From Myxococcota bacterium (GTDB lineage: Bacteria; Myxococcota_A; Polyangia; HGW-17), in assembly GCA_018817795.1 (NCBI GenBank), contig JAHITJ010000152.1, positions 19,695 through 83,694 on the forward strand: a stretch of DNA of 64,000 nucleotides, written 5' to 3'. The position numbers and the translations under genes were made by a program. This document shows, piece after piece, positions 1-64,000 of this stretch. The notes under the pieces are model-generated. The model did no database searches, had not been told where the DNA came from, and saw only the letters and a program-made list of their open reading frames with translations. Numbering within the stretch: position 1 is the first letter of the stretch; each line of letters starts with the position of its first letter.

Positions 1-379
1 CCAGAAGGACGAGTTTCTTCTCGCCCACCCGCAGGCTCAGCGCGGAAATCAGCGCGAGGCGGCGGACCTTCTTGTTCACGGAATGCGTATAGTCACGCGG
101 GTGGGGCGTGTGGGCCTTGCCGCCGCCGACATGGTTCGGAGCGCGGATGGAACCCTGACGAGCGCCGCCAGTGCCCTTCTGCTTGAAGGGTTTCCTGCCG
201 CCACCTGAAACGTAGCGACGGGTCTTCGTGGCATGAGTACCCGCACGGCGGGCAGCCAACTGGGCGCGAACCACCGTCCACATTACGTGCTGGTTCACTT
301 CATGGGAAAAAATGCTGTCCGGAAGCGACAGGGAGCTCACTTCCTGACCATTCTGATTGAAAACCGGTACCGTAGGCAT
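1..379 (-). CDS. rplD: 50S ribosomal protein L4 (N-terminal part; gene runs off left edge)
   Basis: Absent from the ORF track because there is no stop in the window. Minus-strand translation from ATG at 379-377 gives MPTVPVFNQNGQEV...THATKTRRYVSGGGRKPFKQKGTGGARQGSIRAPNHVGGGKAHTPHPRDY, the conserved L4 core. AAGGAG lies 8 nt upstream. Confidence 0.9.
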   Translation of the reverse strand, partial: MPTVPVFNQNGQEVSSLSLPDSIFSHEVNQHVMWTVVRAQLAARRAGTHATKTRRYVSGGGRKPFKQKGTGGARQGSIRAPNHVGGGKAHTPHPRDYTHSVNKKVRRLALISALSLRVGEKKLVLL

Positions 380-407
380 GATGAAATCTCCTTGAGCCAA
401 TCAAAAA

Positions 408-716
408 TCAGGTGCGAATCTCGACGTTGACACCCGGGGCAACATCCAGCTTCATCAGGGCATCCACGGTCTGCTGGGTGGGATCCAGAATGTCGATCAA
501 CCGCTTGTAGGTGCGGATTTCGAATTCTTCACGGGACTTCTTGTCGACGTGAGGGGAACGCAACACGCAGTAACGGTTGATTTTCGTCGGCAGGGGGACG
601 GGACCGGCGACGCGGGCGCCCGTGTTCTTGGCAGTGTTGACGATCTCGGTGGCCGACTGATCCAGCAACTTGTGATCGTACGCCTTCAATTTGATTCGAA
701 TTCTCGCGATCTGCAT
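408..716 (-). CDS. rpsJ: 30S ribosomal protein S10
   Basis: 102 aa: [21 protein letters not shown]...GPVPLPT...[24 protein letters not shown]. This is a full-length S10 signature. Confidence 0.97.
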
Positions 717-753
717 AACTACTCCTTACAAGTCACCGTCGTCAACCGACGGA

Positions 754-2877
754 TCAAACTTTCTTCAACACTTCCTCAGTGGTCTTCGCGGTCGCCGGCG
801 CATAATGCGCAAACTGCATCGTGTACGTCGCGCGACCCTGAGAAAGGGACCGTAGCTGTGTAGCATAACCGAACATCGTTGCCAAGGGGATTTGTGATCG
901 AATTACTTGCACCCCTGGACGGTTCTCCATACCACCGATTTTCCCTCGCCGTGTATGGATATCTCCGAGCACATCACCCATGTAATCCTCGGGTGTGACC
1001 ACCTCTACGTCCATGATCGGCTCAAGCAAGATCGGATCTCCCTTGGCTGCTGCATCCTGAAATGCCATCGATCCGGCGATCTGGAAAGCCATGTCCGAGG
1101 AGTCCACTTCATGGTACGACCCGTCGAGGAGCGTGACGATCACGTCAACGACGGGATAGCCGGCAAGGATCCCGCGGGTGAGCGCTTCCTTGATGCCCTT
1201 GTCGACCGACGAGATGTATTCCTTCGGAATGACACCACCGACGGTCTTGTTCTCGAACACGTATCCCGAACCCTTTTCACCGGGCTCAAGGCGAATGACC
1301 GCATGGCCGAACTGGCCGCGGCCGCCGGTCTGGCGTACGAAGCGACCATCACCATTGGCGGCGTGGGAGATCGTCTCACGATAACTCACCTGCGGACGGC
1401 CGACCACCGCTTGTACGTTGAACTCGCGGGTCATGCGGTCGATGATGATCTCCAAATGAAGTTCACCCATGCCGGAGAGGATGGTCTGTCCGGTCTCGGT
1501 GTCAGTGTGAACGCGGAAGGTGGGATCTTCCATGGCAAGCTTGCCCAGGGCGATCCCCATCTTTTCAGTGTCGGCCTGGGTCTTTGGCTCCACGGCGACG
1601 GAGATCACCGTCTCAGGAATGTCAACGGACTCGAGCAAGATCGGGTTTTTGCCGTCGCACAGCGTATCACCGGTGGCGGCCAGGCGCAGGCCCACGACGG
1701 CGCCGATGTTGCCGGCCACGATCGCCGGGACCTCGTCGCGCTTGTTGGCATGGATGCGTAGCAGCCGCCCGATGCGCTCGCTCTTGTTGCGGGTCGAATT
1801 GAACACGGTCTCGCCGGTGCGAAGGATGCCCGAATACACGCGGACGAACGTGAGTTGTCCAACGTACGGATCGGTCATGATCTTGAAAGCCAGGGCCGAC
1901 AGGGGCTCCTCGTCAGTGGGCTCCCGCATCATCAACTCGCCATCGGGATCAGTGCCCTCGATTAGCCCGCGATCGGCAGGGCTGGGGAGGAGCTCCAGGA
2001 CAGCGTCAAGCAACAGTTGGACACCTTTGTTCTTGAAGGCGCTGCCACAGAGCACCGGCGTGATCTTCTGGCTCCACGTTGCCCGGCGCAGGGCGTCGCG
2101 GAGGAGTGCTTCGGGTACATCCTCAAGTTCGAGCGCAAGGGCAAGGAACTCCTCGTCCACATCGGAGAGCGTATCCACGATCTCCAGCCGACGACGCTCG
2201 ACGAGTTCCTTTAGATCAGAGGGGACTTCGACCACGTTGTAGGCTGCGCCCAGCGTGTCATTGTCCCAGATGTACGCCCGGCGAGTGATCACGTCAATCA
2301 CGCCGATGAAGTCGGACTCCGACCCGATGGGCACATGGAGCGGAACTGGATTGGCCCCCAGGCGGTTTCGCATCGTGGTCACCGCGTAGTCGAAGTTGGC
2401 TCCGGTGCGGTCCATTTTATTAATGAAGGCAATGCGGGGTACGCCATACTTGTCGGCCTGACGCCAGACCGTCTCGGACTGGGGCTGGACGCCGGCAACA
2501 GCGCAGAACACTACCACGCCGCCATCAAGCACGCGCAGGGAGCGTTCGACTTCCATCGTGAAGTCCACGTGGCCCGGCGTGTCGATGATGTTGATACGGT
2601 GTTCCTGCCAGTAGCAGGTGGTCGCCGCCGACGTGATGGTGATGCCTCGCTCTTGCTCCTGCTCCATCCAGTCCATGATGGCGGTACCTTCATGGACTTC
2701 GCCGAGGCGATGGGTCATGCCCGTGTAAAACAGGACGCGCTCAGTGACCGTGGTCTTGCCCGCGTCGATGTGTGCCATGATGCCGATGTTGCGCACCTTT
2801 TCGATTGCAACGTCGCGCAGGGCACTGGCAGCCTTGTTTCGCGCGGAAGATTTTTTACCGGTTACCTGCTCGCTCAT
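754..2877 (-). CDS. fusA: elongation factor G
   Basis: 707 aa with GTPase motifs [17 protein letters not shown] and NKMD, and full EF-G length. It lies after rpsG as in str operons. It has an N-terminal extension of roughly 18 aa relative to what I recall for E. coli, so the start is not certain. Confidence 0.96.
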
Positions 2878-3000
2878 TGATCACCTTGCGTAAACGCAAA
2901 ACTCCGTCCATACACGTCCGTCGGTTCGCTTTCGCGCCTTACGGTTTGTGGTTCCGAACCCCCCGGACCATGTATGTCCAGGAACGGAAAACCTGAAAAT

Positions 3001-3489
3001 CTACCAGCGATAATGGGCAAACGCCTTGTTGGCGTCAGCCATCTTGTGCGTATCTTCACGCTTCTTCACGGAGGTGCCCTTGTTCTCGGACGCTTCCATC
3101 AGTTCGCCGGCCAGACGCTCACGCATGGTGTGCTCGGAGCGCTTGCGGGAATAGCCGATCAGCCACCGCATCGCCAGTGCATTGGCGCGGCGCTGCGTGA
3201 CTTCCACGGGGACCTGGTAGGTCGAACCGCCCACGCGGCGGGATTTCACTTCCACCTTCGGGCGAACATTGGCCATGGCCTTCTCGAAGACCTTCAGGGG
3301 GTCTTCCTTGCGGCGCTCGGCGATAATCTCGAATGCACTGTACACGATCTGCTCGGAACTGCTCTTCTTGCCATCATACATGAGCTGGTTGATGAACTTG
3401 CTGATCAACTGGCGCATGTCCATCTGGGCGTCCGTGTATTTCGGATCGGGAATGACTTTGCGGATTTGGGCACGACCTTTACGGGACAT
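3001..3489 (-). CDS. rpsG: 30S ribosomal protein S7
   Basis: 162 aa: [18 protein letters not shown]...[19 protein letters not shown]. Typical S7. Confidence 0.97.
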
Positions 3490-3501
3490 CGAAATACCTC
3501 G

Positions 3502-3876
3502 TTATTTCTTGGGACGCTTCGCGCCGTATTTGCTGCGACCCTGTCTGCGACCGTTGACGCCGGCCGTGTCGAGAGTTCCACGGATAATGTGATAGCGGAC
3601 GCCCGGAAGATCCTTCACGCGGCCGCCACGGATCAGGACCACGGAGTGTTCCTGCAGATTGTGGCTCTCACCCGGAATGTACGAAGTCACTTCCATGCCG
3701 TTGGTCAAACGGACGCGGGCGACTTTACGCAGCGCCGAGTTCGGCTTCTTGGGGGTCGTCGTGTACACACGGACGCACACACCCCGCTTCTGGGGGCAGG
3801 CCTTCAGCGCCGGGGCACCGCTCTTTTCAACTTTGTTCTCTCTTCTTTTACGAACTAACTGATTGATAGTCGGCAT
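3502..3876 (-). CDS. rpsL: 30S ribosomal protein S12
   Basis: 124 aa: [12 protein letters not shown]...[17 protein letters not shown]...[21 protein letters not shown]. Typical S12. Confidence 0.98.
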
Positions 3877-3936
3877 CGCACACTTTCTCTTTCAAACTTA
3901 GGGAAAACCACACGGCCTTCCTCAAAAACGCGGTGT

Positions 3937-3964
3937 ATTATAGGGAACACATGCCCTGTGTCAA
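3937..3964 (-). promoter_or_regulatory. sigma70-type promoter for rpsL-rpsG-fusA-rpsJ-rplD
   Basis: The minus strand reads TTGACA (3964-3959), a 16-nt spacer, then TATAAT (3942-3937), about 60 nt upstream of the rpsL ATG. Both hexamers are perfect consensus. Confidence 0.65.
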
Positions 3965-4083
3965 GTTGTTAATGCCAAAAAAAAATCCTTGTTCTGCTGG
4001 GTTTTTGCCAAATCGCCGGATCTTTTTTTTCTGCGTGATCAGATCTCCAACCCCACAGATCCGTCGGAATATCCGACCCAATA

Positions 4084-8286
<4,203 letters not shown>

Positions 8287-8362
8287 CGGGTATGACCTCG
8301 ACAGGAAAAGAGAAACTCAAAAGGAACACCGGACGTCCGCGTCCGGCCACCATCCGCCACGG

Positions 8363-12565
<4,203 letters not shown>

Positions 12566-12580
12566 TCATTTCTCCTGGAA

Positions 12581-12622
12581 GAGAAAAAAGGTACCCGGCG
12601 GAAGGACAATCCTTGCCGCCGG
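12581..12622 (-). terminator. hairpin plus T-tract attenuator/partial terminator between rplL and rpoB
   Basis: The minus strand has CCGGCGGCAAGGA-TTG-TCCTTCCGCCGG, a ~12-bp stem with one bulge (12595-12622), followed by TACCTTTTTTCTC. A partial terminator at this position is established for E. coli rplL-rpoB. Confidence 0.55.
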
Positions 12623-12684
12623 ATACCTTATCCAACTCTGACCAGCAATTTTTACCACTCCTGTAAGATTGTACAGGAGAATGG

Positions 12685-13071
12685 TTATTTCACTTTCACT
12701 TTGGCGCCAGCCTCTTCAAGCTTCTTCTGGATGGAGGTGGCTTCTTCCTTGGAAACGCCCGTCTTCACAACCTGATTATTCTCGGCCATCTCTTTGGCTT
12801 CCTTCAGGCCCAGGCTGGTGATCTCGCGGATCGCCTTGATCACTTCGATCTTCTTGGCGCCGACGTCCTCGATCACCACGTCGAACTCGGTCTGTTCCTC
12901 AACGGCGGCGGCGGCAGGAGCAGCAGCACCGGCGGCAGGAGCAGCACCCGCCACGACGGCAGGAGCGGCTTCAACACCCCAGAGTTCTTCCAGTTCCTTG
13001 ACCATCGTGGCCATTTCCATCACGGTCATTTTGCTCAGAAATTCAACAACTTGTTCTTTGGATACTGACAT
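12685..13071 (-). CDS. rplL: 50S ribosomal protein L7/L12
   Basis: [17 protein letters not shown]..., an Ala/Pro-rich hinge, then C-terminal [26 protein letters not shown] prefer the start at 13071 because a GGAGG lies inside the longer ORF-track version (13086). Confidence 0.96.
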
Positions 13072-13133
13072 GATTTTTCCTCCCATCAGGACTCGAAACG
13101 AGATTTTGAGTTAAAAAACCTCTATTGAAAAAG

Positions 13134-13670
13134 TTATCCTTCATTATTATTAGCGGATTCCAAGGAACGCTTCCTGGCATCCAGAACCATCAGCATGCGG
13201 GACGGAGCCGCCTGGAGCAGCCGCAGCATCTTCTGCGGGGCCGCGATGAACGTCGCAAGCAACATCGCGCGCAGCTCCTGCTTGGAAGGCATGCTCGACA
13301 GTTGCGTCACTCCGCTCTTATCGAGCAACTGACCATCGATGTAACCGGAATGAACCTTGAACTTGTCGTATTCCTTGGCAATCTTCAATGCGATCCGTGC
13401 AGGAGCGGCGGGATCTTCACGCGAAAAAAGGATCGCCAGCGGACCCGCAAGCGTTGGCTTGATCACCTGTGCGGCGGTACCCTGGGAGGCATGCTCTAGC
13501 AGGGTGTTCTTGATGACCTTGTACTCACAGTTGGCGGCGCGGAATTCACGACGAATCTTGTTGATCTCTTCGACCTTCAGACCGGCGAACTCGACGAATA
13601 CCATGGACTGTGCGTCTTTGAGGACGTTTTCATAGTAACGGACGTGTTCAGTTTTTTGGACACGATTCAT
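13134..13670 (-). CDS. rplJ: 50S ribosomal protein L10
   Basis: 178 aa at the canonical position between rplA and rplL. The N-terminal region ...MVFVEFAGLKVEEINKIRREFR... is typical of L10. Confidence 0.93.
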   Translation of the reverse strand: MNRVQKTEHVRYYENVLKDAQSMVFVEFAGLKVEEINKIRREFRAANCEYKVIKNTLLEHASQGTAAQVIKPTLAGPLAILFSREDPAAPARIALKIAKEYDKFKVHSGYIDGQLLDKSGVTQLSSMPSKQELRAMLLATFIAAPQKMLRLLQAAPSRMLMVLDARKRSLESANNNEG

Positions 13671-13683
13671 ATCACACCCCCTA

Positions 13684-14394
13684 TTAGGCCGTCAGCAGGG
13701 CGAGCATCTGATGCACGTCCAGTTTGATGCCAGGACCCATGGTCGCTCCCAGGGTCACGCTCTTGATGTACGTTCCCTTGGCGGAAGCAGGCTTCAATTT
13801 GAGAAGCATCTCGATCACCGCGACCATGTTTTCTTTGATCTTTTGGGGACCGAAGGAGACCTTGCCGATGCCGAGGTGAACGATGCCGGCTTTTTCCACG
13901 CGAAATTCCACGCGGCCGCCCTTGAGTTCCTTGACGGTCTTCTCGACGTCATATGTGACGGTTCCGACCTTCGGGTTGGGCATCAGTCCACGCGTTCCGA
14001 GAATACGGCCAATGCGGCCGACCAGAGGCATAACGTCGGGCGTGGCGATGGTCTTGTCGAAGTCCAGCCAGTTTTCCTTCTGGATCTTCTCGACGAGATC
14101 CTCGGCTCCCGCGTAATCGGCGCCTGCGGCCAGGGCTTCCTGAACCTTGTCGCCTTTGGTGAATACGAGGACTCGGACGGTCTTGCCGGTTCCGTGCGGC
14201 AGAACCACCGCGCCACGGACCATCTGATCCGCATGACGCGGATTGACGCCCAGGCGGACGGCCAGTTCCACCGTACCATCGAACTTGGTAAGGCTGAGTT
14301 TTTCGACGAGGTTTGCAGCCTCATCCACAGTGTAGCGTTTGGTGCGGTCGTAAACTTTGAGTGAGCTTAGATACTTTTTCCCTTGATTCGCCAT
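13684..14394 (-). CDS. rplA: 50S ribosomal protein L1
   Basis: 236 aa: ...[41 protein letters not shown]... L1 signature. Confidence 0.97.
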
Positions 14395-14476
14395 AAATCC
14401 TCCTTTTCGGCCACAATCAGCCTCCCACCTGGCGCCCGGGGCGCCTCAACTCACAGGTGGTATGTGAGAAAAATGA

Positions 14477-14899
14477 TCAGTCGACTACGTCGATTCCCAT
14501 GGACTTGGCGGTGCCCGCGACGGTGCGCATGGCAGCCTCAAGATCCGTGGTGTTCAGATCGGGCAGCTTCAGGGCGGCGATGTCACGGATCTGATTCCAG
14601 GTGACTTTGCCGATCTTCTTTTTATTGGGCTCTCCGGAGCCGCTCTTGACTCCGACGGCCTTGAGCAGGAGAATCGAGGCCGGGGGCGTCTTCATGATAA
14701 ATGTGAAGGAGCGATCCGAGAAAACGGAGATCACCACGGGGATGATCATCCCCTCTTCCTTCTGCGTTTTGGCGTTGAACTGCTTACAGAATTCCATAAT
14801 GTTCACGCCATGTTGACCAAGGGCCGGTCCCACGGGGGGAGCGGGTGTCGCTTTTCCGGCCGGTAACTGCAATTTGATTTGACCCGTCAGTTTCTTCAT
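14477..14899 (-). CDS. rplK: 50S ribosomal protein L11
   Basis: 140 aa: ...[35 protein letters not shown]... L11 signature. Confidence 0.97.
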
Positions 14900-14987
14900 G
14901 GGATCACCAATTTCACCAAATCGTAACCTGTTAAAATGATTGAGAAAATCTCAAATCCGCACAAGCGCCCTCAACGCGCCGGTGGGG

Positions 14988-15016
14988 TTTGTACAACAAA
15001 ACGATCAAAAATTCAA
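14988..15016 (-). promoter_or_regulatory. candidate promoter for rplK-rplA
   Basis: The minus strand reads TTGAAT (15016-15011), a 17-nt spacer, then TACAAA (14993-14988), in the 172-nt nusG-rplK spacer. An internal L11 promoter is known in E. coli. This call rests on sequence match only. Confidence 0.4.
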
Positions 15017-15035
15017 GCTGATAATGCAGGAACCG

Positions 15036-15089
15036 GCAGTTCTTCCGGATCTGGCAGTTCTTCCAGATCTTTCAGTTCTTCTCGACCTG
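15036..15089 (-). repeat. three tandem 18-bp units spanning the nusG stop codon
   Basis: Minus-strand units are CAGGTCGAGAAGAACTGA (codes QVEKN-stop), AAGATCTGGAAGAACTGC and CAGATCCGGAAGAACTGC. Confidence 0.85.
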
Positions 15090-15599
15090 TGTGAAGTCGA
15101 GCTCCACCGGCGTGGCACGACCAAAAATCGTTACCAGGACTTTGAGTTTCTGCTTTTCCGGCTTCACTTCCTCGATGATGCCCTGGAAGTTATTGAAGGG
15201 GCCATCGGTCACCCGGACGCGTTCGCCATCGGAGAACTGGATCTTCGGCTTGGGCTTGGTGGTCCCTTCGTGGACCTGGGCCCGTACGGCATCGATTTCG
15301 CGATCCGGAAGAGGCGTCGGATTGGATCCGCCCAGGAATCCGGTGACCTTCGGCGTGTCTTTGACCAAATGCCATGAATCCTCGCACATTTCCATCTGCA
15401 CGAAGATGTAGCCATTGAAGAATTTCCGGGTGGAGGTACGCTTTTCCCCGTTCTTCATGTCGATGACACGTTCGATGGGGATCAGGATCTCACCGAACAG
15501 ATGGGCCTTCTTCACGGCGTTGTACCGTTCTTCCAGTGACGCCTTCACGGCCTCTTCAGCCTGGGCGTAAGTATGAACTACGTACCATTTCATCGCCAT
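15072..15599 (-). CDS. nusG: transcription termination/antitermination factor NusG
   Basis: 175 aa: [19 protein letters not shown]... (NGN domain) plus the KOW motif [24 protein letters not shown]. It follows secE. Confidence 0.96.
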
Positions 15600-15612
15600 G
15601 ACAAGCCTCTTC

Positions 15613-15972
15613 CTACGTGAGCAGGATGTAATCCGTCACGAGTGCCCAGAACCAGTCGAACATACCCATCAAGATGGCCGCGATGATCACTGTAATGACC
15701 ACGACCATGGTGGCGCTGGAGGTTTCCGTCTTGGTCGGCCAGGTCACACGCTTCAATTCATGAATGATGGCCCCGACCCAGTCGAAGGTTTCCTGCTTGA
15801 GCCAGTAGAAACCAACCACGATGATGCCGATACCGATTCCCATCAGTTCCGGCCATAATTTGTCTGGCCTGGCAAACATGGACCACACCAGGTCGATCGA
15901 CTTGATCGATACCCAGGAGGTAACCAGTACCAGAACCAGGAAAACAAGATGAATATATTTTCTGTCGCCCAT
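15613..15972 (-). CDS. secE: preprotein translocase subunit SecE
   Basis: 119 aa with three hydrophobic segments and the conserved [12 protein letters not shown] before the last TM. It lies between tRNA-Trp and nusG. Confidence 0.9.
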
Positions 15973-16004
15973 ATTAGAACCTCACAGGTCTGGACACAAA
16001 AAAG

Positions 16005-16080
<76 letters not shown>

Positions 16081-16112
16081 ACACAGAACCGTCTTCCGTG
16101 TACGCGCCGACT

Positions 16113-16148
16113 AACAACGAAACGGCGGGTGAGAAGCTCTCACCCGCC
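16113..16148 (-). terminator. rho-independent-type terminator after rpmG
   Basis: The minus strand has a 10-bp stem GGCGGGTGAG/CTCACCCGCC (16124-16148, 5-nt loop) followed by GTTTCGTTGTT. Confidence 0.55.
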
Positions 16149-16182
16149 GCCCGTAAACTCACTCACATTCCGGATCCAAGAG

Positions 16183-16341
16183 CTACTTGCTCTCGCGATG
16201 CGTCGTGTGCTTCCGATCAAAGGGACAATACTTTTTGAACTCCAGCTTGTCGGGCGTGGTCCGCTTGTTCTTTGTAGTCGTGTAATTGCGGTTTTTGCAC
16301 TCCGTGCATTCCAGATTGATCATTGTGCGGTTGCCCATCAT
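16183..16341 (-). CDS. rpmG: 50S ribosomal protein L33
   Basis: Too short for the ORF track. Hand translation gives [52 protein letters not shown] (52 aa), with the L33 CxxC...C pattern, at the canonical tuf-rpmG-tRNA-Trp-secE position. Confidence 0.92.
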
Positions 16342-16350
16342 ATCACCTGC

Positions 16351-17547
16351 TTATTCAACGATTTCCGTGACGACGCCCGAACCAACCGTGCGGCCGCCTT
16401 CGCGGATGGCGAAACGAAGGCCCTTCGCAGCGGCGATGGGCACATGCAGTTCCACGATCATCTGGGTGTTGTCGCCCGGCATGCACATTTCGACGCCTTC
16501 CATCAACTGCACGGTGCCCGTGACGTCGGTGGTGCGGAAATAGAACTGGGGACGATAGTTGTTCTTGAACGGCGTGTGACGGCCGCCTTCTTCCTTTTTC
16601 AGGACGTACACTTCCGCCTTGAATTTCTTGTGCGGAGTGATGCTGCCCGGCTTGGCCACGACCTGGCCACGCTCAACCTCTTCACGCTTGACGCCGCGCA
16701 GAAGCAGACCGGCGTTGTCACCCGCCATGCCTTCGTCGAGGATCTTGCGGAACATCTCGACGCCCGTGACGACCGTCTTGACCGTGTCGCGGATACCGAC
16801 GAGTTCGACGGCGTCGTTGGTGTGAACGATGCCGCTCTCGATGCGGCCGGTGACGACCGTGCCACGACCGGTGATGGTGAACACGTCTTCAATCGGCATC
16901 AGGAACGCACGATCCACAGCGCGCTCGGGCTCGGGAACATACTTGTCGCAAGCGTCCATGAGTTCCTGAATGCACTGGGTGGCCGGACCCGTTCCGTCAC
17001 ATTCCAGCGCCTTCAGGGCGGAACCGCGGACGATCGGCAGATCGTCGCCGGGGAAGCTGTACTTGGACAGCAGTTCGCGCACTTCCATCTCGACGAGGTC
17101 GATCAGTTCGGCGTCTTCCTCGGCCATGATGTCTACCTTGTTCAGGAAGACCACAACGTAAGGCACGTTGACCTGGCGGGCCAGGAGAACATGCTCGCGG
17201 GTCTGCGGCATCGGGCCATCCGGAGCGGAAACGACGAGAATGGCTCCGTCCATCTGCGCGGCGCCGGTGATCATGTTCTTGATGTAGTCAGCGTGACCCG
17301 GGCAGTCCACGTGAGCATAGTGACGCTTCTCGGTCTGGTATTCGACATGGGCGGTGTTGATCGTGATACCGCGTTCCCGTTCCTCGGGCGCCTTGTCGAT
17401 TTCATCAAACGGGATGAACTTCGCGCCACCCTTGGTAGCCAGGTATTTTGTGATGGCGGCGGTCAGCGTGGTCTTGCCATGATCGATGTGACCGATGGTG
17501 CCGATGTTCACATGCGGTTTGTCACGAACGAATTTTTGTTTTGCCAT
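16351..17547 (-). CDS. tuf: elongation factor Tu
   Basis: [28 protein letters not shown]..., [12 protein letters not shown]. The ORF-track version (to 17574) adds 9 non-conserved residues, so the start is taken at MAKQKF. Confidence 0.98.
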
Positions 17548-17602
17548 AATCAAACTCCTCCAAAAAAGGCCCAAAGGCCGGGTTCTTAAAAAGGACCATC
17601 TG

Positions 17603-17675
17603 AGCCCACAATCGGATTCGAACCGATGGCCTCCTCCTTACCAAGGAGGTGCTCTGCCGACTGAGCTATGTGGGC
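17603..17675 (-). tRNA. tRNA-Thr (anticodon GGT)
   Basis: Minus strand: GCCCACATAGCTCAGTCGGCAGAGCACCTCCTTGGTAAGGAGGAGGCCATCGGTTCGAATCCGATTGTGGGCT. Anticodon loop is TTGGTAA. Confidence 0.93.
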
Positions 17676-17692
17676 ATGGTCGGCGAGGACGG

Positions 17693-17765
17693 AGCGGGAA
17701 ACGGGAATCGAACCCGCGACCCTCAGCTTGGAAGGCTGATGCTCTGCCAACTGAGCTATTCCCGC
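17693..17765 (-). tRNA. tRNA-Gly (anticodon TCC)
   Basis: Minus strand: GCGGGAATAGCTCAGTTGGCAGAGCATCAGCCTTCCAAGCTGAGGGTCGCGGGTTCGATTCCCGTTTCCCGCT. Anticodon loop is CTTCCAA. Confidence 0.93.
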
Positions 17766-17806
17766 AATCGACCACCTTCCATGACCGCGGAGTCACGGAA
17801 AGTTTG

Positions 17807-17889
17807 TGGTGGGGGGTGGATTCGAACCACCGAAGCCATTCGGCGGCAGATTTACAGTCTGCTCCCTTTGACCGCTCGGGAACCCCACC
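17807..17889 (-). tRNA. tRNA-Tyr (anticodon GTA), long variable arm
   Basis: Minus strand: GGTGGGGTTCCCGAGCGGTCAAAGGGAGCAGACTGTAAATCTGCCGCCGAATGGCTTCGGTGGTTCGAATCCACCCCCCACCA. Anticodon loop is CTGTAAA. Confidence 0.93.
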
Positions 17890-17969
17890 AAACTGGGTGG
17901 AATGGAACATCACTTCCATTCCGCGGCAACCGCTGCCCTCAAACCAAAACCGTCTGAGGTTGCGGTCAG

Positions 17970-18042
17970 AGCTGGCGATGGGACTTGAACCCGCAACCTG
18001 CTGATTACAAATCAGCTGCTCTGCCGGTTGAGCTACGCCAGC
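17970..18042 (-). tRNA. tRNA-Thr (anticodon TGT)
   Basis: Minus strand: GCTGGCGTAGCTCAACCGGCAGAGCAGCTGATTTGTAATCAGCAGGTTGCGGGTTCAAGTCCCATCGCCAGCT. Anticodon loop is TTTGTAA. It is the first gene of the classical thrU-tyrU-glyT-thrT-tufB-type arrangement. Confidence 0.93.
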
Positions 18043-18078
18043 GAGGGACCGCGTCCACACGAAAGCGTGCGACTCAGC

Positions 18079-18107
18079 TTTATAAGTAAGCACCTCCCGC
18101 TTGTCAA
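18079..18107 (-). promoter_or_regulatory. sigma70-type promoter of the tRNA-tuf operon
   Basis: The minus strand reads TTGACA (18107-18102), a 17-nt spacer, then TATAAA (18084-18079), about 35 nt upstream of tRNA-Thr(TGT). Confidence 0.65.
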
Positions 18108-18415
18108 GATAATTCGTGGGTACCCCTTGAAATCGGGGTGTTTAATGAGTCGGACACCGATAGTCATCTAAGTTATTGAAAATATTACACAAATAGTCCA
18201 TTTTTAACGGGTTTTGTGCCTCCCTTGCGTTCCATCCGGCACCCTCGATCCAAGAAAAAGCACAGAAAATGGTGATCTCGCCTTCTCCCGACCTCCAGAG
18301 TCGGGAACTTCTTCATGCAGTTCCATGCTTTGTCTTGCACAATCAATAGAAAAGGAATACCATTTGGCCACCGGAAAATTGACCAGCCCGATTCCGGTTA
18401 TCCTGGAGGAAAGTC

Positions 18416-19321
18416 TTGACTGGAGATGACAATTCCGAAAGCACCAAGATTGTATCCATCAGCAATCTGCAGAGTCCGCAGAAGAAGAACTACGCCTGCC
18501 TGATCGTGATCGCCGGCAGCAATGTCGGGCAGATGTTTCGCATCGACCTCGAAGAGATGGTGATCGGCCGGGGTCACCTCAACCAAATCATGCTGATCGA
18601 TGACGGAATCAGCCGTTCCCACTGCCGCCTGATCGCCCTTCCCGGCGGCGAGGTGATGCTCGAGGATCTGCACAGCACCAACGGCACCTACATCAACAGC
18701 GAGCGCGTCTCGCGCAGGCTGCTCAAGGACGGCGACAAGATCCAGGTCGGTTCCACCTCGATCCTGAAGTTTACCTACCACGACAACATCGAGGAGAACT
18801 TCCAGCGCCAGATGTTCGAGTCCGCCCTGCGCGACGGCCTGACCAAGACGTACAACAAGCGGTACTTCGTCGAGCGGCTCGAGGCTGAATTCGCCTACGC
18901 CCTGCGACACCATTTCCCTGTCACCCTGTTCATGTTCGACCTCGACCATTTCAAGCGCTTCAACGACACCTACGGACACCTGTGCGGTGATGCGGTGCTC
19001 GTGGAGATGGCCCGCCGCGTCACCGGGTCGATCCGGTCCGAGGACGTGTTCGCCAGGTACGGAGGCGAGGAGTTCGCGCTGATCACCCGGGGAATACCCC
19101 ATGACAACGCCGTGATCCTGGGTGACCGCCTGCGCATGAACATCGCCAACCGTCCCTTCGTCTACGACAACCAGCAAATGACCGTGACGGTCAGCATCGG
19201 CATCGCCAGCCTTCCCAATCCTGCGATCAACTCCGCCGAGGAGCTCGTGGATTCCGCTGATCGCGCACTGTACGAAGCCAAGCACGCCGGCCGCAACCGT
19301 GTCTGCTCCTTTAACAAGTAA
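18416..19321 (+). CDS. FHA-domain diguanylate cyclase (FHA-GGDEF, with RxxD I-site)
   Basis: 301 aa with a TTG start 5 nt after GGAGGA. The N-terminal FHA pattern is (...VIGRG...IDDGISRSHCRL...LEDLHSTNGTYIN...). The C-terminal GGDEF domain has DLDHFKRFNDTYGH, RSED-x5-GGEEF and ALYEAKHAGRN. Confidence 0.9.
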   Translation: MTGDDNSESTKIVSISNLQSPQKKNYACLIVIAGSNVGQMFRIDLEEMVIGRGHLNQIMLIDDGISRSHCRLIALPGGEVMLEDLHSTNGTYINSERVSRRLLKDGDKIQVGSTSILKFTYHDNIEENFQRQMFESALRDGLTKTYNKRYFVERLEAEFAYALRHHFPVTLFMFDLDHFKRFNDTYGHLCGDAVLVEMARRVTGSIRSEDVFARYGGEEFALITRGIPHDNAVILGDRLRMNIANRPFVYDNQQMTVTVSIGIASLPNPAINSAEELVDSADRALYEAKHAGRNRVCSFNK

Positions 19322-21056
19322 GGCACCAAGCTTGCCGTTCCCGCGTTTTCCACAATCCAGCGCGAACAGGGCCCCTTCCGCGCGGATCGACCTCGCCCTC
19401 CGCTGGCTTCTGGTCGGCGCCGGTGCCGCCCTGCTTCTGGCGCACACCACCTTCCTGACCTGGTTCATCTGCGACGACGCCTACATCTCCTTCCGGTACG
19501 CGCTGAACCTGGCACGGCGCGGCGAGCCCTTCTACAATCCCGGCGAGGCCGTCGAAGGTTACTCGAACTTCCTGTGGGTCGTGTTTCTTTCGATCTCCGA
19601 ACTGGCCTCGTTTTCCATGCGTCACGCGGCACACCTCGGCAGCGTACTCTCCGCACTCTGGATCCTGGTGTCCCTGCACCGGTTCATCACCTGGTTATGG
19701 CCCGCCACCGAAGAATTTGCCACCGGACACCGGCGCACGATCCTGGCCACCGGCCTGCTGGCGCTGGCCGCCTTCGGACCGTTCGCCTTCTGGGTTTCGG
19801 CCGGGCTGGAGACCATGCTCTTTGGTGCGCTGCTGACCGCCGCCGTGGTTTCCACATTGATGGCCGGCGAACGTTCCGTTGTCGGCGTAAAACCTGCCCT
19901 TCTGTGGGCCGCCTGCGCCCTGACCCGGCCCGAGGGTGCCCTGCTCGGCACCGCTGCACTCTTTTTTCTCGGTTTCCTCACATGGAAGGACGCCGGCTTC
20001 CGCTTCCGGGCACTGTGGCGCCCGGCAGCAGGCTTACTCCTGTTCGTGGCCCTCGTGGGTGCACATCTGATTTGGCGCCGGAGCGTGTATGGCCAGTGGC
20101 TGCCCATGACCTACCACACCAAAATCAGTGGCATCGATCCAGCGTTCCTTCTCAGGCACGGGCTGGCCTACGCGAAAGCCTTCTTCACGACCTTCCGGCT
20201 GTTTTGGTTCCTGCCGCTCCTGGCCGGTGTATGGCTCCCACAGGGAGAGCGCGGACTTTCACGCGGACGACGGGCCTTCCTGCTGACGGCGGGGCTGTTC
20301 CTTCTGCTTGGCGCACACATCGTCCGCTCCGGCGGCGACTTCATGGCCATGTTCCGGTTCTTCGCTCCGATCTGGCCCCTCTTCGTCATGACCCTGCTGC
20401 CCGGGATCGTGGGCTGGTCTGACTGGCTCGCACACCGGCTTTCCCATCCACGCTGGTCCCACCCATTCATGGCCATCCTGGCGGTGCTCTTCCTGCTGTC
20501 GATCGGACAGGCCTCCTGGCGCTTCTCGCGAAATTCCCTCGCCTCGGAGCGGCCGCAGTTCATGATGGAAAGCATCGCCGGCATGGTGCATTTCGCGCAG
20601 GACCGGGAGAAGGTCGGGCGCGCGCTGCGGACCGTTCTGCCCGAGGCCGTGCGGAACCGCACGCTCATGGTCGTCGGTGGTGCGGGCGCGATCGCGTTCG
20701 AGAGCCGGATCCTGCATGTTGTGGACACGTTCGGACTGACCGACCCGGTGATCGCCCGCAAGAAGGTCAGGACCGGATCATTCACCAAGCCCGGACACCT
20801 GAAACAGGCCTCCTGGGCTCACGTTCGCTCCAAGAACGCCGACATCCTGTGCAATCCAAACGTGGCCTGGCTTGGCAGCGGTGCGCCTCCGGAGCGCGTC
20901 CGCACCCAACTTGAACGGCAGTGGCCCGGCTACGTCACCTTCTGTCTTCTCCTGCCACTGTCCGCACCCGGAAGAGGCGCCCGAAGAACACACTATTGTT
21001 GTTTGAAAAAACAGGATAGGCTGGAGCAGTTGACTCTTCGAACGGTGGTTCCATGA
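19299..21056 (+). CDS. polytopic membrane protein, GT-C-like glycosyltransferase family (tentative)
   Basis: About 575-585 aa with at least 10 hydrophobic segments. The N-terminal FICDDAYISFRYALNLARRGEPFYNPGEAVEGYSNFLW resembles the first-loop acidic motif of proteins annotated as arabinofuranosyl/GT-C transferases (from memory). The start is uncertain: GTG 19299 or in-frame TTG 19332. Confidence 0.5.
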   Translation: MSAPLTSKAPSLPFPRFPQSSANRAPSARIDLALRWLLVGAGAALLLAHTTFLTWFICDDAYISFRYALNLARRGEPFYNPGEAVEGYSNFLWVVFLSISELASFSMRHAAHLGSVLSALWILVSLHRFITWLWPATEEFATGHRRTILATGLLALAAFGPFAFWVSAGLETMLFGALLTAAVVSTLMAGERSVVGVKPALLWAACALTRPEGALLGTAALFFLGFLTWKDAGFRFRALWRPAAGLLLFVALVGAHLIWRRSVYGQWLPMTYHTKISGIDPAFLLRHGLAYAKAFFTTFRLFWFLPLLAGVWLPQGERGLSRGRRAFLLTAGLFLLLGAHIVRSGGDFMAMFRFFAPIWPLFVMTLLPGIVGWSDWLAHRLSHPRWSHPFMAILAVLFLLSIGQASWRFSRNSLASERPQFMMESIAGMVHFAQDREKVGRALRTVLPEAVRNRTLMVVGGAGAIAFESRILHVVDTFGLTDPVIARKKVRTGSFTKPGHLKQASWAHVRSKNADILCNPNVAWLGSGAPPERVRTQLERQWPGYVTFCLLLPLSAPGRGARRTHYCCLKKQDRLEQLTLRTVVP

Positions 21057-22231
21057 ATCCCATTTTCGAAATACCCCGTATCCTGCAGAACCGGTACCAG
21101 CTCATCAGGCTCGCCGGAACCGGTGGCATTTCCGCCGTGTTCGAGGCGATGGACACCGTGGAGGACCGCACCGTCGCGGTCAAGATCCTGCTGCGCCGCG
21201 ACGGGCAACCGACCCCGCCCGATCAGGTTCAGCACTTCCTGGCCGGCGCCCGCTTCGGACTGCAGTTTTCCCATCCGCACCTGGTACGCACCCTTGACTT
21301 CGGCGAGGATTCCGAGCTCGGACCGTTCTGGGTCATGGATTTCCTGGCCGGAGAAAGCCTCTCCAGGCACATCACCGGAAACCGTGAGCTTTCGGAGTAC
21401 TTCATCCGTTCGATCGGGGCCCAGGTCGCCTCGTGCCTGAAGACCATCCACGAGCGCAACATGCTCCACGGGGACATCAAGCCCGAGAACATCTTCCTGA
21501 CGCCTGGTCCGCAGGAGCCTTGGATCATCGTGCTGGATTTCGTGCCCATGCGCCGCCTCGACGACTGGCTTGCGATGAACGTCACGCGGGAATACCTTCC
21601 ACCGGAGATCTTTTCCGGGGGCATGCCCAACGCCGGCGCTGATGCCTTTGCCCTGGGCGTGCTGCTGCACGAACTGACCTTCGGGGTTCTTCCGATGTTC
21701 CACCAGTCGGGGGAACTGAACCTGCCGCTTGAGCGCCGCACGATTTCGCCGAAACTGGCCGCTTTCCTGTTCGGCCTGCTGTCCTTCTCGCCGAGGGATC
21801 GCCTGCTCACCCTCGGGGATCTCGCCAATTCCGTCGTCTCAGCAGAGGGCGAGGCCAAGGAGACGACGATCCGCACGCCGGAGCCGGGTCCCGCACCGCC
21901 GTTCAACCTTCAGACTGCCTTCTCCCAGCACCCGTTCGGCATGCTGTTCCTGGACACGAAGATGGTCGTCACCTGGGTCAACGAATCGGCCCGCAAGTGG
22001 CTCGGAGACGGCCTGATAGGCCAGCGCTTCCATGTGACGCCCCTGGCGTTCTTTTCGCCGCAGATCCTCGGCAATCTCGAGGATGCGCTCGAGACCGGGC
22101 GGATCACCTCCTGCGCCGTGGCCGGCACGTCCCTTTATCTTTGGATATCACCTGTGCTGCAGGATCAGATCATCCAGGGCATCGTCTGCACGTTGTGCCC
22201 GTCGGCGGCCGAGATGCACTTCAACGCGTGA
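21053..22231 (+). CDS. Ser/Thr protein kinase with C-terminal PAS-like domain
   Basis: 392 aa with G-loop GTGGISAV, VAVK, catalytic HGDIKPENIF, DFV in place of DFG, and PPE. The C-terminal ~110 aa (GMLFLDTKMVVTWVNESARKWLG...) look PAS-like. Its ATGA overlaps the preceding gene. Confidence 0.85.
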   Translation: MNPIFEIPRILQNRYQLIRLAGTGGISAVFEAMDTVEDRTVAVKILLRRDGQPTPPDQVQHFLAGARFGLQFSHPHLVRTLDFGEDSELGPFWVMDFLAGESLSRHITGNRELSEYFIRSIGAQVASCLKTIHERNMLHGDIKPENIFLTPGPQEPWIIVLDFVPMRRLDDWLAMNVTREYLPPEIFSGGMPNAGADAFALGVLLHELTFGVLPMFHQSGELNLPLERRTISPKLAAFLFGLLSFSPRDRLLTLGDLANSVVSAEGEAKETTIRTPEPGPAPPFNLQTAFSQHPFGMLFLDTKMVVTWVNESARKWLGDGLIGQRFHVTPLAFFSPQILGNLEDALETGRITSCAVAGTSLYLWISPVLQDQIIQGIVCTLCPSAAEMHFNA

Positions 22232-23258
22232 TACGAAACAACTGGATGCGGCAGATGCGCCAGCGGGTCAACAACGGCGAGATGTCGGCGATCAACTCGA
22301 ACTGCAGGCGCATGCGCTGATCCTTGTGAACGAGGTTTGCCTGGAGAAGGCAGGTACGCTCGTCCCGGGCCACGATGACCGGTGCCCCTTCGGGCTGTCC
22401 GGAAAAATAGGCCAGGGCCTGCAGCATCGCAGGCGATGAGTCGCAGGCCGGAGCGGTCGCGAAGTACCGCACCAGTTCGCCGGTCTGCTGCATCCTCTGC
22501 ATCTCCAGCACCGACCATACCAGCCAGTCCGGCTCCTGTTCCCGGAAGGGAAACAGCGCCAGACCCTTCAGAGGGACCAGCGCCCTGGAGGTCTTGTGCC
22601 ACTGGAAGATCGCCCAGCGGTACTTCCACGGCGGCGGGGAACCTTTCCATGGATTGGTCACAATGATCTCCTGCACACCGTCGTCGTCGACATCCCAGTA
22701 ATGAAAATCCGGCGGGGCATAACTCTCCGGGACCGAAGGATCATAGACATGAGCGACCTTCCACACCTCCCTGAAGGACCACGTCCCCTTGGGGTTTCTG
22801 GAGACATCCCAATAGACGCTCGTGATCACCTGGAAACCCGAGGTGAAGCGGCCTGTCGTCGTGAACAGCAACTGGTGTTCAAACGCCGATCCCAGCCGCA
22901 CCAAGTGCAGTTCGTGCACCGTCCCGTTCAGTTCCTTCATCGCGACCACGGGTTCCTCCCCGGGAACCAGATCGGTCTTGCCCAGCACCAGGACACTCTT
23001 CATCTCCTGATTGGACACACCCTGCCGCAGGAAGGCGTAGACGCTCAGGCGCGTCCGGTCCCGCACCAGGTTACCGCTGGCCGTCAGGTACCGGTCCCAC
23101 GAGCCGTGCACCTTCGTCATCTGTTCCTTGACCAGCGTCAAATACGCGGAGTTGTCGGAGAACCGGATCGGCTTCTCCGGAGTCCTTCTGTCGTCGCCAG
23201 AACGGTCGAACCAGTCGCACCCGGAGAGGAGGGCCAGCAGGAGCAGGAGCAGGGGCAT
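22221..23258 (-). CDS. hypothetical lipoprotein
   Basis: 345 aa with signal peptide plus lipobox MPLLLLLLALLSGC. It has a DVDDDGVQEIIV FG-GAP/Ca-loop-like motif and no other recognisable domain. It is the last gene of the 31326->22221 gene string. Confidence 0.7.
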   Translation of the reverse strand: MPLLLLLLALLSGCDWFDRSGDDRRTPEKPIRFSDNSAYLTLVKEQMTKVHGSWDRYLTASGNLVRDRTRLSVYAFLRQGVSNQEMKSVLVLGKTDLVPGEEPVVAMKELNGTVHELHLVRLGSAFEHQLLFTTTGRFTSGFQVITSVYWDVSRNPKGTWSFREVWKVAHVYDPSVPESYAPPDFHYWDVDDDGVQEIIVTNPWKGSPPPWKYRWAIFQWHKTSRALVPLKGLALFPFREQEPDWLVWSVLEMQRMQQTGELVRYFATAPACDSSPAMLQALAYFSGQPEGAPVIVARDERTCLLQANLVHKDQRMRLQFELIADISPLLTRWRICRIQLFRITR

Positions 23259-23261
23259 CGG

Positions 23262-25283
23262 CTATTCCTGGCCACAACCGGGTCGTCCCGAAGGCGTCCC
23301 CTCGATGGTCGGATGTGGCAGCACGGCCCGAAGGTAGAGAAAATCTTCGGTGCAGAAGGCCTCAAATCCTGTGGAGATCCCTGCGCGTTCAGAGAACGGT
23401 CTGGCGTTTCCTGCATCCATCAGGCGCAGCGGAACATCCCCGGGATTGTGGTAGGACCCCTCGACGTAGGGTTGGGCCAGACCGATACTGTGCCCGATTT
23501 CATGGGCCAGGGTGGTCCCCAGGAGCGTACCCAGCGCGTAGACCGCACAGGCCACGCGTTCGAGCCGGTTGGACCCGACGGTCGCACAGCCAGGCCCGTA
23601 GGACACCGGGGTGAAAGAGGCAGCCTCCTGGGCATTGACCGGGGTGCCCCGGCGGTCCGGCCGGAACGGGTCGAAGATCCGGTCGAAGAGCGGATCCGCG
23701 ATCTCCATCGTGGTCACACCTGTGGGCGGATTCTGGGACAGGCCGAAGAAACTGTGCAGGAACACGCCGCCATAGCCGGGATAGCCGTCCTCCTGGGTCA
23801 CGGCGTTGCGGCCGCCCAGCACGTCGTGCAGACGCTGGTTGCCCACATCCTTGCCGGTGGAGTTGTCGTAGCCGAGCAGCCCGAACCCGTTGGGATCGAA
23901 TCCGTGGATCTCCACCCGGGAAAACAATTTGTAGTCCGTGATCTCATCCTCATCCAGCTCAAGGTGAATCCCCGCATACAGACCACGGATCACCTCCAGC
24001 GCGCGGTCCCTGATCGCCGCGTCCACGCCGGTCAGCCCCCATTGGGCCAGTGCCGAAGCATAACTGTCCTGATAGGACAGAAACACCTTCTGCAGAACGG
24101 GCAGAACCTCGAGTTGCAAGGGTATGGTGTTGCTCTCCTCGCACTCGGCGCCGCAGCAGACGCGCGCGCTCAGATCCACGTCCAGAAGTCCCCGTGCGGT
24201 CCTCAGATCGAGGAACTCGCCCAGGTCGGATTGCTCGTCGAGCACGTGCCGGGCCAGATCCCCGCTCTCGACCTCCGGAATCCAGCTCATGTCTATCACC
24301 TGTGCCGCACCGCCATCGGGCGTCCATGTCCCCTGCAGGGTCAGGTCCGTGGAGCAGCCTGCGGCGGCCGGAACGAACGCGTGGCCGTGGATGTCCACGA
24401 AGCCTCCCAGCGACGTGGAGGACGTCGACACCTGGGTCAACTCCACTTCGAGAAGCTCCACATTCAGATCCAGCGCAGGACTGTCCCCGGCACCGCCGGA
24501 GACCTGACGGTTGCGCAACCGGATCGTGCCGGCAAAGCTGGCAGGATGCACGCCGAAGACATGGGACGGCAGAACCACCGTGCCTCCGTCGCGGGTACGC
24601 GGGTCCAGGTCCGTCAGCGGCAGCTCCACAGGTCCGATCGGCACACCGTCGGTCTCGCAGGAACCCGTGCTCCCCTCAGGCAGGAGGCATCCCTCGATCA
24701 CGGCGACGCTCTCGCCCTCGTCGGTCGAGAGCAGCAGGTTCTGTCCGGAGAACGCCAGTCTCCCTTCCAGGTACACGAAGGGATCCAGCTGGATCGAAGT
24801 CAGTACCGGCCCGATGGCGAGACCGGTGGTCAGGTCCGCGGGCAACGCCGAGGAGGTGTACGCCTTTCCCGAGTACAACGAGGTGGAACGCACCCAGACG
24901 TTCACCAGGAGCTGGCCCTCGCGCAGAGCGCCACCGCAGATCCGGGTGAACACCGCCTCGGAGAGATCCACGTAGACGCGATCGGCCCGTGTCCGGACGG
25001 CGGGCAGGCTCTCGAACACATGGACGAAGCCGTCGTCATGATGGAACGTCCCCTCCAGCACGACCTCGGTGGGCCCGAAGCTCTCATCGGGAAACGGTCC
25101 GCCCTCGATCCAGAGGCGGGAGCCGGGCAGGACCATGGACGGGAACACGAACATGACGTCCATGTCGTGCCATTCCTGCACCTGCGCGGGTGTTTTCCGG
25201 CCGGGCTCCGCGCAGGCCACCGGCAGCAGGATCGACAGCGCCAGGGCGCCCAGAACGATTATTCGACGGGCATGGGTTCCCAT
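23262..25283 (-). CDS. exported zinc metalloprotease-like protein (HEXXH)
   Basis: 673 aa with an N-terminal signal sequence ending LLPVAC. LAHEIGHSIGLAQPYVEGSYHNPGD is a metzincin-like zinc site near the C-terminus. The family is not identifiable by eye. Confidence 0.7.
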   Translation of the reverse strand: MGTHARRIIVLGALALSILLPVACAEPGRKTPAQVQEWHDMDVMFVFPSMVLPGSRLWIEGGPFPDESFGPTEVVLEGTFHHDDGFVHVFESLPAVRTRADRVYVDLSEAVFTRICGGALREGQLLVNVWVRSTSLYSGKAYTSSALPADLTTGLAIGPVLTSIQLDPFVYLEGRLAFSGQNLLLSTDEGESVAVIEGCLLPEGSTGSCETDGVPIGPVELPLTDLDPRTRDGGTVVLPSHVFGVHPASFAGTIRLRNRQVSGGAGDSPALDLNVELLEVELTQVSTSSTSLGGFVDIHGHAFVPAAAGCSTDLTLQGTWTPDGGAAQVIDMSWIPEVESGDLARHVLDEQSDLGEFLDLRTARGLLDVDLSARVCCGAECEESNTIPLQLEVLPVLQKVFLSYQDSYASALAQWGLTGVDAAIRDRALEVIRGLYAGIHLELDEDEITDYKLFSRVEIHGFDPNGFGLLGYDNSTGKDVGNQRLHDVLGGRNAVTQEDGYPGYGGVFLHSFFGLSQNPPTGVTTMEIADPLFDRIFDPFRPDRRGTPVNAQEAASFTPVSYGPGCATVGSNRLERVACAVYALGTLLGTTLAHEIGHSIGLAQPYVEGSYHNPGDVPLRLMDAGNARPFSERAGISTGFEAFCTEDFLYLRAVLPHPTIEGTPSGRPGCGQE

Positions 25284-27241
25284 TGCACGAGGCCCTCCAC
25301 TTCATCGATGTAATAAATGTAATTGGCTGAGACGTTCTCGAGGACCGTCACGGTGTTCTCCAAGTTGGGCCAGCGGATCTCCACACGGGTGATCTCGCAG
25401 TCTGAGCCGAGGCCGAACCACGCCTCCAGCGGGGTCAGGATGCCGAAGTGACCGAACGAGGACTGGATCTCACGGATCTGGGTCACGTCACCGGCGGTCA
25501 CGCTCACCTGCGCACCGATCGCGAAGGTGTTCGCAAAGCCGTACGCACCACCGCCGCGCAGGCGGAACACGGCCCGGTTCTGCCCGGAACCGCCGTCATT
25601 GCGGAACAGGCGCACACGGGGCTCGTCGAAGATGCAGTCGGCATCCGCTGTGGTGCAGCGCATGCGTGAGAAACCGATGAGCAGATCCAGATCGCCGTCC
25701 TGATCGTAGTCCAGGTAGGATACGCCGCCGGCCCGTGGCGCGAGGAGGTCCAGCGACTCGGCCACCTCTTCGAACGTGTGGTCGGGCTTTTGCCGGAACA
25801 GGCGTGCCTTGGTGCCAGGATAGTCCGAGTCCCCCACCAGGATGTCCAGCAGGCCGTCGTTGTCGAAGTCCATGGTCACGGCCGTGATGTCGCCCTCGTT
25901 CCAGTCGGTCATCTCATGCACCCGATCCAGGCCGGTCACGTCGTTGCCCGGACGCTCGAAGCGAAGCGGGTTCTCCCCGGTGTTGCGCAATAGTTGCGAA
26001 GAGTCTGAACTGTTACCGATATGCCAATGGTGGATCTCGGCATGGTAGACATCCATGTCGCCGTCGTTGTCGAAGTCCGCACACAGCGAGGTGAACGTGT
26101 TGCCGCCATTGCGGTACGGCTGATCATCGGAGCCCACATACCAATAGTCATTGTCGCAGGTGATCATCTGGGTGCCGGGCGGAACCTCTTCACACTCGGG
26201 ACCCGGATTCAGGCGGCAATGGCAAATGTAAAACTGGTTGTCGGAGTAGTCCATGAGGTCGTCGGCGCGATAGGTCGAGGACTCGGAGACGTCGGAGAAC
26301 GTGAGGCCGTCATTGCCCAGGTAGAGGCCATTCCAGGCACGTCCGTAGGAACTGGAGAGGAGATCCGGCCAGCCGTCGCCGTTGATGTCGCACACGGTGA
26401 CGCCCCAGGAAGGCTTGTGGTTGCGTCCTTCGGCCTCGCCGCCTACCAGCGTCGTGAGACCGGCCGAATCGGTGACGTCGCCGTACGTGCCCGCGCCTGA
26501 ATTCCTGAAGAGCCTATCCTGCTGGGGCGAGGATCCGTAGGTTTTATAGGAATAACCCATAAAGATATCCAGCGAGGAATCGCGGTTGTAGTCCGTCAGC
26601 GCCGCCGACGTCGTGGAGTAATACTGGGAGTTCACCCACGGCTGGGAGTCTGTCTGCGGGATGAAATGACCCGCGCCGTCGCCATAGAGCACGGTCGTCT
26701 CGTCCACCACCGCGGTCTCGGCCGTGGAGGCGTACACCACCGAGAGCAGATCCAGATGGCCGTCGCCGTTGATGTCTCCTGCCACGGCGAAGCTCGCGCC
26801 ACGACCCCGTTCCTCGGTGTCCGGAATGCGGTCATAACCGGAGTCGGCCGTATACTCGACGAACATGCGGCGTCCCGGGTTCTGCGGATCCTCCACGTTG
26901 CGCAACACACGCTTTTTTCGCTGGTAATCCAGCGCGTCAGCCGCGTCCCGTGTGTAACCGTCTCCGGTGTGAATCACCAGGTCCGGATAGCCGTCGCCGT
27001 CAAGATCCACGGCACCCAGGCGGTTGCCCAGCAGGTGCTCGCCGTCCACGCCGATGCCCGCTTCGTCGGAGGCATCGACGAACAGGACCTCACCGGACGG
27101 CTGCGTCTGGCACAGCGGCGGCGGCAGGTTCTGGTTGTTGGCATTGTTGACGTTGTTCGTATTGTTGTTGTTCTGTTTGGACGAACCGTCATCGCAGGCC
27201 ACCAGGGCCAGAAGCAACAGGATTCTGATGCAATGTTTCAT
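25259..27241 (-). CDS. CRTAC1/ASPIC-UnbV family FG-GAP repeat lipoprotein
   Basis: 660 aa with lipobox LLALVAC, multiple FG-GAP/VCBS-type loops (DLDGDGYPDL, DINGDGHLDL, DINGDGWPDL, DFDNDGDMDV, DFDNDGLLDI, DYDQDGDLDL), and a C-terminal UnbV/ASPIC-like ...EAWFGLGSDCEITRVEIRWPN... Confidence 0.85.
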   Translation of the reverse strand: MKHCIRILLLLALVACDDGSSKQNNNNTNNVNNANNQNLPPPLCQTQPSGEVLFVDASDEAGIGVDGEHLLGNRLGAVDLDGDGYPDLVIHTGDGYTRDAADALDYQRKKRVLRNVEDPQNPGRRMFVEYTADSGYDRIPDTEERGRGASFAVAGDINGDGHLDLLSVVYASTAETAVVDETTVLYGDGAGHFIPQTDSQPWVNSQYYSTTSAALTDYNRDSSLDIFMGYSYKTYGSSPQQDRLFRNSGAGTYGDVTDSAGLTTLVGGEAEGRNHKPSWGVTVCDINGDGWPDLLSSSYGRAWNGLYLGNDGLTFSDVSESSTYRADDLMDYSDNQFYICHCRLNPGPECEEVPPGTQMITCDNDYWYVGSDDQPYRNGGNTFTSLCADFDNDGDMDVYHAEIHHWHIGNSSDSSQLLRNTGENPLRFERPGNDVTGLDRVHEMTDWNEGDITAVTMDFDNDGLLDILVGDSDYPGTKARLFRQKPDHTFEEVAESLDLLAPRAGGVSYLDYDQDGDLDLLIGFSRMRCTTADADCIFDEPRVRLFRNDGGSGQNRAVFRLRGGGAYGFANTFAIGAQVSVTAGDVTQIREIQSSFGHFGILTPLEAWFGLGSDCEITRVEIRWPNLENTVTVLENVSANYIYYIDEVEGLVQWEPMPVE

Positions 27242-29511
27242 GTTTCAACTCCCTGTATGAAATCCGGCGTGATGAAGATCAACCGGAAGACCGAGCCCTT
27301 CCCCTCCTGGGAAGACACTTCCAACTGCGCTCCACAGCGCGTAAGTATATCATAAACAATGGAAAGACCCAGTCCCATGCCTTCACCGACGTCCTTGGTG
27401 GTGAAAAATGGATCGAAGATCTTCCCGCGCACCGCTTCGGACATGCCCGAGCCGGTGTCCTCTACCTCCACGATCACCCGGCCGACCCGCGGTGTGGCGG
27501 TCACGGTCAACCTGCGGATCTGGCGGCCGTGCATCGCGTGCGCGGCGTTGACGAAAAGGTTCGTGAACACCTGCTCCAGGGGGGTCGCCTGTCCCATCAC
27601 ATCCAGCGTGGCAGGCACCTCCAGGTTCACCTCGATGTCCTGGAGCGGCGTTTGGAGCAGATCCAGGCTGTTGCGGATCGCCGCGAGCAGGTTCACCGGC
27701 ATCGCCGGGGACGCGTCCATCGACAGCGTGCAGGTCACGCGCTCCACGATCTTCTGGATCCGCTGGGTCCCGCGCTCGATGATCCGGGTCATGGCGATGA
27801 GGTCTCCACCAACCTGCGGGTCGAAGCCCGGACTCTTCTCCAACTGCCGCAGCGTGTCATCCAGGGGGGGCAGCACGTTGGAGATGGCGTTCACGGGATT
27901 GTTGATCTCGTGCGCGATGCCTGCGAGCAGACGCCCCACGGCCGCCAGACGTCCGGTGATCACGAGCTGGTCCTGCGCCGCCTGCAGGTCCTCAAGGGCG
28001 GTCTGCAGCTGGGTGTTGGCCAGCGCAAGATCCGACGTGCGCTCCTGCACCTTGTGTTCGAGACCCACGTTCAGCGCCTCGATCGTGGCGATCTTCTCGA
28101 CGATCGTGCCGCGCATCTTCTCGAACGCGAACGAGAGCCGGCCGAGCTCGTCGACTTCACCGTGCGGCAGCACCGGATCTCGCATCTTGCCGGCGGTGAT
28201 CGCGTGGAACTGTCCTTCCAACTCTGAAAGCGGCGTCACCAGGTCATGCACGAAGTGGGTCACCCCTCCGAACGTGAGCAGGAACAGAAGGATGAAGAAC
28301 ACGATGATACGTAGGATCTTCGAGCGGGAACCCAGTTGGGCCCAGCCCGGATCCTGGGGATACATCACCGCAAGGGTCCCCAGTTTCTGCTGTTTCCAGA
28401 AGACGGTCTTGAAATAGCCGTACAGGCCGTGGTCGACCCACTCGAGGTTTCCCTGTTCATCCGAACGCAGGCGCGAACGCAGCTCCACGGGCAACCGCAC
28501 CGACTGCGCGTTGTCGCCCACCCAGAGGATGCCTCCCTGGCGGGGCAACCAGAAATACAGGCCTTCATCACTCTCGGCCGCTTCCTGAAGCAGGGAATGC
28601 AGCAGCGCCACCGGATCCCCCTGCGGACCCCATGTCATGCGCTCCTGGTGCAGGACCACGAGCGTGCGGACCCGCTCCCGGGACAGACGCAGGGCAAATT
28701 CCGCCGTGTTGTTCCACTGCTGCAGCAGGCTCCAGGTGGCTGAAATAGCGATGGCCAAAAATGCCAGCACGCCAAACCAGACCCGCAACTTGAACTTCAG
28801 GCTCAACGGAGACCTAAGTTGGGAAAAATCCACCGGGTGCTCGGCCACGAGCTTCCGCATGGAGGGGGCCACCCGCGTCTGCAGGAACGGCACCTGGATC
28901 AGGTACCCGGCCAGCGTGAAAAAGAATACAAGGACCACAAACCACAGCAGCGGAACGCGGGGCACCAAGAACAGCCTGCTCATCAGGATATGGAACGCCA
29001 GTCCCAGCAGCAGCAGCATGACCAACTGCCACCGGACCAGGCGGTAGGGCAGCATCTGCAGCAGCCGGAACGCACGGATCCGGTCCGGATCCCCCCTGGG
29101 GCTCAGCAACAGGGGCGTCAGCGGCCGCATCTCAAGGTACACGAAGACCGCGTTGGCCATCATGAACAACAGGTACAGGCCGATGCCGGCCAGAAAAATG
29201 AAGGAACCGGCTCCCTGCAACTGAGGAAGCAGCCACAGCGCAACGCTTGTGCCCAGCAGCAGGAAGTAAGGCAAAAACAGGGTGGACTGCCAGAAATATT
29301 CAATGAACCATTCGGCGGAGGTCCTCGGCGACTCGATCCGGTGGAACTTGCGCAGGAAGAAATACAGGAGGGGCGTGACGATTGCCGCTCCGGCGATTCC
29401 GGCGGCCAGCCAGCGTTCGACAGACCCCGCCGGCACGGAGACGATTCCCCCGGCGACGGTCAGCGCCAGGAAGAACAGGAAGGAGACACCCGCAGGGATG
29501 CGGCCAGTCAT
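27238..29511 (-). CDS. multi-pass membrane sensor histidine kinase (no cognate response regulator in window)
   Basis: 757 aa. The first ~270 aa contain about 8 hydrophobic helices, followed by a further TM/HAMP-like region, H-box AHEINNPVNAI, N-box FTNLFVNAAHAM, and G-boxes EDTGSGM and GMGLGLSIV. Confidence 0.9.
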   Translation of the reverse strand: MTGRIPAGVSFLFFLALTVAGGIVSVPAGSVERWLAAGIAGAAIVTPLLYFFLRKFHRIESPRTSAEWFIEYFWQSTLFLPYFLLLGTSVALWLLPQLQGAGSFIFLAGIGLYLLFMMANAVFVYLEMRPLTPLLLSPRGDPDRIRAFRLLQMLPYRLVRWQLVMLLLLGLAFHILMSRLFLVPRVPLLWFVVLVFFFTLAGYLIQVPFLQTRVAPSMRKLVAEHPVDFSQLRSPLSLKFKLRVWFGVLAFLAIAISATWSLLQQWNNTAEFALRLSRERVRTLVVLHQERMTWGPQGDPVALLHSLLQEAAESDEGLYFWLPRQGGILWVGDNAQSVRLPVELRSRLRSDEQGNLEWVDHGLYGYFKTVFWKQQKLGTLAVMYPQDPGWAQLGSRSKILRIIVFFILLFLLTFGGVTHFVHDLVTPLSELEGQFHAITAGKMRDPVLPHGEVDELGRLSFAFEKMRGTIVEKIATIEALNVGLEHKVQERTSDLALANTQLQTALEDLQAAQDQLVITGRLAAVGRLLAGIAHEINNPVNAISNVLPPLDDTLRQLEKSPGFDPQVGGDLIAMTRIIERGTQRIQKIVERVTCTLSMDASPAMPVNLLAAIRNSLDLLQTPLQDIEVNLEVPATLDVMGQATPLEQVFTNLFVNAAHAMHGRQIRRLTVTATPRVGRVIVEVEDTGSGMSEAVRGKIFDPFFTTKDVGEGMGLGLSIVYDILTRCGAQLEVSSQEGKGSVFRLIFITPDFIQGVET

Positions 29512-30614
29512 GACCGCAACTGCAGGAGGGCCTCATGAAAATGTTCCCCAGACAGGTAGGACATCAGGTCCACCCGGACGCCGGGATCGTTTTCCTCGGC
29601 CAGAATCGTCTTCATGGGGGCCCACGCTCCGGTCACCAGGAGGGCCAGTCGCGCACACGTGAGAAGAGCACCCTTGCGCCATTGCTGCAACGCCTCGGCG
29701 TCGATCACGGGAAGCTTTTCCAGGGCTATTCTGCACTGGTCCCGTGAATCGGGCTGCACCAGACTCCAACCCCGGATCGCCTCCCCGTGACCGGCCCGAA
29801 CCCGTCCGAGCAGGTCGACGAGTTCCATGAAGGACTCCTCGGTCGGGAACACCGTCAGGATCCGGAACTCGGGGCGAAAGAGCGCCAGTTTGCGCGCGAT
29901 CAGCACCAACTGGAGTTCCTCAGTGCGCTCCATGAACCGCCTGCCCACCACCAGGGCGGGCATCCATCCGCCCAACTGCTGGGACTGCACATGGATCAGG
30001 TCCAGATCCTCCTCGACGGCGAACAACTCGGGCTCGAAGGGAAGCAGCAGGTGCGACAACTGGTACACCATGCCCAGGACCGGTTCCATGCGGCGGCGAT
30101 TCGAGGCACGGTGCTCCCCGCGCAGGTCGAAGGCTCCCGCAGGCGCGCATTGGGCCGACAACAGCGGATCCGCGAGGGTGGCCAGCACCGGCGTGAGCGG
30201 ATGTTTCATGGCCGGATGGGCCACCCGGGAGAAGATCATCTGCGCATCCACGGGTCCCTTGAGTTGATGCAGGTCGGGCAGCAGCACCTGACGAAGCTCG
30301 CGGGGGCAGTAGTCAGGCTCCTGCTTGAGCTCGCCGACCAGGTTGGACAGGACGCGGGCGCGCAGCAGCGAACCATCGGCGATGGCCTGCCGGATCTGCT
30401 CGAGCAGGGCGTTGACGCCCGGGATCGCGTAGGCCTCCGGGCAGGCGGCACCAGCCTCAGAATAGAGCTCGTGAAGCTTCTGGGTCCCCGGAAAGGAGAA
30501 CTCGCGTTCCTTGCGCTTCCCCAGTCCCGTGGTGGTGAAGAACATGAAGATGAACACCAGCATGATGAACGTCAAAAACGCGGCAGCGGTGATGGCGATC
30601 TCGACGGGACTCAT
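29508..30614 (-). CDS. hypothetical membrane-anchored protein
   Basis: 368 aa with one N-terminal TM (IAITAAAFLTFIMLVFIFMFF) and no recognisable domain. It has a 4-nt overlap with the kinase gene. Coding is supported by its position in the coupled gene string. Confidence 0.6.
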   Translation of the reverse strand: MSPVEIAITAAAFLTFIMLVFIFMFFTTTGLGKRKEREFSFPGTQKLHELYSEAGAACPEAYAIPGVNALLEQIRQAIADGSLLRARVLSNLVGELKQEPDYCPRELRQVLLPDLHQLKGPVDAQMIFSRVAHPAMKHPLTPVLATLADPLLSAQCAPAGAFDLRGEHRASNRRRMEPVLGMVYQLSHLLLPFEPELFAVEEDLDLIHVQSQQLGGWMPALVVGRRFMERTEELQLVLIARKLALFRPEFRILTVFPTEESFMELVDLLGRVRAGHGEAIRGWSLVQPDSRDQCRIALEKLPVIDAEALQQWRKGALLTCARLALLVTGAWAPMKTILAEENDPGVRVDLMSYLSGEHFHEALLQLRS

Positions 30615-30642
30615 ACGTGTTTACTCCTGACAGGAAAAGAAA

Positions 30643-31326
30643 CTACCCGACTTTTCCGGACCCGGCAAGCAGGGTTTTTTCCTCGAAGAACCGGACCTTG
30701 AGGTTTTCAGGGGCCTCCACAGCACCCGTCTCCAGATCGATGCGGACCGAAATCGGTTTGGACTGCAGGGATCCAGCCAGGTGGGCGTGCGCACCGGAGA
30801 AGAACAGCACCGCATTCTGCGGCTCGGGCGTGATCTGCAACCGGAAGCGGCGATCCGGGTCCCTCAGCCAGACCAGGTGATACAGTCCCGGCGTGTGCGG
30901 GGACTGCCAGAAGACCCACTCCGCGGAGACGGCCGCGATGCGCTCGTTGTGAAGGAACGTCAGGCTGAGGTTGCGGATCTCCCCGACATCGAGGGGGACG
31001 CCGCCCGGCGACAGCCGCACGCGGGCCACCCACAGGTCGGTGCGACGGCTGAAGCGGTCCGCGCCCAGGAAAACCACGGGACGCCAGGGGGCGGAATACC
31101 ACGGCATGTCCCCGGGAAGCCCCCCCGCCACGATGATGTCCTTCTCCCGGACGGACCATCCCATCTCCCGGAAGCGGGAGGACAGGTTCTTCCTCGTCTG
31201 TCCGATCACGGGTGGCGCAGACAGGAAGTACGCGACGATCAGTCCCATGGTCGCTGCGGCCGTGGCGGCGCCCCAGAAGCGCAGGATGCGCGTCAGCGGT
31301 CTATTCCAGGTAGGAGGCTTTTTCAC
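30643..31326 (-). CDS. hypothetical membrane-anchored protein
   Basis: 227 aa with a GTG start and N-terminal TM (GAATAAATMGLIVAYFLSA). It overlaps the proS 3' end by 26 nt and has no recognisable domain. Confidence 0.55.
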   Translation of the reverse strand: MKKPPTWNRPLTRILRFWGAATAAATMGLIVAYFLSAPPVIGQTRKNLSSRFREMGWSVREKDIIVAGGLPGDMPWYSAPWRPVVFLGADRFSRRTDLWVARVRLSPGGVPLDVGEIRNLSLTFLHNERIAAVSAEWVFWQSPHTPGLYHLVWLRDPDRRFRLQITPEPQNAVLFFSGAHAHLAGSLQSKPISVRIDLETGAVEAPENLKVRFFEEKTLLAGSGKVG

Positions 31327-33046
31327 GGGCGATCACCTCGGACAGCCGGGCAGGCACTTCGTCGACGGGCCACATCTCGCTCCCCTTCTGTCCGCGGAGC
31401 TTGAACTCCACCATGCCCTGGGCGAGGTTGCGCGGCGAAAGGATCAGACGCAGCGGCACTCCGAACAGATCCGCATCGGCGAACTGGACGCCGGCCTTCT
31501 CGTTGCGGTCGTCCATGAGCACCTCCACACCGGCGGTCTCGAGCTCGCCCACAAGCTTGGCGGCCACTTCACCCACTCCACCCTTGGCCGGATCGAGCAC
31601 GCAGACATGCACCTCGTACGGGGCGATCGACATCGGCCAGATCGGACCATAATCATCGTGGCTCTCCTCGATCACCGAGGCCAGCAGACGCCCCACGCCG
31701 ATGCCGTAGCAGCCCATGATCATCGGGCGGCTCTTGCCGTCGGCGTCGAGGAATTCGCAGCGCATGGGCGCGGAATACTTCGTACCCAGCTGAAAGATGT
31801 TGCCGATCTCGATGCCACGGGACACGCGCAGCGGCGCACCGCACTCACAGCAGGCGTCGCCTTCGCGGGGGGTGGCGATTTCCACCGTCCGGCCGCCCTT
31901 GAGATCCCGGCCGGCGTTGAAGTTCCTCACGTGGAAGCCTTCCTCGTTGGCGCCGGTCACCAGGTTCTTTGAACGCAGGATCGTCTCGTCGATCAGGAGG
32001 GTGAACTTCGAGACATCGAGCCCGATGGGGCTGGCGTAGCCGGGCACGGCTCCGAGCGCGCGGATCTCCTCGTCCTGGGCCGCCCGCAGCTCGCCCTTGC
32101 CGAGGATCTTGGCGAGCTTGGTCTCGTTGACCTCGAAGTCGCCGCGGATCAGCACGAACACGAAGTTCGTCTTGTTGTGGACGTACAGCACGGCCTTGGC
32201 CGTGTCGGCGCTCTGGACGCCCAGGAAGCTCGAGACCTCCTCGATGGTCTTGCGGTTGGGCGTGGCCACCTTTTCCAGCGGCAGTTCGGCGTCTGCCGAC
32301 GTCGTGTCGGCCGGCTCCGCGGCGAAGGCGAAGCGGGCGACCTCGCGGTTGGCGCGATAGTGACATTTATCACAGATAAAGAGCGTATCCTCGCCGACGT
32401 CGGTGAGGAACATGAACTCATGGGACATGCCGCCGCCCATCATGCCGGTGTCGCTCTCGACGTCGATGAAGTTCTTCAGGCCGGCCCTGCGGAAAATCCG
32501 CACGTAAGCCGCATGGCAGCGGTTGTAGTACTCGATCATGTCCTCGTTGGTGGTGTGAAAGGAGTACGCATCCTTCATCGTGAACTCGCGCACGCGGATC
32601 AGACCCCCACGGGAGCGCGCCTCGTCGCGGAACTTGGTCTGGATCTGGTACATCATCACCGGCAGTTGACGATACGACGTGATATGCGCGCGGGCCGCCT
32701 GGACCACGGGTTCCTCGTGGGTCATGCCGAGCAGCATGTCGTTGCCGTTGCGGTCGCGGAAGCGCAGCATCTCCGGACCGATGCCCTCGTAGCGGCCGGC
32801 CTCCTCCCACAGTTCGCGCGGCATGACCACCGGCATGGTGATTTCCTGTCCCTCGATGCGGTTCATCTCCTCGCGGATGATCCGCTCGATCTTCGTCGTG
32901 ATCCGCTTGGCCAGGGGCATCATTGTATAGATGCCGGTGGAAACCTGCAGGATATAGCCGCCGCGAAGCAGCAGGTTGTGACTTCTGAGCGGGGCGTCCT
33001 TGGGATCTTCCCGCAGTGTTCTGGCGACCAACTTGGATACTCTCAT
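31301..33046 (-). CDS. proS: proline--tRNA ligase (bacterial type with editing insertion)
   Basis: MRVSKLVARTLREDPKDA...SHNLLLRGGYI...GIYTMMPL...; about 580 aa with class II motifs. The ORF-track start at 33100 adds 18 non-conserved residues. Confidence 0.95.
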   Translation of the reverse strand: MRVSKLVARTLREDPKDAPLRSHNLLLRGGYILQVSTGIYTMMPLAKRITTKIERIIREEMNRIEGQEITMPVVMPRELWEEAGRYEGIGPEMLRFRDRNGNDMLLGMTHEEPVVQAARAHITSYRQLPVMMYQIQTKFRDEARSRGGLIRVREFTMKDAYSFHTTNEDMIEYYNRCHAAYVRIFRRAGLKNFIDVESDTGMMGGGMSHEFMFLTDVGEDTLFICDKCHYRANREVARFAFAAEPADTTSADAELPLEKVATPNRKTIEEVSSFLGVQSADTAKAVLYVHNKTNFVFVLIRGDFEVNETKLAKILGKGELRAAQDEEIRALGAVPGYASPIGLDVSKFTLLIDETILRSKNLVTGANEEGFHVRNFNAGRDLKGGRTVEIATPREGDACCECGAPLRVSRGIEIGNIFQLGTKYSAPMRCEFLDADGKSRPMIMGCYGIGVGRLLASVIEESHDDYGPIWPMSIAPYEVHVCVLDPAKGGVGEVAAKLVGELETAGVEVLMDDRNEKAGVQFADADLFGVPLRLILSPRNLAQGMVEFKLRGQKGSEMWPVDEVPARLSEVIAREKASYLE

Positions 33047-33224
33047 CTTCACAGGACCCTTTCCGGAGCCGTTCTTTTCCGCGATGCACGAAAAAATCAC
33101 GACCGCGCGAACTTACATTGTTTGCGATTCTTTTTCAAGTTGCCCAAATGCTTCAAAACATGCCATAAAGCGTCCCGGAACCCGTGCCCCTGGGGAGGGG
33201 GCGCCCAACCCGGAGGTGATCACC

Positions 33225-34301
33225 ATGTCGATTTCAGTAACACCGTGCTCGGAGTCCCAGAGAAAACCCATCCCTGAATGGACCCAGGCCCTCGGTTTCG
33301 GCAAGTTCTTTTCCGATCACATGTTCATGATGGAGTACGAAGACGGCTGGAAGAACCCCCGTGTGGTGCCCTACCACAGCCTGACGATGGACCCCGCCTC
33401 GATGTGCCTGCACTATGGACAGGAGATCTTCGAGGGCATGAAGGTGTACCATGGCCAGGATGACCGCGTGTACGGCTTCCGCTCGCGCGACAACTTCGCA
33501 CGCATGAACCGGTCGGCCCGGCGCCTGATCATGCCGGACCTGGACATCGAGACCGCCTACGAGGGCCTGTGCGAACTGGTCCGCGCCGACCGCAGGTGGA
33601 TCCCGCCCAAGCACGGCTATGCGCTGTACATCCGCCCCACGATGATCGCCACTGACGCCGCCCTGGGCGTGCGACCGGCCAACAATTACCTGTTCTTCAT
33701 GATTGCCAGCCCTGTCGCCTCCTACTATCCGCAGGACAACGACAACCTGAATGCCGTCAAGATTTTTGTTAATGATAAATACTTCCGCGCCGTGCGCGGC
33801 GGCACCGGCGAGGCCAAGTGCGCAGGCAACTACGCCGCGTCGCTGGCGTCCCAGTGGGAGGCCAAGAAGGCCGGCTATGCCCAGGTCCTGTGGCTCGACG
33901 CCCTCGAGCGCCGCAACGTCGAGGAGGTCGGCACGATGAACATCTTCTTCGTGATCGGCGACAAACTGGTCACCAGCCCGCTCAACGGCAGCATCCTGCC
34001 CGGCATCACGCGTGACTCCGTGATCCAGCTGGCCCGGCACCAGGGCCTGACGGTGGAGGAACGACCCGTGTCCATCGCCGAGGTGATCTCCGGCGCGATC
34101 TCGGGCACGATCTCCGAGGTGTTCGGCACCGGCACCGCCGCGGTCATCTCCCCGGTCTCCCACATCGCCTTCTGTGGCACCGAGCATCAGGTGGCCGACG
34201 GACAGTCCGGTCCCATCGCCCGCCGCATGTATGCCGATCTGCTCGCCATCCAGTACGGAAAGCGCGAAGACCCGTTCGGCTGGACCAGTGTCATTCTGTA
34301 G
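33225..34301 (+). CDS. ilvE: branched-chain amino acid aminotransferase
   Basis: 358 aa from the ATG preceded by GGAGGTGA. ...ALGFGKFFSDHMFMMEY...GQEIFEGMKVY...GTGEAKCAGNYAASL... is typical of long-form BCAT. The ORF-track start at 33000 looks like an upstream extension. Confidence 0.93.
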   Translation: MSISVTPCSESQRKPIPEWTQALGFGKFFSDHMFMMEYEDGWKNPRVVPYHSLTMDPASMCLHYGQEIFEGMKVYHGQDDRVYGFRSRDNFARMNRSARRLIMPDLDIETAYEGLCELVRADRRWIPPKHGYALYIRPTMIATDAALGVRPANNYLFFMIASPVASYYPQDNDNLNAVKIFVNDKYFRAVRGGTGEAKCAGNYAASLASQWEAKKAGYAQVLWLDALERRNVEEVGTMNIFFVIGDKLVTSPLNGSILPGITRDSVIQLARHQGLTVEERPVSIAEVISGAISGTISEVFGTGTAAVISPVSHIAFCGTEHQVADGQSGPIARRMYADLLAIQYGKREDPFGWTSVIL

Positions 34302-34689
34302 TTGACGACGCGAAGACCAGGCGATCTCCCTTTTTCACTTGATATTTTTCCAGTGTGCCCACGGGCAACTCCAGCGCAGCAAAGGCCTCCGGGTGCAGGC
34401 GGGAGAGCCGCCAGGGCTTCAGGCCGGCATACACGGCCACCACCCGCCCCTGTGCGTCAAGAAACGCCACGTCCAGCGCGATCGACATGAAAAACATGTG
34501 AATCGACTGGCACGGCACCAGCAGCAGGCCGTGACCTTCGGTCAGGACGCGCGCGCCAAGCAGTCCCCGCAGGCGGGATCCAAAGCCCGAGGCCACCCGG
34601 ATCGAGGTTCCTATGGGGGCCCCTGCCTCGGTCCGGACGTGCCAGCGCTCTCCATTGTGGGATGAACCATGTGGAATGATTGACTTCAT
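34291..34689 (-). CDS. DUF192 family protein
   Basis: 132 aa: MKSIIPHG...RVASGFGSRLRGLLGARVLTEGHGLLLVPCQSIHMFFMSIALDVAFLDAQGRVV...ALELPVGT, the DUF192 pattern as I recall it. The 306-aa ORF-track version is an upstream run-on. Confidence 0.75.
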   Translation of the reverse strand: MKSIIPHGSSHNGERWHVRTEAGAPIGTSIRVASGFGSRLRGLLGARVLTEGHGLLLVPCQSIHMFFMSIALDVAFLDAQGRVVAVYAGLKPWRLSRLHPEAFAALELPVGTLEKYQVKKGDRLVFASSTTE

Positions 34690-34731
34690 CGATTTTTTAC
34701 ATACACTTCCGGCATTGAGGTTGAAACACGC

Positions 34732-36102
34732 ATGGCCTGGTATCCTGTCTCTCAAGTGCCTCCACCGTTGCTCTTGATACATCTTCTCGACTCCCGTTTC
34801 GAGGGTTTTCTGCGGGTGCCCGACGCGCAGGGCGAACTGACCGTGTATTTCCGGCAGGGTCTGCCGGTCCGATCGGAGTGCAAGAACCCGGCACTGGCCG
34901 CAGGCGCCCTGGGTGAGCACCTGCTCGAGTTGTTCTCCGGCGGGGTCGAGCAATTTCAGATCGAGCCGATGAGCATCCCTGTTGGCGAGGGACTCAATCC
35001 GCTGCCATGGATCCGCCGCGGCCTGCGCGAACGGTATGATCTGGCCCGTCTCGAGAACGAGACCAGGGAACTGTCGCGGGCCCGCATCGCGGTGTCCCCG
35101 CGGCTCGATGCGGCCGTGGATCACTTCGAACTGACGCCTCCGGAGCTGGAGATCCTGAGACAACTCAAGGCCGCCCCGAGCACGATCACCCAACTGCGCG
35201 GCACCAGTCAACTGTCGTTCAAGGACATCCTCTCGCTGCTGTACAGCCTGGCCTCATGCCGCCTGCTGCAGTCGGTCCCCCTGGAAGCCGCCGAGGCCGC
35301 GCCCGTCGGAGCGCAACCCGAGCCGCAACCGACAGCGTCACCCGTGCCCAGCTCCACAGAGCCGGAGATCATCGCGGAGCTTCACCAGTTGACCGCCTCC
35401 CTCCAGGACGAGAATCCCTTCGTCCGGCTGGGGCTGCCCCTGACCGCAACCATGGAGGACATCGATGCGCGCTTCCGGGAGCTGGCCAGGAAGTTCCATC
35501 CCGACACCCTGGCACGCAAGGAGCTCTCGGCGTTCCTTGCAGAGGCACAGGACGTGTTCGCCAAGCTCACCGAGGCTTACAATCTGCTCAAGGAAGACAC
35601 CTCGCGCGAGAAGTACCGCAAGCCGGCCGAATCCAAGGAGGATCTGGCCGAGGTCCGGCGGGTGCTGGAGGCCGAGGTCCTGTACCAGAAGGGGATCATC
35701 CACTTCCGCCGCAAGGAATACAGCCTGGCCGAGCAGATGTTCCTCGAGGCACGCCATAAGAACGAGGACGGAAGCCACATCGCCATGTGGGCCTGGCTGC
35801 GCTACCTCAACCCTGACAACGATCGCAAGGCCGTGCGCGAGGAGGTCAAGATCGCCCTTCAGAAAGCGATCCAGCTCACACCGCGGGAGGCCGACTTCTA
35901 TTTCTACCTGGGCAAGGTCTGCATGGACATGGACCAGATCGCTTCGGCGCGCCAGTACTTCAACAAGGCCGTCGAGATCAACAGCGAGCACATCGAGGCC
36001 GCCCGTGAGCTGCGCATGCTCGAGCGACGGGCCAAACACGCGGCCAACCCCATCGCCCACGCCACCGGCAGTTTTTTAAACCTGTTCAAAAAGAAAGACT
36101 GA
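34732..36102 (+). CDS. J-domain (DnaJ-like) protein with N-terminal DUF4388-like region and C-terminal TPR
   Basis: 456 aa. The J domain is NPFVRLGLPLTATMEDIDARFRELARKFHPDTL...AKLTEAYNLL, with HPD present. TPR-like helices lie at the C-terminus. Confidence 0.85.
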   Translation: MAWYPVSQVPPPLLLIHLLDSRFEGFLRVPDAQGELTVYFRQGLPVRSECKNPALAAGALGEHLLELFSGGVEQFQIEPMSIPVGEGLNPLPWIRRGLRERYDLARLENETRELSRARIAVSPRLDAAVDHFELTPPELEILRQLKAAPSTITQLRGTSQLSFKDILSLLYSLASCRLLQSVPLEAAEAAPVGAQPEPQPTASPVPSSTEPEIIAELHQLTASLQDENPFVRLGLPLTATMEDIDARFRELARKFHPDTLARKELSAFLAEAQDVFAKLTEAYNLLKEDTSREKYRKPAESKEDLAEVRRVLEAEVLYQKGIIHFRRKEYSLAEQMFLEARHKNEDGSHIAMWAWLRYLNPDNDRKAVREEVKIALQKAIQLTPREADFYFYLGKVCMDMDQIASARQYFNKAVEINSEHIEAARELRMLERRAKHAANPIAHATGSFLNLFKKKD

Positions 36103-36115
36103 AGATCCAGGATCG

Positions 36116-36196
36116 GTCGGATTGGTCAGACCTGTCGGACCAGTCGGACTTGTCGGACCAGTCGGACTTGTCGGACCAGTCGGAACGGTCGGATTC
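36116..36196. repeat. nine tandem 9-bp units (GTCGGAnnn), intergenic
   Basis: GTCGGATTG GTCAGACCT GTCGGACCA GTCGGACTT GTCGGACCA GTCGGACTT GTCGGACCA GTCGGAACG GTCGGATTC. The array lies between the convergent stops at 36102 and 36236. Confidence 0.95.
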
Positions 36197-36235
36197 TCAT
36201 GTTTTCTGGGAAGGAAAAAGTTCAGCAGGGAGGAA

Positions 36236-36991
36236 CTAGAACGTGCAGGAACCGAAGGAGCCCAGCTCGTTTTCGAGCATGATGTCGCAGGCGCCGTCGA
36301 TGTTGTCGGCGCACAGGCCGTCGAGGGCGGCTTCGGACAGCAGCGTGGAGCAATCCCACACGTCCTGGGCCACGGTCGGACTCAGCACGCCGTACTCGGT
36401 GTCGCAGGTGTCCGCAGCGGTGCAGTCGGCGAAGCAGGTTTCCAGCCAGTCCTGATACTCGTCACACACGATGTAGGCGCAGTCCTGCGGGCAGCCCACG
36501 GGATCTTCGTCGAGGTCGCAGTAGCCATCGTCGCACACGGAGAAATAGCAGTCTTCGGCGCAGGAGTTTTCATCCTCGTCGATGTCGCAGGTGCCGTCGC
36601 CGCAATAGGAGGCGACATAGCAGTCGGCCGGGCAAGAGGTTTCGTTCTCGTCGATGTCACAGACGCCGTCACCGCAGAACGGGTCGACGCCGCAGACGAT
36701 GCCGAGGTAATCGGCGCCCAGATCAACGCAGTACTGGACTTCGCCGGTCCAGTCGCCGCAGATGCCCAGGTTGTTCATCAGGACGTTGTCGGCGCAGTCA
36801 TCGAGGTCCAGTTGGACCGTCGGGGACAGGGAGTCATAGTTGTTCTCGCAGGACAGGGTCGTCGAGCAGTTGACGCAGGAAGCCATCCACTGATCATAGC
36901 GATCGCAGGTGATGATGGAATCCGATGAGTTGCAGCCGGAGAAAAAGCCAAGAGTAACAAGAAGTGTGGTGAGCAAAGCAAAACGTTTCAT
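36236..36991 (-). CDS. acidic cysteine-rich repeat lipoprotein
   Basis: 251 aa from MKRFALLTTLLVTLGFFSGC, with GGAGG upstream. It has three CGDGxCDxDExxxSCxxDC-type repeats flanked by two copies of a ~60-aa Cys module. Confidence 0.8.
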   Translation of the reverse strand: MKRFALLTTLLVTLGFFSGCNSSDSIITCDRYDQWMASCVNCSTTLSCENNYDSLSPTVQLDLDDCADNVLMNNLGICGDWTGEVQYCVDLGADYLGIVCGVDPFCGDGVCDIDENETSCPADCYVASYCGDGTCDIDEDENSCAEDCYFSVCDDGYCDLDEDPVGCPQDCAYIVCDEYQDWLETCFADCTAADTCDTEYGVLSPTVAQDVWDCSTLLSEAALDGLCADNIDGACDIMLENELGSFGSCTF

Positions 36992-37264
36992 GGTGTAACC
37001 TCCTATGGTTGTTGGCGCCTGCCAAAATGGCGACTCGCCATCGTTCAATAGATGTTGTGTAGCACAAACCTCCGGTTTTGGCATCCATTTTCTTCAAGAT
37101 AGGGTGCCAGCGCCGGAATTTATTCCGGAAATCCGGGGTTTTACGGGCGGCGGACCCTCGACCCCGAATTTTCGGGTAGGAGTACGACACCACCTGGTTT
37201 ATATTCTCTTTCTCCGGGAATTATTGTCCGTCTTCGCGGGCGCCCGGAAACCGGAACCCGATAC

Positions 37265-38044
37265 GTGCGCCTGGCTTTCATCAGCGACCTCCACTTTGAT
37301 CACAACCCCGGCCTGCTCCCGGTTCTGGAGGAGCGTCTTCGCAATGTTCCCGTGGACGCGCTGGTCCTCGGCGGCGACCTGTTCTCGGGGTTCTCGCGGC
37401 TGGCGACCACCCTGAGGCGACTCCTCGAGATCGTCCCGCGCGTGCTGTTTCTGCCCGGAAACCATGACCTGTGGGTGACCGACTCCAACGGCCTGATCGA
37501 CAGCCGTCAGTTGTATGACTCCGTGCTGCCACGCGTGGTGGCCACCGCCGGAGCGGAGTACCTTGGACTGGCGCCTGCCTGGTTCGACTCCGTGGCGATC
37601 GTGGGTGTCACGGGGTGGTACGAGGACTTTCCCGGCGGCCAGACGACCACGCCCGACGCCACCTGCTGCGTGTGGCCCGACTTCGCGGCACCCCGGGAAG
37701 TGCTCCAGTGGCAGCTCGAGTTGCTCGAAGCCCAGCTCGAAGCCGCCTCCGCCCGGGCTGATCGCATCTTTGTGATCACGCACACGGCTTCCTTCGTGAA
37801 GCTGCTGGCGCCCAGCGTGCACGAGGACATGCTGCCCTACGTCGGGTCGGACCGCCTCGGTGAGTTGATCTACAAGTATCCCAAGGTCGTCTATGCCGTC
37901 TCCGGGCATGTGCACGCCCGGTTCCTGTTCTCGGTGCTCCCGCGTGCGCTCCCCTGGGAGCTCTCCCCCTTCGGCTATCCCAACGAACTGGGCAAGGATC
38001 CAAAGGAGACCATGCTGGTCTCCCTGCGCATCATTGAATTGTAG
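37265..38044 (+). CDS. metallophosphoesterase (calcineurin-like)
   Basis: 259 aa with a GTG start. The motifs ISDLHFD, GGDLF, PGNHDLW, ITHT and SGHVHARF appear in canonical order. Confidence 0.85.
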   Translation: MRLAFISDLHFDHNPGLLPVLEERLRNVPVDALVLGGDLFSGFSRLATTLRRLLEIVPRVLFLPGNHDLWVTDSNGLIDSRQLYDSVLPRVVATAGAEYLGLAPAWFDSVAIVGVTGWYEDFPGGQTTTPDATCCVWPDFAAPREVLQWQLELLEAQLEAASARADRIFVITHTASFVKLLAPSVHEDMLPYVGSDRLGELIYKYPKVVYAVSGHVHARFLFSVLPRALPWELSPFGYPNELGKDPKETMLVSLRIIEL

Positions 38045-38083
38045 TCTTTTTTTATTAACAGTTAATATCAAGGGACAGGAAAG

Positions 38084-39148
38084 TCAGCATACGCCTTCGT
38101 GGGAGGGATACTCGGACCGCATGACCTTCTTCAGGTGGATGCCTTCGATCTGGAAGAGCGTCATGCCGGATCCATAGCCCCCGTCGCGGATGACCACCTC
38201 GATGAGGCCATCGGCGTTGAAGTCCCCGATGAGCAGGATCGTCCGGAGGCCGTCCTCTTTGGCGATCTCCTCCCACTGCCCGTCGCTGACCTTCCAGAGG
38301 ACCCACATCTCCTGGCCGCCTCCGCCGCAGTCGGTCTCCCCGATGCTGCCTCGGGCCTCGACGAACGTGGTCTGTCCGTCGGTGAAAACGTTGATGACGT
38401 AGTCCGGCTCGACTTCCTCGCCGATGTCGTTCTCGTATTCCTTGATCTTGTTGTAATAGCCCGCATCGAGCAGGTTCTTCTTCGCCTGACTCTGGTATTG
38501 CTCGGGCGTCCCCGGGAGGTCGCGCTGCAGCAGGTGCGGCGGCGGCAGGTGCAGCGGCCGCGCCCACAGGAACTGATGATCCTTGTTCCGGACACGCTCG
38601 CACTTCATCAGGGCGCCCGCGGTCACCACGCCCGACTGCGACCAGAGTTCAGAAAGCGGCATCTTCTTCTCGGCGTCAGCCAGCGAGGGCTTGGAATCGG
38701 ACCACGGGTCAACCTCCCAACCATCCCACTCCCCGCTGTTGGGAATCAACTGACCCAGTTGCACCGGCTCGGCGAGCTGGCCCTGGCACACGGCCTCGGC
38801 GTCCCGCATGAGCGCGTAGGCACGATCGCGGGCTTCGGGCAGCACCGGATGGGAGGGCGCGTGGGTCAGCACGACCGGCGGCACAAACTGCTGGAGTCTC
38901 AGGCGATCCTTGGCGACCTCGGGCGGCTCCTCCTGGACCTTCTCAGAGAGTTGAACATAATAGTTCCGGGCCGTCGGGATCACGAAAAGCAGGCCGTACC
39001 GCTCAAAATTGAGCATGGGGACATGCACCTGGGCCGGACCCACGGGCGGCTCGGGAAGACGCGGAGGACGGGCGGTACGAGCGGGATCCCGGCAAGCCAA
39101 GTTTGACAACACGATCACACTGATCAGGCAATGATGAAGAAGACGCAT
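38084..39148 (-). CDS. hypothetical exported/lipoprotein
   Basis: 354 aa with signal sequence ...VIVLSNLAC and a C-terminal FG-GAP-like loop LLIGDFNADGLIEVVIRDGG. Otherwise unrecognisable. Confidence 0.65.
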   Translation of the reverse strand: MRLLHHCLISVIVLSNLACRDPARTARPPRLPEPPVGPAQVHVPMLNFERYGLLFVIPTARNYYVQLSEKVQEEPPEVAKDRLRLQQFVPPVVLTHAPSHPVLPEARDRAYALMRDAEAVCQGQLAEPVQLGQLIPNSGEWDGWEVDPWSDSKPSLADAEKKMPLSELWSQSGVVTAGALMKCERVRNKDHQFLWARPLHLPPPHLLQRDLPGTPEQYQSQAKKNLLDAGYYNKIKEYENDIGEEVEPDYVINVFTDGQTTFVEARGSIGETDCGGGGQEMWVLWKVSDGQWEEIAKEDGLRTILLIGDFNADGLIEVVIRDGGYGSGMTLFQIEGIHLKKVMRSEYPSHEGVC

Positions 39149-39300
39149 ATCTCTTTTTACTCCACCGCTGGCCCCGGTCGATCACTTCCGACAGGTTCCT
39201 TGTGCGTTTTGTCACGTTTCCGATCCATGCGCAAGCTGAGCGGACCGATCCCATTTTCTCCGATTCGTGGTAGAGATGGGCTCCGAAGGAGACCCGATCC

Positions 39301-41049
39301 ATGTCCGGAATCCGGATTTTCGCCTGTCCGTTCACGCCGCACCTGACCGATGTCGAGGGCAACGCCCTGCGCATGGTCGAAGAACTCCGCGCCGCGCGGG
39401 AGAAAAACTGCGATCTGGTGATCTTCCCCGAGACGGCGCTCACCGGCTACTGTCTCGGCGACCTGCACACCGACCCCGAGTTGGTGCGCCGTCAGGAGCG
39501 GGTCATCGAGGAGGTCCTGGCGCCCGCCTGCCTGCACATCGCGGCCGTGATCGGAGCCACCTGCGAGCTCCGTGACGGCGACGATGCCCTGGTGGCCCGC
39601 CACAACAGCGCCGTCGTGCTCGCCGGCGGCCGCGTCATCCACCGTGCCTACAAGGTGCTGCTGGCCAATGAAGGGGTCCTCGAGGACTCCCGCTACTTCG
39701 ATGCCGGGCCGGCCGACCGGCTGTCCCCGGTGGACGTGCCGCTCGCCGGCGGCCGAACCCTGCGGCTGGGCGTGCTGATCTGCCAGGACCTGTGGGACGA
39801 CGGCGAGAGCGTGCATCCGGCGAGACAACTCACGGAGATGGGCGCCCGGCTGCTGTGCGTGATCAACGCGTCGCCGTTTCACCTCAGGAAGCCCGACCTT
39901 CGGCGGACCGTGGCCGCGAACCGGGTGGCCGAGTGCGGCGTTCCGCTGGTGTACGTCAACGCGACCAGCCTCGAGGACGTCGGCAAGAACCTGGTGCTGT
40001 TCGACGGTCACTGCTTCGCGATGTCCGCTGCGGGACTGGTCCAGACCCGTCCCTGGGACGGAAGATCGGTGGTCTGGGATGTGCCGCTGGACCCGGTCAG
40101 CGGTCCCTTCCCAGCGCCTCAGGTCCGCCCCGAGGCGCTGCTCGCCGAGGCCCTGATCTATGGCATCCGAGAATTCTTCCAGAAGAGCCGCGGCGCCCCC
40201 AACGCCGTGATCGGCCTGTCCGGCGGCATCGACTCGGCCGTCGACGCCCTCCTGGTGACACGCGCCCTGGGAGCGGACCGGCTCACCTGTGTGAACCTGC
40301 CCACGCGCTTCAACAGCCCTCTCACGCGCGATCTGGCCGGACGCATCGCCGCCAACCTCGGCGTGAACTACCGGATTCATCCCATCGAGGACGTGATCAC
40401 TGCGCACGCTGCCCGGTTTGCCGAGAGCCTCGGCAGGCCGGTGAAGACGCTCACCCTCGAAAACATCCAGGCGCGCGAACGCGGCAACATCCTGATGGCC
40501 TACGCCCAGGAGCTGGGAGCCATGGTCGTGGGCAACGGCAACAAGACCGAGTTCCAGCGCGGTTATGCCACGCTTTATGGAGATCTCATCGGTGCCCTGA
40601 TGCCCCTGGGAGATGTCCACAAACTGCTGGTGTACGCCCTGGGACGCGAACTTGATCCCCATGGCGAGATCCTGCCGCCGGAGGTCTTCACCGTCGTTCC
40701 CAGCGCGGAGTTGTCCGAAAACCAGAACGTGCTCGAGGGGCGGGGAGATCCGTTCGATTACCACATCGAGGCACCCCTGGGCGTGGAGTTGATCGAGAAC
40801 CGGGCGACCCCCGCGGCGCTGCGCCAGGCGTTCGAGGCTCGCTCCCTCGATTCATCCCTTTGGATCCCCGATGCTCAAGGCCGCACGGTCTACGACAAGA
40901 TGACCCCGGAGACCTTCGAGGACGCAGCCCGGGATGTGCGAGAGGCCATCGCCCGCTCGTTTTTCAAGCGCGTGCAGAGCCCGCCAAACATCGTCGTCTC
41001 GCCGCGGGCCTTCGGTCTGGACCTGCACGAGACCCTCCTGGGCGGGTAG
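39301..41049 (+). CDS. nadE: glutamine-dependent NAD+ synthetase
   Basis: 582 aa with an N-terminal CN-hydrolase domain (...DLVIFPETALTGY...VLICQDLW...) and a C-terminal NAD synthetase domain carrying the GLSGGIDSAV P-loop. Confidence 0.93.
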   Translation: MSGIRIFACPFTPHLTDVEGNALRMVEELRAAREKNCDLVIFPETALTGYCLGDLHTDPELVRRQERVIEEVLAPACLHIAAVIGATCELRDGDDALVARHNSAVVLAGGRVIHRAYKVLLANEGVLEDSRYFDAGPADRLSPVDVPLAGGRTLRLGVLICQDLWDDGESVHPARQLTEMGARLLCVINASPFHLRKPDLRRTVAANRVAECGVPLVYVNATSLEDVGKNLVLFDGHCFAMSAAGLVQTRPWDGRSVVWDVPLDPVSGPFPAPQVRPEALLAEALIYGIREFFQKSRGAPNAVIGLSGGIDSAVDALLVTRALGADRLTCVNLPTRFNSPLTRDLAGRIAANLGVNYRIHPIEDVITAHAARFAESLGRPVKTLTLENIQARERGNILMAYAQELGAMVVGNGNKTEFQRGYATLYGDLIGALMPLGDVHKLLVYALGRELDPHGEILPPEVFTVVPSAELSENQNVLEGRGDPFDYHIEAPLGVELIENRATPAALRQAFEARSLDSSLWIPDAQGRTVYDKMTPETFEDAARDVREAIARSFFKRVQSPPNIVVSPRAFGLDLHETLLGG

Positions 41050-41157
41050 TTGATCGTCTGCTCACGCGCGTTCGGCAAGCACGCGATGGTCGGATCATCC
41101 CGAACCCCAATTGATATTCTGATTCAGTGAAGTAAGGGCTTCAGGCGGGGGATTGGT

Positions 41158-41934
41158 CTAGAACTCAGGACGGTAGTCGGCCTTGCACACGCCGAGGTCG
41201 CAGAACTCACCGAAGCCGCACTCCTCGTGGGTGGTACAGGTCGCGTGGCAGTAGGCGTTGATGCACACATGGCCCGCATCGCAGTGGCTCGAGAACACGC
41301 ACTCGGGGGAGACCGGCGCGGGGTCGTCGATGCACTCGCTGGCGGTGCAGATCTGGCCCGTCGGGCACAGCGGCTCAAGCTCGTCGCAGGTCAGGCCGCA
41401 CTTGTTGTCGGCCGTGCACACCTTGATGCCGCACTCATCATCGTTGGAGCAAAACACCTTGGAGTCGCCGCACACCGGGTTGTCCTCGGGAGCGCAGCGG
41501 CCGCAGGAGGTGCACACGAAGCCTTCGTCGCACTCGTCGTTGCTCTGGCAGCCGGGCACACAGAACAACTCACCACTGGCGTCGGGCTCGCAGATGAAGC
41601 CGTTGCCGCAGTCGTCGTCGGTGGCGCAGCGGGTGTCGGGCGCTTCCTCGGGACCGCAGTAGCCGGCTTCGAGGCAGATCTCGCCCTCGCCACAGTCGGC
41701 GGCGTAGTTGCAAAGGCTCGCGCAGCCGTAGTCAGTGCACATGTAGCCGTCGGCGCAGGTGATTCCGCCGGCGCACGGCTCGTTGTCCACCGGCCAGCAG
41801 TAGTCGCAGTCGCAGGCCCAGCAACCCGAATCGTCGCAGTAACTGCATTTGCAGTCATTGTGTCTGTCCGGACAGCCCGTCAGGTTGAAAAGAAGAAAGG
41901 AACCGAAAAGAAAAACCAGGAATTGATGTCTCAT
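41158..41934 (-). CDS. cysteine-rich repeat lipoprotein
   Basis: 258 aa from MRHQFLVFLFGSFLLFNLTGC, with GGAGG upstream. It has very many Cys and repeated C-x3-(D/E)-C-(G/D)-x-G-x-x-C units (DDDCGNGFIC, NDECDEGFVC, DDECGIKVC, HEECGFGEFC). Confidence 0.8.
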   Translation of the reverse strand: MRHQFLVFLFGSFLLFNLTGCPDRHNDCKCSYCDDSGCWACDCDYCWPVDNEPCAGGITCADGYMCTDYGCASLCNYAADCGEGEICLEAGYCGPEEAPDTRCATDDDCGNGFICEPDASGELFCVPGCQSNDECDEGFVCTSCGRCAPEDNPVCGDSKVFCSNDDECGIKVCTADNKCGLTCDELEPLCPTGQICTASECIDDPAPVSPECVFSSHCDAGHVCINAYCHATCTTHEECGFGEFCDLGVCKADYRPEF

Positions 41935-42147
41935 GGCACAACCTCCAAGTGTCGAATGCCTACACGGCCTAATTGAGCAATTCGCATGCCAGAACGAAAT
42001 TCCAGGGAAATCGGTCGAGATCCAGTCGATTTCCATCGTTTTGGCATTTTACCATACCACAAGATCCCGCTTTTTGTTACCTTTGGGTGCCGGAACTGTA
42101 AAGTTTCATTCACACCTCCGGCTGGTTTCCTGTTGCAACGGATTTAC

Positions 42148-43581
42148 ATGAAGCGCCCGAACATTCCCCTGCAGATCCCGTTTTTTCTGATGGTCCTCGG
42201 CCTGTTTGCGGCCTGTCAGGCCCCCTCGCCCCGGGAGACCCTCCGTGCGGCGCGGGATCTTTGGACACAAAACAAAGAAAAAGAGGCCTGTGAGCGGGTC
42301 GGTCAACTGTCGGGCGACAGGATCGCCTCCTGGCGAAGGGCCACCGCCTGGGAGTGGCTGCGCTTCTCGGCGATGTGCGCCGCGAAGTCCGGTCGTCCCC
42401 TGCCCGCGTCTGTGGCCAGACTGCCATCGCCGTTTGGTCCGTACGCCCAGGCCATGACCTACTTTCACGATCAACGCACCGAGCCCGCCCGGCGGCTCCT
42501 CGAACCCCTGGCCGCTCCAGGTCAGGCAGACCGTGAGCCCGCCTACCGCCTGGGCCTGATCCTGCTGCTCGAGGAACAGTTCGAAAAGGCGCTGGTTCAT
42601 CTGCAGTCCGCGCTTCAGGACTCCCAGCTCCGGACCGAGTCCGTGCGGCTGGCCCTGGCACGGTGCTACATCGGCCTGGGCAGGCTCGACGCGGTCGTGC
42701 CCACGCTCAAACCCCTGGTGGAGACCGGCGCCGTGTCCGAGATTTCATCGGCGCGTGCGCTCGTGGACATGGCGCGCGCCTGGAACCGCCGGCTGCCGCC
42801 GGAGCTGGTGCCCGACCTGACGAAGGTGCGCACGATGCTGAAGGCCGAGGAGCCCGCCGCGGCCCTTGATGAGCTCGAGAAGATCATGCAGAAGTACGTG
42901 AACATCGCGCTGCTGCACTACCTGCGGGGCGTGATTCACCTGCGCCTGGGCAACCGGCCCGACGCCGTCGTCGAACTGGAGAACGCCCTGCGGCTCGAGC
43001 CCGGTGATCCAGAGGCGCTTCTGCTGCTGGGCAACATCTACTTCCACGCCCAGCGCGAGCGCGAGGCGCGCGCCTATCTCGAGCGGGCCCTGGAGGCAAA
43101 TCCCTTCCTCACCCATGCCTGGCGGCTGCTGCGGGACATTCATGCGAAGAACCAGGCATACACTCTGGCCGTCGACGCCCACCGCCGCCACATGCGCCTG
43201 CTCAAGAAGCGCGACGCCACCGCGGACCTGCTCACGCTGGCCCAACTCCAGGAGAGCGCCGGGCTCTTCGAGGAGGCCCTGACGACCCACCGGACCCTGG
43301 TGTCCAGGCTCGGCGACGAGGAGGCCTTCACCAGCCTCCTGGGACTGGCACGCCTCCACCTGAGCCTGGCTCAAAACCATCTGGGACAGGCGCTGGTCCA
43401 TCGCAAGAAGGCACGCGCCTATCTCGAACGCGCCGAAAAGATCCGTGCCACCGACGCCGAGTTGGCCCGCCTGCGGGAGATCGTGTTCGGACCAGGCAGC
43501 GGCGCCAAGACGAAGTTCGAGAAGAAACTGCGCTCCACCGGCGGCCGGCCGGCGACCGACGAGTCCAATCTGTTCGAATAG
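42148..43581 (+). CDS. TPR-repeat lipoprotein
   Basis: 477 aa from MKRPNIPLQIPFFLMVLGLFAAC, then TPR-like repeats throughout (e.g. ALLHYLRGVIHLRLGNRPDAVVELENALRLEPGDPEA). The ORF-track start at 41986 is an upstream extension. Confidence 0.8.
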   Translation: MKRPNIPLQIPFFLMVLGLFAACQAPSPRETLRAARDLWTQNKEKEACERVGQLSGDRIASWRRATAWEWLRFSAMCAAKSGRPLPASVARLPSPFGPYAQAMTYFHDQRTEPARRLLEPLAAPGQADREPAYRLGLILLLEEQFEKALVHLQSALQDSQLRTESVRLALARCYIGLGRLDAVVPTLKPLVETGAVSEISSARALVDMARAWNRRLPPELVPDLTKVRTMLKAEEPAAALDELEKIMQKYVNIALLHYLRGVIHLRLGNRPDAVVELENALRLEPGDPEALLLLGNIYFHAQREREARAYLERALEANPFLTHAWRLLRDIHAKNQAYTLAVDAHRRHMRLLKKRDATADLLTLAQLQESAGLFEEALTTHRTLVSRLGDEEAFTSLLGLARLHLSLAQNHLGQALVHRKKARAYLERAEKIRATDAELARLREIVFGPGSGAKTKFEKKLRSTGGRPATDESNLFE

Positions 43582-43703
43582 TCGGCCCAAGGCCGGACCG
43601 TCCGTCCGGTTGCCGAAACAGATGAAGTGTGATAATTCATTGCGGAATGGGTTTCATTCCGCCCGGACTGCATGACGCAGTCCTGCTGCTCCACAGGAGT
43701 TCC

Positions 43704-44492
43704 ATGAAAAACGCAACCGCTTTTCCCTTGATTGCCCTATGCCTGCTGTTCCCGCTTTCCTGCGACGACAACAACAAGCCCCCGTGCGGCAGCGGGTCCA
43801 ATTATGTACCCGTGAATATGCGCACGTTATGGACAATCAATGGGAAACGGACCTTCCTGGGCAACGTCATCTCCTTCGACACCTGCCTGGATGTGGACGC
43901 CACCTATGCCTCGATCACCGTCACGGGACCGGAAAACTACCTGCACACCGGAGAGATCCTCTGCACGGCCATGGAATACTCCATCTCCGATGACAAGTGC
44001 ACCCCATTCCCGTTGGGACCGTACACCATCCAGGTGACGCTGCAGGACTCGCAGCGCCAGCCCGTGGCCCAGTCCAAGACCGTCGATACCCGCATCTACA
44101 ACGACGGCAATCCTCCCGAGGTGCGGGAAATCGATTTCGAACTGGAATCCTTCTTCGAGACCTTCAATGGCACGCTCTGGTACAAACTGCTGTGGAACGG
44201 CGCCAACTGCGCAAACGCAGACCCGGCCTTGACCACCGTCAACGTGGAGATCTACAATGCCGACGAGACCTTGTTGACCAACGGGCATTATTCCGGCGCT
44301 TGCATCCCCGACAAGTCGCTCCAGGGCATCCCCACCGGAGACTACACGCTGCGCGTGACGGGTCAGGATGATGGAGGCGTCGTGAACTATTGTGGCACCA
44401 TGGACATCCAGGTGGGCGCCGGGATCACCAACCCGTCCTGGGAGCTCAACGTCACCGGCGATGCCACCGCCTGCGCGGACTTCGTGTTATGA
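43704..44492 (+). CDS. hypothetical exported/lipoprotein
   Basis: 262 aa from MKNATAFPLIALCLLFPLSC. Two similar beta-rich halves each carry paired Cys. No known domain recognised. Confidence 0.65.
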   Translation: MKNATAFPLIALCLLFPLSCDDNNKPPCGSGSNYVPVNMRTLWTINGKRTFLGNVISFDTCLDVDATYASITVTGPENYLHTGEILCTAMEYSISDDKCTPFPLGPYTIQVTLQDSQRQPVAQSKTVDTRIYNDGNPPEVREIDFELESFFETFNGTLWYKLLWNGANCANADPALTTVNVEIYNADETLLTNGHYSGACIPDKSLQGIPTGDYTLRVTGQDDGGVVNYCGTMDIQVGAGITNPSWELNVTGDATACADFVL

Positions 44493-44914
44493 AAACGCGC
44501 GCCCTGATCCTGATTGCGCTGTTCGCGGGCGTGTGCTGCACGCCCATGAAGAACAAGGAGACGCTGGCGACGCTGGAGCCGGCCGTGATTCAGTTCTACG
44601 AGCAACTGAAATGGTTCAACGGCGAGATCTCCAAGGACTACGTGCCCCCGGCGTTTCGCTCCGCCTACCTCGACCAACTCGACGTGGCCGAGCGCAAGAT
44701 CAACTTCTCCTCGATATCGGTCGTCCGCATCACGCCAGACAAGACCGCCAAAAAGGCCGTCGTCCGCCTGCGCGTCTCCTGGATGGAGAAGGACGACAAC
44801 ATCGTCAACGACACCCTCGTGGAGGCCACCTGGGAGTTCCAGGGAAACGCCTGGTACCACACCAAGGGCAAGGTCGTCGACGGCCCCAAGATCCCTGTTC
44901 TGTTTGAAAAATAA
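44489..44914 (+). CDS. hypothetical small exported protein
   Basis: 141 aa: MKTRALILIALFAGVCC... Its ATGA overlaps the preceding gene's stop, which suggests translational coupling. Confidence 0.6.
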   Translation: MKTRALILIALFAGVCCTPMKNKETLATLEPAVIQFYEQLKWFNGEISKDYVPPAFRSAYLDQLDVAERKINFSSISVVRITPDKTAKKAVVRLRVSWMEKDDNIVNDTLVEATWEFQGNAWYHTKGKVVDGPKIPVLFEK

Positions 44915-44950
44915 GTGACGACCGGCTGCCTCGCGGGGCCCCGGCCCGGA

Positions 44951-45892
44951 TCATTTTGCCTTCTTTTTCCAGTTTTCAACAACCTCCGCCGCGTGGATTG
45001 CGGCGATGGTGCCGTCGGAGACCGCCGTGGTGATCTGCCGGTAGGGTTTGGCGCGGGCGTCACCGGCGGCGTAGACGCCCGGCAGATTCGTGCGCATCCG
45101 TTCGTCGGTCAGGATCTCGCCGCGATCCGAGAGCTCCACCTGCCCGGACAGGAACACGGTGCGCGGCACGTAGCCGATGAAAATGAACGTGCCCGTCACC
45201 GGGACGCGGACCGTCTTTCCGGTGACCTTGTGAATGCTCGTGACGGCGGCGAGCCTCTCATCCCCCTCGAAGTCCGTGACCATCTGCTCCATCAGGAACC
45301 GGATCTTCGGATTGGTGCGGGCCTGCTCGACAGCCCACGGGTGCGCCTGGAAGTGATCAAACTCGTGCAGGATCGTCACCGAGGAAGCATATTTCGTCAG
45401 CGATACGGCCTCCTCGAGGGCGGAGTTGCCGCCGCCGATCACCGCGATGTCCTGCCCGGCGAAGAAGTCGCCGTCGCAGGTCGCGCAGTACGAGATGCCG
45501 CGTCCCATGAAGCGGCGCTCCGAATCCAGGCCCAGGGTGCGGGGCGACCCGCCCGGGGCCAGGATCACCACCGGCGCTGAGAAAACACCTTCGTCCTCGA
45601 CCTCCACCAGCTTGAGTTCACTTTTGAGATCCAGCCCCAGGAGATCCACCTGTGAGATCACTCGGGCACCGAAGCTCTCGGCCTGCGAGCGCATGATCCG
45701 GCCCAGCTCCGCACCGGAGGTGACAAGAACACCGGGGTAGTTGGCCACCTCATGAGACAGGTTCATCTGGCCGCCGGGGGTGCCCGTGTCGAGCACCAGC
45801 GTCGACAGCCTCGCACGGGCCAGGTAGATCGCTGCGGTCAGCCCCGCGGGGCCTCCGCCGAGGACGATGGCATCATAGGGATGTGTTTCCAT
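44951..45892 (-). CDS. trxB: thioredoxin-disulfide reductase
   Basis: 313 aa with FAD motif GGGPAGLTAA, the redox-active CATCDG, and NADPH motif GGGNSALEEA. Confidence 0.95.
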   Translation of the reverse strand: METHPYDAIVLGGGPAGLTAAIYLARARLSTLVLDTGTPGGQMNLSHEVANYPGVLVTSGAELGRIMRSQAESFGARVISQVDLLGLDLKSELKLVEVEDEGVFSAPVVILAPGGSPRTLGLDSERRFMGRGISYCATCDGDFFAGQDIAVIGGGNSALEEAVSLTKYASSVTILHEFDHFQAHPWAVEQARTNPKIRFLMEQMVTDFEGDERLAAVTSIHKVTGKTVRVPVTGTFIFIGYVPRTVFLSGQVELSDRGEILTDERMRTNLPGVYAAGDARAKPYRQITTAVSDGTIAAIHAAEVVENWKKKAK

Positions 45893-45981
45893 GGAAGTAG
45901 CTCCCGGCGCCCTTTGGGGACGCCTCCTGGGCTGACGCCGGCTGAACCGGCGGGCGCCCTTTTACGGGCACAATACAGCAT

Positions 45982-46326
45982 CTACTTCAGTTTCGCATCC
46001 AGGATTTCCTTCACCTGCTGCTTGTTCTGGATGCTGCTGGTGGCCGCTGCGACCTTTCCGTCGCGGAAGTACACGGTGAACGGCAGTCCCTGGAACGAGC
46101 GCGTCTCGGGCAGGCGGCGGATCGTCTCGGCGGCCACCGGCGCGTCGAACTCCATGTCCATGAACTCCACGTCGGGGTACTTGGTCTTCAGGGAGTCCAT
46201 CACGTCGTAGACCGGAATGCACATCGGTCCCATGCGCCCGCACACCACGGCGATCTTCTTGCCGCTGGACAGGAGCTCCTGATACTGTTGGGTCGATTCG
46301 ATATGGTTGAGTTTCGTATGCAGCAT
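45982..46326 (-). CDS. thioredoxin-fold protein with atypical C-x6-C active-site region
   Basis: The C-terminal half aligns by eye with E. coli TrxA: GLPFTVYFRDGKVAAATSSIQNKQQVKEILDAKL against [34 protein letters not shown]. In place of WCGPC it has VVCGRMGPMC. I prefer the start at 46326 (MLHTK, AAGGAAG upstream). The ORF track starts at GTG 46359, overlapping the groES-like stop. Confidence 0.8.
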   Translation of the reverse strand: MLHTKLNHIESTQQYQELLSSGKKIAVVCGRMGPMCIPVYDVMDSLKTKYPDVEFMDMEFDAPVAAETIRRLPETRSFQGLPFTVYFRDGKVAAATSSIQNKQQVKEILDAKLK

Positions 46327-46355
46327 GATCTTTCTTCCTTTCATTTCTGATCGTT

Positions 46356-46643
46356 TCACGCTTCAGGGATCGCGTCGGCCTGCACCCACTTGGCCTGCAG
46401 GTCGCCCACGGCGACGAAGCGCAGTTTTTCCTGGTTCCATTCGATCTCGGTGCCCGCGTACTTCTTGTAAATCACACGATCTCCGGGCGCGAGGTCAAGG
46501 TCGGTCAGCAGCGGCGAGATGGCCACCACCTCACCGGTGTCGGGCAGCTCCAGCATCGACTCCGGCAGCAGGAGTCCTCCTGCGGGGGGTTCCTGCCGCA
46601 CAGGTCGCAGCAGCACGGTCTCGTTCAACGGGATGATCTTCAT
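46356..46643 (-). CDS. GroES/Cpn10-like co-chaperonin (no groEL adjacent)
   Basis: 95 aa. MKIIPLNETVLLRPVRQEPPAGGLLLPES...TGEVVAIS...LAPGDRVIYKKYAGTEIEW...LRFVAVGDLQAKW aligns along its whole length with GroES (IRPLHDRVIVKR...SAGGIVL...RGEVLAVG...VKVGDIVIF...). Confidence 0.75.
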   Translation of the reverse strand: MKIIPLNETVLLRPVRQEPPAGGLLLPESMLELPDTGEVVAISPLLTDLDLAPGDRVIYKKYAGTEIEWNQEKLRFVAVGDLQAKWVQADAIPEA

Positions 46644-46670
46644 GTCGTTTCTCCTTAGCCCGCGGTTGTT

Positions 46671-47303
46671 TCAGTTCATGGCCGAGGCGGCCCCGGAGAG
46701 GCCCAGCAGCCGGTCGATCTTCGCCTTGTCGAAGCCCACGACGTAGGAGCCGTTGATGTCCAGTTGGGGCACACCCTGCTGGCCCGTGCGCCGCACCAGC
46801 TCCATGGCCGCCCGCTGGTCGCGACCCACGTCGACCTCCTTGAAGGCGACGTTGTTCTGCCGCAGGTAGTTCTTCACGCGCACGCACCATGAGCAACTCT
46901 GGGTCGTGAACACCGTCACCGAGCGGGCAGGGCGCGCTGCCGCCGCTGGCGTTCCTGCCGCCGTGGTCCGGGCTGTCTGCGGAACCGCCGGTCCTCCGGC
47001 GAAGGCGTGTTCGTAGGTCGCGACCGTCGCCGTCCCCACCAGACGCTGCTCGACGCGGCCCTGCCGCACCAGGATCACCGCCGGCACCTCGGCCACCGCA
47101 AAGCGGCCGTGGACATCCCGGGTCTTTCCAACGTCCACCAGATAGGCGGGCCACTGCGGATGCTTTTCACAGAACGCCTTGAACGCGGGCAGGGTGTCTT
47201 TGGCACCCTGTGAAAAATCTCCGAAAAAGCCGAGGATCAGCGGTCCCTTAAGATGATTGGTCTCCGTGACGAGCTGGGAATAGTTTTTGATGATCTGTAT
47301 CAT
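46671..47303 (-). CDS. fusion of a Cys-less thioredoxin-like domain and a glutaredoxin-like (CSWC) domain
   Basis: 210 aa from MIQIIKNY, with GGAGGTG upstream and an ATGA overlap with arsR. The N-terminal Trx fold lacks CxxC (GFFGDFSQGAK). After an Ala/Pro linker, the C-terminal part is VTVFTTQSCSWCVRVKNYL...GVPQLDINGSYVVGFD, a Grx/NrdH/YruB-like domain. Confidence 0.8.
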   Translation of the reverse strand: MIQIIKNYSQLVTETNHLKGPLILGFFGDFSQGAKDTLPAFKAFCEKHPQWPAYLVDVGKTRDVHGRFAVAEVPAVILVRQGRVEQRLVGTATVATYEHAFAGGPAVPQTARTTAAGTPAAAARPARSVTVFTTQSCSWCVRVKNYLRQNNVAFKEVDVGRDQRAAMELVRRTGQQGVPQLDINGSYVVGFDKAKIDRLLGLSGAASAMN

Positions 47304-47668
47304 GACAACACCTCCTTGGATGTTTTCCCGGTCCGGGTCTTCCGGACCGCCAGTTTCGGACAATCACGCAGGTTCGCGACGCCGGCCTCGCTCAAGGCTG
47401 AAAGCGCCGTCAGGGCCGACGCCACCGCCTCCGGGTGGGCGAGCCGGTACTCCCGACAACGGCCCTGGGCCTGGCACACCAGCAGACCGGCGTTTCGCAG
47501 CAGGCCGAGCTGCTTGGAGATCACCGCCTGCTCCAGGCCGGTGGACTGCACCAGATCCCCGACGATGCAGGGACCGGACATCAGCCGCTCCAGGATCCGC
47601 AACCGTGCCACGTTGGAGAAGACGGCGGCGGTCTCTGAGAGTTGATGAAAATCCGGAGTCGTGTGCAT
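47300..47668 (-). CDS. ArsR/SmtB family transcriptional regulator
   Basis: 122 aa. ...AAVFSNVARLRILERLMSGPCIVGDLVQSTGLEQAVISKQLGLLRNAGLLVCQAQGRCREYRL is the winged-HTH of the ArsR family. It carries several Cys (GPC, VCQ, RC, DC). Confidence 0.9.
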   Translation of the reverse strand: MHTTPDFHQLSETAAVFSNVARLRILERLMSGPCIVGDLVQSTGLEQAVISKQLGLLRNAGLLVCQAQGRCREYRLAHPEAVASALTALSALSEAGVANLRDCPKLAVRKTRTGKTSKEVLS

Positions 47669-47689
47669 GGGGCCAACCTTTCAAAGCAT

Positions 47690-47711
47690 CATATATCGAA
47701 CGTGATATATG
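47690..47711. promoter_or_regulatory. perfect 8-6-8 inverted repeat, candidate ArsR-family operator
   Basis: CATATATC-GAACGT-GATATATG lies 22 nt upstream of the arsR-family start codon, in an A/T-rich stretch that must also hold the operon promoter. Confidence 0.55.
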
Positions 47712-47836
47712 TCTACAAAGGTATATATCCACCACTCAGGATGTCAACCCCGTGCCTGCAGATTTTTTTCAAAGAGTGGAAATTCCGGGACACCGGGTGG
47801 CTGCGAACGAGCCGCCGGGGAACGGACTACAGTGAA

Positions 47837-48487
47837 TTACTGGGCGGAGATGACCTCGTCCCAGTGGAGAAAACCATCCATGACGTTCTTGATCATGGCG
47901 TCCGAGGTGTAGGTCGCGCCGGAGATCGCGTCCACGCCGATGGCGGAATAGACGCTGGTGCAGCCCGGGGAACAGTTCTTGTCGTAGCCGGGCAGGAGCG
48001 TGACGTTCTCCATCGGGAGGCCCTTGAACTGCGTGAAGAACGACAGGGGAACATAATACCACCAACTCTCGCGCTGGGTGATCGTCTCGAGGCCCAGGGT
48101 CTCACCGGCTGCCGAGATGCCCGTCAGGGTCCGCACCTCACTGTCGAAGCCCCAGTTGGCGTTGGCCACGCCGTAGCCGATGACCGCCGACTGAGCATCG
48201 CGCACAATATAATAGTCACCGCTGGCACTGGTGGCCACTTCAAAGGAGGCCCCTGGGAATAGTTGGGCCAGGGCCTGGGCCTCGGTCTTGTTTTGGTTGG
48301 CTGGTATAATAGTAATATTATTTGTGTTGTTTATATTATTTATATTATCAATATCATCAACTACATCTATATCATCAGTTTCTATAATATCACTTGTGTT
48401 GTTTATATTATTATTTTCTATTCCCGAATCACACCCGGAAAACATGAAAACCAACGGCAGAATCCAACCCAAAATGGCGCTCTTCAT
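47837..48487 (-). CDS. FMN-binding-domain lipoprotein (flavinylation motif present)
   Basis: 216 aa with lipobox LVFMFSGC, an Asn/Ile/Asp-rich linker, and a C-terminal FMN_bind-type domain with GVDAISGATYTSDAM (Dxx[ST]GA[TS]). Confidence 0.8.
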   Translation of the reverse strand: MKSAILGWILPLVFMFSGCDSGIENNNINNTSDIIETDDIDVVDDIDNINNINNTNNITIIPANQNKTEAQALAQLFPGASFEVATSASGDYYIVRDAQSAVIGYGVANANWGFDSEVRTLTGISAAGETLGLETITQRESWWYYVPLSFFTQFKGLPMENVTLLPGYDKNCSPGCTSVYSAIGVDAISGATYTSDAMIKNVMDGFLHWDEVISAQ

Positions 48488-48735
48488 ATCAATGACTCTC
48501 CCGGAACCCTCGGCGGGCGGGTCCCCGTTTTCGTCGCAAGAATACTTCGAAAGCGGGGAGATGCACGCGAAAAATCACGGGTCTTGCGGATCGGGTTGCT
48601 CCCGGGGTCCCCTGCGTGCTAGTTTGGCCCGCGCACGGCGCGCTCCCGGAGGTCCGGATGAATACTTTCCCGGCTGTGGGCGTATGGACCGTGTCGAACC
48701 GGCTCCCTTGCCGGTCACCTTCCAGGAGTTCTTTC

Positions 48736-49476
48736 ATGCATACGCTGATCTCGCTCGCGTTCCTGTTCCTGCCGCTGACCCAGACGCCGCCGGCGCCCAA
48801 GCCCGCGGTCACCGCACCGGCGCCCAAGCCCGCCGAAGCCGAGGAGGATCTGAAGACCTACAACCTCGCCGATGCAATCTCGGCGATCACCACAACCCAG
48901 AATTATTACAACAAGATCACCACTTTCCAGGCGAAGTTCAAGCAGGTGTTCTCCAAGAAGTTCCACGGAGACCAGCCCGAAGAGAGCGGTGTCATCTACA
49001 TCAAGAAGCCAGGCTTCATGTTATGGGATTACCTGCTGCCCGACAAGAAGATGTTCCTGATCGACGGCAAGAAGGCCTGGATGTACGAGCCTTCCAGCAA
49101 GCAGGCCCTGTGGCGCGACGTCAAGGACAGTTCGCTTCCCACGCCGGTGAAGTTTTTGTGGGGCCAGGGCAAGCTCACCGACGAGTTCCACGTCAAGATC
49201 GTGCCCAACTCCAAGTTCGCCGGCAAGAACCAGAAGGCGCTCAAACTGCTGCCGAAGAAGCGCTCCCCGCACTTCAAACTGGTCATGTTCGTCGTCGACG
49301 TGCAGGGCGCGGTCGTATCAAGCATCGTGTACGATCATGAAGGCAACAAGAACCAGATCAACTTCAGTGATATCACGCTGAACAAGTCCATCGAGGACAA
49401 GAAGTTCACCTTCACGCCGCCCAAGGGGGTCCAGGTCCTCCAGGCCGGCGAGGAGAAACCTTCCGGTTCCAGGTAA
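48736..49476 (+). CDS. LolA-like (outer-membrane lipoprotein carrier family) periplasmic protein
   Basis: 246 aa from MHTLISLAFLFLPL. ...YYNKITTFQAKFKQVFSKK...GVIYIKKPGFMLWDY...LIDGKKAWMYEP... matches the LolA-fold pattern as I remember it. The ORF-track start at 48616 is less likely. Confidence 0.6.
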   Translation: MHTLISLAFLFLPLTQTPPAPKPAVTAPAPKPAEAEEDLKTYNLADAISAITTTQNYYNKITTFQAKFKQVFSKKFHGDQPEESGVIYIKKPGFMLWDYLLPDKKMFLIDGKKAWMYEPSSKQALWRDVKDSSLPTPVKFLWGQGKLTDEFHVKIVPNSKFAGKNQKALKLLPKKRSPHFKLVMFVVDVQGAVVSSIVYDHEGNKNQINFSDITLNKSIEDKKFTFTPPKGVQVLQAGEEKPSGSR

Positions 49477-49603
49477 CCGATCGGTCCAGGCTCATCATCT
49501 TCTTCCATTTTTCAACTTGACGGGACCGCAGCGCTCTTTTACGCTGACTGCGGTTACATGACTTTGCAGTCGAGATCACACCCGGGAAAGGGCTTGAGAA
49601 TAG

Positions 49604-49933
49604 ATGACATCCAGAGACAAGCGCCGTCACAAACGATTCGAACTGGAAGCCTTCGTGGACTACACTGGCAGGGAATTCCTGCTGAACCACCGCATCTACG
49701 ACCTGAGCCTGGGCGGCATGCGGCTGGCCACTTCCGAGCCCGAGCCCCTGGGAACGTCCGTCGATCTGGTGATCACCTTCCCGGATCTCGACGCCGCGAT
49801 CGAGGTCAAGGGGGAGGTGGTGTGGGTCAAGCCCGCGCCCGACAACGAGATGGGAATCAAGTTCAATTCCGTAGGTATGAAGGAGCTCAAGTTGCTCCAG
49901 GAGTACCTGAAGAAAATCGAGGAAAAGAGGTGA
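49604..49933 (+). CDS. PilZ domain protein (c-di-GMP receptor type)
   Basis: 109 aa with both halves of the PilZ c-di-GMP motif: RRHKR (RxxxR) and DLSLGG (DxSxxG). Confidence 0.85.
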   Translation: MTSRDKRRHKRFELEAFVDYTGREFLLNHRIYDLSLGGMRLATSEPEPLGTSVDLVITFPDLDAAIEVKGEVVWVKPAPDNEMGIKFNSVGMKELKLLQEYLKKIEEKR

Positions 49934-49936
49934 TTC

Positions 49937-50500
49937 ATGGCTCTTGAAATGGAACAGATCCTGCGTGACACCACGCTGGAGGCCTCCGACAAGTTGATGA
50001 TCTTCCGTGGCATCGTGCAGATCGCCCAGGCTGACGGGGAGATGGATCCGCGTGAGAAGGAATATCTGCAGCAGGTGGTCAAGGAGTTCTTCCCCGAACA
50101 GGATTTCGGCGGTTTGCTCGCTGAGTACCGGCCCCTGACGGAGGCGGACCTGGGCGGCTTCTCCTCCGAGGAAGCGCGCGCGTGCTACACGGCCTTCCTG
50201 TTCATGATCGCCTACGCCGACGAGGAGTTCTCCGAGTCCGAGCGTACGCTGCTGTCGACGCTGACGACCGGCGTGCTGCCGCCCGAGCGCGTCGACGCCG
50301 TGGCCGCCGGCATCCGGCAGTACCTGTACCGCCGCTCCATCTTCCACTTCGTGCTCAACCAGAACTTCCTGCATCCGGAGTTTGCCCGCGAGATGGCGCG
50401 CCGGTTCGAGGTTCCCGAGGATGCGGCCGTCGCCCTCAACCAGGAAGTCTACAACGCCGTGCTCGTGCTGCACGGGGCACAGCAGAACGCCGAGGCGTAG
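49937..50500 (+). CDS. TerB-like (tellurite-resistance TerB/DjlA N-domain family) protein, tentative
   Basis: 187 aa with two copies of a helical module carrying the ...IAQADGEMDPREKEYL... / ...IAYADEEFSESERTLL... pattern typical of TerB-like domains. It starts 3 nt after the PilZ stop. Confidence 0.5.
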   Translation: MALEMEQILRDTTLEASDKLMIFRGIVQIAQADGEMDPREKEYLQQVVKEFFPEQDFGGLLAEYRPLTEADLGGFSSEEARACYTAFLFMIAYADEEFSESERTLLSTLTTGVLPPERVDAVAAGIRQYLYRRSIFHFVLNQNFLHPEFAREMARRFEVPEDAAVALNQEVYNAVLVLHGAQQNAEA

Positions 50501-50501
50501 C

Positions 50502-51014
50502 ATGGCGGACAAACCCACCTGGAAGGAAATCGACGCCAAGCGCGACCGCTCTTCGGGCGGCGCCCGGCGCGAGGAGAAACCCGCTGCCCGCGGCAGCTCG
50601 ATGCGCGTGAGCAAATCCGACGTCGACAAGTTGTTCAACTCGTCCAAGCTCGGCGAGATGATCCGCAAGGCCGAAGGGGAGAAAAAAATCGACAATCCCT
50701 CCGAAAACAGCCTCGTGGCCCAGGTGAAGAAGTGCCTGCGTCTCGAAGAGCCTTCGGAGTTCCTCAAGGAAGCCCGGCGCATCCTCGACGAGCACGACAA
50801 GGTGCCCACCGACATGGAGTTCTGCGAGCGTGCGCTGGAGATCAACCACATGCCCACGGTGATGCGGCTCCTCGAGCGCATCCTCGAGTCGCTGGCCGAC
50901 AAGCGCAAGCCGTACATGCCGCGCGTGCTGCGCATCCGGTGCCAGACGCTGCCCATGAAGTACCAGGATCCACGCGTCACGAACCTGTGCGAGCGGATCA
51001 TCGACAAACTGTGA
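50502..51014 (+). CDS. hypothetical protein
   Basis: 170 aa from MADKPTWKEIDAKRD, starting 1 nt after the previous stop. It has a basic N-terminus and a helical C-terminus with 4 Cys. No domain recognised. Confidence 0.55.
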   Translation: MADKPTWKEIDAKRDRSSGGARREEKPAARGSSMRVSKSDVDKLFNSSKLGEMIRKAEGEKKIDNPSENSLVAQVKKCLRLEEPSEFLKEARRILDEHDKVPTDMEFCERALEINHMPTVMRLLERILESLADKRKPYMPRVLRIRCQTLPMKYQDPRVTNLCERIIDKL

Positions 51015-51076
51015 CGTAGAAAGAGCGTCCCGGACGTATACCGTTCCAGACGCGTCGTTGATCGGAGGAAAAACCC

Positions 51077-51760
51077 ATGAACGGAACACATTGCATGGAA
51101 CAGGGCCGCGAGGCCCTCGCAGCCGGAAAGACCAACGAGGCGCGGGTGTGGTTCGAGAAGGCCGCAGCGCTGGAGCCGGAGAACGCCGAAGCCCAGTTGC
51201 AGCATGCCCTGTGCGCGCTGATGACCGGTGATCGCCGCACGTTCGCGGGTATCTACGCCTCCTTCCGTGAGAAGATGGAGACCGAGACCTCCCCCCGGCT
51301 GGTGCGCCTGTGGAACCTCGTGCTGCGCTTCTCGGGCTCCCTGGCGATGGTGGCCACCGCCGTGACGCTCTCGAGCGCGGCCTGCTCCAACGGAACCAAG
51401 GAAGGCACCACCGCGGCCAAGCCCGACGAGGCCCAGCCGATGGTCCCTGTGGCTGGCAACAACACCACCGAGCCGACCCCGCCCGAGGGCGACATGATTG
51501 ATCCAGCGCCCATGGACGACGAGGTCTACTCCAAGCACCGTTACAGCGCCGGCGTGCGCCCGCCCATCGATCTCGAGCCCGAGGCCAAGACCCCGCCCGT
51601 GCCACCGATGTCCAAACCCGGTGACTCCGCGTCCGGCGACACCGATGATGACGACGACGACATGGAAGCCGGGATGAAGCCCACGCCCATGCGTCCTCCC
51701 GCCACCAAGTACGGCGTCCAGATGCGCTACGGTGGCGGCCTTCGCGACACCGATCTGTAA
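51077..51760 (+). CDS. hypothetical bitopic protein: TPR-like N-domain, one TM, Pro/acidic-rich C-terminal region
   Basis: 227 aa with GGAGGA 7 nt upstream of the ATG. N-terminal ...GKTNEARVWFEKAAALEPENAEA... is followed by a hydrophobic LWNLVLRFSGSLAMVATAVTLSSAAC, then a Pro-rich tail with a DDDDDD run and three [KR]-Y-[SG] sites. Confidence 0.6.
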   Translation: MNGTHCMEQGREALAAGKTNEARVWFEKAAALEPENAEAQLQHALCALMTGDRRTFAGIYASFREKMETETSPRLVRLWNLVLRFSGSLAMVATAVTLSSAACSNGTKEGTTAAKPDEAQPMVPVAGNNTTEPTPPEGDMIDPAPMDDEVYSKHRYSAGVRPPIDLEPEAKTPPVPPMSKPGDSASGDTDDDDDDMEAGMKPTPMRPPATKYGVQMRYGGGLRDTDL

Positions 51761-51773
51761 GCCCGCCAGCTCC

Positions 51774-52970
51774 ATGTCCGACAAGCCTCCCGCCCACGAC
51801 GGCATCCGGGTGCGCCGCGACGGCGACGCTTTCCGCTACTTCAAGTCCGGCGGAGAACCTGTGCCGCCAGACGGCGGAGAACCTGTGCCGCCAGACGGCG
51901 GCCAACCCGTGCCGCGCGAGTTCACCTGTCGCCATCCCTACATCCTTGAGCTCGAGATCACCTGGGCGTGCAACCTCGCGTGTCCCCACTGTTATGTCGA
52001 CGCGCCACGCGCCTGCCCCGATGAACTGACGCTGCCCGAGATCCGCACCGTGCTCGCCCAGGCCCGGGCCGCCGGCATGCTCGAACTGTCGCTGACCGGC
52101 GGCGAGGTGTGCTGCCGTCCCGATCTGATGGACGTGATCGCGGCTGGCCAAGAAGCGGGCTTCCCTGTGCGCCTGGTGACCAACGGAACGCTGGTGACGC
52201 AGAAGATCGCCCGCGCCTGGAAAAACGCCGGCATCGAACTGGTCACCGTGAGCCTCGATGGCGTGGATCCCGCCGTGCACGACACGATCCGCGGGCCGGG
52301 CAGTCATGCGAAGACCCTCGCGGGCATCGCCGCGCTCACGGAGGCGGGCCTTTCTGTGAGCCTGATCGCGGCGTTCTCGCGGATCAACTTCGGCCAGCTG
52401 CCCGCGCTCTGGGACTTCGCCCGTTTGCATCGCCTCGGGCTGCAGGCCCAGATGGTCTCGGGCAAGGGCCGCACGCCGCGAGACCTGCTGCTGTCCCCAC
52501 AACAATATTACGAGCTCGGCGAGCAGATCGCCGCGATCTTCGCTGCCCACCCGCACCGGATCGTACCCATGGACGACATGGTCACACCCTCGAATTGCTT
52601 CCCCCTCAACCAGCTGGAACGGACCTGGCAGAAGCGCTGCTCCGGCGGCATTTTGAACCTGTTCGTGCGCGCCAACGGCGACGTGACGCCCTGCTCGGCC
52701 CTGGCGCTGCCCGAAAACGTCGTGGGCAACATCCGCGAGCCCGGCGGTCTGACCATGATCCTCGAAGAGGAGCGCTGCCGGACCAACCTCGAGTGGTGCC
52801 ACGCGAAGAACCTGCATGGCATCTGCGCGGGCTGCCCCCACGCCGACGTCTGTCATGGCGGCTGCCCGGACATCCTGCTGACCCTGTGCCGGGACCGCCA
52901 CGAGAACGAATACTGCTACCACCGCCTCGAGACCCTCGCCATCACCGAGGCCCTGCTGGATCCGACATGA
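51774..52970 (+). CDS. radical SAM/SPASM domain protein 1
   Basis: About 398 aa with CNLACPHC (Cx3Cx2C), LSLTGGE, and a C-terminal SPASM Cys pattern (...CSGG...GDVTPC...CAGCPHADVCHGGC...). The start is uncertain (ATG 51774 or GTG 51732). The N-terminus contains a GGEPVPPD tandem duplication. Confidence 0.85.
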   Translation: MSDKPPAHDGIRVRRDGDAFRYFKSGGEPVPPDGGEPVPPDGGQPVPREFTCRHPYILELEITWACNLACPHCYVDAPRACPDELTLPEIRTVLAQARAAGMLELSLTGGEVCCRPDLMDVIAAGQEAGFPVRLVTNGTLVTQKIARAWKNAGIELVTVSLDGVDPAVHDTIRGPGSHAKTLAGIAALTEAGLSVSLIAAFSRINFGQLPALWDFARLHRLGLQAQMVSGKGRTPRDLLLSPQQYYELGEQIAAIFAAHPHRIVPMDDMVTPSNCFPLNQLERTWQKRCSGGILNLFVRANGDVTPCSALALPENVVGNIREPGGLTMILEEERCRTNLEWCHAKNLHGICAGCPHADVCHGGCPDILLTLCRDRHENEYCYHRLETLAITEALLDPT

Positions 52971-54013
52971 ACCAACTCCAATACGCCGTCTGCGAACTGA
53001 CCAACCGCTGCAACCTGCGTTGCGTCCACTGCGCATCCAACTCCGGCCCGCCGCGCGAGAATGAATACGGCACCGACGACTGGATCCGGATCGTCGGTGA
53101 GCTCGCGGCGCTGGGATGCGAGGAGCTCACGCTCATCGGCGGCGAGCTGCTTCTTCACCCTGGCTGGGAGGACATCGCGCGGGCCGTGAAGGTTCACGGC
53201 ATCCGGCTCGTGCTGATCACCAACGGGATGCTGGTCACCGAGGAGATCCTGCAGAAGTTCATTGCGCTGGATCCCTGGATCATCGGGGTCTCGCTGGACG
53301 GCGCCACGCCTGAAACCGTCAAGGCCATGCGCCGCGTCGACGGCCACGACCGCGTCATGAAGCTGCTGCGCGACCTGGTCGCCGCCGGGCATCCCCGGGT
53401 CAACGCGATCACCACGTTCTGCAAACTGAACTTCCATGAGTTCGAGGCCCTGGCGGATCGTTTCCGCGGCTCGAAGATCACCTGGCAGGTGCAGATCGCC
53501 AACCCCTCGGGTGAGCGTTTTTCCGATGACTGGTCCCTCTCGGTCGACGAGTTCGCGCAGTTCTGCGAAAAGGTCACCGAGCACATGGAGCACGATCCGG
53601 ATCTGTGGATCTGCCCGATGGACGACTTCGGATACCACCCGCTGTCGGACCGCCTGTCTCGCTTTCACCGGAAGTTCCCCGGCTGCATGGCCGGCATCTC
53701 GGTGATCGGCCTGCGCTCCGACGGGGCGGTTCTGCCCTGCCTGTCCCTGGGCGAGGACTTCGTCGTGGGAAACCTGCACGATACGACCCTGGCTGAGCTC
53801 TGGGCCGACGACGCCCGCTTCGAGCGCTTCCGCAACAAGCGCAAATATCTCACCGGCGCCTGCGACGCCTGCGCCTTCGCGGACACCTGCCGGGGCGGCT
53901 GCACGGCCATGGCGGCGTCCAACACGGGCGCCTTCGGAGAGAACGCCTACTGCCTGCGCAGCATCGAACAGCAGCGCCTGCTCACAGACCTGCTGACGCT
54001 GGGACAAGAGTAA
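52967..54013 (+). CDS. radical SAM/SPASM domain protein 2 (paralog of the preceding gene)
   Basis: 348 aa with an ATGA overlap with the upstream gene. It has CNLRCVHC at residues 15-22, LTLIGGE, and SPASM CMAG...GAVLPC...CDACAFADTCRGGC. It shares PMDD and other blocks with protein 1. Confidence 0.88.
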   Translation: MNQLQYAVCELTNRCNLRCVHCASNSGPPRENEYGTDDWIRIVGELAALGCEELTLIGGELLLHPGWEDIARAVKVHGIRLVLITNGMLVTEEILQKFIALDPWIIGVSLDGATPETVKAMRRVDGHDRVMKLLRDLVAAGHPRVNAITTFCKLNFHEFEALADRFRGSKITWQVQIANPSGERFSDDWSLSVDEFAQFCEKVTEHMEHDPDLWICPMDDFGYHPLSDRLSRFHRKFPGCMAGISVIGLRSDGAVLPCLSLGEDFVVGNLHDTTLAELWADDARFERFRNKRKYLTGACDACAFADTCRGGCTAMAASNTGAFGENAYCLRSIEQQRLLTDLLTLGQE

Positions 54014-54087
54014 GAGTTAAGAATTGGGTCAACCACGGAACACACTGAACACACTGAGGGGATTTCTGGAGACGACCCGGCCATTTT

Positions 54088-54194
54088 GCGACTCGTCTTC
54101 GAGTCGCCGGCCTCCAGTGGCGGGCGGACGCCCGGTTTGGGACGATCCGGCGCGTACGTTGACGCGACCCGTCTACGGGTCGCCGGCCTCAGTG
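54088..54194. repeat. two copies of a 31-32-nt hairpin-plus-tail element (REP-like)
   Basis: The copies are GCGACTCG-TCTT-CGAGTCGC-CGGCCTCCAGTG (54088-54119) and GCGACCCG-TCTA-CGGGTCGC-CGGCCTCAGTG (54164-54194). A stem difference is compensated (T:A to C:G). Confidence 0.8.
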
Positions 54195-54261
54195 CTGGAA
54201 CCATGGGCAGGGGACGTGAACGAGGAGGGGCGCATGGAATGTGCTGTAGGCGAAAGGACGT

Positions 54262-55377
54262 TCACTCGATGACGGAGTCGGCGTCGACGTTCATGGTCGT
54301 GTCGGAGTGGCCGGAGATGCCCGGCAGGATCTGCCAGGGGCTTCCGCTATAGCAGATGTTCTCGCGGAGGATGGAGTCCTCGATGTTGATCGTGCCATCG
54401 TGGTTGTTGCTCACGAAGAAGATCGCAGCCCCGTAGGCGTTGACCTCGTTGTGCTCGAGGACGGTGCCGCACAGCGACAGTGTCATGGTGTTGCCGTCAT
54501 TGTAGATCGCGCCCCCGGAGCCGCCGCCGGGCGTGCCCGAGTCGGCCGGATTGCCGCCGTTTCCGATGGCCCGGTTGTACGAGAAGAGGCTGTTGAAGAT
54601 CGTCCATGACACGCCGATGCTGCTGATCCCGCCGCCGTTGGAGCACACGTTTCCGAGGTCCTCGCGACCGCCGAAGGTGCTGTGAACGACGTAGACCGCC
54701 CGGTCCTCGAACTGGTCGAACACGCGGATGCCCGCGCCGCCGACGTCAGGGCCGGTGGGGGCGCAGGAATTGCCGAAAAAGCGGCTGTTGATGACCTTGA
54801 ACCGTCCGCCGCGCACCCAGATCGCGCCACCGCCGTCATACTCGGTCTCCTGCTCGGAGTTGCCGTCGACAAACGTCAGGTTCTGCACGGTCAGCCGCGG
54901 GTGATCCTGGTCGTCGCAGTGGGAGGTGGTCCAGACCTGGTCCGGATCGCAGGTGTTCATGTACAGGATGCGCCGGCGGTCACCCCCGGAGAGGGCCACC
55001 TTGCCGCCCCCGTCGATCACGATCTCTGGGCCCGTGTCATTGCGGATCTTCGCGGTCTCGGTCAGTTGGATCGTCACCGGGTCCGGCCCGCAATTGAAGG
55101 TGATGATGCCGCCTTGGGCGATGGTGGAGACGACGGCCTCGGAGGTGCAGCTCCCGGGCGTACCGTCGCCGATGACGTGGTCGGGAACGGACGTGTCGGC
55201 AAGCATGGCCTCTTCCGGAATCGGGCAGGCGCCGTCAGGGTTTCCGGCTGCGGGCATGTCATCGGTGATCTCGATGTAGTCGATGTCGGTGAACCAGCGG
55301 CCGCCACCGCCGTCGTCGCAGGCGGATAAGACTGTGAGCAAGAGGCAAACGGGCAGGACAAGGTGGCGGATTCTCAT
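54262..55377 (-). CDS. right-handed parallel beta-helix repeat lipoprotein
   Basis: 371 aa with lipobox LLTVLSAC. N-terminal GTPGSCTSEAVVSTIAQGGIITFNCGPDPVTI is followed by Gly/Asn-rich periodic repeats (GGGAIW..., GGAGIRV..., GGGISS..., GGAIYN...) typical of pectate-lyase-fold proteins. Confidence 0.75.
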   Translation of the reverse strand: MRIRHLVLPVCLLLTVLSACDDGGGGRWFTDIDYIEITDDMPAAGNPDGACPIPEEAMLADTSVPDHVIGDGTPGSCTSEAVVSTIAQGGIITFNCGPDPVTIQLTETAKIRNDTGPEIVIDGGGKVALSGGDRRRILYMNTCDPDQVWTTSHCDDQDHPRLTVQNLTFVDGNSEQETEYDGGGAIWVRGGRFKVINSRFFGNSCAPTGPDVGGAGIRVFDQFEDRAVYVVHSTFGGREDLGNVCSNGGGISSIGVSWTIFNSLFSYNRAIGNGGNPADSGTPGGGSGGAIYNDGNTMTLSLCGTVLEHNEVNAYGAAIFFVSNNHDGTINIEDSILRENICYSGSPWQILPGISGHSDTTMNVDADSVIE

Positions 55378-55461
55378 GGGCTCACTCCTGACGATGCAAT
55401 GGATTCGTGGACAATTCGGGCACCGCTCGACTTCCTGACACGCGTTGGGACATCCAAACGC

Positions 55462-55971
55462 CTACAGCGCCTCGAGGCCGTCGATCACTCGCTGGTACTC
55501 GGACGCGACCACGCAGGCGGAGATGGACTTCGCCTCGCAGGTGAAGTTGACCAGCACCAGTTGGTTTTTATGGAAGAAAAAGAAGAACTCGACCTGGTGG
55601 GTGCGGGTGCGGCCGGTGATCCGCATGGCCTCGGCGCCCAGCGCCTGGGCGGGTTTGGGAACATCGAGCGTGATCTTGCGCGAGGCGGAGATGCCCTTGA
55701 TCCGGGCGGTCCAGGTGGCCAGCGTGTCCCCGGTCTTCTTCGGGGTCGCCGTGATCACGATGCGCGCGCCGGCAGGATGGTACCAGTGCACGCTCTGGGG
55801 CAGGTAGGCGTTGGGCTCGGCCGACAGCCAGGTCTTGGGAAAGGGAACACGGACCCTGGCGGCCTTGATCGTGACGGGCCCCGAGCGTGTCTGGGCGACA
55901 GCCATCCCGGCAAAGCCGGAAACCGACAACGCGATGAAAACAAGGAATGGAAGGAGACGGCCATGAACCAT
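55462..55971 (-). CDS. hypothetical secreted protein
   Basis: About 169 aa from MVHGRLLPFLVFIALSVSGFAGMAVAQ (signal peptide). The ORF track starts 12 codons earlier (56007), overlapping the aminotransferase. No domain recognised. Confidence 0.6.
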   Translation of the reverse strand: MVHGRLLPFLVFIALSVSGFAGMAVAQTRSGPVTIKAARVRVPFPKTWLSAEPNAYLPQSVHWYHPAGARIVITATPKKTGDTLATWTARIKGISASRKITLDVPKPAQALGAEAMRITGRTRTHQVEFFFFFHKNQLVLVNFTCEAKSISACVVASEYQRVIDGLEAL

Positions 55972-55990
55972 GACCACGACGGTAGGCGAA

Positions 55991-57208
55991 CTAGCGGATG
56001 GCGTCAACCACTTTCGGCTCTTCGACCATGTCCACAGCCAGGCCGGCTTCGCGGCGGGCGCGGTACAGCACGAACTGCAGCGTGTTGACGAAGCTCTGCA
56101 GCATCTCGTCCGAGAGGTCGCCCATGTTGGCGATCTGGAAGTACGTGTCCGTGAGGATTCCCTTGCAGCCGTAGATGATGAATCCGTAGCCCTTCATGCG
56201 ATCATACAGTTCGGAATAGGTGATGTACTCCGGGACCTTCACGATGGTGAGCGTGGCGCTCCGCTGTCCGGCGACGTCCAGGAAGGTCAGACCCATGGAG
56301 AGGAAGTTCTCGCGCAGGAAGCGGTTGCGCTCGCGGTACAGTTCCCAGCGGCTCTCCACGCCGTCCTCGAGCAGCTCGTCGACGGCCGCGTCGAGGGCGA
56401 AGAAGCCGTTGACCGCGGGCGTGAACGGGGTCAGTTCCTCCTCGATGGCGTACTTGCGGTAGCGCTTGAGGTCCAGGTAATACACGCGGGGCCGCACCGT
56501 CTCGATGACCTTCCAGGCGCGGTCGTTGACGCACACGAACGCGACGCCGGCGATGGCCTGCATGGCCTTGTTGGCCGAAGACAGGCAGATGTCGATGTTG
56601 TCGCGCACCACGTCGAGATCCTCGGCGCCCAGGGACGACACGGCGTCGACGAGGAGCAGGCGGTCGTGCCGGCGGCAGATCGCGCCGATCTCGCCGATGG
56701 GGTTGATCAGGCCCACGGAGGTCTCGTGGTGGGCCAGCATGACCGCGCAGATCTCCGGATCCGCGGCGAGCTTGGCCTCGACGGCGGAGACGTCCATGGT
56801 GTTGCACCAGCCGAAGTCCAGCACTTCCATGTTCAGGCGGTGCACGGTGGCGACCTCGCGGTAGCGTTCGCCGAAGGCGCCGTTGATCAGCACCAGGATC
56901 TTCTTGTCCTCAGGGATGGTGGAAGAGATCGTGGCCTCGATGCCCGAGGTGCCCGAGCCCGTGATCAGCACGACCTCATGGCGCTCGTCGCCGCGGAAAA
57001 CCTTCTTGAGCTTGCTGCGCAGGTTGCGCACGAGCACGGCAAAGTCGGTGTCGCGGTGACAGGTGTCATGATGCACCAGCGCCGCCTTGACACGCGGGGT
57101 CGTCAGCACGGGACCGGGGTTGAGCAGGACGTATCCCGGGGTTTCCTTGTAGTTCAGAATGCCCTTGATATATCCCAACACACGCGCGCTGTTTTTTAAA
57201 TTTTCCAT
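55991..57208 (-). CDS. class V (PhnW/AGXT-like) pyridoxal-phosphate aminotransferase
   Basis: 405 aa from MENLKNS. LLNPGPVLTTPRVKAAL...HRDTDF resembles the PhnW/serine-glyoxylate aminotransferase N-terminus, and SSANKAMQ holds the candidate PLP lysine. Substrate not assignable. Confidence 0.8.
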   Translation of the reverse strand: MENLKNSARVLGYIKGILNYKETPGYVLLNPGPVLTTPRVKAALVHHDTCHRDTDFAVLVRNLRSKLKKVFRGDERHEVVLITGSGTSGIEATISSTIPEDKKILVLINGAFGERYREVATVHRLNMEVLDFGWCNTMDVSAVEAKLAADPEICAVMLAHHETSVGLINPIGEIGAICRRHDRLLLVDAVSSLGAEDLDVVRDNIDICLSSANKAMQAIAGVAFVCVNDRAWKVIETVRPRVYYLDLKRYRKYAIEEELTPFTPAVNGFFALDAAVDELLEDGVESRWELYRERNRFLRENFLSMGLTFLDVAGQRSATLTIVKVPEYITYSELYDRMKGYGFIIYGCKGILTDTYFQIANMGDLSDEMLQSFVNTLQFVLYRARREAGLAVDMVEEPKVVDAIR

Positions 57209-57412
57209 GAGCCGTTCCTTTCGTCCGCACTGCCCTCGCGGGCTTGGGGCCCAGTGCTGCATTTGCCATGCCAGGTCCTGACATTCCGCGTCAATTACAT
57301 TATTTCTTCATGAATTTCAAGAAAAATTCGTTGGAAATCAAGGAGGATTTATACTTGCATACTTATGCAACCTTCCATTTTCTCGTGAAAGAATTCGCAG
57401 GTGACAGGTTCC

Positions 57413-57440
57413 GTCAAAAGAAGTGTCAGATTTCTGACAC
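57413..57440 (-). terminator. rho-independent terminator after rnhA
   Basis: The minus strand has GTGTCAGA-AA-TCTGACAC, a perfect 8-bp stem (57423-57440), followed by TTCTTTTG. Confidence 0.65.
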
Positions 57441-57463
57441 CTGAATGTCAGATCCATCAGTTT

Positions 57464-57907
57464 TCAGGGGAGTTTCTGGTACTCGTCGGTGGTGGCGCGG
57501 TTTACGATCGCGGCGCGTGCGAGCTTGTCTGCGAGCTCGTTGCCCTCGTGGCCGGCGTGACCCTCGATCTTGATCAACTTGAGGCGGGAAAAGTCGCGTG
57601 CCTTCCTGCGCAGGGTCATCACCAGCTCAGTGTTGGCCTTGGCCTTCCAGTTCTGGGTGAGCAGCCCCAGCGCGTAGGCGCTGTCGGAGTACAGGTGCAC
57701 CGGACGCGAGGGATCACGGATGGCCTCGAGGGCGCGCAGGATCGCGGTCAGTTCGGCGATGTTGTTGGTGCACGCATCGCCGAGCCAGCCCGAGATCACG
57801 CGCTGGGTTTTGCCCGCGCGCAGCACGACCCCGTAGCCCCCGGGCCCGGGGTTGCCCGAGCAGGCGCCATCGGTGAACACGATGATGGGTTCTTGAAGGG
57901 AGTTCAA
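57464..57907 (-). CDS. rnhA: ribonuclease HI
   Basis: 147 aa: ...IVFTDGACSGNPGPGGYGVVL...TNNIAELTA...LYSDSAY...GHAGHEGNELADKLA. RNase H signature. Confidence 0.95.
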   Translation of the reverse strand: MNSLQEPIIVFTDGACSGNPGPGGYGVVLRAGKTQRVISGWLGDACTNNIAELTAILRALEAIRDPSRPVHLYSDSAYALGLLTQNWKAKANTELVMTLRRKARDFSRLKLIKIEGHAGHEGNELADKLARAAIVNRATTDEYQKLP

Positions 57908-57980
57908 GGTATTACCGTCGAATTCTGACCCGGCGTCAGCCGGCCATCTGAGGCACCCGCAAAAGGATGCCGGATCATCT

Positions 57981-58460
57981 CTATGCGTCCTGGATCGTGA
58001 CCGTCATTTCGACGCGATCCCGCGGCATGTCCTTGGAGTTGCGGTCCAACTCGGCGATCTTGTCGACGACCTCCATGCCCGAGCTCACCTTGCCGAACGC
58101 GGTGTACTGGCGGTCCAGGAACTTCGAGTCACCGTGGCAGATGAAGAACTGGGAGCCCGCGCTGTTGGGGTCGCTCGAGCGGGCCATGGAGAGGACGCCC
58201 CGCAGGTGCGGGGTTTCGTTGAACTCCGCGTCGATGTTGTAGCCGGGGCCGCCGGTGCCCGGGGTGCCGCGTCCGTTGGGCTTGGAGTTGGGGCAGCCGC
58301 CCTGGATCATGAAGCCCGGAATGACGCGATGGAAGATCGAGCCGTTGTAGAAGCCGCTCTCGGCGAGCTTGATGAAGTTGGCGACGTGGTTGGGCGCCTT
58401 GTCGTTGAAGAAATCCAGCACGATGTTGCCGAACTTGGTGTTGATGACTGCTTGTTTCAT
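57981..58460 (-). CDS. ppiB: peptidyl-prolyl cis-trans isomerase, cyclophilin type
   Basis: 159 aa with FHRVIPGFMIQGG, ...LSMARS..PNSAGSQFFI... and FGKV. Cyclophilin signature, no signal peptide. Confidence 0.93.
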   Translation of the reverse strand: MKQAVINTKFGNIVLDFFNDKAPNHVANFIKLAESGFYNGSIFHRVIPGFMIQGGCPNSKPNGRGTPGTGGPGYNIDAEFNETPHLRGVLSMARSSDPNSAGSQFFICHGDSKFLDRQYTAFGKVSSGMEVVDKIAELDRNSKDMPRDRVEMTVTIQDA

Positions 58461-58487
58461 GGGGGATGATCCTTTCGTTGGTTGTGG

Positions 58488-60431
58488 TTATTCCATGGTG
58501 GACAGAATCCGCTCGGCGACCTGATCCGGATTCAGTCCGAAGTGTTTCACGACATCGCCCTCGGGGGCGCTCTCGCCGAAGGTGGACAGGCCGATGCGCT
58601 CCGGGACGCCAAAGCCCGCGAACAGGCGGCAGGTGCCGGCCTCCAGCGCGATCTTCCGCTTGGCCGGGGAGTTCTTCACGAGCCCCGGCAGCGTGCCCGG
58701 ATCGGTCAGCGACAGCATCGGCACGCTCACGACCTCGACGGCCACCCCGCGGGCGGTACACAACTTCGCGGCCTCGATGGCCACGTGCACCTCGGAACCA
58801 CTGGCCAGGAGCTGGACCTTCGCGTCGGTGGCAGGCGCGACGACGTAGCCGGTCAGGTGCTCCGGATCACGGATGGAGCCCAACAGTTGGGGCAGGTTCT
58901 GCCGGGTCAGCAGGATCGCCGTGGGGCCGCAGTTGGTGCGGGCATACTGGTAGGCGGCCACACACTCGTTGCCGTCGGCCGGTCGGATCACGCTCAGGCC
59001 CGGGATCAGGCGCAGCGCGTCGGCGTGCTCCACGGGCTGGTGGGTGGGACCGTCCTCGCCGACATGGATCGAGTCGTGGGTGAAGATCCAGATCACCGGC
59101 AGCTTCATCAGCGCCGACAGGCGCACGGCGCCGCGCATGTAATCGGAGAACACCAAAAACGTCGCGCCGTAGGGCAGGACCTGCCCGTGAAGCGCCATGC
59201 CGTTGACGATGCCGCCCATGCCGTGCTCGCGGATGCCGAAGTGGATGTTGCGGCCCTCAGGGCGCTCTGCGGAGGTGGCGATGGAGACGTCGATCCAGGT
59301 GTTGTTGGACGGGGCCAGGTCGGCCGAGCCACCGAACAGCCGTGGGTCGGCCTTGGCGATGGTCTGCAGGATGCGGCCCGAGGATTTGCGTGTGGACTCC
59401 GAGGCGCCCACGGTCCAGGTCGGGTATTCGGGCATGCCCGGGGCCTTCCCGCTCATCAGGTTGTACTGTGCGAACTTCTCGGGGCTGGCCGCGGCGAAGG
59501 CCTCCAGCCGCCCGCTCCAGGCGGTGTACGCGGCGGCGCGGGCGGCCTTGGTGGACTCGATGTGCGCGACGACCTCCGGGGCCACCGAGAACGCCTCGCC
59601 GTAGGCATAGGCGATGCGCATCTGCTCGATGACATCCTTGCCCAGCGGGGAACCGTGGCACTCGGCGGTGCCCTCCTTTTTCCCCGCGCCGCGGCCGATC
59701 TTCGTATGGCAGATTAATAGTTTCGGTTTTCCTTGACCATTTTTGAGAAGGTTTTCATAGGCCAGCTTGATGATCGCCGGATTCTCGGCCTCGACCTCCT
59801 CGCAGGCCCAGCCCAGCGCCGTGAAGCGACCAGAAGTGTCCTCGGTGAAGGCGATGTCGGTGGAGCCCTCGATGGAGATGCGGTTGGAGTCGTAGAACAC
59901 GACCAGCCGGTCGAGCTTCTGGTGACCGGCGAAGGAGGCGGCCTCCTGGGTGATGCCCTCCATCAGGTCCCCGTCGGAGGCCAGCACGAACGTCCGGTGG
60001 TCGCAGATCCCGGGACCGAACAGGGTCCGGACGCGGCGCTCCGCGAGGGCCATGCCCACGGCGTTGGAGAACCCGGCGCCCAGCGGCCCGGTGGTGGTCT
60101 CCACGCCCGGCAGGCATCCCACCTCGGGGTGTCCGGGGGTCCGCGAGCCGAGCTGGCGGAACTTCTGCAGATCCGCGGTGGTGACCCCGAAGCCGTACAG
60201 GTGCAGCATCACATACAGCAGCGAGGAGCCGTGGCCCGCCGACAGCACGAACCGGTCGCGGTCGGGCCAGTCCGGATGGGCAGGATCCATCTTCATCAGG
60301 TCGTGGAACAGCGCATATGCCATGGGGGCGGCGCCCAGGGGCAGGCCCGGGTGTCCGGACTTCGCCTTCTCGATGGTCTCGGCGGCCAGCATGCGGATGG
60401 TTTGAAGGGTTTTTTCAGTCGACGGATGCAT
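58488..60431 (-). CDS. tkt: transketolase
   Basis: 647 aa with N-terminal ...SGHPGLPLGAAPMAY...RDRFVLSAGHGS..., the TPP-binding GDGDLMEGI, and THDSIHVGEDGPTHQP. Confidence 0.96.
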   Translation of the reverse strand: MHPSTEKTLQTIRMLAAETIEKAKSGHPGLPLGAAPMAYALFHDLMKMDPAHPDWPDRDRFVLSAGHGSSLLYVMLHLYGFGVTTADLQKFRQLGSRTPGHPEVGCLPGVETTTGPLGAGFSNAVGMALAERRVRTLFGPGICDHRTFVLASDGDLMEGITQEAASFAGHQKLDRLVVFYDSNRISIEGSTDIAFTEDTSGRFTALGWACEEVEAENPAIIKLAYENLLKNGQGKPKLLICHTKIGRGAGKKEGTAECHGSPLGKDVIEQMRIAYAYGEAFSVAPEVVAHIESTKAARAAAYTAWSGRLEAFAAASPEKFAQYNLMSGKAPGMPEYPTWTVGASESTRKSSGRILQTIAKADPRLFGGSADLAPSNNTWIDVSIATSAERPEGRNIHFGIREHGMGGIVNGMALHGQVLPYGATFLVFSDYMRGAVRLSALMKLPVIWIFTHDSIHVGEDGPTHQPVEHADALRLIPGLSVIRPADGNECVAAYQYARTNCGPTAILLTRQNLPQLLGSIRDPEHLTGYVVAPATDAKVQLLASGSEVHVAIEAAKLCTARGVAVEVVSVPMLSLTDPGTLPGLVKNSPAKRKIALEAGTCRLFAGFGVPERIGLSTFGESAPEGDVVKHFGLNPDQVAERILSTME

Positions 60432-60461
60432 GGAATCTCCTGGTTCGGGAAAACGCCTCCC

Positions 60462-61874
60462 TCAGGTGGCGGAGGCGGTCTTGTCGGCTTTTTCGGACAT
60501 CTCCGCGAAGTACTGGCGCGTCAGCGACAGCACCTTGGGCGCGAGCATACACAGGGCGAGCAGGTTCGGCAAGGCCATGAACGTGATGGCCATGTCGGCA
60601 AAACCCCACACGAGCTTCATGGACTGCACCGCGCCCACGAAGATGACGATGGAAAACACGATACGGTAAATCAGCACCGCGCGCGGGGAGTCGATCAGGA
60701 AGGTCACCGCCCGGTCCCCGTAATAGGACCAGGAGATCGCCGTGGAGAGGGCGAACAGGACCGTGGAGATCGCGACCACCTGCTGGCCGAACCAGGCCAT
60801 GCCGATGGGGGCCAGGCCCGACTCGAACGAACGCGTGGTCAGCACCGCGCCGTCGAACTGGGGCGCCAGGCCCGTGGCGTCGGGCGCGTGGAGGCCGCCC
60901 ACGACGATGACCAGCGACGTGAGCGTGCAGATCAGCACGGTGTCGATGAAAGGCTCGAGCATGGAGACCAGACCCTCGCGCACGGCGTACGGGGTCTTGG
61001 CCGCGGCGTGTGCGATGGGGGCGCTGCCCTGCCCGGCCTCGTTGGAGTACAGGCCGCGCTTGATGCCCCAGATCATCGCGGCGATGAAGCCACCCTTGAG
61101 GGCCGCCTCGCCTGTGAAGGCGTCGCGGAAGATCATGGCGAACGCGGAGCCGACCTTGTCGTAGTTGACCAGCAGGACCAGCAGACCGCCCAGGATGTAA
61201 AACGCCGCCATGAAAGGCACCAGTTTGGACGCCACCGAACCGATGCGGCGGATGCCGCCGACGATGACCAGGAACACCAGCACGGCGATGACCAGACCCG
61301 AGAGCCATGTGGGCACCGAGTAGGCGCCATGCAGCGCCTGGGCCATGGAGTTGGACTGGGGCATGTTGCCCGTGCCGAAGGAGCAGATCACGGTGCCCAC
61401 CGCGAAGAGGACGGCCAGCACACCCGCGAAGCGGCCCAGTTTGCCGGTGAGCCCCTTCTTGATGTAGTACATCGGACCGCCCGCGACCATGCCCTGGGAG
61501 TCGGTCTCCCGGTAATGGAGTGCCAGGGTGCACTCGGCATACTTCAGCGCCATGCCCAGGAACCCCGTCATCCAGATCCAGAAGGCCGCGCCGGGTCCGC
61601 CCCAGGCGATGGCGGTGGCGACGCCGGCGATGTTGCCGATGCCAACGGTGGCCGAGAGCGCCGCCGAGAGCGCCTGGAAGTGGGTGATGTCACCGGGATT
61701 CTCGTCCTTGTGGAACTGTCCCGACACGATCCGCAGGGACAGTCCGAACTTGCGGAACTGGATGGCCTTCAGCAGGATGGTGAACATCAGCCCCACCGGG
61801 ATCAGCAGGGCCAGCAGGATCATCGGACCGACGGTGTCGTTGTAGTAGTTGATGAAGTTCTCGAAGGCTTGCAT
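60462..61874 (-). CDS. sodium:alanine (AGCS family) symporter
   Basis: 470 aa from MQAFENFINYYN, multi-pass, with the AGCS family motif ATVGIGNIAGVATAI. The ORF-track start at 61976 adds 34 unlikely residues. Confidence 0.85.
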   Translation of the reverse strand: MQAFENFINYYNDTVGPMILLALLIPVGLMFTILLKAIQFRKFGLSLRIVSGQFHKDENPGDITHFQALSAALSATVGIGNIAGVATAIAWGGPGAAFWIWMTGFLGMALKYAECTLALHYRETDSQGMVAGGPMYYIKKGLTGKLGRFAGVLAVLFAVGTVICSFGTGNMPQSNSMAQALHGAYSVPTWLSGLVIAVLVFLVIVGGIRRIGSVASKLVPFMAAFYILGGLLVLLVNYDKVGSAFAMIFRDAFTGEAALKGGFIAAMIWGIKRGLYSNEAGQGSAPIAHAAAKTPYAVREGLVSMLEPFIDTVLICTLTSLVIVVGGLHAPDATGLAPQFDGAVLTTRSFESGLAPIGMAWFGQQVVAISTVLFALSTAISWSYYGDRAVTFLIDSPRAVLIYRIVFSIVIFVGAVQSMKLVWGFADMAITFMALPNLLALCMLAPKVLSLTRQYFAEMSEKADKTASAT

Positions 61875-61893
61875 TTCCGCTCCGATCTCAATC

Positions 61894-62217
61894 TCAGGAC
61901 ACGGTGGTCTCGACCCAGGCCAGGAAGTCCGCGTTACCCCAAACGACCGGCAAGGCGATGATCTCGGGCACCTCATAGGGATGGACAGGACGGACGGCCT
62001 GCTCGATCTGCGGCAGGAGATGGCGTCCGGTCTTGATCACGCACAGGCACTCCGCCGCGCTCTGAAAGGCGCCCTGCCAGAAGAACTGCGACTGGACCGC
62101 AGGCACGATGTTGACGCAGGCGCAGAGCCGCAGCGCCAGCAGGCGATCGGCCACGGCCTCGGCGGTCTCGATATCGGGTGTCGTCATCAGCACCACGACG
62201 GGTTCGAAGGTCATCAT
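61894..62217 (-). CDS. cutA: divalent-cation tolerance protein CutA
   Basis: 107 aa: ...VVLMTTPDIETAEAVADRLLALRLCACVNIVPAVQSQFFWQG...HPYEVPEIIALPV... CutA1 pattern. Confidence 0.9.
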   Translation of the reverse strand: MMTFEPVVVLMTTPDIETAEAVADRLLALRLCACVNIVPAVQSQFFWQGAFQSAAECLCVIKTGRHLLPQIEQAVRPVHPYEVPEIIALPVVWGNADFLAWVETTVS

Positions 62218-62294
62218 GGAAGGGGCCTCCAGGAAAAAAGTTCGCGCGCATTATGCCCCAAGTGGGTCTGTCGAATCAACCCGGCATTTTCCGA

Positions 62295-62323
62295 TTGACA
62301 ATGCTTCGAAACACCATTAGATC
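62295..62323 (+). promoter_or_regulatory. candidate promoter of tRNA-Leu
   Basis: TTGACA (62295-62300), a 17-nt spacer, then TAGATC (62318-62323), about 35 nt upstream of the tRNA. The -10 is weak. Confidence 0.3.
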
Positions 62324-62358
62324 AGGGTCGCCCCCGGTTCCCTGTGAAACGAGGGTCT

Positions 62359-62441
62359 GCGAGGATGGCGGAATTGGTAGACGCGCTAGCTTGAGGTGCT
62401 AGTGGACGTTGTCTGTAGGGGTTCGAGTCCCCTTCCTCGCA
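62359..62441 (+). tRNA. tRNA-Leu (anticodon GAG)
   Basis: GCGAGGATGGCGGAATTGGTAGACGCGCTAGCTTGAGGTGCTAGTGGACGTTGTCTGTAGGGGTTCGAGTCCCCTTCCTCGCA. Anticodon loop is TTGAGGT, with a long variable arm. CCA is not encoded. Confidence 0.93.
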
Positions 62442-62522
62442 CTACCAGAAGAGACAACTGAAAAGACGAAATGGATCGGAATTGACGGATGCGTGTGCAT
62501 GCGGCCGCCGCTTTTCTCTCTG

Positions 62523-64000
62523 CTACGGATTCAAAAACTCGAGGGTCTTCTGCGCCAACTCGAGGCTGAAATGCCCGGCTTTGGCGATCTCGGCGGGCGC
62601 TGCCGTGCGGATGCGCTCGACGCTGCCGAAGGCCGTCAGCAGGGCGGTGACGCGCTTGGGGCCGAGGCCCGGGACCTCAGAGAGCCTGGAGGAGAACGTC
62701 TTCTCCTGGCGCCTGGTGCGGGCCCGGTTGGCGAACCGGTGGGCCTCGTCGCGCAGCCGCACTAGGATGAACATCTCACGAGACCCCGGCAGGATCGGCA
62801 GCGGTTCCTTCACACCGGGGAGGAACACGCGCTCGGGCGGCCCCTCGGACCCGTGCTGCTTGGCCAGCGAGATCACCTTCACTGCTGACAGGTCCAGACC
62901 GGTCCCGTCTCCGAGTTCCGTAAATATCTGAGTGATCGCGCGCAGCTGGCCGCGACCGCCGTCGATGACCATCAGCTCCGGCAGCTCCCAGTTCTTCTCG
63001 GCGGCGTGCTCGAGCCGCCGGGCCATGACCTCGCGCAGGGCGCCGTAATCGTCCCCGGGAGCCACGTCGCGCACGTGGAATTGACGATAAAGCCTTGGCG
63101 CGGGCCGGCCGTCGATGAAGACGACCATGGAGGCCGATGTGTCCTTCCCCTGCGAGTGCGAGATGTCGTAGCACTCCATGCGTTTGGGCACGCCCGGCAG
63201 GTGCAGCCGGGTCGACAGGCGGGCCAGCTCGGCCTCCACCTCCAACTCGTTGTGCAGCGTCAGGCGGTGCTGCGCGTTGACCTCGGCCAGCCGCAGCAGC
63301 CGCGCACGGCTGTCTTCCACCGGTCCCGGCCCGGAGCCTCCCGGGGCCTCCCCGGAGCTGGTCGGGGCCACCACCACCTCGACCGGTGCGCCGGCGGCCT
63401 CCCCGAGCCAGGCGGCCAGGTCCGCGGCCGCCTCCGGGGAAAACGGCAGCAGCAGGCGCCCTGGCGTCTCGGTGCGGGACGCATAGTGCTGAAACAGGAA
63501 CGTCGACAGGATCTCCGCGTCATAGAGCTCCTCGGGCACCTCGACGACCAACTGGCGGTGCACCCCGAGCTGGCCCTGCCGGATCTCCAGCACCACCAGC
63601 GACAGATGCGGACCCTCGCGCACGAACCCGACGGCGTCGGTGGGCACGAAGTCCGACGTGATCACCTGCTGCGGCTGGGCACACTTCTCCAGCGCGAACA
63701 GCAGGTCCCGCAGCTGGGCCGCCTTCTCGAACTCCAGGTCCGCGGAGGCCTGCTTCATCTCGCGACGCACATCCCGCATCAGACGCTCGAAGCGCCCCTC
63801 GAGGTACAGCATCGCCTTCTCGACCCGGCGCCGGTAGGCCGCAGCGTCCACGTTGCGGCTGCAGGGCGCCTCGCAGCGGCCCATATGGTACTGCAGGCAC
63901 GGCTTCCTCCGCGTGGCGAACACCGCGTCGGAACAGGTGCGGAAGCGGAAATACCTGCCGATGAAGGACAGGAAGAAGTGCACCGCCGAAGCTGCGTGGT
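62523..64000 (-). CDS. uvrC: excinuclease ABC subunit C (C-terminal ~490 aa; N-terminus beyond right edge)
   Basis: ...YHMGRCEAPC..., a UVR-domain region (MKQASADLEFEKAAQLRDLLFALEK), an endonuclease domain (ECYDISHSQG), and a C-terminal (HhH)2 (LSEVPGLGPKRVTALLTAFGSVERI). The ORF is open to the window end. Confidence 0.93.
   Translation of the reverse strand, partial: HAASAVHFFLSFIGRYFRFRTCSDAVFATRRKPCLQYHMGRCEAPCSRNVDAAAYRRRVEKAMLYLEGRFERLMRDVRREMKQASADLEFEKAAQLRDLLFALEKCAQPQQVITSDFVPTDAVGFVREGPHLSLVVLEIRQGQLGVHRQLVVEVPEELYDAEILSTFLFQHYASRTETPGRLLLPFSPEAAADLAAWLGEAAGAPVEVVVAPTSSGEAPGGSGPGPVEDSRARLLRLAEVNAQHRLTLHNELEVEAELARLSTRLHLPGVPKRMECYDISHSQGKDTSASMVVFIDGRPAPRLYRQFHVRDVAPGDDYGALREVMARRLEHAAEKNWELPELMVIDGGRGQLRAITQIFTELGDGTGLDLSAVKVISLAKQHGSEGPPERVFLPGVKEPLPILPGSREMFILVRLRDEAHRFANRARTRRQEKTFSSRLSEVPGLGPKRVTALLTAFGSVERIRTAAPAEIAKAGHFSLELAQKTLEFLNP

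Follow-up and report, generated by a model that had tools for sequence, protein, structure and literature searches.

A putative autoregulated operon of a Myxococcota bacterium unites an ArsR-family repressor, a thioredoxin-reductase paralogue, two redoxins and a Cpn10 paralogue

A five-gene cluster in the genome of a Myxococcota bacterium brings together an ArsR-family repressor, a fusion of a redox-dead thioredoxin domain with a glutaredoxin-like (Grx-like) domain, a Cpn10 paralogue (type A), an atypical thioredoxin-fold protein (TrxL), and a thioredoxin-reductase paralogue (TrxB). Within the window, the 64,000-nucleotide stretch of DNA that was analysed, the genes follow one another 5′ to 3′ in this order on the minus strand, together with an operator-like repeat, at 44951-47711. 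An initial annotation had described this minus-strand arrangement with its palindromic operator, and it is borne out, spacings included. We interpret the cluster as an accessory, autoregulated thiol-damage-repair operon that would combine NADH-driven disulfide reduction with an alternative co-chaperonin and be induced by thiol stress, a reading to which we assign a probability of about 0.5.

Gene arrangement, candidate promoter and distribution

A promoter-like site on the minus strand (47688..47715) consists of a −35 element TAGACA, a 16-nt spacer, and a −10 element TATGAT, with 10 of 12 consensus matches; two such sites occur in 3.3 kb, against 0.4 expected from shuffled sequence. The spacer is filled by an operator-like inverted repeat, CATATATC-N6-GATATATG (47690..47711), whose 8-nt arms are 100% complementary, and which is kept 5′ of arsR in five related genomes (L007, L008, L009, L010, and L011). 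The proposal that the cluster is a self-contained, inducible disulfide-reduction module fits this anatomy: a candidate operator inside the promoter, a repressor whose cysteine pair is conserved, and two redoxins alongside TrxB. A 279-nt contig in a groundwater metatranscriptome run, identical to 46335-46613 and covering most of the Cpn10 gene, gives a weak hint of expression, DNA carry-over being an alternative source.

The initial annotation had staked its case on co-conservation of the five genes in relatives. They are all present, in order, in 6 of the 11 related loci other than the cluster's own (G002-G006 and G012), and the whole cluster is found again in further families of Myxococcota and, in another phylum, in a Longimicrobiales genome (L049); because of this co-conservation, the cluster is not due to chance. 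A TrxB match lies immediately 3′ of TrxL in 14/14 loci of the phylum, two of the matches being fragments, and the two genes adjoin in 67 of 80 TrxL loci. Cpn10 is optional, being present in 4 of the 14 phylum loci and in just 10 of the 80 loci with TrxL. The same-genus genome G001 carries arsR, Grx, TrxL, and TrxB without Cpn10 and without the dead thioredoxin domain, while neither type A Cpn10 nor TrxL was found in G007. The pairing of redox genes with Cpn10 is nonetheless recurrent, occurring in three phyla: Myxococcota, Gemmatimonadota, and Ignavibacteriota.

Housekeeping counterparts are encoded elsewhere in the genome. The possibility that this Cpn10 was the genome's only groES, raised at the outset, is answered by a second Cpn10 on contig C47, with groEL standing alone on contig C173. 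There is also a separate canonical trxB of the NADPH (HRRD) type, as well as two trxA genes, whose thioredoxins score above the TIGR01068 cut-off.

The type A Cpn10 and the fusion protein

The Cpn10 gene (46356..46643, minus strand; 95 aa) begins after a 27-nt gap behind the fusion gene. Its product matches PF00166 with 55.1 bits (cut-off 21.1) and passes none of the NCBIfam GroES cut-offs, the best being NF011106 with 61.3 vs 128 bits; further type A members reach 64-70 bits against cut-offs of 96-136. Type A forms a separate split among Cpn10s (support 95/89), with a shortened roof hairpin and an extra C-terminal tail (VEADAIP), conserved as '...LLAKYVEADAIP'; the protein of this operon ends in VQADAIPEA. 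A second clade, type B, passes NF001531 (108 and 103 bits vs 96) and follows a stand-alone, single-domain Grx gene in Ignavibacteria and other Myxococcota.

Comparison with canonical groES, which is as a rule, though not always, linked to groEL and controlled by HrcA/CIRCE, reveals both kinship and divergence. The type A protein shares a length of about 95 residues, an alignable mobile loop, and the hydrophobic triplet that serves in GroEL binding; at the sequence level its loop, PAGGLLLPES, can be aligned with TAGGIILPDT in homologues that are linked to groEL. Unlike canonical groES, it has the short roof, the added tail, and the sub-cut-off NCBIfam scores, and it is placed with redox genes under an ArsR-type repressor. 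No adjacent groEL and no CIRCE element was found at the Grx-linked loci of either type A or type B, whereas 6/6 canonical groES loci of the same genomes have both. In the same-genus genome G004 (97% complete, groEL present), type A is the sole Cpn10 detected. This, together with the preserved mobile loop, favours a genuine co-chaperonin over a client-specific factor, the role that the initial annotation had suggested as possible, as far as the sequences can tell; the scores below all NCBIfam GroES cut-offs and the short roof hairpin mean that GroEL binding is not assured.

The gene preceding Cpn10 (46671..47303, minus strand) starts at an ATG that overlaps the arsR stop codon as ATGA and encodes a 210-aa fusion protein. 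Residues 27-113 match Pfam Thioredoxin with 23.2 bits, slightly below the cut-off of 23.5, and residues 149-208 match Glutaredoxin with 64.3 bits. The N-terminal domain bears GDFS in place of CxxC, with an invariant Ser31; it had been described as Cys-less, which is right as regards the CxxC, although one non-invariant cysteine occurs at residue 45. S31, D57, H65, P74, C137, and C140 are invariant in the fusion. The Grx-like domain has a CSWC active site and passes TIGR02196, the YruB/Cp9-type model (92.2 bits, cut-off 88.55); it matches the structures 7c10 (E 9e-24) and BC3987 (3zij; E 6e-16). Its VTVFT fits the N-terminal [IV]-x-[ILV]-[YF]-[ST] motif by which such redoxins are defined in the excerpted text of PMC3720550. 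In the predicted structure both domains have pLDDT > 90, the N-terminal one resembling yeast thioredoxin (TM 0.85-0.89); the Ala/Pro-rich linker of about 25 residues appears disordered (pLDDT < 50 for 107-123).

The linkage between these two genes is strict: type A Cpn10 is immediately preceded by a gene for the fusion or for a Grx in 18/18 evaluable metagenome loci and in 14/14 loci from genomes. It invites an alternative in which type A would be a dedicated structural partner of the fusion and not a general co-chaperonin. The dead thioredoxin domain would dock on the Cpn10 heptamer, perhaps via the distinctive C-terminal tail. The Grx site would then sit either at the chaperonin lid or on a scaffold independent of GroEL, and disulfide reduction would be physically coupled with encapsulation. 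Besides the adjacency, this view draws on the association of the dead domain with type A, type B being paired with a single-domain Grx; on the joint lack of dead domain and Cpn10 in G001; on the separate type A split with its tail and short roof; on the invariant S31, D57, H65, and P74, which lie on the surface of the dead domain; and on the lack of CIRCE and groEL linkage. However, conservation of the mobile loop, as the GroEL-binding element, would be difficult to account for if GroEL were not bound, G004 has type A as its only detected Cpn10, and in G117 (locus L023) TrxL directly follows the fusion, the locus having no Cpn10. We consider this alternative unlikely.

The repressor, TrxL and TrxB

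The first gene, arsR (47300..47668, minus strand), encodes a 122-aa repressor of the ArsR/SmtB family (HTH_5, 35.5 bits) that passes the cut-off of NF033788, a model of ArsR/SmtB metalloregulators (59.2 vs 55 bits). Cysteine sites of ArsR-family proteins are often sensors of metals or persulfides, not of oxidants. In this repressor a pair, C65-x5-C71, lies in the wing within the context 'GLL.C....GRCR.Y.L', and it is present in every one of the 16 cluster-linked ArsR sequences that 22 loci yielded. The other cysteines are less constant: C34 occurs only in four same-genus sequences, and two near-identical strains have lost the tail bearing C102 through a deletion of 62 nt. None of the known sensory sites sought (the alpha-3 CxC, the CmtR site, and the BigR cysteine pair) was found in the repressor, which has a single Cys34 instead; the alpha-3 CxC is likewise missing from most cluster-linked ArsR sequences. 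Like the BigR/SqrR thiol switches, the protein is of the winged-helix type, has a conserved cysteine pair, and would repress its own operon, which is redox- or sulfur-related. In BigR and SqrR, however, the pair occupies alpha2/alpha5 positions, whereas here the two residues stand six apart in the beta-wing (C-x5-C, GRCR).

TrxL (45982..46326, minus strand; 114 aa) is an atypical thioredoxin-fold protein with a C-x6-C spacing, belonging to a large family without a name (4707 homologues). Its start had been given as either a GTGA overlap or a 29-nt gap; the latter is right, because 19/19 aligned homologues start at the ATG, and the overlap of GTG 46359 with the Cpn10 stop codon is discarded. 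The loop CGRMGPMC and the N-terminal residues M1, L2, T4, L6, and H8 are invariant in all 19 sequences. No Pfam family was matched at E up to 0.01, and no WCGPC-type CxxC is present; the fold, in an AF2 model with pLDDT 91, is that of thioredoxin (Foldseek TM 0.77-0.82 against E. coli thioredoxin structures). A full-text literature search for the CGRMGPMC motif found no paper.

The reductase gene (44951..45892, minus strand) begins 89 nt after TrxL and encodes a 313-aa, low-Mr thioredoxin-reductase paralogue. It misses the TIGR01292 cut-off (316.7 vs 343.45 bits) and matches the D. radiodurans-type reductase 2q7v with E 2.9e-73. Against AhpF-type models it scores strongly while remaining below the cut-offs: 320.9 vs 687.65 bits for the AhpF homologue TIGR03143, over profile positions 5-314 of 555 only, and 235.7 vs 502.9 bits for AhpF itself (TIGR03140). 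The CATC redox centre, GGGNSALEE, and the GRG...FF docking residues in 'MGRGISYCATCDGDFF' are kept, while the position of VxxxHRRDxxRA reads VTILHEFDHFQA, HEFDHFQA replacing the 2′-phosphate motif. The excerpted text of PMC5627308 defines GGGxxAxE as the pyrophosphate motif, GR/KG and FF as thioredoxin-docking residues, and VxxxHRRDxxRA as the 2′-phosphate (NADPH) motif. H(E/Q)FDHFQA stands in place of HRRDxxRA in 62/64 of the TrxL-linked TrxB sequences that matched, and TrxL-linked TrxBs retain CATC, GGGxxAxE, GRG, and FF. Judged by analogy and by the replacement of the 2′-phosphate motif, the electron donor is probably NADH, not NADPH; the kept docking motifs imply a disulfide substrate.

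These proteins could also be read as a metal(loid) or soft-electrophile response, in which the ArsR cysteine pair would sense As(III), Cd, Cu(I), Hg, or persulfide, the TrxL loop with His8 would bind or reduce the metal(loid), and TrxB would recycle TrxL. The repressor does pass the metalloregulator subfamily model, and it bears weak, sub-cut-off similarity to CmtR and BigR; TrxL, with two Cys and two Met in an invariant loop and with His8 and the N-terminus likewise invariant, could hold a soft-metal site instead of a redox disulfide, and some ars clusters contain thioredoxin and thioredoxin-reductase genes. Yet the neighbours of the 80 TrxL loci showed no recurrent family for metal handling, be it an arsenate reductase, an efflux pump, a metallochaperone, or another, and none was found in the window flanks. 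Moreover, the scores for CmtR (36.3 bits, cut-off 150) and BigR (25.9 bits, cut-off 155) fall far short, most cluster-linked repressors are without the classical alpha-3 CxC, and the docking motifs of TrxB speak for a disulfide substrate. This explanation is distinctly improbable.

Three known systems offer the closest comparisons for the redox genes. In the excerpted text of PMC3720550, Clostridium pasteurianum Cp34, Cp9, and Cp20, encoded in one operon, are an NADH-dependent thioredoxin-reductase-like reductase, a Grx-like redoxin, and a peroxiredoxin, and redoxins of the Cp9/BC3987 type carry electrons from the NADH-dependent reductase to the peroxiredoxin. As far as that text describes them, the present operon shares a reductase paralogue independent of the NADPH 2′-phosphate motif, a small Cp9/YruB-type redoxin with C-x-W-C and the N-terminal motif, co-transcription (here predicted), and a redoxin fed by the reductase and not by glutathione (here presumed). 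No match to PF02955 (GSH-synthetase) was found in the genome, which is 88% complete. Unlike the clostridial operon, the one described here is without a peroxiredoxin, adds TrxL as a second, unrelated redoxin and near-invariable partner of the reductase, has its Grx domain fused to a dead thioredoxin domain, and includes genes for Cpn10 and for an ArsR-family repressor.

The non-canonical thioredoxin systems of anaerobes represented by Desulfovibrio vulgaris TR3/Trx3 (NADH) and TRi, in the excerpted text of PMC5627308, are likewise second systems alongside a classical NADPH one, with HRRDxxRA lost, GGGxxAxE kept, and a dedicated atypical thioredoxin. In that text, TR3 is without the GR/KG and FF docking residues, both of which TrxB has; TRi carries TQ/NGK where TrxB has H(E/Q)FDHFQA; and the partner motif CGRMGPMC sets TrxL apart from the D. 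vulgaris thioredoxins.

The operon also resembles AhpF in that a pair of Trx-fold units, only one of them active, may work with a reductase-like flavoprotein. AhpF itself has an N-terminal double Trx fold, of which only the second is active, fused to its reductase-like module. In the operon, by contrast, the units are separate polypeptides, plain thioredoxins, not the AhpF N-terminal domain, give the best structural matches, and the modelled Trx-fold domains are tethered by the disordered linker instead of being packed together. An ordinary peroxide-scavenging chain of the Cp34-Cp9-Cp20 or split-AhpF type, with Cpn10 as a co-transcribed passenger, is the least probable reading: the N-terminal half of TIGR03143 is the best match of TrxB, the Grx domain is Cp9/YruB-like, and eight peroxiredoxin-family (AhpC/TSA) genes exist in the genome, but all eight are on other contigs, no peroxiredoxin was found in or beside the cluster within the window, neither a peroxiredoxin nor any other client gene is conserved around the 80 TrxL loci, the predicted linker differs from AhpF packing, and a passenger would not keep its Grx linkage in two independent Cpn10 clades and throughout three phyla (Myxococcota, Gemmatimonadota, and Ignavibacteriota).

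Proposed mechanism and implications

In the thiol-damage-repair operon that we propose, the ArsR-family repressor would bind its putative operator in the spacer of its own promoter, and modification or oxidation of the wing C-x5-C would release it, allowing transcription of the five genes. TrxB would take electrons from NADH and pass them to TrxL, and probably also to the Cp9/YruB-type domain of the fusion; domains of this type are TrxR-dependent in Clostridium, according to the excerpted text of PMC3720550. The redoxins may reduce proteins damaged by disulfide or sulfenate formation, or else the unlinked peroxiredoxins. Type A Cpn10 would be an alternative co-chaperonin under redox control instead of heat-shock (CIRCE) control, and reduced but unfolded clients would be refolded by GroEL together with it. 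The fusion, genetically tied to type A Cpn10, may act as a Cpn10 adaptor.

The initial annotation knew of no described system in which a Cpn10 homologue is combined with dedicated Trx, Grx, and TrxB genes, and the literature searched likewise yielded no prior description. In this operon, the reduction of proteins appears to be linked with their refolding by the chaperonin.

Architecture of the operon and its repressor

Five closely spaced genes on the minus strand of the window (44951-47715) lie downstream of a single promoter-like site at 47715-47688 (minus strand), TAGACA-16 nt-TATGAT, which matches the consensus at 10 of 12 positions; sites of this kind number two in 3.3 kb, against 0.4 expected. 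The promoter spacer is occupied by an inverted repeat with perfect 8-nt arms, CATATATC-N6-GATATATG (47690-47711), and this repeat also precedes arsR in five related genomes. The first gene, arsR (47300-47668), is followed by a fusion gene of 210 aa (46671-47303) whose ATG overlaps the arsR stop, a Cpn10 gene of 95 aa (46356-46643) after a 27-nt gap, the gene for TrxL, an atypical thioredoxin-like protein of 114 aa (45982-46326), after 29 nt, and trxB (44951-45892) after 89 nt, all on the minus strand. The components all fall into superfamilies already known. Three intrinsic terminator-like sites were seen (2.3 expected), none of them in the intergenic gaps of the operon. The initial annotation had described this arrangement correctly throughout, save that it took the N-terminal thioredoxin domain of the fusion to be Cys-free: the domain has no CxxC, and residue 45 is its one Cys, a non-conserved one. 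A weak hint of expression comes from a groundwater metatranscriptome run, in which a 279-nt contig is identical to 46335-46613; DNA carry-over is possible, and the run covers the operon with three short contigs only, its uncovered stretches carrying no information.

The TrxL-trxB spacer (45893-45981, 89 nt) contains two copies of a direct repeat, AAAGGGCGCC, and a hairpin, CGCCGG-5 nt-CCGGCG, without a T-run behind it, and shows small indels in related strains of other metagenomes, including a 14-nt deletion; it may be an element of mRNA processing or stability. Immediately upstream of the operon lies the gene for a predicted lipoprotein (47837-48487, minus strand) that combines an FMN_bind domain and repeats rich in Asn, Ile and Asp (NNINNTNN...), around which the G+C fraction is 0.557 (48001-50000), compared with about 0.62-0.65 in most flanking intervals; a LolA-family gene stands beyond it at 48616-49476. 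Farther along, a radical-SAM/SPASM protein (PF04055 and PF13186) is encoded at 51732-52970 on the plus strand, adjoined at 53194-53925 by small ORFs with very high GC3, and together these could be a peptide-maturation locus.

The repressor passes an ArsR/SmtB subfamily model (59.2 bits, cut-off 55) and scores far under the cut-offs for CmtR, BigR and TsoR. Two paired Cys of the predicted wing, GLL.C....GRCR.Y.L (C65 and C71 in the window), are shared by 16/16 cluster-linked ArsR sequences, these being the ones extractable from 22 loci. C34 occurs in four same-genus sequences only. In two near-identical strains (loci L037 and L006), a 62-nt deletion in the 3' part of arsR (window 47327-47388), whose length is not a multiple of three, takes out ArsR residues ~87-106 including C102, shifts the frame of the tail, and leaves both the C-x5-C pair and the winged-helix core intact; natural variation could account for this, as could an error of assembly. 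Since C34 is limited to those four sequences and the C102 tail is deleted in the two strains, the wing pair is, by residue conservation, the only conserved candidate sensor in the repressor.

Conservation of the cluster and diversity of its Cpn10

The canonical thioredoxin and chaperonin genes that the initial annotation had proposed to seek elsewhere in the genome were located: two thioredoxins exceed the cut-off of TIGR01068, and groEL (locus L003, 153-1658) stands alone on C173, a contig of 2.4 kb. A second trxB, with an HRRD motif, lies at a contig end, and AhpC/TSA has eight matches, all on contigs other than the operon's. A second Cpn10 on contig C47 (80.9 bits), which does not adjoin groEL, disposes of the possibility that the operon's GroES-like gene is the only groES of the genome. 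With housekeeping counterparts elsewhere, the operon is thus an additional redox system beside them and not the cell's sole one. No glutathione-synthetase match was obtained in this genome, which is 88% complete.

The second Cpn10 gene (L001, C47:3896-4156) encodes 90 aa, is short-roofed too, and scores 92.1 bits on NF001531 (cut-off 96). Genes of its type are not found beside groEL in the genus, and no CIRCE-like element, CIRCE being the heat-shock operator of canonical groES-groEL, was found at L001 or L003. The usual groES-groEL operon seems to have dissolved in the lineage of this genus.

Relatives were collected by genome and metagenome scans; a protein homologue search with the window's Cpn10 gave five matches. 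Co-conservation of the five genes, without which the earlier proposal would have fallen, is borne out at 6 of 11 related Cpn10 loci, where all five occur in order (genomes G002-G006, congeneric with the window's genome, and G012, from a different genus). The G009 locus holds arsR-fusion-Cpn10, with TrxL-TrxB on a different contig; G016 and G018, from another family, have a stand-alone glutaredoxin (Grx) gene and then Cpn10; and two of the 11 loci are canonical groES-groEL. Same-genus G001 carries arsR-Grx-TrxL-TrxB, lacking both the dead thioredoxin domain and Cpn10, G117 carries fusion-TrxL-TrxB, G204 carries arsR-TrxL-TrxB, and in G007 (97% complete) neither the type A Cpn10 paralogue nor TrxL was detected with these queries. 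TrxL is present in 15 of 301 sampled genomes of the phylum, with a TrxB match directly 3' of it in 14/14 loci outside the own genome (two of these matches being fragments) and Cpn10 too in 4/14. The cluster is modular and accessory.

The best 80 loci from a TrxL scan of GTDB species genomes were examined and come from Myxococcota, Bacteroidota, Ignavibacteria, Chloroflexota, Actinomycetota, Planctomycetota, relatives of Fermentibacteria and one Methanophagales archaeon. Among these best 80, TrxB adjoins TrxL in 67, an ArsR-family gene was found by tblastn in 17 (an ArsR-like ORF cluster spans 23 loci), and a Grx-then-Cpn10 pair is present in 10: five in Myxococcota, one in Longimicrobiales with the full five-gene order, three in Ignavibacteriaceae and one in Melioribacteraceae. 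The neighbours of these 80 loci include no other recurrent gene family, and in particular no recurrent peroxiredoxin, ars or efflux gene.

The window's Cpn10 passes the Pfam Cpn10 model at 55.1 bits and reaches no NCBIfam GroES cut-off (best 61.3, against 128). A tree was built from 31 sequences (47 extracted, 16 dropped as the same gene fetched twice or as near-identical strains) and is midpoint-rooted, so its groups are read as splits. Operon-linked Cpn10 form the type A split (95/89 support), which takes in Longimicrobiales and Melioribacteraceae members and is marked by a short roof hairpin together with a tail that is conserved (consensus ...LLAKYVEADAIP). The type B split (96/91, signature VGTDEDL) unites the Grx-adjacent Cpn10 of the Myxococcota genomes G016 and G018 with those of Ignavibacteria; a third split contains canonical groEL-linked GroES (89/86), and a fourth group the C47-type orphans of the own genus.

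Metagenomes were scanned with a type A alignment of seven rows, which samples the 'LLAKYVEADAI' core of type A and excludes the window's own, more divergent subgroup. This gave 77 loci, of which the 20 at 50% identity or above are type A. The fusion or a Grx gene stands immediately 5' in 18/18 type A loci with upstream DNA, TrxL lies 3' of Cpn10 in 11/20, and groEL is present in 0/20, as counted with a true GroEL translation as query. The other 57 loci (at most 41% identity) have groEL directly downstream in 47 cases and Grx, TrxL or TrxB in none. Type B was recovered from 12 of 201 genomes of a Bacteroidota/Ignavibacteria sample at 142.9 bits or more, the remainder scoring at most 112.5. Grx is directly upstream in 11 of these 12, with TrxL-TrxB within 1.5 kb in 5 of the 11; linkage to groEL and lack of Grx characterise the twelfth locus and each of the 18 loci examined that have lower scores. 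When the CIRCE consensus was scanned with up to two mismatches per arm, a CIRCE-like element was found upstream of 6/6 canonical groES genes from cluster-carrying genomes and was absent at every Grx-linked Cpn10 locus and in the window.

The type B loci (L016 5070-5792 in G016, L017 4834-5505 in G018, and L222-L232) consist of a stand-alone Grx resembling Cp9, the Grx-like redoxin of Clostridium pasteurianum, and then Cpn10. The Melioribacteraceae genome G336 has four Cpn10 genes, namely canonical, type A, type B and one more divergent.

The type A mobile loop can be aligned with that of groEL-linked GroES and keeps a hydrophobic triplet. Type A is the only Cpn10 detected in G004 (97% complete, groEL present), and Grx-linked type B the only one in G016 and G018, where groEL is also present. 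The sole detected Cpn10 in these genomes, together with the kept loop, favours real GroES activity and a type A that is still a co-chaperonin, with the reservation that metagenome assemblies can miss genes.

Redox components

The Grx domain of the fusion protein passes the YruB-family model (92.2, cut-off 88.55), and its closest structures are the clostridial-type Grx 7c10 (E 9e-24) and BC3987 3zij (6e-16). The N-terminal domain is predicted to adopt a genuine thioredoxin fold (TM 0.85-0.89 to yeast thioredoxin), in which GDFS replaces the active site and S31, D57, H65 and P74 are invariant. Both domains are modelled with pLDDT above 90, the linker (107-123) is predicted to be disordered, and pTM is 0.52; packing like that of the AhpF N-terminal domain or of PDO is discarded on account of the disordered linker, this pTM and best structural matches that are single thioredoxins. 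The Ala/Pro-rich linker carries an in-frame 18-nt insertion near window position 46943 in contigs of two other metagenome runs and differs in length among genomes, variation that is compatible with a flexible tether.

TrxL begins at an ATG, and not at the overlapping GTG, since 19/19 aligned homologues start with MLxTNLxH. It has no Pfam match and, among NCBIfam models, a single weak TrxA match far under the cut-off; modelling gives a confident thioredoxin fold (pLDDT 91; TM 0.77-0.82 to E. coli thioredoxin structures). The family comprises 4707 homologue matches and accounts for at least 579 of the 600 stretches matched in GTDB species genomes. Its invariants (alignment A1) are the loop CGRMGPMC-PVY, the N-terminus M1-L2-x-T4-x-L6-x-H8 and a GLPF motif.

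For TrxB, TIGR01292 gives 316.7 (cut-off 343.45) and an AhpF-homologue model, over its N-terminal half, 320.9. The protein keeps CATC, GGGNSALEE, GRG and FF, and reads VTILHEFDHFQA at the position of VxxxHRRDxxRA in NADPH enzymes, the roles of these motifs being those set out in the part of PMC5627308 consulted. A motif of the H(E/Q)FDHFQA type is present in 62 of the 64 TrxL-linked TrxB that matched; of the remaining two, one is a cut sequence and the other, from the archaeon, has HRRD.

Proposed role and significance

Building on the established anatomy, conservation and motif states of the operon, we consider it roughly an even bet (probability about 0.5) that it serves the repair of thiol damage. 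Oxidation or modification of the repressor's wing Cys pair would open the promoter; TrxB2, the operon's TrxB paralogue, would draw electrons from NADH, as its replaced 2'-phosphate motif suggests, and would pass them to TrxL and probably also to the Cp9-type Grx domain. TrxL and the Grx domain would then repair oxidised clients, while type A Cpn10, as a putative co-chaperonin outside heat-shock control that would bind GroEL, may assist the refolding of reduced, unfolded proteins. The relevant part of PMC3720550 describes Cp9 as an electron carrier from an NADH-dependent TrxR to a peroxiredoxin.

More speculatively, all the parts might form one 'redox-assisted chaperonin' module, a tentative joint reading that we regard as unlikely. 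Short-roofed type A or type B Cpn10 would place the Cp9-type Grx at the GroES lid, tethered in type A by the dead thioredoxin domain and the flexible linker, where it would reduce non-native disulfides in GroEL-bound or encapsulated clients during folding; electrons would come from NADH through TrxB and TrxL, and the wing-cysteine ArsR would act as the redox sensor turning on the entire unit. It is also doubtful that the Cpn10 is dedicated to the fusion protein as its physical partner: a complex prediction for the two scored 0.06 against a mark of 0.32, which counts neither for nor against binding. A response to metal(loid)s or electrophiles is quite improbable. The TrxL loop, with its two Cys and two Met, and the invariant His8 could, judging from the residues, form a soft-metal site instead of or besides a redox disulfide; arsenic resistance is rejected as the main explanation, as no ars or efflux gene recurs among the neighbours of the 80 TrxL loci or occurs in the window flanks. 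Least credible is a plain peroxide chain like that of Cp9 and Cp34, the C. pasteurianum TrxR-like reductase, with Cpn10 as a passenger, which is contradicted by the linkage of Cpn10 across phyla in two clades.

In the open-access full text and bioRxiv papers searched, we found neither the five-gene combination in one unit nor the two Cpn10 clades locked to Grx, the thioredoxin family with CGRMGPMC and its H(E/Q)FDHFQA reductase, or the ArsR subgroup with a wing C-x5-C pair, and the TrxL motif string itself was absent; the literature consulted for comparison also included part of PMC10880999. Three uncharacterised objects emerge: a large thioredoxin-fold family, unnamed and captured by no Pfam or NCBIfam model, whose CGRMGPMC loop is invariant; a partner TrxB subfamily in which H(E/Q)FDHFQA replaces the NADPH motif; and an ArsR-family subgroup in whose wing a C-x5-C pair is conserved. 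They are widespread in uncultured genomes from groundwater, sediment and similar samples, organisms whose ways of coping with oxidant exposure are, to our knowledge, poorly known.

In bacteria, protein folding by chaperonins and the repair of thiols and disulfides are regarded as distinct stress systems. Across three phyla, each of two independent Cpn10 clades is locked to a glutaredoxin-like gene, often within a dedicated Trx/TrxR operon, and lies outside the CIRCE regulon. This clade-wise locking of Grx and Cpn10 is comparative-genomic evidence of a functional link between them, and one that is directly testable.
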